In this document: piece by piece, positions 1-64,000 of the stretch
How positions within the stretch are numbered: the first letter of the stretch is position 1
Layout: each line of letters begins with the position of its first letter
Source of the DNA: Macrostomum lignano
Lineage: Eukaryota
Reading direction: 5' to 3'
NCBI GenBank assembly: GCA_002269645.1
Contig: NIVC01000778.1
Coordinates: 1-64,000, forward strand
DNA length: 64,000 bases
The notes under the pieces: model-generated
The model's input: only the letters and a program-made list of their open reading frames with translations
Told to the model about the DNA's origin: nothing
Database searches by the model: none
Made by a program: the position numbers and the translations under genes

Positions 1-3000
1 TCCCTCCGGGGTGGCATCCCTTAACTTTTGCTTCTGCGGTGCTGCGCTGGCTTCCCTTAACTTTAGGTTCTCTCGCAATCGCAGTTTTGTCTAACTGGCT
101 GGCGGCAATTTCTTTAACTGAATTTGGCACTACAGCTAAATTGTCCCTATGCACTAACAACTCTTTCCCTTCTAGCTTTCCTTCTTCCTCCTTCTGCACC
201 TTAAATACTACTTCTGAAATTTGCTTCAAAACTCGGTATGCTGATCTTCGCTGTCTATGGAATTTATGCGACTCCTCGTTATCTAGCTGCGGGTTATTAA
301 TAAGCACTAAACTTCCTAACGGTACTTCCTTTGGCAGTTTGCTAGTTTCAGCAGCGGTCTGTCTTTGGTTTATCACCTTTTCCAATTTCTCTTTTACGAG
401 TTTCTGGGCGACATTTAGTCTTTCGGCATGTTCGGCAACATAGGATGGATAGCCTGCGTAGTGCTTTGGGTCCTTGATCTGATTGTCCATAGGTAACACG
501 GCTTCCCTTCCAAATAACAGGAAATGGGGTGTGAAACCTGTTGTCTGATTGATACTGGTTCGGACAGCAACTAGCGCAGCTGGAATCATTAGATCCCAGT
601 TATTGTGGTCTTTCTTGATAAGGCAGGTAATAATAGACTTGATCTGCTTATTGAACCTTTCTACCAAGCCGTTGCTCTGGGCATGGTAGGGGTAGTGAAT
701 GTCTGCTTGACATTATAGAGTTCACAGAAAGCCTTGAACTGTCTGCTGGGGAATGTTTTACCATTATCGGTATGAATCCAGTGGCACTGTCCATACTCAC
801 TGAAGATTCTCTCCTGCAGGATTTTAATGACAGTGTCTGATTTCTGGTTGCGGATCGGAAAGGCAAAGGGGTATCGCGTGGTGCTATCAACCACTGTGAG
901 CACATATCGATGCCCTCTTCTACTCTGCTTGGATATTGGCCCGATTATGTCAATATGGAGGCGGTGAAATGGCTCGCTGATAGGGAAGGACTGGATGGGG
1001 GCTTGGACCTTGTGTCCTCGTTTGCTTTCCAGGCAGGGTATACATTCAGAGATGTACTTCTCAACTGCCGTGTTCAGACCGGGTCTCCAAAATCTCTCGC
1101 GGACTTTCTGGATGGTCTTGTCTCTGCCTAAGTGTCCAGCTAGTGGGCTATCGTGGAGATCGCCAAGAACTAGCCTGTCTAATGACTCTGGCAGGACAAC
1201 CTTCCAATTTTCGTCCTCTTTCACGATTAACAATTCGTTTTCAATTCTCATAGCCTCATAGGCTTTGCACATTTGCTTTAACAGCGGGGGGTTGGTTCTC
1301 TGGGGCACTGGGATTTCAACTTTCGCACATTTCCATTGCACGAGGGTTCGGATCGAGGGGTCCTCTCTCTGGGCATTAACAATTTGGTCACGCTTCAGCG
1401 GGACGGGGAGGTAGTCAGTCAAGAGCTTATCGACTCTTCGCACCTCGCTCTCTTGTTCGTGTTTGGACATTACAGGGATTTGGCTCGATTGCGCAAGGCT
1501 CAAGCTCAGTGGCTCCAAATTGTTATCCTGAACACAATTACAAGGGGAGAGGGCTGGGGGACTGAATGGCATGGGGGCTGGGCGGCTAAATGGTTCAGCG
1601 AGAGGGGGGTTGGAGCAGGACAGTCGGGTATTGAGTCCTCAACTGGCAGCTGGGCCTGGCTTGTACAGCTGTCCTCTGCCTTTGCCTTCTGACTCAGTTC
1701 GGCCAATTCGGCTCTGTTGGGGGAGGGAAATTCTGGGTTGGCATTATCGCCTTTAGTCACCAATTCAGTGTTTGACTTATCACTCTGGCCTGTTTCGGCT
1801 GTCTCCGGGGTCTCCTAGACAAGCTGTCCGCGTTGGTATGCTTGGCGCCACTTCTGTGTTCAATGTCAAACTGAAACTCAGTCAGGCGCTCAATCCAACG
1901 TCCTAAGATACCCTGGGCTTCAGTCTGCCATAGCAACCAGAGGATTGCTTTATGGTCAGTTCGGGCGAGAAATCTTTTTCCGATCAAATAGAAACGAAAA
2001 TGTCTCATAGCGTCTACAAGTGCTAACAACTCCTTTCAAGTGATAGGGTAGCACTTTTCCGACTCTTTCATTGCGCGGCTAAAGTACGCAATAGGCCTTT
2101 CAATACCATCGGACTGGATCTGACCTAAACGGGCCCCAATCCGTCCTTCACTGGCATCGGTATCCAGAACCATTTTGACATTTTTGTCATCTACGAATTC
2201 AGGATACGCAAGCACCTCTGTTGACATCATGCGCTGTTTTAATGATTCAAAAGCCTTATCATGCACATCTGTCCATTTTGCTGAGAAATTTTGCACTCCC
2301 TTTCGGGTGAGCTGGAACAGTGGGTGCGCGGCTTCAGCATAGTTTTTCACGAATCGACTGTAATAATTACACAGTCCTAAAAAGCTACGTAGCTCTTTCA
2401 CCTCTTTCAGTTTAGGCCAGCTTTTGATCGCTTCGATCTTTGCTTCGTCACTTCGAATACCATCTCTACCTATCACGTGGCCTAAATACTTCAGCTCTCT
2501 ATGGAACAAATTGCACTTTTTCGCTCTAAGCTTCAATCCGGCATTGATTAGTCTCTGGAAAACTTCTTTCAAATGGGACAAATGGTCTTCGAACTGTTTT
2601 GAATAAGTGACAATATCGTCAATATAGGACATAGCAAACTTGTGCTGAATTCCAGCGAGTACTAAGTTCATTAGCCTCTGAAAGGTACCGGGAGCATTGG
2701 ATAGTCCCTGCGCCATCACCTGGTACTCAAACTGTCCTCTAGTCAGGGTGGAGAAAGCTGTCATGAACTTATGTTCTTCCTTAATTGGGACCTGCCAATA
2801 GCCTGAGTTAAGATTGAGGCTACTGAAGAATTGGCTTCCTGTGAGATTAGAGAAGGTTTCTTGGATGTTTGGGAGAGGGTAGGGGAAATAGTTCACTCGC
2901 GAGTTTAACACTCGGAAATCGTTGACAATGCGAATGGTGCCATCTTTCTTTGGCACGATGACTAGTGGGGTGGAATAGGTGGAATAGCAGGGACGGATGA

Positions 3001-4460
3001 GATTTTTCGCTAGCATATCGTCTAGCTGGGCGTCGACCTGCTTTTGGAGATGGGGAGGAATTCGGCGAGTAGGGATTCTCACAAGGGGTCTCGTCTTTCA
3101 AAGAAATTTCTTGGGTCACTAAATGAGTTAGCCCCATATCGAGGTCATTTTGAGAGAAAGCTTCTCGATGCTCTTTTACTAATGCTACTACTGCTGCTCT
3201 CTGTTCAGTAGTCAAATCAGTACCAATGCTAATTTCACTCACCCTTTCTTCTTCAGTGGCTTGGACCTGATTGACACGGGCTGAGTCTTGTACTTCCGCT
3301 GATGGCTGCTGATCAGATGTCGGTGCTGACCAATAGAGCAGATCTTTGGCCTTCATGGGCTTAGCGAGCCCTACCAATGCAGATTTGGGCAACCTGACTT
3401 CAATGGGGTGCCAATTCACAATTTCGACGACTGCGGCGCCCTGCTGCATGGTGACCAGAGTCGGGATCATTTCAATCGTTAGCTCTTTGGCTCTTACGCC
3501 ATCACCAATTGTTTCTATAGTCATTGGAGCGCCATAGTTAGCTTCGGCATTCTCCACCAGTCTAACTGGAATGCGCAGTGCGCTATTCGCAGGGATAATT
3601 GCCTTTTCTTGAGTGTACACTCTGCAGACTCGTACAGGCATGTGCGTGTACTGCATAGGTATGCAGGCTCCTTCTTTTAGGATCAGCATCCCTTTTGTCA
3701 GATGAATGCTTTCGCACTGCTCAAGAAAGAATTCCATTCCCAAAATGTTGTCACATTCGTGGCCACATAATAGGAACATTATTTCAATTCGAATATCTCC
3801 AAACTCAACAGCAACGGAAATTTCTCCTTCTAGCTGTACTGTGGCTCCGTCAAAAGTAGATACTCTTCTACTTGTACTCTTGATTTGCTTAGGCTTGAAA
3901 ATTTTAGACCAGACTGACTTACTCAGGAAATTATTGCTAGCTCCAGTATCTAGCAGGAAGTCAATCTCTTGGCGATTGATGTTGCCTACTACGATTGCTT
4001 CGTAGCTCTTGGGGCTGATTAGCTCGAGTTTGGCATTGGCTGGAGTCTTCTTGGATTTGCGGCGGCGGTTTCGACGCGACTTCTTGGGCTTGACAGTCAT
4101 CAGCGTGATGACTGAGGTCTCGGCGGTTGACACATTGGGCGAAGTAAGCAATTGGGATGCTGCGGCAGCAGATGCGGGTGCTGCAGCAGCGGGTGCTGAT
4201 ACTGTAGACATAGATGATGCAGGCATAGTAGACGCAGTTGGTGCAGACATAGTGGACGCAGTTGGTGCATTTCGCATAGATACAGGGTGCATTTTCGCAT
4301 TGGGTGCATAAGCATTTCGCTTGCGCCTTTTTACAAGTTGCCATCCTCCGTTTGCTGTATCACAAGCGGGTTGGCGGGGATTTTGGGAGGCCTGCATTTC
4401 GCTTGGGGTTCTGCTTGAGGGATATGGCCTCGACTTCCGACCCTCGCCATTCAGTTTCCC
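1..4460 (-). pseudogene. Gypsy pol (protease, RT, RNase H, integrase), disrupted
   Basis: The ORF pieces 2847-4397, 2036-3082, 1757-2029, 661-1572 and an unlisted frame from about 525 to 1 join into one polyprotein. Lesions: 1-nt insertion near 3083, in-frame TGA at YPIT*KELLA (about 2036), frameshifts near 1760, 1570, 690 and 525, and the first RT catalytic Asp read as N (FSSLNLNSGYWQ). Confidence 0.92.
4418..4460 (-). promoter_or_regulatory. Putative -1 programmed ribosomal frameshift signal (G GGA AAC) with downstream structured RNA
   Basis: The minus strand reads cag GGA AAC TGA. The X XXY YYZ heptamer is in the gag frame, directly before the gag stop, and the -1 frame is the open protease frame. 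It is followed by complementary blocks ATGGC/GCCAT and GAGGG/CCCTC. Confidence 0.75.
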
Positions 4461-5416
4461 TGATTCAGGTTTCTTGGAGGAAATCGGTGCTGGTTGGGTC
4501 TAGCTGATGGTGGCTGAGACTGCGCTGGGAACCTGGGATGCTGGTTCATTAGTGGGGGTGGCCGTGGCTGATACGCCCTCGGCTGATAGCGCACATGCTG
4601 GGGCTAAGAAGCCATTTGCTGATATCGTACAGGCTGAGGCTGTACTATAGCAGGCTGATAATGCACTGGCTGAGTAGCCATTGGCTGATACACCTGCACC
4701 TTCTCTTTGTGGCTCTCCGCCTGTAGCTCCTGAATGAGTTTTCGCTGCTTTTCCAGCTCCTCTTTCTGCTTCTTGACGACTTCTGTCAGGCTCTCTTTCT
4801 CTCCTTCTTTGTCTTTAATCACTCTTACTCCATTCTTGTGGGACATGTGCCAAGCAGCTTCAATGCGCCTCAACATGCGCCTAGCTTCCTGCAGGCTAGC
4901 TGGCTGCGCAAAAATCAGCTTCTCCCTTGTATCTGAGGGGATTCTGACACCTTTTATGAATTGTTCTACCACTTCTTCTTCTCTTTGCTTGGCATTCATG
5001 TTTGGGAATGCTTGGCTTGACAGCTCTATCAGGGCATCAGCGAACATGTCGGTCGCCTCATTTCTTCCCTGCATCCTTCCTCTAAATTCTTCACTGAACT
5101 CGGAAGCACTTCCTAGCCTACCAAATCTTTCTACAAGCCTATCCTTAAACTCCTCATAGGTCAACTCTTCTGGCAAATTCAATCGCTGAACTGCAGCGAA
5201 AGCAGTTGACAAGTCCAAATTAGCTATTAACTCAGTTTTCCTATTGGCTACGTCTATTCCTTTGGCGTCACATCGCTGATCAAAGGCTACCAGCCAGATT
5301 CAGATGTCTTGGCTGGGGGTATACTTCTGAATTTTAATATGTCTCATGGGCCCTAGTTCTAATCTATTCCTCAACTCTTCTGCTAATAGTCCAATAGTAT
5401 CATTGATTGCTGCCAT
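4451..5416 (-). pseudogene. Gypsy gag (about 321 aa), two premature stops
   Basis: ATG at 5416 opens MAAINDTIGLL...; in-frame TGA at 5300-5302 and TAG at 4604-4606. A capsid-like core (FRGRMQGRNEATDMFADALIELSSQAFP...EQFIKG) is followed by a Q/P-rich tail ending NLNQGN* at 4451. Confidence 0.88.
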
Positions 5417-5498
5417 GGCTTATTCCAAGTCTATAATTTCTCTTTGTCAATTCGACTTTTTCAGCAATATCAGGTCTTTTCACTGGATCTCGATCCCT

Positions 5499-5670
5499 TT
5501 CCGCTGCCACCAAGTTGTGGTAGGGCACCTTTTATTATTCTCTAAATCCCACCGCAATCACCAAGTTGTGGGAGGTGGATTTAATTATTATAACTATCCC
5601 ACCGATGCACCAAGTTGTTACCGGTCTCTTTACTGTTATTGAATTTTATCTCACTGTGCTACCAAGTTGT
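5499..5670 (-). promoter_or_regulatory. Array of four primer-binding-site-like units (ACAACT-TGGT-variable)
   Basis: Plus-strand ACCAAGTTGT occurs at 5509, 5560, 5609 and 5661. On the minus strand the units read TGGTAGCACAG, TGGTGCATCGG, TGGTGATTGCGG and TGGTGGCAGCGG. Two match recalled tRNA-Gly(GCC) and tRNA-Leu(AAG/TAG) 3' ends exactly over 11-12 nt. Confidence 0.8.
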
Positions 5671-6318
5671 TGAAGGGGGGGGGTTTGGCTGTAATTCTAG
5701 AATTTTATTATATTAGCTTATTGAATTCGTTATGAACTACTAAAATACGATGTTACTGAGGTAAGGCTATGGGCTTTCACGTAAGCACAGATTGCCCTGG
5801 TAGCGCGCAGTGCCCGAGCGGCAAGACACTGTTCAGCTAGGGGGGGAGGGGGATGACTAAGTCCTAAAGCAGCGTCCTCCAATGGATCGAGTTTGCCCAG
5901 TGAATTTCAATTTCCTCTTACGGATTTTCTTTTGTCATATACGACTTTCCATTGGTTGTTCAGTTCGAACAGTTTATTTGGATATTTCTCCCTCTTCAAT
6001 TGGCTCTCTACGCCTTTACTGTTCGCAGTTCCGCTATTGGCTTTTAGACTGTTTGTCTTTTGCTCTTGGTAATTTCTACCTCTTGTCCAATGAGCATTCG
6101 CTCTCAGCTTTTGGCAAATAAGGAAGACTTTGAAAGATTCTTCAAATTTTGTTAGGCAAATCGCCTATGAACCTGAAAACTCGGTTGCCTCTCTGGGCGC
6201 TGAATTCCCTTCTATTTATACGAAAATTGGGGTGGGGACGGGTGCATTCAAACAAAATTCTACAAACTTCATAGTTACTAAGAAAACGGCAGGGATTCAA
6301 AACTTGGCCTCTCTCACA
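5668..6318 (-). repeat. Putative 5' LTR (about 650 bp)
   Basis: The minus strand begins TGTGAG at 6318 and ends TTCAACA at 5668, 3 nt before the first PBS. It contains TATAAATA at about 6213-6220 and AATAAA at about 5704-5709. Composition turns sharply AT-rich beyond 6318. The 3' LTR is outside the window, so the boundary is unconfirmed. Confidence 0.55.
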
Positions 6319-7785
6319 TATAATTTCTTTTTATTAGCACTTTTTGTTTGCTGATGTATTGATGGCTTTTTAATTAATGAACCTTTATATTGTGTTTTCT
6401 ATGAAACAGATCAAATACAAGTTTTACTAGTCTTTTTTAAATAGAAAATTACTGATTTTTGCATTTTTTCTAAAAGTTGTGGTATAGCCTATTAAAACTT
6501 TCTTGATAGGATTTATTCTAATGCAGGCATGTTATGATCTTGACTATGATATGAGACTATAATTGGGCATATTTTCTTTGGCATTCTAGATTATTTTCTT
6601 GCATTTCTAGATTGACAATTTAGCAATTTGTTTCACTTTCCTGCTTTAGACTAGGCTACTATGCTGTATGGCTCATTGATTTTTTATTTTGACTTTTAGT
6701 TTTTTTCCTTATTATTTTTTTATTCTTTAGACCTACTGGTAAAGCAAAAAATCTAGAAAATAAGGCCTAATTTAGAGTGGGAAACTAAAGTTAAATAAAA
6801 AACAATATAGATAGCATAGGTCTATAGTTAGACTAATAGAATAAGTGCAGGTTGTTTTGGGGACAGACATTTTGGTAAAAAAATATAAATAGTTGTTTTG
6901 ATAACCTTTGTTTTTTAAAAGGCCATAGTTTGGAAGGCAACATGTATGCTAGGATTTCCTAGTGTATAACAAGGGTATCAGCCATTTTTAGTGTACATTA
7001 GCATATATCCTAGTATATATGACAGTGGAAACAGTTGTCAATAATATATTTGTTTAGTCCCAGTGTACAAACAAGGTCTCATTTTTTCTAGCATTCAACC
7101 AATTGTATACTAATACACAATATGAACTATGGTAAAAAGGAAATATTTGGTTAATGGTCAACTGGTCATTTTAAATGATAGGCATATAATAATTATAAAG
7201 TTAAAATTGATCCATCTAGCTTTGAAGGCTGTCCTGATTGTAGTACTACTTTTCATTATATCTCCTATTCTAATGATCTAACTAATATCATTTTGCACAA
7301 AATTATAGCAGCAACTCTCTCTATATTAACTTTAATATCTTCAAAATCAGACAATTGAAAACATATAGAAGAGTTTGACTATAAACTTATAATAAGTCAA
7401 CAAATCAACAAAAAGTAGGAGCAAAGCAAAAAGTAGCAAGATAAGCAACATATTATGACATGACAATTTAAAATATTGAGCTATTGTGTGGCAGTTTTTT
7501 CTATATTTTAAATAAAAACTTAAATGTAGATTTAGATAAAATAAATATAAATATAAATAAAAAATGATGAAACTAAGAAAATTGTATTTATACTATATAA
7601 ACAATGAGTACTTTAGGAAACTTGCCTTAGTAATAAAATGATGCCCTAAAATTGGTATTAGTAAGTTCTTTTTCACCACTCCCAAAAAGAAAAGGAAAAA
7701 TGATGGGTTTTAAAAAAAGTTTTTAAGGAAAGAAAGGTTCAAGTTTTTTAAAATGAGAGCCATTTAATTTACTATATATCCTTAA

Positions 7786-7830
7786 CCTGGAACACCAGAG
7801 CCTGTGCTAGACCGCTGGGCTAGGCCCCCC
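7786..7830 (-). mobile_element. Degenerate 5' head fragment of SINE family A
   Basis: The minus strand GGGGCCTAGCCCAGCGGTCTAGCACAGGCTCTGGTGTTCC resembles the head of the copy ending at 41151. Confidence 0.5.
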
Positions 7831-8074
7831 TCGACTTACCTATGAAAGAAACCAAAGAAAAAGTTTTGGGTAAACATCAGAATTAATAATCAGTAAATTA
7901 TTAAGGCTAAATGCCTCATTTACTTAGTACTATATGTGTTTTCTGGTTAGCATTTTTGTGACGTACCTTGGCCAGACTTCTCACTACCTAGCCAAAACGG
8001 CCAGGTTGGTGGGGTGTTGGGCATGCATGTATAAAGGGTAGGCTAGAGATTAGAGGTTAGATGGGAGAAGAATC

Positions 8075-8630
8075 CCAATTTTTGCTGGGACTTCTAGATT
8101 ATTATTGGGATCCCAATTTTGCTGGGATTTCACAAATTTGAGATTGAGATCCCAGTTTTGCTGGGACTTCAAGATTATAATTGGGATCCCAATTTTGCTA
8201 GGATTTCACAATTGAGATTGAGATCCCAATTTTGATGGGATTTCAAGATTATGGTTGGGATCCCAATTTTGCTGGGACTTCACAATTGAGATTGAGATCC
8301 CAATTTTGCTGGGACTTCAAGATTATGATTGGGATCCCAATTTTGATGGGATTTCACAATTGAGATTGAGATCCCAATTTTGCTGGGACTTCAAGATTAT
8401 GATTGGGATCCCAATTTTGCTGGGATTTCACAATTGAGATTGAGATCCCAATTTGCTGGGACTTCAAGATTATTATTGGGATCCCAATTTTGCTGGGATT
8501 TCACAATTGAGATTGAGATCCCAATTTGCTGGGACTTCAAGATTATTATTGGGATCCCAATTTTGCTGGGATTTCACAATTGAGATTGAGATCCCAAATT
8601 TGATGGGATTTTATCATTGAGATTATAAAT
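8075..8630. repeat. Minisatellite of about 74 bp (about 7.5 copies) built from two hairpin sub-units
   Basis: GGGATCCCAA recurs at 8107, 8183, 8257, 8331, 8405, 8478 and 8551. Each unit contains ATCCCAATTTTGCTGGGA twice. Confidence 0.95.
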
Positions 8631-8787
8631 TTTTCTGGGATTTGAAGATTAGGATCATAATTTTTGCGGGGATTTCGGGATCGGCATTGAGAGGAGCTCA
8701 ATTTAGCCGTTTGGCACTTAGATTCTAATGTCAAGAGAACTAAACTAAAAACTGAAAGGTAATTTTAAAAAAATTGCGCTGTCTTGC

Positions 8788-11700
8788 ATGGCGTCAGTTC
8801 GATTTCTACGCAGCGCCACTAGCGTAGGAGCCATTCGCTTCGCTTGCTATCAGGCTCGCAGCTTTTGCTCCGGTGGTGGTGGACTCAGTGCCGCCGCTGC
8901 TACTGCCACTGAATCTGCCGGGTCTAGCGGTGCTTCGCTTCAACACGCCGATCAAGGCGTTGAAGCTGGCGGTATTTTAAATGCAGCCAAATATGGCGGC
9001 CGACACCACGTGTCGCTGATTCCTGGCGACGGGATCGGGCCGGAATTGATGGACTCGGTTAAAACCATAGTTAATGTAGCCGGATCGCCCATTGATTTCG
9101 AGGAGATACCGCTGTCTGCCGAGCGAGGCACAGACGAGGACATGCGCAGGGCTATACTGTCTATTAAACGAAATGGCGTGGGGCTGAAAGGAAATTTAGA
9201 AACTTTTGAAGGTAAGTTTCAATAAATTGATAGTTTAAGGCCTTAAGCTACTATTAGTAGAGTAGCATGCTTTCTAATGCGAGTGAAAAGTGAGTCAATT
9301 GATTATATAGGGTTATTGGTTCTTGTCAATTGAAATAATTAATCAGGGGTCGCCAAAATTTTTACATTGATGTGCAGATGAAGAACCTTGCTAATAATGG
9401 CCTCGGGCCAGTGGAGAGAGGAAAGAAGAAGGAATAGAGGAGAAAAGGGAAAGGAGACGAGGGATGATAGAAGAGAGGAAAGGCGAGAAAGGAGATAAAA
9501 GGAGAGATGAGATATTTGATATAAGAGAAAAGAAGGACTTTGGATAAGGATGAAAGATGAAATGAGAGAAGAGATGAGAAAGATAAAGAAAAGAGAGGAG
9601 AGAACAGAAGAAGGGCGAGAGGAGAGAAAAGCGGCCAGAGTAGAGGGGGGAGAGAGAAGATAAGAGAGCTCAAAAGAGACACAAACCCTGAGCAGGCCGA
9701 ATTGCCGTTATGAAGTTTCAAAGGACCCGGTGGCCGGAATTTGCTGACCCTTGACATAAAATGAATCATGGTTTTGCATCAACATTTACTCTTCGCTGCT
9801 TCAGTACTGCTCGTCTAACTCTGGTGTTTTATTAGCTAATGGTTTTTTGTTGCAAAGTACTTGTCGTAATTTATAATAGTAAGAGGGTAGTTAATTATTC
9901 AATAAGGCAATTAAATCTGTGTTACTTTAAATTTTACTTATCCTACAGCTAACACTGACTACACTGTTATGGGAGGTGAGTTGTTAAATGTACTTATCTT
10001 ACCAGATGCTGTTAGTTATTGCAGGCTTTGGAATTTTTTCTGTTAGTACAAAATGTTTGATACATTTATAGCAGAGGTCAGCCAGCTCCGCATGCGTAGC
10101 CTCTCTATCCGGCCCCGCTCAAGGCTTATTTGTCATCTCAGCTCTCTTCTCTTTTTTTCTTTCCTATCCTCTCATCCCCCTCTCCCCTCTCCTCTCTCCG
10201 GCTCAGACCGGATAAGCTCAGACAGTGTAGTATTGTAATAACTTCTAGACGAATTGAAGATGTTTAATTCTATTTTACATTCCATTGATAAAGATTCAAA
10301 TTTTATAAGCCTTACCGCAAAGGATAAAGTAGTTTACGTAATAACTTATCAAGATAGACGTAAAGGATATTCTAGAAAAAAATTATGACATATGACAAGC
10401 TTGAATGCTTGTCCTGAGGCTTCAGGTTAGTTGGTACCCAAAATGCTTGAGCCCCTCAGTCCTTGGACTGAACAGCCGTGTTTTGTATTTTTTCACCGCC
10501 TCATTTTATTTTCTAATCTTTTAAAATTAATTTTCGTTCTGTTAATTGTTTTGTATTGCAAATTTATATATCATTTTTAGTAATCTAAGCATTCCCCCTC
10601 CCAAGCCTTGACATCTTAGCAATTCCCCCTCCCAAGCCTTGACATCTTAGCAATTCCCCCTCCCAAGCCTTGACATCTTAGCAATTCCCCCTCCCAAGCC
10701 TTGACATCTTAGCAATTCCCCCTAAGCCTTGACATCTCAGCAATTCCCCCTCCCAAGCCTTGACATCTTAGCAAAACCCCCTCCCAAGCCTTGACATCTA
10801 AGCAATTCCCCCTCCCAAGCCTTGACATCTAAGCAATTCCCCCTCCCAAGCCTTGACATCTAAGCAACTCCCCCTCCCAAGCCTTGACATCTAAGCAATT
10901 CCCCCTCCCAAGCCTTGACATCTAAGCATTCCCTCCAAGCCTTGACATCTAAGCATTCCCTCCAAGCCTTGACATCGAAGCAATCCCCCTCCCAAGCCTT
11001 GACATCTCAGCAATCCCCCTATATGCCTTGACTTCACAACATTTAGCTCTTTAAGGTTTATTTTTAGTATATAGAAGTATGTTGAAAACACCAATTTGTA
11101 ATTGAATAATGCAATTAATTTTTTAATTAGGCATGACATCGAAGAATGTTCAGCTCCGAACTAAGCTGGACCTGTTCGCCTATGTACAGCGCTGTAAATC
11201 TATCGAAGGTGTGCCGTCTCGTTACAGCGACATTGACATACTGGTTATACGCGAGAACACGGAAGGTGAATACAGCCAATTGGAGCATTTCAACGTGCCT
11301 GGCGTTGTTGAAAGCTTTAAAATTATCACTGAAGCTAAGAGTCGACAGATTGCTAAGTTTGCCTTCGATACGGCTATTAAAACTAGGCGCCATCGCGTCA
11401 CGGCGGTGCACAAGGCCAATATTATGAAACTATCCGACGGCCTGTTCTTAGACGTCTGTCGAGATGTCGCTCGCGACTATCCTAGCATTGAGTTTAACGA
11501 TGTTATAGTTGACAATTGTTGCATGCAGCTGGTTGCTAGGCCGCAACAATTCGATATAATGGTATTGCCGAATCTCTATGGCAATATAATTGGCAATATT
11601 GCCGCCGGTTTAGTTGGCGGTCCCGGCGTAGCCGCTGGTATGAATATTGGACGTAAATACGCCGTATTCGAGGCTGGTACGAGAAATTCTGGCAGATCAA

Positions 11701-11918
11701 TCCGCGGTAAAAATATTGCTAATCCATCGGCTCTGTTGCTAACGACAGCTGATATGCTGGAGTATTTAGGCGATGCCGAGGATGCTAAAAAGCTGCGTAA
11801 TGCTGTGCTAACTGTGCTGCGTAGCGGCATTCGAACGCCGGACCTAGGCGGTTCGTCCAACACCAAGGAGGTTGTGGACGCTGTGGTGCAGTATCTACTG
11901 CAAGTTCGAGGTCATTGA
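8788..11918 (+). CDS. IDH3G: Isocitrate dehydrogenase [NAD] subunit gamma, mitochondrial
   Basis: join(8788..9211,11131..11918), phase-1 GT-AG intron. Motifs KYGGRHHVSLIPGDGIGPEL, RENTEGEYS, TAVHKANIMKLSDGLF, PNLYGNI and NIANPSA. The N-terminus resembles a mitochondrial presequence. Confidence 0.92.
9344..9753 (+). mobile_element. hAT/Charlie-like MITE with GA-rich core
   Basis: Imperfect TIRs CAGGGGTCGCCAAA and TTTGCTGACCCTTG enclose a GA-rich tract and the family motif AGAGACACAAACCYTGAGC. No clean TSD. Confidence 0.7.
10072..10200 (-). mobile_element. hAT-like MITE fragment (same family)
   Basis: CAGAGGTCAGCCAGCT end plus CCCGCTCAAGG, followed by a CT-rich tract. Confidence 0.55.
10588..11022. 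repeat. 31-bp minisatellite (about 14 copies) in IDH3G intron
   Basis: Unit AGCAATTCCCCCTCCCAAGCCTTGACATCTT, period 31. Confidence 0.97.
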
Positions 11919-11996
11919 ATTGCGTGTGTACTTTTAGGCAGTCAAAAGTACTGTGCCAGGCGACACATGATGTGACATAGTTTTAGATGGCAGAAA

Positions 11997-12438
11997 CCAC
12001 ATATACTAGAATAACTAAATGGGCCACTCAGGCATATATTACAACAGCTTTCTACTTTCATTTCAGTAGCGAAGAATACATAAGCTATTTTTAAAATAAA
12101 GGCAGCTGAAATGACTTTAATAAGTTTAAGAAGCCCAAGCTTGCAGGCGTAAACATGCTAATTGGTTCAGCCATAATGTACATTAGCCAGTCCACTGAAA
12201 TGTACATGGCAGCTTTGGGCTGGAATTCCGAGAAAAGCAATAAAAATTGGGTGGCGGGGCGTGGGCTAGTGTGGAAAGGCGCGGTTTTAGAGAGGGTTTT
12301 AGCTGGGTGGATATGAGCCATTGAATAAGCCTTGAAATTACAAACGGATTAAAATACTTCAGTTTAACTTACTACTAAACTAAGTAGTTTACACGCAAAT
12401 GTACGGAGTGGCCCATCTAGTTATTCTAATATCTGTGG
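11997..12438. mobile_element. Unclassified MITE with 33-bp terminal inverted repeats
   Basis: CCACATATACTAGAATAACTAAATGGGCCACTC at 11997 matches the reverse complement of the right end, CCACAGATATTAGAATAACTAGATGGGCCACTC, with 3 mismatches. A related copy lies at 38314. Confidence 0.8.
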
Positions 12439-12896
12439 TAGGAACCTGTTGTTTAAAAAAGCTGATCGTTTAAACAAATAAATTGTGCACAAACACACAG
12501 GAAACTTTAATGTCTATTCTAACCTCGATAAATTAGTTATATGGTAATAATGTTGACTAGCAGAAAAAACTTTTATCGTTAGGTCATTGCTTGTTAATTT
12601 ATAATATCTCATTTTCATTTTCATATATTTTATTTAGTTGCTGTCAGTTTAAAAAATTATGAACATTTTTTATTAGTAACGTAGACATATGTCCATATTT
12701 ATAAAGTTAACAAAATCATTAGATTAAATAAATATACTCTGCGATATTTTTTGCTTGAACCAAGCGTTCTTTTCTCTTTCTAAATTAATTTTATTATTTT
12801 TTTAGTACTTAGATTTTAGAACGTGCTAGTAGTATATTAAGAGTGTAGCGTAGCTTTAAACGCGTTAGGACTACAGTTTAATAATAATTACAATAT

Positions 12897-13005
12897 GGGT
12901 TGTGCGCCTTTGGCGAAATCTTTAAACACTCATACACACGCTCACACAGGGTGTACAGCAGCCCTTTTTTGACTTTCTAATCGTCAGGCATGTGCACTTT
13001 TCTGC
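12897..13005 (-). mobile_element. Internally deleted SINE family A fragment directly upstream of BET1L
   Basis: Matches the antisense 3' tail (GTGCGCCTTTGGCG) and body (ACACAGGGTGTACAGCAGCCC...ATCGTCAGGCATGTGCACTT) of family A. Confidence 0.7.
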
Positions 13006-13021
13006 TTGTAAAACACTAGTC

Positions 13022-13378
13022 ATGTCAAATGGCGGAGCCAGTGGCGCCGGTCAGTCCAGACGCGACTGGCACGATGAGCAGACTCTATTGAATGAGAATG
13101 ATCAAAGAGCGGAGTTGTTGGCCGCTAAATTGTCTACATTACGAGGTCACGCTAAAGATATTGACTCTGAAGTGAATCGGTCTAACACAGTGTTAGACGG
13201 TATGAGCTCAGATTTTGGTTCGGCTCAAGGACTACTAGAGAATACTTTTGGCCGAGTACAGGGCTTCGCTAGCAGAGCAGGTACTGATCGCCGTCTGATG
13301 TGCTACATTGTTGGCGGGGCTGTGTTCTGCTTTATTCTAGTTTATTATGTTGGCCTGTCTCTGGTGCGGAGATATTGA
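13022..13378 (+). CDS. BET1L: BET1-like Golgi Qc-SNARE (GS15)
   Basis: Single exon, 118 aa. SNARE helix LLNENDQRAELLAAKLSTLRGHAKDIDSEV...LDGMSSDF and a C-terminal transmembrane anchor. Confidence 0.85.
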   Translation: MSNGGASGAGQSRRDWHDEQTLLNENDQRAELLAAKLSTLRGHAKDIDSEVNRSNTVLDGMSSDFGSAQGLLENTFGRVQGFASRAGTDRRLMCYIVGGAVFCFILVYYVGLSLVRRY

Positions 13379-13491
13379 TGAGAATTAACTATTTTTCTTA
13401 CATGCTGTTTTATGCGCCAAAGATTTGATTTCTGAATATGTATTTTACGGTTTTACCTATGTCTTCCCTTTTTCTCTGACTGGTTTTTTCT

Positions 13492-13790
13492 GACATTGTC
13501 ACTCAACCGGCGAGAGGCATTGCTGCCCCCATTCCGCCGACTCCCCCTGAGCAGGCACACAAGCGCGCGGATACGTACGCAGTCATACGCACAGGCACAC
13601 ACTCACAGGTGTACAGCGGCCCTAACTTTATTTATCGTTAGGCATGTACACTTTGCTGTGCCTTGGGGGTTGGCCCTCAAGCTGGGCGTTAATTGCACGA
13701 GCAGAGCCAAGCCGAGATTCCAATTCAGCCCCAAATTAATGCGACTGCACTTGGAATCGAGCCTGGGCCGCTGGCACATTAGAGTGCTGC
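13492..13790 (-). mobile_element. tRNA-derived SINE family A, 5'-clipped copy
   Basis: Reverse complement of the 37442-37790 copy, including the B-box GGCTCGATTCC. Confidence 0.9.
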
Positions 13791-14385
13791 TTCAGTTCTT
13801 CTGTTAAGCATCCTTGACTGCGGTTAGTACTTGTTATAGTTAGCGAGTGAAAATTTCCCAGTACATGTAAAAATGAAGTGTCAAAATGTGCGAAAGGCAC
13901 TACTTACACAAAAATTGTTGGGCAAAACTCGTGATTTTGTGAGTGACCCGTCGATTTCATCTGTAATTAATTTTTTCTGGTAATTTGGAAATCAATTTTT
14001 TGAGTGCTTGTATTCTATTTGAAGTTTGTTCACAAGTGCTCATAACTAAAATCATGTGTCGAGTTTAAAACTCTGTGTGCTCTTTTTATGAGTATTTTCT
14101 GAAATTAATCTCTCATATTTTATTGTGGTATTGTTGTTGCATTGTATTTGCTTGTACAGTCAGGCTCAACAAAGCATATCAAATTAGAAATTTCTAAGCA
14201 CATTATTAAAGAGACAAAGTCTATTGCATTGTCATGCTTAAAATAAATAAATGAGTTAACAAATTTTTTTTTTTGAATTTTTTCTGGTTTTCTTTATTTT
14301 GAATTGCTAGAAAGTTACAGCAGATTTCCATACGCATTTTGAATTGACCTTTTTAGTAATACTATTCCAGCCACAGTTAGTAACC

Positions 14386-15222
14386 ATGGCAAAAACTGCA
14401 TCGAGTCTATTGCTGTCCAACAATATCAGACTCTATACTGCCAGGATATCGTCCAGTTCACGCCGGCCTCTTGTTGTATTCTTCCCCTGGCTGCTTGCCA
14501 AAGAGGGTCCAGTGAATAAATTTGTCGAATTGTATCACAGATTAGGTCTGGACGTGATCGTGGCCCAGGGCCAAGCCAAGCATTTTGTTGCACCACAGTC
14601 TGGTAGGAAGTTTGTAGCCGACTTGCATCAATGTCTTGTCGGTCAGAACTGGCTTGATGGCAGGGACTTATTCTTTCACGGAACCTCGGTTGGCGCCTAT
14701 CTGTTGACTTTATTTCAAATGCGTCTAGCTGAACAGCATAATCAGCAGGTGTTGGATTCTTCATTGAACGGCTGTCTGCGTGGCCAGGTAATGGACAGTA
14801 TTGTCTATGGCAGCGTTGATCGCATGGTTACTGGCCTAGTTGACAATGTTGTCCAGCTTAGATTTCTGCGCAGCCTATCGCACTATCTTATTGGCGGCTA
14901 TTTCAATGCATTCCACTCTTCTACTCTGCAGTTCTATCAGACAAGTATTGATTTCTATCAGAGTAGGCTGGCACCAACGCCTGTGTTGTTTGTTTACAGT
15001 GCCAATGATTCGTTATGCGATACGAATCTATTAGAACAGCACCTGTTGCCAACTATGCAAGCTAGAGGTCACACTATCGACACTCTTAGTTGGCCGGAGT
15101 CCATACACGCTGCTCACTACTATCAGCATCCTGACGAGTATGTTAAAGCATTGGAAAAATTTATAATTAGTAATTGTCGCGATCCATTGTCGAATTTGCC
15201 TAATCCAAGTGCTAAGCTGTAG
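14386..15222 (+). CDS. TMEM53/DUF829 family alpha/beta-hydrolase-fold protein
   Basis: Single exon, 278 aa. Motifs PLVVFFPWLLAK, FFHGTSVGA, PVLFVYSAND and WPESIHAAHY fit DUF829. Confidence 0.8.
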   Translation: MAKTASSLLLSNNIRLYTARISSSSRRPLVVFFPWLLAKEGPVNKFVELYHRLGLDVIVAQGQAKHFVAPQSGRKFVADLHQCLVGQNWLDGRDLFFHGTSVGAYLLTLFQMRLAEQHNQQVLDSSLNGCLRGQVMDSIVYGSVDRMVTGLVDNVVQLRFLRSLSHYLIGGYFNAFHSSTLQFYQTSIDFYQSRLAPTPVLFVYSANDSLCDTNLLEQHLLPTMQARGHTIDTLSWPESIHAAHYYQHPDEYVKALEKFIISNCRDPLSNLPNPSAKL

Positions 15223-15396
15223 TTTGTTGATTTTCTTTCTGTGCTTTACGAAAAACTAATGTTAGGCTGCTAGCTTGTTTAAACCTTTGAGTGATTTATT
15301 CATGATCGATTATTATGCCTCAGTAAAACCTAGTTCATTGATTCATTGTCGCGAAGTCAAGTTAGTAGTAGTATAATTTTTTGGTATTGTTTAAAT

Positions 15397-15985
15397 TAGA
15401 CATCGGCAAACGCGGGCCCGTGGGTCACGTATAGCTCGAGAAGCCTTAATCTGGCCCGCTCAAGGTTTATATTCTGGTTTATGTCTCCTCTCAGCTCTCT
15501 TCAACTTTCTCCCCTCCCTCTCTCCTTCCCCTATCTACTCTCTCCTCTTCTAAACTCCTCTCCTCTCTTCTCTCTCCCCCTTCTCTAATCTCTTCTCTCC
15601 TCTCTCCTCTCCCCCTTCTCTACTCTCCTCTCTGTCCTCTCTTTTCTACTCCCCTCTTCTCTCCTCTCTTTTCTTCTCTACCCCCTCCTCTCTTCTGTAC
15701 TCTCTCCTCTTCTCTCCTTCGTCCATTCTTCTCTACTCCCTACTCTATTTTCTCTTCTCTCCTCTTCTTTATTCCCTCCTCTTCTCTGCTCTCTCCCCTC
15801 TTCTCTACCCTCTCCTCATATTTTCCTTTGTCCCTTCTCTCATTTTCTCTTATCTCACCTCTTATCTCTTCTTTTCTCTTCTCTCTTTAATCCCTCTCTT
15901 TTCTCTCACGTAGGCCCGCAACAATGAGCTGATGATTAGATTCTTTGTTATCTGCCCTTGAGGTAGAAAAGTGTTCCCATCTCTG
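15397..15985 (-). mobile_element. hAT/Charlie-like MITE with expanded CT-rich core
   Basis: Ends ACATCGGCAAACGCGGGCCCG and GTGTTCCCATCTCTG. Contains GGCCCGCTCAAGG and about 420 nt of CT-rich sequence. Confidence 0.65.
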
Positions 15986-16309
15986 GTTGAAATTTTATCT
16001 GTCCGCAATTAGCTTTTAAAGATGTTGATAATTGTTTAAGCATATATATAACTGATTTAAATTTCCGCTGTATTTCCAAAGCATATATGATTTGTAGTAA
16101 AGACGGCATAACATAACTTAGTTCTAATGCGCTCTGTGTGTGTATTAATAGATTCTTTACTTATATAAATAAACATATAATCTACTGATTTTTCAATTTG
16201 TAAATAAGTTTCTCTTTTGTTATCTTTTGTATTGATATCGATCAAAGCATATCTTTGTGTCTCTTAAGTATCTGTAAGCATGTGTTTGCCAGTGCCTTAG
16301 TGTCTGTCG

Positions 16310-17800
16310 GTGCTTGTCCTAGTGTCTTCTAAGTGTCTGTTTTAGTGTCTGTCTTATCGTCTGTCTTATTTTCTGTCCTAGTGTCTTTCCTAGTGGCTGT
16401 CTTAGTGGCTGTCCTATTGTCTGTCTTAGTGCCCGTTCTAGTGCCTGTCCTAGTGTCTGTCCTATTGTCTGTCTTAGTGCCCGTTCTAGTGCCTGTCCTA
16501 GTGTCTGTCCTAGTGTCTTTCCTAGTGGCTGTCTTAGTGGCTGTCCTAGTGTCTGTCTTAGTGCCCGTTCTAGAGTCTGTCCTAGTGTCTGTCCTATTGT
16601 CTGTCTTAGTGCCCGTTCTAGTGCCTGTCCTAGTGTCTTTCCTAGTGCCTGTCCTAGTGTCTGTCCTATTGTCTGTCTTAGTGCCCGTTCTAGTGCCTGT
16701 CCTAGTGTCTGTCCTATTGTCTGTCTTAGTGCCCGTTCTAGTGCCTGTCCTAGTGTCTGTCCTAGTGTCTTTCCTAGTGGCTGTCTTAGTGGCTGTCCTA
16801 GTGTCTGTCTTAGTGCCCGTTCTAGTGTCTGTCCTAGTGTCTGTCCTATTGTCTGTCTTAGTGCCCGTTCTAGTGCCTGTCCTAGTGTCTTTCCTAGTGC
16901 CTGTCCTAGTGTCTGTCCTATTGTCTGTCTTAGTACCCGTTCTAGTGCCTGTCCTAGTGTCTGTCCTAGTGTCTTTCCTAGTGGCTGTCTTAGTGACTGT
17001 CCTAGTGTCTGTCTTAGTGCCCGTTCTAGTGTCTGTCCTAGTGTCTGTCCTATTGTCTGTCTTAGTGCCCGTTCTAGTGCCCGTTCTAGTGCCTGTCCTA
17101 GTTTCTGTCCTAGTGTCTTTCCTAGTGGCTGTCTTAGTGTCTGTCCTATTGTCTGTCTTAGTGCCCGTTCTAGTGCCTGTCCTAGTGTCTGTCCTAGTGT
17201 CTGTCCTAGTGTCTTTCCTAGTGGCTGTCTTAGTGGCTGTCCTATTGTCTGTCTTAGTGCCCGTTCTAGTGCCTGTCCTAGTGTCTGTCCTAGTGTCTTT
17301 CCTAGTGGCTGTCTTAGTGGCTGTCCTAGTGTCTGTCTTAGTGCCCGTTCTAGTGTCTGTCCTAGTGTCTGTCCTATTGTCTGTCTTAGTGCCCGTTCTA
17401 GTGCCTGTCCTAGTGTCTGTCCTAGTTTCTGTCCTAGTGTCTTTCCTAGTGGCTGTCTTAGTGGCTGTCCTATTGTCTGTCTTAGTGCCCGTTCTAGTGC
17501 CTGTCCTAGTGTCTGTCCTAGTGTCTTTCCTAGTGGCTGTCTTAGTGGCTGTCCTAGTGTCTTTCCTAGTGGCTGTCTTAGTGGCTGTCCTAGTGTCTGT
17601 CTTAGTGCCCGTTCTAGTGCCCGTTCTAGTGCCTGTCCTAGTTTCTGTCCTAGTGTCTTTCCTAGTGGCTGTCTTAGTGTCTGTCCTATTGTCTGTCTTA
17701 GTGCCCGTTCTAGTGCCTGTCCTAGTGTCTTTCCTAGTGGCTGTCTTAGTGGCTGTCCTAGTGTTTGTCTTAGTGTCTGTCTTAGCATTTGTTATAATGT
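16310..17800. repeat. 12-bp-unit satellite (about 120 units, higher-order structure)
   Basis: Unit variants GTCCTAGTGTCT, GTCTTAGTGGCT, GTTCTAGTGCCT and TTCCTAGTGGCT. It produces three ORFs of about 490 aa. Confidence 0.97.
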
Positions 17801-18049
17801 CTGTTTTAATGCCTGTCATAAATTTTTCTTAATGTATTCTTGGGTATGGAACAAATAGGCTTGTTATAATGCAGCCTAAACTTACTTATTAAGCTGATCA
17901 TTTAGTATTGATTTGCGCTGCCAAGACACTCATTGTTGTATTTTGATACAAGTTTATTGCCTTATAATCAATTTATTGCATGTAAAGTATATCGCACAAG
18001 AAGAGAGAGAGAGAACAAGGGCTATAAATAAAAACATCTTTCCTACTAA

Positions 18050-18865
18050 ATGTTCGGCATCGACGCTTGGTTGAATTCGTCGAATGTCGGCAGCGCCGAG
18101 GCCGGAGCCGACGTGTCGCCGGTGCTAATCGATCCGTGCGATCCGCAGTTCCATTCGATACCGTTTCGTCATATCAAATTGAAAGTTGAAGGCAAATATC
18201 TGTACACAAACACCGGACTGTTGTCGTTAGTGTCTCCGGTGTTTCGTTCGATGTTTTCGCACGATTTTAAAGAGAGTCGCAGCGACGAACTCGAATTGCC
18301 GGACAAATCCTACGAAGCTGTGCTAGCTTTGTTAAATTGCGTGCAGTTGTGTACACCGCCTGAGCAGTTTATCACGCAGGAGAATGTGGTTGCTCTGCTA
18401 GCGCTGTCCAAAGAGTACCAAGTCGGCCTGCTCTGGTCCACATGTTTGCGCTATTTAAAGAACTTTCTCACCGAGGAGAATGTAATCAGATATTTTAGCG
18501 AAGTGAAAGCGGCCAAAATTGAAGAACTAGAATACGTTCTAGTTGCCGAGATCATCCGGTATTATCCGTCTATAGCTAAACTGGAGCAGGAGCCGCATTT
18601 TCTTCAACTAGACGCCTGCACTCGGCAGGGCCTGAAAACCGCTCTGGCCGTGTTAGAGGAGACCAAAACTAAAGAAGTTGAGATTATGCGACGCAAATTT
18701 GAGCTGGACATGTCGCGTCTGCGTCACGAGATGGTGAAGCTGCGGCGGGAGCGGATGGCGCTGATATTTCAGCATTCGGGTACTCAAGCAACCGCTGAGC
18801 CGGCCTCGGCGTCTGTGCATCCGGTTATTAATGACATATTCAGTGAGGATGTTTTTGGCACTTAA
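18050..18865 (+). CDS. BTB/POZ domain protein with C-terminal coiled coil
   Basis: Single exon, 271 aa. HIKLKVEGKYLY...LSLVSPVFRSMFSHDFKES...LELPDKSYEAV...ITQENVVALLALSKEYQV is a canonical BTB pattern. Confidence 0.88.
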   Translation: MFGIDAWLNSSNVGSAEAGADVSPVLIDPCDPQFHSIPFRHIKLKVEGKYLYTNTGLLSLVSPVFRSMFSHDFKESRSDELELPDKSYEAVLALLNCVQLCTPPEQFITQENVVALLALSKEYQVGLLWSTCLRYLKNFLTEENVIRYFSEVKAAKIEELEYVLVAEIIRYYPSIAKLEQEPHFLQLDACTRQGLKTALAVLEETKTKEVEIMRRKFELDMSRLRHEMVKLRRERMALIFQHSGTQATAEPASASVHPVINDIFSEDVFGT

Positions 18866-19007
18866 TATGTATCTATGAAATTAACAACTGTCGACTGAAT
18901 TTGATTTTTTTGTAGATTCTTATTAGCTGCTAACTAAAAAATCAAGTATAGTGTCGATGCATCAGAGTGGAAACATTTTTTACCTCCAGTGCTAGATAAT
19001 TAATCTA

Positions 19008-19430
19008 CATGTAGCTCTTGGCCTGCGGGCCACATCTCTCTACCTGCGGCCCTTGGGTCCGTGAAACTTCACAATAGTTTAATGGCTGTCTCTTCTCAGC
19101 TCTCCTTTCTCTCCCTCTTCTCTTCTCTCCCCTTATTCCCCTCTCCTCTCCCTTTTCTCTCCCCTTTCCTCTCTCCTCTACTATCTCCCCTCATCTTCCC
19201 TCTCCTCTCGCATCTCTCATTCTCTCTTCTGTTTCCTCTATTCCCGCAATTCTTTCCTCTCCTCTCTTTGGCCCACATTCATGCGCTATATCTGGCCATT
19301 CAGTTAAGAAAATGCGTATCATGATCCAGCTTCTGGCTACCAGCCAGATGAGAGAAGATGGAGAGAGGAGTGAATAAATTTAAGGAAGTCACGAAGAGAC
19401 ACAAACCTTGAGCGGGCTGGATTGCTCAAG
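19008..19430. mobile_element. hAT-like MITE remnants (CT-rich copy plus adjacent GA-oriented fragment)
   Basis: GGCCTGCGGGCCAC...GAAACTTCACAATAG plus a CT tract, then GAAGAGACACAAACCTTGAGCGGGC at about 19392. Confidence 0.55.
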
Positions 19431-19933
19431 CTCACAACATATTATCAACAAAAAAACTAGAAAACGAATTTATAAATTCAATCCACTTCAATTAATCTGC
19501 TATATAAAGTAGTCATTTTGCTTATGTGTGTTCCTTAATGGCTCTGGTTGTTTCGCTATTTTGCTAATTCTGCTGTGTTAATTAATATCTGTTGAGATAT
19601 TTTTAGGGAAGCTAAAAATTACAATAGTTCTGTAAAACAAAATTATTAAGGTGTTTAAATTTCGTTCTTAAATGGTTTTTTGTGTACAGCTAGTTGCGCT
19701 TTAGCTTATGCTTTATTAAAATGTGTTTTTTTAGCATGTGATTTGTTTCTTTTTTGATTACTACATTAAATAGTTTGTCCAAAGTTTTGTGTAATAATTA
19801 AAATTGTTGTCATATTCTGACTTGAGACAGATTTCAAAGCGTTTCTCTTTTGTTTCAACTTTTTTTCGATTTGCGCTACTATTAGTAGTTGAATTTAGAA
19901 TCTAATGACTTAATCTAATATAACTAATATTAC

Positions 19934-20129
19934 GGTAGAAGCCGCATAATGAACCTAGGGTAGCATTGAGGCCATTTAACTTATCAGAAGGTAGAAGACG
20001 CCTATTGAGTATAGGGTAGCATTGCGGCCCTGTAACTAATCTGAAGGTAGAAGACACCTCATGACTATAGGGTAGCATTGCGGCCCTGTAACTAATCTGA
20101 AGGTAGAAGACACCTCATGACTATAGGGT
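19934..20129. repeat. 56-bp tandem repeat (about 3.5 copies)
   Basis: GGTAGAAG at 19934, 19990, 20046 and 20102. Confidence 0.9.
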
Positions 20130-20241
20130 ACATGTAGCACTAATTTCATTGAAGTATATTGCAGTAAATTCACTAGTCCCTACTGTTGCGTCATCATTAC
20201 CTAATTGTCATTCAATATGCACTCATGCCTCTGTTACATCA

Positions 20242-21804
20242 ATGGAGATAGTCAATGCATTAGAAGAGAAGAGACTGACTGCGATTTTGTCGCGACTAGT
20301 GCCAACTCTAGCCTCGGACGACACGGTGGACGCCGTATTCTCCGACGATGAAGCTGAGAAGCTGATCTCTGTGCTTGGCATTACCAGAGCCGATCTTAAT
20401 TCCTTGCTTAGCTACTTGGCTGACGTGAGTGCAAATTTTTTTAGCGATGACTATTTCTACATCTACTGCTGTCCTATTCTCTTGTCTATTTGAAATTCGA
20501 TCAAATTGAAGTGTGCTGTTTTTTTAATTTATTTGTTATACATTATATTATATTATATATTATACATTATTTGTTATTTGTATATGTTCGAAAGGCAGGG
20601 GCTGTAACCCAGTGGTTAGAGTGTTGGACTCACGACTGAAAGGTCGGAGAGGTTCGATTCCCGACTCACTCGGAACAATTTGTGGCCTTAGTCGACCAAG
20701 ACACTTAACTCTGCATTGCTTCAGTTCACCCAGCTGTAAAATGGGTGCCAGCATTAGCTGGGGTAATTGAGGGTTTGTGTGGCGACCCCCCAGTCCTTGG
20801 ACTGAACAGCCGTACGCAGCCTTCAGATGCGCTGCTCTATAGCTGCGGCTGAGCTGTCGGTTGCACATCTGGCCCGATTAGGGCAGGTTTAATCAATTAT
20901 TATTAATAATATTAAACTGTACAAGTATGCAATATAAATCTTCCCATTTTAACAAAAGGTGCTCAAATCTGCGGCCTACTCGATCACTAAGCCGAATCAG
21001 CTAGCTCAACAATTAGCTCAATCTGGTCTAGCGGAGACTCACTGTCGAGCAATTGCCGAAGTCTGGTCCAACTCGGCCAAGGACATTGTTGAAGCTTTCA
21101 AAACGCGTTCATTTGCGCCGAAAGAATTGTCCGACATCAATTGGAAGCTGGGTATTACCCTGGCGCAGAGCTCCAAGGCTAACACCCGAACACCAATCGC
21201 TACGCTTGACTTTGTGCTGCGCGACAATCAGACCCTGGGAGGTCCGAACGCGGAACACGTCGCCGTAGAGTTTAACCATGATGAATTGTATCAGTTCTAT
21301 TTGAAGGTGAGTGAATTGTTTTCTGCTACAATAGCTGATCAGCTACTTAGTAATAGTAGTGTATATGTATGGTTCTCTTAAAAAACTGGAAATATTATGA
21401 TTTGATGTGCCAGCGGCCCAGGCTCGATTCCAAATGCAGTCGCATTAATTTGGGGCTGAATTGGAATCTCGGCTTGGCTCTGCTCGTGCAATTAACGGCC
21501 TTGAGAGCCAACCCCCCAAGGCACAGTGAAGTGTACATGCCTAAAGATGAATAAAGTTAGGGCTGCTGTACACTCCTGTGTGAGTGTGTACCTGTGCGAG
21601 GTATCCGCGCGCTTGTGTGCCTGCTCAGGGGAGTCGGTGGAATGGGCAGCAATGTTTGTCGCCGGTTCTGTGACAATGTCCGCTTAAAGTGCGCCAAAGG
21701 GTGCACACAGCCTCCCCTGCCTCTTACTGAAAAAAACTAAAATGATTTAACACTCATTCCAGCTGGAAGACATTCAAGCCAAACTGGACGAGCTGACTGG
21801 CTAA
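20242..21804 (+). CDS. COMMD10: COMM domain-containing protein 10
   Basis: join(20242..20424,20959..21306,21763..21804), phase-0 introns. COMM domain LSDINWKLGITL...VEFNHDELYQFYLK/LEDIQAKLDELT. The N-terminus aligns with COMMD10 (IVNAL...RLTAILSRL). The exact start is uncertain. Confidence 0.88.
20598..20913 (+). mobile_element. tRNA-derived CORE-type SINE (family B), full length
   Basis: A-box-like TAACCCAGTGGTTAGAG, B-box GGTTCGATTCC (20651), CORE-like CAAGACACTTAACTCTGCATTGCTTCAGTTCACCCAGCTGTAAAATGGGT and an (ATT)n tail. Confidence 0.85.
21401..21716 (+). mobile_element. SINE family A in COMMD10 intron 2
   Basis: Near-identical to 37470-37790. Confidence 0.9.
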
Positions 21805-22109
21805 AATTGAAGATGCGACCAATAATGCACGCTTAACAAAACTTATTGAATTCGAAATTTGCGAAATTAAGCTTAAGAATTAAATTTTGTCTAACCTGTG
21901 GACACTCTAATGCCGTTAATTACTTTCCAATATGTCTAGCCTCTTGCATAATTATTGATTTCTCTAATTATATGAAATACTGATTTGTATTTATGCTGGA
22001 AAATGCATGTCCTGTCAATATGGTATGTGTACAAATAAATATTAAATAAAATTTTATCAATAGCAGATTTTTACTTAAAAATAATATAATCTTTTTTTTA
22101 GAATTTCGC

Positions 22110-23168
22110 TGTTGAGTATTAAAACCTCATTCACTGATTAGCTAGGTCCTCATTCACCGTTAACCAAGGACCTCATTCACCACCGTTAACCAAGGACCTC
22201 ATTCACCACCGTTAACCAAGGACCTCATTCACCACCGTTAACCAAGGACCTCATTCACCACCGTTAACCAAGGACCTCATTCACTGTTAACCAAGGGCCT
22301 CATTCACTGTTAACCAAGGGCCTCATCTACCGTTAAACAATGACCTCATTCACCACCGTTAACCAAGGACCTCATTCACCACCGTTAACCAAGGACCTCA
22401 TTCACTGTTAACCAAGGGCCTCATTCACTGTTAACCAAGGGCCTCATCTACCGTTAACCAAGGACCTCATTCACCACCGTTAACCAAGGACCTCATTCAC
22501 CACCGTTAACCAAGGACCTCATTCACCACCGTTAACCACGGACCTCATTCACCACCGTTAACCAAGGACCTCATTCACCGTTAACCAAGGACCTCATTCA
22601 CCGTTAACCAAGGACCTCATTCCCCGTTAAACAATGACCTCATTCACCGTTAACCAAGGACCTCATTCACCGTTAAACAATGACCTCATTCACCGTTAAC
22701 CAAGGACCTCATTCACCGTTAACCAAGGACCTCATTCACCACCGTTAACCAAGGACCTCATTCACCGTTAACCAAGGACCTCATTCACCACCGTTAACCA
22801 AGGACCTCATTCACCGTTAACCAAGGACCTCATTCACCGTTAATCAAGGACCTCATTCCCCGTTAAACAATGACCTCATTCACCATTAACCAAGGACCTC
22901 ATTCACCGTTAAACAATGACCTCATTCACCGTTAACCAAGGACCTCATTCACCGTTAACCAAGGACCTCATTCACCACCGTTAACCAAGGACCTCATTCA
23001 CCGTTAACCAAGGACCTCATTCACCACCGTTAACCAAGGACCTCATTCACTGTTAACCAAGGGCCTCATCTACCGTTAAACAATGACCTCATTCACCGTT
23101 AACCAAGGACCTCATTCACCGTTAAACAATGACCTCATTCACCGTTAACCAAGGACCTCATTCCCCGT
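22110..23168. repeat. 23/26-bp minisatellite (about 40 copies)
   Basis: Unit CCGTTAACCAAGGACCTCATTCA with or without an extra CCA. Confidence 0.97.
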
Positions 23169-23406
23169 TACGTTAGAAGGACATCCTTTACTACTGTTAG
23201 GCATTACCTGTTTCATTGTTCAGTTGGCATCTGACCCATTAGACACTGCTCAATCCATTTTAAACTGTTTCTTAATTTAATAACTTATATTAATTAATAA
23301 TTTCAAAATAATGCATGAGAACAACATTATCCATCAGTGCAGTCAAACAAAGCCTAGTTTAATCAACAAAACTATTAACTCCTAAAGGGCAAACTGTACT
23401 CTAGCA

Positions 23407-24492
23407 ATGTCCGAAAGTGACTGGTGCCTAATCGAAAGCGATCCTGGCGTATTCACCGAACTAATTCGCGGTTTTGGCTGCAAAGGCGTAGAAGTTGAAG
23501 AAATCTGGAGTCTGGAAGATTCAATCGAATTGAAACCGTTGCACGGGCTCATATTTTTGTTTATGTGCGAAAAAGAACAGCAGCCAACGGATACAGATGA
23601 GAGCATCGTGTTGGACTCGCGTCTAGAGGAAGAGATTTACTTCGCTAATCAGGTTGTTAATAATGCTTGCGCCACCCTGGCCATTGTGAATTTGCTGCTT
23701 AACGTGCAGCATCAGGATGTTGAATTGGGCGACGCTTTGCAAAATTTGAAATCATTTAGCGCCAGTTTCGACTCGAAGACTAAAGGCTTAGCCTTGGCTA
23801 ATTCTCCGCTCATACGCCAGGTGCACAATAGTTTTAGTAGGCAGACTATGCTAGAATTTGACAATAGCTTGGCTGGAGAACGCGACGAAGCGTCGCATTT
23901 CATTGCCTACGTGCCAATCAATGGCCGGCTGTACGAACTGGACGGGTTGAAACGCGGTCCGATCGATCACGGCCGACTACCGGACGGCCTACCAACTGAG
24001 GAATGGGTGCAGCACGCTATTCCGGTGATTAGGAAACGGATGCAAAGATATGCGAGTTCGGAGCTGCGATTCACTTTGCTAGCGGTAATATCCGACAGGA
24101 AGACTGCACTGCAGAAACAGTTGGATACGATGACCGCCGCCCTAGACGAAGGCGGCGACGAAAGTGGCGGATTAACTGAAGCCGCGGCCGCCGAGATTAG
24201 CCGATTAACCGAGGCCATTAGCCACGAAGAGGAGAAGATCGCTCGGTACAAACGCGAGAACGCCAGGCGGCGGCACAATTACATACCCATGGTAGTGGAG
24301 CTGTTGAAGATACTGGGCGAGCGCGGCCAATTGAATGGCCTTGTTGACGCGGCTATTGATAAATCACGCAATAGGCAGGCTTGGAAAGCTGAAGGCGATC
24401 GTAGCGCAACGAAAGATGCCCAAGCAGCCAAGACTGCGGCTTCGGCGGCTGGCACAGGGGAAAAAGGCGCAGATGCGAAGCCTTCTAATTAA
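23407..24492 (+). CDS. UCHL5: Ubiquitin carboxyl-terminal hydrolase isozyme L5 (UCH37)
   Basis: Single exon, 361 aa. Motifs WCLIESDPGVFTELI, catalytic NNACAT, HFIAYVP...LYELDGL, and the ULD motif ENARRRHNYIPMVVELLK. Confidence 0.96.
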   Translation: MSESDWCLIESDPGVFTELIRGFGCKGVEVEEIWSLEDSIELKPLHGLIFLFMCEKEQQPTDTDESIVLDSRLEEEIYFANQVVNNACATLAIVNLLLNVQHQDVELGDALQNLKSFSASFDSKTKGLALANSPLIRQVHNSFSRQTMLEFDNSLAGERDEASHFIAYVPINGRLYELDGLKRGPIDHGRLPDGLPTEEWVQHAIPVIRKRMQRYASSELRFTLLAVISDRKTALQKQLDTMTAALDEGGDESGGLTEAAAAEISRLTEAISHEEEKIARYKRENARRRHNYIPMVVELLKILGERGQLNGLVDAAIDKSRNRQAWKAEGDRSATKDAQAAKTAASAAGTGEKGADAKPSN

Positions 24493-25189
24493 ACACACGG
24501 AAGATACTGAATAACTTATTGTCGCTCTACTCTATTGAAAAAAAAACAAATGAGATTCGTGTCGCTCTGCTAAATATGACTTGAGAATTAATCTAAATTC
24601 ACTCAATTATCCTTCAGGATCAACTGACGTCATTTCGATTTTATTTAAAGAACACGACGAACTAATTAAATACTTGTCTCTGCATTGATTTTAATAACAA
24701 AGTGTTAAATAACGACCATTAACTAGGACACTTATTTTGTTATACTGTGTCTCGTAATTTCCGGGTTAGAAAGTGACAAATCAATTACGAGCTAATATTT
24801 ATTCAAAACCACCCACCAACATTCTTCCCGGTAGCATATTAAAATGAAATTAGTTAGTTCAATTGTATCCTTGCTTGAAATAAATTGCCCTGTGTAAATT
24901 AATTTTGTTGCAGTTATTTTTTCTGTTTTATTTGAAACTCAGCTACTGGATAAAATTTCAAACAAAAAAGTCATCTCGCAATTAAAGTACGTCCTGAAAC
25001 AGTTATATCGATATTTCTGTTTGACTTTTAATGCCTACTAATAAACTATATTATAGCCTTTTTCCAAGACTGCATACTGAAAAATAAAATAAAGCAAAGG
25101 TTGTTTTTTTTCTGGATTGTACGAGCCGTAACTTTTAGCGATCTTGTCGTGTAGAATTTTTTCTTTATTTGTATCAAAACAATTATTTT

Positions 25190-26248
25190 ACAATGCCAAT
25201 CCTATCACCCATGATCCAGTCCTAATGCCAGTCATTGACTGTGACCCAGTCCCAATGCCAGTCATTCACTGTGACCCATGATGGCATGACCCAGTCCCAA
25301 TGCCAGTCATCACTGTGACCCATGATTGCATGATCCAGTCCCAATGCCAGTCATCACTGTGACCTATGACCCATGACCCTGTCCCAATGCCAGTCATTCA
25401 CTGTGACCCATGACCCAGTCCCAATGCCAGTCCTTCACTGTGACCCATGATGGCATGATCCAGTCCCAATGCCAGTCATCACTGTGACCCATGATTGCAT
25501 GATCCAGTCCCAATGCCAGTCATCACTGTGACCTATGACCCATGACCCTGTCCCAATGCCAGTCATTCACTGTGACCCATGACCCAGTCCCAATGCCAGT
25601 CCTTCAGTATAAGCTATGACCCATGACAAAGTCCCAATACCAGTCCTTCAGTGTAAACTATGACGACCTATGACCCAGTCCCAATGTGAGTCCTTCAGTG
25701 TACGCTATGACCCATCACAAAGTCCCAATGCCAGTCATTCACTGTGACCCATGACCCAGTCCCAATGCCAGTCATTCACTGTGACCCATGACCCAGTCCC
25801 AATGCCAGTCATTCACTGTGACCCATGACCCAGTCCCAATGCCAGTCATTCACTGTGACCCATGACCCAGTCCCAATGCCAGTCATTCACTGTGACCCAT
25901 GACCCAGTCCCAATGCCAGTCATTCACTGTGACCCATGACCCAGTCCCAATGCCAGTCATTCACTGTGACCCATGACCCAGTCCCAATGCCAGTCATTCA
26001 CTGTGACCCATGACCCAGTCCCAATGCCAGTCATTCACTGTGACCCATGACCCAGTCCCAATGCCAGTCATTCACTGTGACCCATGACCCAGTCCCAATG
26101 CCAGTCATTCACTGTGACCCATGACCCAGTCCCAATGCCAGTCATTCACTGTGACCCATGACCCAGTCCCAATGCCAGTCATTCACTGTGACCCATGAGT
26201 CCATGACCCAGTCCCAATGCCAGTCCTTCAGTGTAAGCCATGACCCAT
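25190..26248. repeat. 37-bp minisatellite (about 27 copies)
   Basis: Unit GACCCATGACCCAGTCCCAATGCCAGTCATTCACTGT. Homogeneous on the right, degenerate on the left. Confidence 0.97.
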
Positions 26249-26334
26249 ACACTAATTCCTAACGGTTGTTTCGCAGAATTGATTTACAAGGTGAAACTTA
26301 CCTGTCAAATTTGAAAACATTTCTGCCTTCACCA

Positions 26335-26802
26335 ATGAGTTTAACCTCTCCACCAGAAGACTGTCAGGCCTGGAGCCAGAAGATTCGTCAACACCTACTA
26401 TGCCGCGGTAGAATAGACGGTGTCGCATTAATCCTACAACCATCCGGGCTGCTGGCCCACGCTGAAGGTCGTTTAGCACTGGCATCTCATCGGCCAAGCC
26501 AGGAGCTGTGCCAATTGTGCTTGAATCTATTTCGCTACAATCGCTTGCCAAAATTTGATGCCAAAGTGTTAAATACTCGTTTAGTATTGGGCAGTCATCA
26601 GTATCGACCGTTGGAGAAATCTGCGTCAGTTGTTCATTGTGCGCCACTGTTAGATTGCGCCAGTAGCGAGCTGTCCTCGCCAGCTGGTGGATTAATACTA
26701 GTGCGCGTGTCAGCTGGCGTCCTGTTAGTTACGTATCCGTCTAATGTAATGCGTCAGACTGCCGCTTCCGATGTGCATAGCTTCTGCGATATGCTTCCAT
26801 AA
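26335..26802 (+). CDS. Divergent profilin-like protein
   Basis: Single exon, 155 aa. N-terminal AWSQKIRQHLLCRGRIDGVALI resembles profilin helix 1/strand 1. C-terminal GGLILVRVSAGVLLVTY...AASDVHSFCDML resembles the profilin C-terminal strands and helix. Confidence 0.65.
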   Translation: MSLTSPPEDCQAWSQKIRQHLLCRGRIDGVALILQPSGLLAHAEGRLALASHRPSQELCQLCLNLFRYNRLPKFDAKVLNTRLVLGSHQYRPLEKSASVVHCAPLLDCASSELSSPAGGLILVRVSAGVLLVTYPSNVMRQTAASDVHSFCDMLP

Positions 26803-26862
26803 AACTTAGATTAAAAGTGATCGATATTTCGATTTGAAATCCTAACCGGGTCCATACTATAC

Positions 26863-26925
26863 GATACGGTTGTACATCTGGCCCAATTGGGGCAGGTCGC
26901 AGGTGTAATCAATTATTATTATTAT
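26863..26925 (+). mobile_element. 3' tail fragment of CORE-SINE family B
   Basis: CGGTTGTACATCTGGCCCAATTGGGGCAGGT...AATCAATTATTATTATT matches the 20860-20913 tail. Confidence 0.7.
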
Positions 26926-26982
26926 TGGTCCCTTACTTTGGGGTATTACAGTTGGATTCTACTAGACACGTGTAATCTACTT

Positions 26983-27165
26983 CAGGAGTTGGCAAACTCC
27001 AGGCCATAGGCCATATGCAGCCCGCGAGGCCTCTCTACCCGGCTCTCAGGTCCTTTGGAGACTGCTCAATAGCAATAAAAGCCCGCTCAGTGTGCATGTC
27101 TCTTCTCGGCTTTCTTCTCTCTTCTGTATCCTCTCTCCCCTTTTCAATCGTATCTCTTCTCTACT
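26983..27165 (-). mobile_element. hAT/Charlie-like MITE fragment
   Basis: CAGGAGTTGGCAAACT end, GCAGCCCGCGAGGCC, then a CT tract. Confidence 0.6.
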
Positions 27166-27809
27166 TTTATGTCGACTTCTGATCCACTTAATCCTTCGGT
27201 GACTTAAAATAGAAACAGCGCGAATCAATCAGTTTGACTTCCGAAATTTAGTAGTAGCTAAGGTATTGCTTCAATTGTGATACTGCCAGTTGGATGTAAT
27301 AATGCATTTTCAAATTTATTAAAAAGTAGCCATTTTCTAAGTAATCCGTGAGTTGCTCATTGTCTTCGCGATGATGTAGTGCTTATAAATGTACATTCTA
27401 TTGTACAAAATACATACACTATACAAGAACCAGCATTCTTTGAGTTTTGTTTCTTAATGCCCTGAGTCTATTTTTATCAGCTAAATAAATATCTATGATA
27501 ATCTAAGATAGTCATTCCGAATCTTATAGAGCAGGCCTTATTGCAGTCACCGTTTAATCAGGAGCCTGTATGTTAGTTTACCAATCTTTAATAATAAAAT
27601 AGCACCGCTGTTTAAGTTTCAGTTACTGCTATTTAACTATTTAAGACTGGCTAGAATGTTTTACCAGTTAGCTCTTTAAACTTCTGCAAATTGTTACTTA
27701 TTCAAAAAATTGTTTACATTGCAGTGTTTACATTAGCAGATCTACAGCGAGAAACGGCTTTAGAACACGCTTTGCTTAAGGTGTCTGGTATAGTTAGAGA
27801 GAAGAAGGC

Positions 27810-30800
27810 ATGACTGTTGACAGCGTTCTGCGCGACAATGAAGACTCGATTTCTTCTCTTTCAAAATCATCTGAAGTAAAAGACAGCCAACACATTGGTA
27901 ATCACCAACAGAAAAGTCAGCAGGATAATCATGACCAGAGTGTAGCCATGGATACCGAAGGCAGTAATACACCTGTCGCTCAAAATAATGGCGAAACGCC
28001 AATGGAAGTTTGTCACTCTTCATCTCAATCTACGAGCGCCAAGGTAGAATCTACTAAACCAAAGCCTTTATCGACGTCAAATGCATCAAAAAGTGTGAAT
28101 CCCCCGACTGATGATCCAATGATTTCTTGTCTAAAGAGGCAGAGGGATGCTGTGAAAAAGTGCCGGGGTTCCAGTTTAGTCCTCGGTCAAGAATGGCACG
28201 TGCTTTCTATGGCTTGGTTCAGGCGCTGGCAACAATATGTTGGTTATCGTAAATACGAAGAAAAATACTTAGGCAAAGAGGCCTACTTTCCTGGTTACAT
28301 TGATAATTCTGACATTTTAGACGTAAATGGAGATCTTAAGCCAAAGTTAATGAATGAACAGGACTATATGCTGTTAAGAGGCGACGCTTGGACAATGCTA
28401 GTCGAATACTACGAGCTGGCGCCCGGACAAGAGCCTATCACTCGTAGCGTCATATGTCGTGGTAGCGAACGAAAAATTCTAGAAATCGAAGTCTACCAAC
28501 TCACTATCGAAATCGGCCTCTTGGATAATGAAAATGGCCTAGGAACAGTTTCTTGTCAGTTTTCCAAATCGGCCACATTTGGCGACGTGGCCGAACGCGC
28601 CAGAGAGGCCTTGTCCTTGACGGAGCGTCAGAAGTCCTCGGACCTGCGACTCTGGCTATCTTCCGGCGGTTACAGTGCCGGTCTCGTTGAACCAATTCTA
28701 AAGTTGCCAGACGACTATTTAGACGGATACGTGAAGTCAAACGATCTGATTCTGATGGAACTCCCAAATCTGGAGGATGGTACATTTTCGCGGCCATTCG
28801 AGGAGTTCCGAATCAGCGGCCCTCAGCTGCCAGATCAGACGCCGGCGCCTCAGTCTGGTGCCGCAATTCCACTAGGACCTCCGGCTCCACCATCGATCGC
28901 TTCAACTTCTAACACTTCCACTTCTTGGCAAAGTCATTCTACGCCAACAACGCCAGGTCTGTGCGGCCTTGTTAACATGGGCAACACTTGTTTTATGAGT
29001 TCGACTCTACAGTGTCTAAGCAATGTGCCAATTCTTACTGAATACATGCTGTCCGATAAATGGCGCAGCGAGTTGAACTGCACAAATCCGTTGGGCATGC
29101 GCGGCGAGATTGCCAAAGCGTATGCCGCCCTAATTGCCAATTTGTGGTCGGGCAAGTTTTCCTATCTCGCGCCTCGCGATTTCAAAGCTACGTTAAGCGA
29201 ATTTGCTCCTCAATTTTCCGGCTTTCAACAGCACGACGGTCAAGAAGTGATGGCCTTTATGCTTGACGGCCTACACGAGGATCTGAATCGAATTATCTCT
29301 AAGCCTTACATAGAGATAAAGGAAGCTGACAATCGACCTGACGCCGTGGTTGCTGAGGAAGCCTGGCAAAACTATAAGCTACGAAACGATTCTATTATTG
29401 TTGATCTATTCCACGGACAGCTCAAATCGACACTTATCTGTCCGGAATGCGAAAATGTTAGTGTCACCTTTGATCCGTTCTGCTACTTAAGCTTGCCGCT
29501 GCCGCAAGATCAGCACTGTTTTACGTTCCACTTTGTGAGACTCGATCCAAACTTGCCGCCTGTAAAGTGCAAGCTGACACTGCCGCCCGACGGCACCATG
29601 GCTCTAGCCTATCAAGGCCTTAGTGAGATGTTTCAACTACCGAAAAATCGTATATTAATCGGCGAAGTCTACTATCACAAGTTTCACCGTTTTTTAGTCA
29701 CCAACGACACTTACTCGCATATTAGCGATCGTGGCCAATTCTACGCTTTTGAACTGCGCGAACCATTCGAAACAGAATCGAATACCTCGCCAATTCGTTT
29801 CAAATATGTCTATTTTCTTGATGAAGCTCTGGCCTCTCGAGCGTCCTATGCTGCAACTATGTACTTTGGTACGCCAATGCTGCTTGAATTGGACATGGAC
29901 AAGGCCGCTCCTCCGCAAGAAGACGACGAAAACGCAACCGAGTCAGGTGCCGTTGCACTTTCAGTAGTTAACGATGGCAGCGTGCTGCAGTCTGCCGTGC
30001 GTAGTGCCATAGCCGAACGCTGTAGCCGTTTCCTAGATAATCCATCCAAACGTTTGGCTGAGCCGGACACGTACAAGAATTGGTGGCATCAGGACGCCCC
30101 AGATCGGCAGGTTGAACCGCCGCCTTACACTTTGTATGCCTCGCGTAGCGGTACTTTTGTTCGCGACACTGCAATGCTAATGGACCCGGACGAAGTTGGC
30201 GCCGTACTGCCATCCGAGTACAGCTACATCTGGGTGTCATTGAACAGTTTAAATAAGCGTCTTTTCTACGACGATGCCGCAGCTAAGACCGAAGAGGTGA
30301 GTGAAATTTGTATTCTTTGCTTTGCTAGTGTATAGTTGCTTTAACTTTATTTATCGTTAGGCATGTACACTTCGTTAGGCGGGTAAGCTGGGCGTTAAAT
30401 TGTACGAGCAGAGCCAAGCCGAGATTCCAATTTTCATGTAGTACATTACAATTTACAATGTAAATTAATGCATTTTGAATCGAGCCTGGGTCGCTGGCGC
30501 TAGCTACGACCTCCTAAGTAGTTGATGTCATTCATTTTGTTCAAGTTTGTTTGCAGAAGAATGCGATACAAGCTTAAGCAGGTTACCTAAAGCTAAATTT
30601 AAAATCCATTTCCGTAGATTTACCTTAATGTTTTAACTCTATCCTACCGCAGATCCATCCCAGCGCAAGCGATTCTCTCGAAGCCGAAAAGTGCGTCAGC
30701 CTTGACGACTGTCTGAAACTGTACACTGATATTGAAACGCTGGGCAAAAAGGATGCCTGGCATTGTCCGAATTGTAAACGATTCCAATGCGCCACAAAAA

Positions 30801-31183
30801 AGATCGACTTATGGAGCCTGCCGCCAGTGTTGGTCTGCCATCTGAAACGATTCAGCTACGAGCGGCATTATCGAAGCAAAATTGACACGAAAGTGGACTA
30901 TCCGGTTGAGAATTTAGACCTGCGCCAGTGGATTATCCAACCGGATTATGGCCAGTCGGCCAAGTATAATCTGCTAGCTGTGGCTCATCACTTTGGCGGA
31001 TTGGGCGCCGGTCACTACACTGCTACGGCGTTTCATAAACCCTCAAACGCTTGGTACTACTACGATGATTGTAACGTGCACAAATGCGTCACTAGAGACG
31101 AGCTGGTAGCCAAATCTGCTTATGTGCTCGTCTACATTCGTAGCGATCTGTCGTCTAGTTCGAAAATTCCTGACACGCAGTGA
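27810..31183 (+). CDS. USP15: USP4/USP11/USP15-family deubiquitinase (DUSP, UBL, split catalytic domain)
   Basis: join(27810..30296,30653..31183). DUSP ([30 protein letters not shown]), Cys box [20 protein letters not shown] and His box [13 protein letters not shown]. The paralog name is approximate. Confidence 0.9.
30342..30500 (-). mobile_element. Deleted SINE family A copy in USP intron
   Basis: AACTTTATTTATCGTTAGGCATGTACAC...GCAGAGCCAAGCCGAGATTCCAAT...GAATCGAGCCTGGG. Confidence 0.8.
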
Positions 31184-31503
31184 TCCGTGAAGTACATTGT
31201 GAATTGGCACATTGTTGAACTTGCAGACTAATTGATTTGCCAAAAATAAATTGACGTCTTCATAAATTATCCCAGCTCGGCTCGAATGACAAAATAGAAT
31301 CAAAATGTGTTTTTTCTTCGTGCTTTCTGTTCAGTCCGAGTTGATGTAATGACAATTAAACATTTTAATTGATATGCTGCTCAATTTGTTAAGTCATGAC
31401 TTATCAAAATCTGAATTTTTTTGTTTACATGAGCTCGACAAAGAATAAGTGTTTACGGTTTATGAAATATGCAAGAAATGACTACTTCTACAGGGAGAAA
31501 TTT

Positions 31504-31685
31504 GGGGCTGTAGCCTAGTGGTTAGGGCGTCGAACTCACGACTTCAACGTCGGGGGTTCGTTTTCCGATGCTACTGGAACAATTTGTGTCCTTGAGCATT
31601 GTCCTTAACTCTGCATTGCTCCAGTACATCTAGCTGTCGGTTGCACATCTGGCCCAATCGGGTAGGTGGGATCAATTATTATTTT
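31504..31685 (+). mobile_element. CORE-SINE family B, internally deleted
   Basis: A-box TAGCCTAGTGG, a degenerate B-box, CCTTGAGCA...TTAACTCTGCATTGCTCCAGT, joined directly to the family tail. Confidence 0.8.
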
Positions 31686-32714
31686 TACGGGCTACTTGTT
31701 AAGTTAATAACCCAGCACTTATTGTTTTTCGGGCATAACGTAACTTAACTATCTTCTGTGTGTTTTTTTGCAGTCATAACTCAAAAACAAAACAACGCTC
31801 AAGTGTTGTTGATAAGTTATTTTTCAAACTATAATCGCAAATTTATATATCCAGGTCTTTTTGTGTGTGTGCTTCTGATTAAAATTATTTACTCTAGATG
31901 GCAAATTATTCTTTCGTGACTATTGCCTTGAGTAGGGCCTATGTTATGTTATTAATATGTCAAATTAAATAACGTAATTTGATACCGATTTATTCAACTT
32001 CAAAATATTGTTGTAACGAAAATATTTCTGGCATTCCACCGCACAATCGGTTAAAACGATTCATTATATCTTTTGTTATGTCGAATTTACTGTATATTTA
32101 TTCCAGTTATATCTGCATCGTTCTTAATTATTTTATACACAAGGCATAGTCCAGCCGTTGTGTAAGTATTATTAAATATAGTGAGATAAACTTGTTAGTA
32201 ATTGTGCTTTTAAGTTTTTTTTCTGTTTCGTCAGCACAAAAGTGTTTTTTGTTTACTCACTTTTTGCCGCCAAATATTTAAATTGATTTTAAAAAAGTCC
32301 AACTTAAACTTTTATAAAATTGTAAGACCTATCTGAGAAGATATAATAACATCTATAGATTCTGTTTCGACTCTCAGCTCCACGTAAGTTAATGTGTCTT
32401 ATTAACTTATTGTGTACAGTTTGTCTTGTGCAGTGGTGCCTGTATATTTTTAAGTCAAACAATCTAAAAAATACTCGATATTCTTCAGAAGTTAATCGAT
32501 TCAGCGATGTGTTTGTAGAAATTCTATTTTGCTATCTACAGTTTCTACTCCGAGTTTACCTGCTTCCCATAAAATTCTCCCTTAACTGCTTTTTGCTCTC
32601 GTTTCGTTAATTGCCCAAGTTCTCGAAACAAAAATGAATGACACAACATCTATTAATTAAAGTATGGAGCATTGTTTGTTTATTTATGTTCAGGGTGTTT
32701 TGAAAGGAAATAAA

Positions 32715-33065
32715 AGGATGCTTGCTTCTTTATCTCCACGGCCCACCCCACTCCCTCACTCCCAATGTACGCACGATGCTTGCTTCTCTACCCACTCTCT
32801 GCCCACCTCTCTCCCAATGTAGGCACGATGCTTGCTTCTCTACCCCCGCGGCCCACCTCTTCCCAATGTACGCACGATGCTTGCTTCTCTACCCCCGCGG
32901 CCCACCTCTTCCCAATGTACGCACGATGCTTGCTTCTCTACCCCTCCCTGCCCACCTCTCTCTCAATGTACGCACGATGCTTACTTCTCTACCCCCGCGG
33001 CCCACCTCACTCAATGTACAGACGATGTCTTCTTCTCTATGCCCTTGTTGCCCCCCTCACTGTCA
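32715..33065. repeat. 49-bp minisatellite (about 7 copies)
   Basis: Unit TGCTTGCTTCTCTACCCCCGCGGCCCACCTCTTCCCAATGTACGCACGA. Confidence 0.93.
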
Positions 33066-33281
33066 ATGTACTTATATTCCTAGTCATCTGAATTCCAACG
33101 TATGACGAGTATTGACAGCTATAATTTATATTAAATCGTATATGATTTTTGTATTTCAGACTCCGGTATTTTTAAATCAATAAATCTTGACCCCGCATCA
33201 TACGTGAGCTGCTCAAGTTGCAGACGTGCAACTGGTCACTTTAAGTGAAATTAGCCGTGTTGAAAATTGCGCTTAAAACAA

Positions 33282-35886
33282 ATGTCAGATTTGCTTCAAT
33301 CGGCCGACGACGCCACAGCTGCAGCGTCGCTAGCAGTTGAATCAAGCATGGCAACTATTGACAATGAAAGCATTTGTAACGATCATAATGATCTTGCTGA
33401 CAATGAAGCTAACGATGACAATGATCGGATTACTTCGCCAGCGTCGTTTCGACCAATTGGCGTCGGCCTGTTCGGTTTCTCGCCGTTTGCTGCTTGCGCT
33501 TTGCGTCAAATTTGTTTAAATAATCATAGTATTAGTAAGGTTAATAATAATAATGCTAATAATAATCAGCGACGACGTCCATTCCGTCTGGTTGGCTGTT
33601 GGACTTCGGACGAATCAGAGCGGACTGCGTTAGAAGGCTTTCTTAAACGGGAATGCATATTGCCGCAATCGTCTCTACTACTGTCCAGCAGTAGTAGTAG
33701 CAGCGGCGACTGGACTAGCAAAGAACACCAGCTAGATGAAGACAATTTCACCGTTGTCGTGGGTGGCGATCCTGCGGCGCTTGCTAGCCGAACCGAAGTG
33801 TCGCTTCTGTTGCTATGCTGTCGCGGTGAACGAGTACAAATTGGATTGGCTAAGCTGGCTAAAGAGACAGGTGCGAACGAAGTTGGTGGAGCTGGAGTAG
33901 TAATCCTAATCTGTACAATTTACATCGATCTTTAGCGCTTAACATAATACCATTATCCCGACGTTACAATTAACATTGTTGGGCCTCTCAGACCAAAAAA
34001 GTTGCAGACGTCTGCATACTCCATGTTTGCAGATTACTCATTTTGACGATTCCATAAGAAGTCTTAAAAATTTTTTTTACTTGAACTATTTGACACCCAA
34101 CTTTGTAATGATAGAGTACATTCTTATCTATCTAGTCTATTTGAAATTTATTCCAAAGAGCTTTTTGAGGTTATTGGTTTATGATAGTTATTTAACTCAG
34201 TCACGAGTGTTTAACGCTGTCTCACAATCAATTTATTATCATACTGAACTTTATTCAGGGAGCCTAGCCGTTAGACTCTGGCCTCCGCCGCCGCCACCAT
34301 ATCGCGTATTAGATACTGTAGCAGTTGGCTGCTCTTATCGCTACCTACCATCTGTGCAGTGCATGCGATCTCGCCTATCCACCGGTTTAATTGGCCAATT
34401 ACAAGTTATAAATATTAATTTGCGCTATCCAAAGCTTATTGGGGAACGGTTGGTAGTTATTTATTATTTTATTGTCTTTTATTATTCGTCGATTAACTTG
34501 CCCGCCTCACTCCTAATGTACACGTGATGCTTTCCTCTCTGCCGCTTAATGTACACATAATGCTTGCTTCTCTACCCCCTCGCAGCCCACCTCGCTCCCA
34601 ATGTACACCATGCTTGCTTCTTTACCCCCTCGCAGCCCACCTCACTCCCAATGTACACCATGCTTCCTTCTCTACCCCCTCGCAGCCCACCTCACTCCCA
34701 ATGTACACCATGCTTCCTTCTCTACCCCCTCGCAGCCCACCTCACTCCCAATGTACACGATGCTTCCTTCTCTACCCCTTCGCAGCCCACCTCACTGCTA
34801 AATCCAAGCGCTGAATTATTAATTGCAGTTACGATTGGACATGCGATCCGGATATGGGCGGCGGAGTTCTAGCCTACTACGGCGCCATAGCAGTCGATCT
34901 TGTTCACTATCTGGCCCCTGCCGCGGCCGCAGCTTCATTGGCAGGTCGTGCTCCGCTAACCTACGAAGTAATAAGCGCTTCCGGTCATTTATTAACCTGT
35001 CAATCTCGGTCCAGTCAAATTGACGAAATTAGGCGTATTGGAGTCGACCAAGTAGCCAGTTTTGATTTGCAATTAGCTGGCGGTTGCTGGGTGCATGTTT
35101 GGTTAGACTCGCTATTTAACGGGTGAGAGCACTTGTAATTTGTTTGATATATTGTTTATTGCTTTGCGGGTTTGAAAACAGTGCACTTCTGGGATTTAAA
35201 AAGAAAACTTTTTACTCAATTATTTAAAACGAAAAATGTACATATATGGGTTAGAAAGGACAGTGTACATTTTTGGGGTTAGAAAAACTGTACATTGGGG
35301 TTCGAAAGGACTGTCCATTTGGAAGTATTCTAGGAAAGGATAGTGTACACATAGTGGTCAATTTAAAATAGCTTGTTTTTCTTTACGCTCTACTGATCAC
35401 ACTACTGTTTAGTACAAAAGTTAGCGTTGTTATTTGTTTTCAATTTCGCTTTTCAAAAGGTATTCCCACACCATTGAACTAATTGGCGAAAATGGTCGCC
35501 TGACACTATCGGATTTTGTGCTGACACACGTTGACTACTTAGCTGATAGTAGTACAGCAGAAGCGCACACTCTACACAGCGATCCAATCACCGAATCTGA
35601 ACAAGGCATTTTGCAAACTATTGCACATTCGGCGGACATGCCTATGAAACAGTTCGCCTCGCCAGAGTTAATCAAAAGCGCGACTGGATTAATCGATTCC
35701 ATAGCTCGAAACGATACTGTGGTTGTTGACTATCCGTCCGGCAGCTATTGGACTTGGCTGCAGCAGACACTGGCGGCTATTCGATGCTCCAGCCAGTTGA
35801 ATCGGTGGGTCTCCATCGCCGAGTGCAGATTAGGTCCCGGCAGCGACAAAGATGGTATTGCTTGTAGAAAATTTCCAACGACGTGA
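33282..35886 (+). CDS. Glucose-fructose oxidoreductase domain-containing protein (GFOD1/2-like), divergent
   Basis: join(33282..33870,34259..34448,34829..35122,35460..35886), all splice phases consistent. Motifs GVGLFGFS, VGCSYRYLP, YDWTCDPDMGGGVL, HTIELIGENGRL and AIRCSSQLNRW align with GFOD. Confidence 0.8.
34500..34800. repeat. 50-bp minisatellite (about 6 copies), relative of 32715-33065
   Basis: Unit TGCTTGCTTCTCTACCCCCTCGCAGCCCACCTCACTCCCAATGTACACCA. Confidence 0.93.
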
Positions 35887-36010
35887 TTTGGCATCTTTTT
35901 TTTAAAGTGAACTTCTTACACGCCAGAGTTCAGACCCAACCTGTTTTAACTGTTAATTCCGATTGTTTACCATTTGTGTCTTGCAAATTCTTGCACAATT
36001 TGATTTTAAG

Positions 36011-36318
36011 TATCGCCCTCACACCTTAAATAATCGCCCTCACACCTTAAATAATCGCCCTCACACCTTAAATAATCGCCCTCACACCTTAAATAATCGC
36101 CCTCACACCTTAAATAATCGCCCTCACACCTTAGAGAATCGCCCTCACACCTTAAATAATCGCCCTCACACCTTAAATAATCGCCCTCACACCTTAAATA
36201 ATCGCCCTCACACCTTAAATAATCGCCCTCACACCTTAAATAATCGCCCTCACACCTTAAATAATCGCCCTCACGCCTTCAAGAATCGCCCTCACACCTT
36301 CAAGAATCGCCCTTTCTA
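36011..36318. repeat. 21-bp minisatellite (about 14 copies)
   Basis: Unit ATCGCCCTCACACCTTAAATA. Confidence 0.97.
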
Positions 36319-37441
36319 CCTCTTCAAAAGTCAAAGGATCTAACTTGATGGTGTTAAATTAAATTATCGAGAATTATTACTTCGTGAATTACAAAATTAC
36401 TATTTATTATAGTATTTTTAAACTGTTTACTTTTTGTTTAGTTAATTTTTTTATCGCGCTCAATTTTAAGCTCTGGTAGCTTTATTGATTTTAATAATTG
36501 AGTCAATTCGACTAAGAATTAGCTTTAAATTCTTTGTAGCTTCTTTAATATCTAGTTGTAGCTCTATTTTTGTGTATTGTGTTTTAATTATCATTTTATT
36601 GACTAGCGTCTAAGATATTTAAGCGTATACACATGATACTACTATTAATGTAGTTCCTTTTTAAATCAATTTTTGTTTATATCCTATACTTTGTTTATTG
36701 CGCCAAAGTTGTATAAATTTAATTTTTTATAAACCGTTTTTCGTTTACACTACATACTACTTTATGAGCAGCATTAAAGATTTCTTTGTTGTTATTACTG
36801 ACTAAACTGATGTACACTTTGGCAGTAGTGCGTCATTATTTGTTTGGCTTAGTTGAATAAAAAGCAACAACTTGTTGCTTTGACTTGTTTATACGAGTAT
36901 TTTGTTTTGTCTTTTGGAGTAAAACTGGGGTAAAATTTAGCTGTGTACCCGACTCAATATCATATGATAAATATCTATAATACATATGCACAATTTATAT
37001 ATATATAAATGTATATGATGAAAAACCTGGTTTCATATTTTTTGTTCCACTTACCACCTTCAAAAACATGATTATTAAAAGTGTAAAAATGATTTAACAT
37101 TTTTTATCGAGTCTCCATGTTGTTGGATTTCTTTTTTCCATTCCCAGTTATGTTATTTTGTATTTTAATTGTTCGAAAAATTGCAATATAAATCTGACGC
37201 TAAAGCTTGATAAATTATATCTTGACGTTTAAGTTTTGTCAGATTTTATCAACTAAAATGTATCTACCTGTTCAACGTTACATTTTCACTGCTCAAGGAT
37301 TATAAGATTTGTCTTTTGCGTTGTTGTAATTGAAAGAACATTACAGTTTAATTTAAAAGGAGATTTTTTTCGAGTCAAATGAAAATAAAAAAATTATTTT
37401 CAGTCTTTATTCTTTTTTATTATCTTTATGTCATTGTTAAA

Positions 37442-37790
37442 GTGCCGTAGCCCAGTGGTCCAGCGCGGCGCTTTGATGTGCCAGCGGCCCAGGCTCGATT
37501 CCAAGTGCAGTCGCATTAATTTGGGGCTGAATTGGAATCTCAGCTTGGCTCTGCTCGTGCAATTAACGCCCAGCTTGAGGGCCAACCCCCAAGGCACAGT
37601 GAAGTGTACATGCCTAACGATAAATAAAGTTAGGGCCGCTGTACACTCCTGTGTGTGCCTGTGCGTATGACTGCGGAAGTATCCGCGCGCTTGTGTGCCT
37701 GCTCAGGGGAGTCGGTGGAATGGGCAGCAATGCCTCTCGCCGGTTGAGTGACAATGTCGCTTAAAGTGCTCCAGGGTGCTCACAGCCTCC
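37442..37790 (+). mobile_element. tRNA-derived SINE family A, full-length copy
   Basis: A-box TAGCCCAGTGG (37448), B-box GGCTCGATTCC (37492) and a body of about 290 nt shared by at least five other copies in the window. Confidence 0.9.
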
Positions 37791-37971
37791 TGCTTCTATC
37801 CAACTAACCTAACTAAAGTTAAGCACAGATTCTCGCGGTTAGCTGGAAGCTTTGAATCAAGCATAAGCTTTACAGATGTAGGACGTATTTTAATTAAAAA
37901 CACTTCTGCTGGCCATTTCTGGTTTTTACGCTTTTCCTATCGATTTTTTTCAAAGAAACCTAAGGAAGGCT

Positions 37972-43644
<5,673 letters not shown>

Positions 43645-44352
43645 TGACCGTGTTGTCGTTGTGGCTCTCTTCTTAGAAATTATCAATAATAAAACCGATT
43701 TTTTGTATGACGACAATAGAAACGCTGGGATTGCGATATTTTGTTTGATTTATTGCTAATTTTACTAATTATACTACTCATGAATGCTATTCTAGTAGTT
43801 TTAGTGGACAATGAAACTTATAGCCTAGTGCAAAAATTATGTTACATCAAGTGTCATAGAAAAATTATATAAAGTCCAATCTAATACTTCAAGCAAGCCA
43901 GTTGTGCACAAAATATTGAGAAATATATTTTTATTATCAGTCATAAATCTTCCCTCTTAATATATATATTGCATGCTTTAGAAATTGCTGTAAACTATAC
44001 TGAATTCGTGTTTTATCCTTTCAAGCCTTCCGCCAATTTTTTATAATTGTTCATCAATCAGGCGATTGTATTCGAAATTTCAATAAATAACTTTCATCTG
44101 TCACTATTAATTACCTGATGCTATTGATTATGGTGTTTTTATTTGAAATTTCTAATGAATTTAATAACAGTGTTTTTTGTTTTTAATAAAATTTAATTTA
44201 AGATTAGGCATCTAAGCTTATTTCTTACCACAATGTTTTTAGGTATGAAATTAGTATATTGTGATTGACTGATTTAAAGTTGATAGATTTCAAGGAAAAA
44301 CCCTGATAAAATTGACTTATCATTTAAAGTTGATAGATTTCAAGGAAAAACC

Positions 44353-45075
44353 CTGAGGAGGGTAACGAAGAGTCCACTGAAGCTAACCTGAGGAGGGTGG
44401 CGGAAAGTCCACTGAAGCTAACCTGAGGAGGGTGGCGGAGAGTCCTCTGAAGCTAACCTGAGGAGGGTGGCGGAGAGTCCTCTGAAGCTACCTGAGGAGG
44501 GTAGCGGAGAGTCCTCTGAATCTATCTGAGGAGGGTAGCGGAGAGTCCTCTGAATCTATCTGAGGAGGGTAGCCGAGAGTCCTCTGAATCTATCTGAGGA
44601 GGGTAGCGGAGAGTCCTCTGAATCTATCTGAGGAGGGTAGCGGAGAGTCCTCTGAATCTACCTGAGGAGGGTAGCGGAGAGTCCTCTGAATCTATCTGAG
44701 GAGGGTAGCGGAGAGTCCTCTGAATCTACCTGAGGAGGGTAGCGGAGAGTCCTCTGAAGCTACCTGAGGAGGGTGGCGGAGAGTCCTCTGAAGCTACCTG
44801 AGGAGGGTAGCGGAGAGTCCTCTGAATCTATCTGAGGAGGGTAGCGGAGAGTCCTCTGAATCTATCTGAGGGGGGTAGCGGAGAGTCCTCTGAATCTATC
44901 TGAGGGGGGTAGCGGAGAGTCCTCTGAATCTATCTGAGGAGGGTAGCGGAGAGTCCTCTGAATCTATCTGAGGGGGGTAGCGGAGAGTCCTCTGAATCTA
45001 TCTGAGGAGGGTAGCGGAGAGTCCTCTGAATCTATCTGAGGGGGTAGCGGAGAGTCCTCTGAAGCCCTCCTGCAG
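44353..45075. repeat. 34-bp minisatellite (about 21 copies)
   Basis: Unit CCTCTGAATCTATCTGAGGAGGGTAGCGGAGAGT. Confidence 0.97.
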
Positions 45076-45156
45076 AGGTAGATAAAGCTTTTCAATTGCT
45101 ATTTCTATTTGCTCCTGTTTCAGATTAAGACAACTCAGAATAAGTGACGCAACATA

Positions 45157-46479
45157 ATGTTACACGTGGATGCTTTATCAGGAGACGTGTGGCTTCAATT
45201 ACGTCACAGTGTTGCCAGATTTTGTCCAACCGCCAACGATGCCAAATCAACTATAGTATTCTCCGCTCCAGAAGATGCCAAAGGCGGCAAAGAATCCGTA
45301 CTTTGCTTTGCTGCTAGTCCTTGCGGAAATTTTTTAGCAGTTGCTACCGATGCAAAAGTTGTTAGAGTTTTAGACTTGAACAAGACCGACTTGTTAGCAA
45401 CGGTTGCCAATGTAAACTGTGTTAAACGGGCCGCGTTTCTGCTATTTGACGACGCCAAGACTTCCTCCGATGCGACTCTGCTGTACATTGCCGACAAAGG
45501 TGGCGACGTGTTAAGCGTTGCTATAGCAACTAATTCTAGCTCTTCTAGTAGCGGCGAACTCGTTCTAGGCCACTTGGCCATGCTAACAGCTATTGAACTC
45601 GTTCCAGCCTCGGTTGCTAATGGCATTCGTTGCCTAGCAACCGCAGACGCCGATGCGCGTATTCGAATTAGTCGCCTACCGAATGCTTACAATATCGAAT
45701 CGTTCTGCCTTGGCCACGACTCTCCAGTCCTAGGCCTGTCCACTTGCCTGTCCAGTGCCTGTCTGTTAAGCCTGTCCTCTGATGGCAGTCTTCGAGCTTG
45801 GAATCCAACATTTGGCTTGGAATTATCCAGCCTACAGTTGCCAAAATCTTCATCAACTAGCGGCGATAGGACCTATTGTCACCTGATTGTGTCGCAACGG
45901 CTTAACGTAGCCGCTTGCGTTTCCATGCCAACCGATGCATTTAAAAACTCGATTATTGTTGCTAATGACGCTAGTGGTGATGGACCGGCTATCGTATCCG
46001 AATTGTTGCTATGCAAGATCGGTCAGCCGCCTGAATGCCGTTTAGAGATTATAACACAATCGCCAATTCCTCTTAGTGCAGGCGTTATTGTCTCGGCTAA
46101 ATGCTGTTGTCAATGTCAACAAACTGGCAATAGTTTCCCCGAGCAAGATTGCTTATTGTTGCTAGGCAACAATCCGTTAAAGCCGTTAGAAGCTCGATTA
46201 TTTACTGACGGTAGCGAATTGTCGTTGCCCCATTGGCTACAGCCGGCTGACAGAGCTCTAGTTGCTGAGGCCGTTAATTGTCGGCTGGATTTTTTTGTCG
46301 ACGTGCTGACCTATGCCAATCTGGAGGCCGCCGGTTTTCAGGAGTATCTCGACAGCAAGTCGGAGCGGATCGAACGCTTGAAGCTGAAACGACGAAGGCA
46401 GGGCGCCGGAAAAGTGGCCGCTGATCCCCATGCTGCTCAGGGCATGCCGGTTGGCGAACTCATTGGGGATAGCGACTGA
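45157..46479 (+). CDS. WDR4: tRNA (guanine-N7)-methyltransferase non-catalytic subunit WDR4/Trm82
   Basis: Single exon, 440 aa. Motifs IADKGGDV, LVLGHLAMLT, TADADARIRISR and IESFCLGH match the WDR4 signature. Confidence 0.88.
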   Translation: MLHVDALSGDVWLQLRHSVARFCPTANDAKSTIVFSAPEDAKGGKESVLCFAASPCGNFLAVATDAKVVRVLDLNKTDLLATVANVNCVKRAAFLLFDDAKTSSDATLLYIADKGGDVLSVAIATNSSSSSSGELVLGHLAMLTAIELVPASVANGIRCLATADADARIRISRLPNAYNIESFCLGHDSPVLGLSTCLSSACLLSLSSDGSLRAWNPTFGLELSSLQLPKSSSTSGDRTYCHLIVSQRLNVAACVSMPTDAFKNSIIVANDASGDGPAIVSELLLCKIGQPPECRLEIITQSPIPLSAGVIVSAKCCCQCQQTGNSFPEQDCLLLLGNNPLKPLEARLFTDGSELSLPHWLQPADRALVAEAVNCRLDFFVDVLTYANLEAAGFQEYLDSKSERIERLKLKRRRQGAGKVAADPHAAQGMPVGELIGDSD

Positions 46480-46504
46480 GGCTGGCTGACTGACTTGCTG
46501 ATTT

Positions 46505-46735
<231 letters not shown>

Positions 46736-47588
46736 TGTCGATCTATCTATTTCATTTATCTTCTTGTGTATGTTCTATCTCTCTCTCCCTCTCTCTCTTT
46801 CAGTCTTCCAGCTTCGCTATCATTTCTCCTTTGTTTGTTTGTCTTTTATTCTTTTTTAATGCGCCACCTGGGACTGCAATTTTAGCTAAGACAAAATTGA
46901 ATGCTTTATAGAAACAAAATTACATACTTGTACAGAATATAACTTGAATAAATTTCCTTCAAATAAAATGACACGTTAAGGACGCGCGAATGAATAGGTA
47001 CAAAAGCATGTATTTTTCCGTTTTGGGATTATTTGCTTTAATTTTCTTTTGTTTATATGTATTCATATCCAGCAAGAAGCATGTTAGTGCCATGGATTTT
47101 TCTTATGAGTGAAAGTCTTTCTTGTTATTTTGTTATTCTACGGATTCTCGCGTGTTTCGCTTGTTTGGCTTTGATTTAATTGATGTCAAGGCCTTGGACA
47201 CGCGTAAATGATTAGTGTAATAAAATATGAGCTAAGTCTTCTCATCTTGCAAGCTATACTCTAGCGTTATTATTATAGTTATATCTAGCTAGTCTGTGAA
47301 TTTATGGTCTTTTTGCACGACGGCAGAGTTGGATTATGAGGGGCTGTGTTTTTCCTCTCGGCTGTTTGTACCTACCTATATCTTAGGAGTCCTAATGCAT
47401 TAGATTCTCTAGCTGATCACGCGTCTTATTAGCAGTCACAGAAAGTTTTCCTTTTAGTAGAGATAAATTATTTGATGCATTATTCCGTAAGCTCTTCATT
47501 TGGAAAAATAAACTTTCTTCTCTACTATAGTCTCCGGAGAGTACTGTTCGTGACAAATTGATTAATTAACTACTAAATGCTATTATGA

Positions 47589-47727
47589 CATGAGTTGGCA
47601 AACTTTTTTTAACTTGAGGGCCAGAGAGGAGAGAGAAAAGAAAGAAAAAGAGAGCTGAGAAGAGATACAAACCTTGAGCTGGCCGGATTGCTATTGTGAA
47701 GTTTCAAAGGAAGTTTGCCGACCCGTG
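47589..47727 (+). mobile_element. hAT/Charlie-like MITE, short-core copy
   Basis: TIRs CATGAGTTGGCAAACT and AGTTTGCCGACCCGTG, with a GA core of only about 40 nt. Confidence 0.72.
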
Positions 47728-47933
47728 CTATATAGCACTAAATTACACTCTTACTGCTTGATGATAAACCGTTCTCGTTTTTCAGCCCAACTAAAATATA
47801 TTCAACTAAACGAAAAGAAATTACACCAAAATCAAAAGAAGCTTTAGCTTGCCTCAAGCTATAGCAAGAGCTTGGTTGATTTTGACTAACTAATCAATAA
47901 AAACTATCGAGTCAATCACAATAACCAAACGCC

Positions 47934-63083
<15,150 letters not shown>

Positions 63084-63196
63084 AACAGACTCTGCTTTGC
63101 TAATTAATAACTGTTTTCATTAACTGATTGATACGGTTATTAATGCCGCAATTAATACCCGGTAATTCCATTATTCCAAATTTGTGATTGTTATTG

Positions 63197-64000
63197 AACC
63201 ACCTGTGAGAATCCCCCCTGCAACCCACCTGTGAGAATCACCCCCCCCCCCTGCAACCCACCTGTGAGAATCACCCCCCCTGCAACCCACCTGTGAGAAT
63301 CACCCCCCCTGGAACCCACCTGTGAGAATCACCCCCCTGCAACCCACCTGTAAGAATCACCCCCCCCTGCAACCCACCTGTGAGAATCACCCCCCCTGCA
63401 ACCCACCTGTGAGAATCACCCCCCCTGGAACCCACCTGTGAGAATCACCCCCCTGCAACCCACCTGTGAGAATCACCCCCCCTGCAACCCACCTGTGAGA
63501 ATCACCTCCCCTGCAACCCACCTGTGAGAATCACCCCCCTGCAAACCACCTGTGAGAATAACCCCCCTGCAACCCACCTGTGAGAATCACCCCCCTGCAA
63601 CCTACCTGTGAGAATCACCCCCCCCTGCAACCTACCTGTGAGAATCACCCCCCCCCTCTGCAACCTACCTGTGAGAATCACCCCCCCCCCTCTGCAACCC
63701 ACCTGTGAGAATCACCCCCCCCTCTGCAACCTACCTGTGAGAATCACCCCCCTGCAACCCACCTGTGAGAATCACCCCCCCTGCAACCCACCTGTGAGAA
63801 TCACCCCCTCCCTGCAAACCACCTGTGAGAATCGCCCCCTCCCTGCAAACCACCTGTGAGAATCACCCCCTCCCTGCAACCCACCTGTGAGAATCACCCC
63901 CTCCCTGCAAACCACCTGTGAGAATCGCCCCCTCCCTGCAAACCACCTGTGAGAATCACCCCCCCTGCAACCCACCTGTGAGAATTACCCCCTCCCTGCA
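63197..64000. repeat. 28-33-bp C-rich minisatellite, runs off the right window edge
   Basis: Unit CAACCCACCTGTGAGAATCA(C)nTG with a variable poly-C run. Confidence 0.97.

What the first reader, a model, noticed from the sequence alone, without database searches (positions are those of the whole stretch)
5499..5670. Four-unit primer-binding-site array: a Gypsy leader that appears able to use several different tRNAs, each with its own LTR-end-like site
Seen: the minus strand carries ACAACT-TGGT four times at 52, 49 and 51 nt spacing. The next 7 nt differ each time: AGCACAG, GCATCGG, GATTGCG, GGCAGCG. The spacers are unrelated to each other but AT-rich, with an AATAA-like word and a distinct end (CCTTCAACA, CCGGTAACA, CTCCCACA, CTACCACA). 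Established: a PBS is TGG plus the complement of a tRNA 3' end, 2-3 nt after the LTR-terminal CA. From recalled tRNA sequences, TGGTGGCAGCGG matches tRNA-Leu(AAG/TAG), TGGTGCATCGG matches invertebrate tRNA-Gly(GCC), and TGGTAGCACAG is one mismatch from initiator tRNA-Met (TGGTAGCAGAG). The third unit is unassigned but is tRNA-shaped over 16 nt (CCCAC-CGCAATC-A-CCA). Inference: this is not an ordinary tandem repeat, because only the functional junction is constant while the tRNA-complementary part is swapped. Priming at any unit would give a cDNA end with a correct ACA att-like site. The array could be a multi-primer cassette that broadens tissue or host range or evades 3'-tRF silencing. Alternatively it could be an accreting record of past primers or of related elements' U5-PBS junctions captured at strand transfer. 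I know of no description of this but could not check the literature.
Basis: partly seen in the sequence, partly recalled or inferred. Interest (0 to 1): 0.9.

Follow-up and report, generated by a model that had tools for sequence, protein, structure and literature searches.

The report
Stack of decayed tRNA-Leu primer sites
The four repeats are real, but they are four mutated copies of one primer-binding site for leucine tRNA in a dead flatworm-type Gypsy retrotransposon, and only the copy next to gag is still intact, so this looks like a fossil record of repeated duplication and not a device for using several different tRNAs.

Summary
ACAACTTGGT occurs four times on the minus strand (5670-5661, 5618-5609, 5569-5560, 5518-5509), against 0.13 expected.

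The multi-tRNA reading does not hold.
- All four units, and the four orthologous units of the only relative found (Logan contig L001, gag 75% identical), align over 18-20 nt to the complement of the 3' end of tRNA-Leu(AAG). Their consensus is that primer-binding site (PBS).
- The "variable" 7-mers are GGCAGCG with one to three changes.
- Only the gag-proximal unit keeps an unbroken match (12 nt here, 13 in L001), and only it is identical in both elements.
- Predicted pairing with tRNA-Leu weakens steadily upstream.
- A fifth, older relic lies at 5884-5799. It resembles a full-length antisense tRNA-Leu.
- Its 3' part, complementary to tRNA-Leu nt 1-7 and 11-18, holds the best-conserved non-coding 16-mer.

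Best reading: tRNA-Leu primes at unit 4, and the upstream units are decaying duplicates of the U5-end/PBS junction, probably inside U5.

Still open: the LTR end, because no 3' LTR was available; the host tRNA set; why the junction is uniform within each element; and an 11-nt match of unit 2 to insect-type tRNA-Gly(GCC). The copy carries premature stop codons and a frameshift.

The parts
5501..5512 (-). Intact primer-binding site of unit 4: TGGTGGCAGCGG, complementary to the last 12 nt of tRNA-Leu(AAG/TAG)+CCA
   Evidence: It is an exact 12-nt complement of tRNA-Leu-AAG nt 74-85. L001 has 13 nt. It is the second-best conserved non-coding 16-mer between the window and L001, at 15/16. Continuous BLAST homology with L001 starts 14 nt upstream of it.
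5467..5518 (-). Unit 4: junction ACAACT, the PBS, and a T-arm-like tail (GGGATCGAGATCC)
   Evidence: Predicted duplex with the tRNA-Leu 3' 25 nt is -37.4 kcal/mol, the strongest of all units.
5519..5569 (-). Unit 3: ACAACT plus TGGTGATTGCGGTGGGATT, a Leu PBS with three adjacent substitutions, plus spacer
   Evidence: 15 of 18 positions match the Leu PBS. The exact 11-mer GCGGTGGGATT equals tRNA nt 67-77. Duplex -30.5 kcal/mol.
5570..5618 (-). Unit 2: ACAACT plus TGGTGCATCGGTGGGAT, a Leu PBS with one deletion and one substitution; also 11 nt contiguous with insect-type tRNA-Gly(GCC)
   Evidence: Duplex with tRNA-Leu -26.4 kcal/mol. The ortholog in L001 is TGGTGGCATCGATCGGAT.
5619..5670 (-). Unit 1: ACAACT plus TGGTAGCACAGTGAGAT, a strongly decayed Leu PBS, plus spacer
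   Evidence: Duplex -16.2 kcal/mol, close to the shuffled background of -13.4 +/- 3.0. It shares derived changes (CAGTGAGA) with L001 unit 1.
5799..5884 (-). 'Unit 0': an ~85-nt relic resembling a full-length antisense tRNA-Leu. It begins CA-T-TGGAGGACGCTG and ends CGCTACC.
   Evidence: A global alignment to the reverse complement of tRNA-Leu-AAG+CCA gives 57 of 85 identical positions, z = 4.3, reached by 0 of 1000 shuffles. The L001 ortholog gives 56 identical, z = 3.9, reached by 2 of 1000. This is the best 85-nt window in scans of 2.1 kb and 1.1 kb, at orthologous places; opposite-strand controls score lower. Leu-AAG is clearly best among 13 tRNAs. Rfam does not detect it.
5799..5829 (-). 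Conserved block GTGTCTTGCCGCTCGG...CGCTACC, complementary to tRNA-Leu nt 11-18 (D arm) and nt 1-7 (5' acceptor strand)
   Evidence: The exact complements are at 5821-5814 and 5805-5799, and at L001 641-648 and 656-663. The 16-mer at 5829-5814 is 16/16 identical in L001, the best-conserved non-coding 16-mer. It is the only significant BLAST patch upstream of unit 4 (E = 8e-4).
5885..6420 (-). LTR-like upstream region with a TATA-like TATAAATA near 6218. Its 5' boundary was not determined.
   Evidence: It aligns only in short patches with L001. No second copy is in the window, so neither LTR end could be fixed.
4487..5416 (-). gag: ATG at 5416-5414, with an in-frame TGA at codon 39 (5302-5300) and a further stop at 4606-4604
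   Evidence: See the translation and tblastn with P0001 (66% identity, single frame). Homologs are P0001 and Macrostomum lignano A0A1I8IYI7.
661..4397 (-). pol: protease (ORF 2847-4397), RT and RNase H (2036-3082), integrase (661-1572), broken by a frameshift near 3083. The element runs off the left edge of the window.
   Evidence: Pfam hits and tblastn with the L001 pol, which changes frame at 3084/3082.

Best explanation
The array is a stack of tandem duplicates of one module. The module is the last nucleotides of U5 (...CCCTACC-ACAAC), one T, and a PBS complementary to the 3' end of cytoplasmic tRNA-Leu(AAG/TAG) (TGGTGGCAGCGGTGGGAT).

Only the gag-proximal copy (unit 4, 5512-5501) is still a working-grade PBS. 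tRNA-Leu anneals there and primes minus-strand strong-stop DNA. If so, units 1-3 and the older full-length antisense-tRNA relic at 5884-5799 belong to U5. They would be copied into both LTRs and decay as passengers.

The most likely origin (inferred) is as follows. During plus-strand strong-stop synthesis the reverse transcriptase read past the normal stop in the primer tRNA and copied it as antisense DNA. The nascent end ...CTACC then re-paired with the similar ...CTACC at the end of U5. Synthesis went on through ACAACT and a PBS again. Each such event adds a fresh unit next to the active PBS and pushes older ones upstream.

The conserved block complementary to tRNA-Leu nt 1-18 may have been kept as an auxiliary contact for the primer. 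This is an inference, made by analogy with Ty1, Ty3 and Gypsy.

Shown: common tRNA-Leu ancestry of all units, conservation of unit 4 only, presence of the array in a second element, and the gradient of decay. Inferred: the LTR boundary, the duplication mechanism and any present function of the upstream units.
For: 1. Every unit of both elements aligns to the reverse complement of the tRNA-Leu-AAG 3' end. Matches out of 18 by manual count from the gapped alignments: W1 about 13-14, W2 16 with one gap, W3 15, L1 14-15, L2 15, L3 15; W4 and L4 have 12 and 13 unbroken matches. The consensus of the eight units reads TGGTGGCAGCGGTGAGAT. The tRNA sequence was taken from PMC10359600 and PMC9161985.
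2. Leu-AAG beats all 14 other tRNA 3' ends for seven of the eight units, ties for best at L1, and is clearly best for unit 0.
3. Units are orthologous between the window and L001. Shared derived changes are CAGTGAGA in unit 1, CATCG in unit 2 and GTAACAA before unit 2. Yet units 1-3 differ from each other at several PBS positions, while unit 4 is identical.
4. Predicted pairing with tRNA-Leu falls monotonically upstream: -37.4, -30.5, -26.4, -16.2, -10.0 kcal/mol in the window and -31.5, -25.1, -23.5, -22.7 in L001. Shuffled tails give -13.4 +/- 3.0.
5. The two best-conserved non-coding 16-mers between the elements are both complementary to tRNA-Leu.
6. Continuous nucleotide homology starts at unit 4. 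Upstream there are only short patches, as expected if the LTR ends there.
7. Unit 0 is supported.
8. The TGG complements the CCA end, which by established tRNA biology is added after transcription in eukaryotes. The units therefore derive from mature tRNA by reverse transcription, not from a captured tRNA gene.
9. tRNA-Leu priming with short PBSs 4 nt from the LTR end is documented in other flatworm Gypsy-type elements (PMC4558846). Read-through of the primer tRNA when the m1A58 stop fails is documented for HIV-1 (PMC8599865).
Against: 1. No 3' LTR, solo LTR or third family member could be obtained, so the LTR end is not fixed. The claim that units 1-3 lie in U5 is untested.
2. TTGGT is intact in all eight units, and the full 10-mer is identical four times in the window, whereas the following 14 positions of the six pseudo-units match the Leu PBS at only about 77% (manual count; ascertainment bias applies). 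The base before TTGGT is C in all four window units and T in all four L001 units. Passive decay does not predict this. It needs homogenisation or selection on the junction.
3. Four units are kept in two elements whose gag proteins are only 66-75% identical. This hints at a constraint on unit number.
4. Unit 2 has an 11-nt unbroken match to insect-type tRNA-Gly(GCC), which is PBS-grade length. Drosophila Gypsy uses 11 nt (PMC1635307).
5. Units 2 and 3 of the window keep CGGTGGGAT perfectly, while their L001 orthologs do not.
6. The tRNA sequences used are human and insect, not from the host.
7. Rfam and ARAGORN see no tRNA-like sequence. Unit 0 rests on alignment statistics only.
Confidence: 0.6

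Rival explanations
1. Several units are live initiation sites for the same tRNA-Leu. The primer can anneal at units 2-4, through 5-8 terminal base pairs plus the T-stem part, and reverse transcription can start at any of them. Each junction must then keep a CA plus 3 nt plus TGGTG so that the resulting LTR end is a usable integrase substrate. The result would be LTRs with U5 of variable length.
For: The junction is better conserved than the rest of each unit and is uniform within each element. Units 3 and 2 of the window are predicted to bind tRNA-Leu well (-30.5 and -26.4 kcal/mol against a background of -13.4) and keep a perfect CGGTGGGAT. Four units are retained in both elements. From my own knowledge, retroviral vectors engineered with two PBSs do initiate at both.
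Against: Only 5 terminal base pairs are unbroken in W2, W3 and L1, and 7-8 in L3 and L2. In retroviruses, use of a site tends to copy the tRNA sequence back into it, yet units 1-3 keep old mutations shared between the two elements. This argument is weakened because Ty1 does not inherit the primer sequence (my own knowledge). Units 1-3 differ freely between the two elements, whereas unit 4 does not.
Confidence: 0.15
2. One reading: a multi-primer cassette in which each unit is tuned to a different tRNA (initiator Met, Gly-GCC, an unknown tRNA, and Leu).
For: Unit 2 matches insect-type tRNA-Gly(GCC) over 11 unbroken nt from the 3' end. That 3' end exists in the literature for Drosophila and a moth. 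Unit 3 is in register with a canonical T stem. The host tRNA set could not be examined, so host-specific tRNAs cannot be excluded.
Against: All units are nearest to the Leu PBS. The Gly match stops at the acceptor stem, and the rest is Leu-type, out of register by one base. Unit 1 has only 8 unbroken nt with initiator Met (read directly from the sequences). None of the alternative matches is kept in L001, where the units read GACAGCA, GGCATCG and GGCCGCG. The supposed poly(A)-like words are absent from L001.
Confidence: 0.05
3. The repeats are kept for another cis function that happens to reuse PBS-derived sequence. Candidates are repeated binding sites for the Gag nucleocapsid domain (packaging or dimerisation), docking sites that concentrate tRNA-Leu, decoys for 3' tRNA fragments that target PBSs, or DNA-level factor sites like the Su(Hw) array in the Drosophila gypsy leader.
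For: The core (A)CAA-N-TTGGTG is invariant or nearly so in eight units, while its flanks drift. Unit number and order are conserved in two diverged elements. The location between LTR and gag is where packaging signals and the gypsy insulator lie (my own knowledge). The gag relative P0002 has a CCHC zinc knuckle.
Against: There is no direct evidence for any partner. No conserved hairpin was seen at the junctions by inspection of the sequences. The core is simply the part of a PBS that pairs with the universal CCA end. Only two sequences are available, so conservation statistics are weak and biased by how the units were recognised.
Confidence: 0.12

Closest known systems
Canonical tRNA primer-binding site of LTR retrotransposons and retroviruses, in particular tRNA-Leu-primed flatworm Gypsy-type elements (Echinococcus ta-TRIM and lennie, PMC4558846)
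   Same: TGG plus the complement of a tRNA 3' end, placed a few nucleotides after the CA that ends the LTR. tRNA-Leu is the primer. The PBS is short: 8-9 nt in Echinococcus and 12-13 nt here.
   Different: Here the junction plus PBS is present four times in tandem, with an older fifth relic, instead of once. Three copies are mutated.
Bipartite or extended primer-template contacts: Ty3 5'/3' PBS, Drosophila Gypsy second tRNA-Lys site (PMC1635307), Ty1 boxes 0/1/2.1, HIV-1 primer activation signal
   Same: Extra template segments complementary to parts of the same primer tRNA other than its 3' end. The conserved block at 5829-5799 is complementary to tRNA-Leu nt 1-7 and 11-18.
   Different: In those systems the extra sites pair mainly with T, D or anticodon arms and were shown by experiment. 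Here the contact is only inferred from complementarity and conservation. It includes the 5' acceptor strand and appears to be the remnant of a copied tRNA.
Read-through of the primer tRNA during plus-strand strong-stop synthesis (m1A58 stop; PMC8599865) and retroviral vectors engineered with two PBSs (my own knowledge)
   Same: These supply the proposed source of antisense tRNA sequence next to a PBS, and the expected behaviour of a genome with more than one PBS.
   Different: Those are laboratory observations of aberrant or engineered products. Here the products would have been fixed repeatedly in a natural lineage.
Su(Hw) binding-site array in the Drosophila gypsy leader (my own knowledge)
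   Same: A short motif repeated at regular spacing, separated by AT-rich spacers, just downstream of the 5' LTR of a Gypsy element.
   Different: The motif here is PBS-derived. The AT-rich spacers are not conserved in the relative, and no binding factor is known.

Membership tests
Ty3/Gypsy (Metaviridae) LTR retrotransposon | pol domain order protease, reverse transcriptase, RNase H, integrase | tested here: met
   Pfam: gag-asp_proteas in ORF 2847-4397; RVT_1, RT_RNaseH_2 and RT_RNaseH in 2036-3082; Integrase_H2C2 and rve in 661-1572. All are on the minus strand in that order.
Ty3/Gypsy (Metaviridae) LTR retrotransposon | Two long terminal repeats flanked by a target-site duplication | not testable with these tools
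   The element runs off the left edge of the window. No second LTR copy is in the window, and no other genomic copy could be fetched.
Functional tRNA primer-binding site (unit 4) | TGG plus at least 8 unbroken nt complementary to the 3' end of a cytoplasmic tRNA | tested here: met
   12 nt in the window and 13 nt in L001 are complementary to tRNA-Leu-AAG+CCA. The tRNA sequence comes from PMC10359600 and PMC9161985. It is human, not host.
Functional tRNA primer-binding site (unit 4) | Conserved among family members | tested here: met
   TTGGTGGCAGCGG is identical in the window and L001, at 15/16 over the best 16-mer. Only two members were available.
Functional tRNA primer-binding site (unit 4) | Lies 0-5 nt after the CA that ends the 5' LTR | tested here: inconclusive
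   A CA lies 3 nt upstream (ACA-ACT-TGG), but the LTR end cannot be fixed without a 3' LTR. Homology with L001 begins there, which is suggestive only.
Functional tRNA primer-binding sites (units 1-3) | At least 8 unbroken nt complementary to the 3' end of a tRNA | tested here: inconclusive
   With tRNA-Leu the unbroken match is 4-5 nt in W1-W3 and 5-8 nt in L1-L3. W2 has 11 nt with insect-type tRNA-Gly(GCC), and W1 has 8 nt with initiator Met by direct reading. Host tRNAs are unknown, and the panel had only 15 tRNAs.
Functional tRNA primer-binding sites (units 1-3) | Conserved among family members | tested here: not met
   The 7-mers differ between orthologous units: AGCACAG vs GACAGCA, GCATCGG vs GGCATCG, GATTGCG vs GGCCGCG.
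Ordinary tandem repeat (satellite-like) | Head-to-tail copies with roughly uniform divergence, detectable by Tandem Repeats Finder | tested here: not met
   TRF reports nothing at 5467-5670. Divergence is strongly uneven: 10/10 identity in the junction against 53% mean column identity over the units.
tRNA gene or Rfam tRNA family (unit 0) | Detected by ARAGORN or by the Rfam tRNA covariance model | tested here: not met
   ARAGORN finds no tRNA in the window. cmscan finds nothing up to E = 10 in window 5300-6400 or L001 1-1100. Unit 0 is a sequence relic, not a foldable tRNA.

The most novel reading that the evidence does not exclude
The stack is not only a fossil. In this flatworm Gypsy family, reverse transcription may start at any of several PBS units, using tRNA-Leu throughout and perhaps tRNA-Gly at unit 2 in this lineage. 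That would give LTRs whose U5 length varies with the unit used. The junctions would be kept uniform by co-evolution with the element's integrase. The relic of a copied tRNA upstream would serve as a second docking site for the 5' half of the primer. This would be a natural multi-initiation leader that renews itself by copying its own primer.
Probability: 0.12. Interest if true: 0.75.

Novelty: new variant of a known kind. Interest (0 to 1): 0.38.

Why it matters
If the main reading is right, this leader preserves in order several rounds of a rare reverse-transcription accident: copying of the primer tRNA followed by re-priming on the end of U5. It shows that such products can be fixed and tolerated inside U5. 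That bears on how LTR ends and PBSs evolve, and on how tRNA-derived sequence enters retroelements.

There is also a practical point. Annotation tools that take the first TGG-type match after a presumed LTR end would place the LTR boundary and the primer tRNA wrongly in such families.

It does not show a new way of choosing primers.

The residual puzzles could interest specialists, but they rest on only two sequences. These puzzles are the junction being uniform within each element, four units being kept in two diverged elements, and a conserved block complementary to the 5' 18 nt of the primer.

Tried and rejected
1. Looked for a second copy or an LTR inside the window by self-BLAST. None was found. 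The repeat finder was swamped by a microsatellite.
2. Looked up the window's gag ORF and the M. lignano homolog P0002 in the contig index. Neither is on record.
3. Ran two gag protein searches, one with a single sequence and one with a profile. They found only P0001 and P0002. The RT search gave nothing closer than 60%. The contig of that hit (L002) and those of more distant hits (L003, L014-L016) either lack the 5' leader or show no LTR pair and no repeated TGG-containing 8-mer.
4. Scanned metagenomes with the gag profile and with a unit-4 DNA pattern. No relative turned up, only chance matches in bacteria plus one unrelated eukaryote-like contig.
5. Scanned viral and prokaryotic collections for the conserved 16-mer and the unit-4 pattern. 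Only chance matches were found.
6. Ran an Rfam scan at a permissive threshold. No hit.
7. A local alignment of the antisense tRNA with harsh gap costs was not clearly above shuffles. The global and windowed tests were.
8. Literature searches for natural tandem or multiple PBSs returned mostly 'phosphate-buffered saline' noise. The only relevant hit was the Gypsy/Ty3 bipartite PBS. The M. lignano LTR paper does not mention PBS or tRNA, and no supplement is held.
9. Capture of a tRNA gene was considered and rejected. The units include the complement of CCA, which is added after transcription (established tRNA biology).
10. The poly(A)-signal reading of the spacers was considered and rejected. 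The AATAA words are absent from L001.

Full report
**What is there**

On the minus strand the 10-mer ACAACTTGGT occurs four times and nowhere else in the 64-kb window. The positions are 5670-5661, 5618-5609, 5569-5560 and 5518-5509, with spacing 52, 49 and 51 nt. The chance expectation is 0.13. Tandem Repeats Finder does not see the array, and ARAGORN finds no tRNA gene in the window.

**The element**

Downstream on the same strand lie gag (ATG 5416-5414), protease, RT and RNase H, and integrase, in the Ty3/Gypsy order. The copy is dead:
- gag has an in-frame TGA at codon 39 (5302-5300), where relatives have Arg, and a further stop at 4606-4604;
- pol changes frame near 3083.

The element runs off the left edge of the window. 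No second copy or LTR is present in the window, so its LTR ends cannot be read directly.

**Relatives**

Protein searches found only two gag relatives. One is P0001, 75% identical, on the 4.6-kb Logan contig L001. The other is a Macrostomum lignano protein (66%), for which no contig is on record. The host is therefore probably a macrostomid-like flatworm, but this is not established. The nearest RT in the database is 60% identical. Scans of metagenomes, viral contigs and prokaryotic genomes gave no further member.

**The array is present in the relative**

L001 carries four units at the same place, about 95 nt before the gag ATG, with spacing 52, 64 and 49 nt. They read ATTTGGTG followed by ACAGCAG, GCATCGA, GCCGCGT and GCAGCGG.

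The units are orthologous one to one. Shared derived features are CAGTGAGA in unit 1, CATCG in unit 2 and GTAACAA before unit 2. The array therefore predates the split of the two elements and is not a private accident of this copy.

Only unit 4 is the same in both. TTGGTGGCAGCGG is identical, whereas the 7-mers of units 1-3 differ.

**All units come from one tRNA**

The human tRNA-Leu-AAG-1-1 sequence and its 18-nt 3' fragment were taken from PMC10359600 and PMC9161985. The complement of its 3' end is TGGTGGCAGCGGTGGGAT.

Matches to that 18-mer, counted by hand from the gapped alignments, and predicted duplex energy with the last 25 nt of tRNA-Leu:

| Unit | Match to the Leu PBS | Duplex energy (kcal/mol) |
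|---|---|---|
| W0 (relic) | not scored | -10.0 |
| W1 | about 13-14 of 18 | -16.2 |
| W2 | 16 of 18, one gap | -26.4 |
| W3 | 15 of 18 | -30.5 |
| W4 | 12 unbroken | -37.4 |
| L1 | 14-15 of 18 | -22.7 |
| L2 | 15 of 18 | -23.5 |
| L3 | 15 of 18 | -25.1 |
| L4 | 13 unbroken | -31.5 |

Shuffled tails give -13.4 +/- 3.0 kcal/mol.

- A MAFFT alignment of the eight units has the consensus ACAACTTGGTGGCAGCGGTGAGAT.
- I compared the units with 13 human tRNAs from PMC10359600, plus insect Gly(GCC) and initiator Met. The 3' ends of the last two are attested in the literature. Leu-AAG is the best match for seven of the eight units and ties for best at L1.
The bases after them keep the Leu T-stem complement, and CGGTGGGAT is exact in W2 and W3.
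- The Gly(GCC) match of W2 is real (11 unbroken nt) and is the second-best hit. But it is one deletion and one substitution from the Leu site, stops at the acceptor stem, and is absent from L2.

**A gradient of decay**

The duplex energies in the table fall monotonically with distance from gag in both elements. The oldest-looking copies are the farthest from the intact PBS.

**An older, full-length relic**

Exact complements of tRNA-Leu nt 11-18 (CCGCTCGG) and nt 1-7/8 ((A)CGCTACC) lie about 290 nt upstream of unit 4. They are in the same order in both elements.
- The surrounding 86 nt (5884-5799) align globally to the whole antisense tRNA-Leu+CCA with 57 of 85 identities (z = 4.3, 0 of 1000 shuffles).
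- The L001 ortholog gives 56 identities (z = 3.9, 2 of 1000).
- In sliding scans this is the top window in both elements. Opposite-strand controls are lower.
- Leu-AAG scores far above 12 other tRNAs.
- The relic starts CA-T-TGG, like the other units.
- A harsher local alignment was not clearly significant, and Rfam sees nothing. I therefore hold this with moderate confidence.

The 16-mer GTGTCTTGCCGCTCGG inside it is 16/16 identical between the elements. It is the best-conserved non-coding 16-mer. The second best is unit 4.

**Where the LTR probably ends**

BLAST between the two elements gives one continuous match that starts 14 nt before the TGG of unit 4 and runs into gag. Upstream there are only short patches. 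This fits an LTR that ends at the ACA before unit 4, with units 0-3 inside U5. A fast-evolving leader would look similar, so the point is open.

**Mechanism**

Established: a PBS pairs with the tRNA 3' end. Plus-strand strong-stop DNA copies the first 18 nt of the primer and normally stops at m1A58. Failure of that stop lets the enzyme copy further into the tRNA (PMC8599865). Flatworm Gypsy-type elements are known to use tRNA-Leu with short PBSs a few bases from the LTR end (PMC4558846).

Inferred: each unit ends in ...CC(C)TACC followed by ACAAC-T-TGGTG, and the antisense tRNA ends in ...CGCTACC. A plus strand that had copied the whole primer could re-pair through CTACC with the end of U5 and continue through ACAACT into a PBS again. 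That would add one unit next to the active site. Repetition, followed by internal deletion and point mutation, gives the observed stack and its age gradient. Because the units contain the complement of CCA, they come from mature tRNA and not from a captured gene.

**What this does not explain**

- TTGGT is intact in all eight units. The whole 10-mer is identical four times in the window. The base before TTGGT is C in all four window units and T in all four L001 units. With about 77% identity elsewhere in the pseudo-PBSs (my count), this points to homogenisation or selection on the junction. The way the units were recognised does bias this comparison.
- Both elements keep exactly four units.

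These facts keep two rivals alive: multiple initiation by tRNA-Leu at several units, and another cis function of the repeated core.

**Comparison with known systems**

The nearest known things are:
- the ordinary PBS;
- the auxiliary tRNA contacts of Ty1, Ty3 and Drosophila Gypsy (PMC1635307);
- laboratory observations of primer read-through and of engineered two-PBS vectors (the latter from my own knowledge).

I found no description of a natural tandem stack of PBS relics. However, the literature search was hampered by the abbreviation PBS and covers open-access papers only.

**Verdict**

The multi-tRNA interpretation is not supported. This is a new variant of a known kind and of moderate interest.

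Noticed in passing
window 5799-5829 (minus); L001 633-663: GTGTCTTGCCGCTCGG...CGCTACC is the best-conserved non-coding stretch between the two elements. It is complementary to tRNA-Leu nt 11-18 and 1-7, so it may be an auxiliary contact for the primer.
   Followed up: partly
window 5300-5302, 4604-4606 and about 3083 (minus): The copy is defective. It has an in-frame TGA at gag codon 39 where relatives have Arg, a second stop before the Q/P-rich gag tail, and a frameshift between the protease and RT parts of pol.
   Followed up: yes
window 4168-4269: Tandem repeats of 15 nt and 24 nt lie inside the coding region between gag and protease. They encode a repeated Ala/Ser/Thr/Pro-rich motif.
   Followed up: no
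window 13598-13790, 37442-37664, 40926-41148: A repeat of about 200-220 nt is present three times at 93-94% identity, in both orientations. It looks like a small dispersed element (MITE- or SINE-like).
   Followed up: no
window about 51450-54000 and 46599-46757: A very long microsatellite-like array (period 4/8/12 nt, AT-rich, strong GC skew) has a 150-nt inverted partner about 4.8 kb away.
   Followed up: no
window 8788-9225 (+): This ORF, with ...GGRHHVSLIPGDGIGPEL..., reads like the first exon of a mitochondrial NAD-isocitrate dehydrogenase subunit (my own reading; no Pfam hit). The element's LTR-like side faces this gene, about 2.4-3 kb away, across an AT-rich stretch.
   Followed up: no
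L001 684-704: CCTGGTAATTCAGACTGCTACC, between unit 0 and unit 1 of the relative, looks like a further, heavily deleted antisense tRNA-Leu remnant (TGGT..ATTC.A..GACTG..CTACC). The window has a diverged counterpart near 5785-5770.
   Followed up: no
L007 1198-1220 (metagenome contig Ga0049107_10080518): An unrelated eukaryote-like contig has ...CATTGGTGGCAGCGGGAAAGGCATCC, probably the tRNA-Leu PBS of another LTR element, directly after a tRNA-like sequence that ends in ACCA.
   Followed up: no
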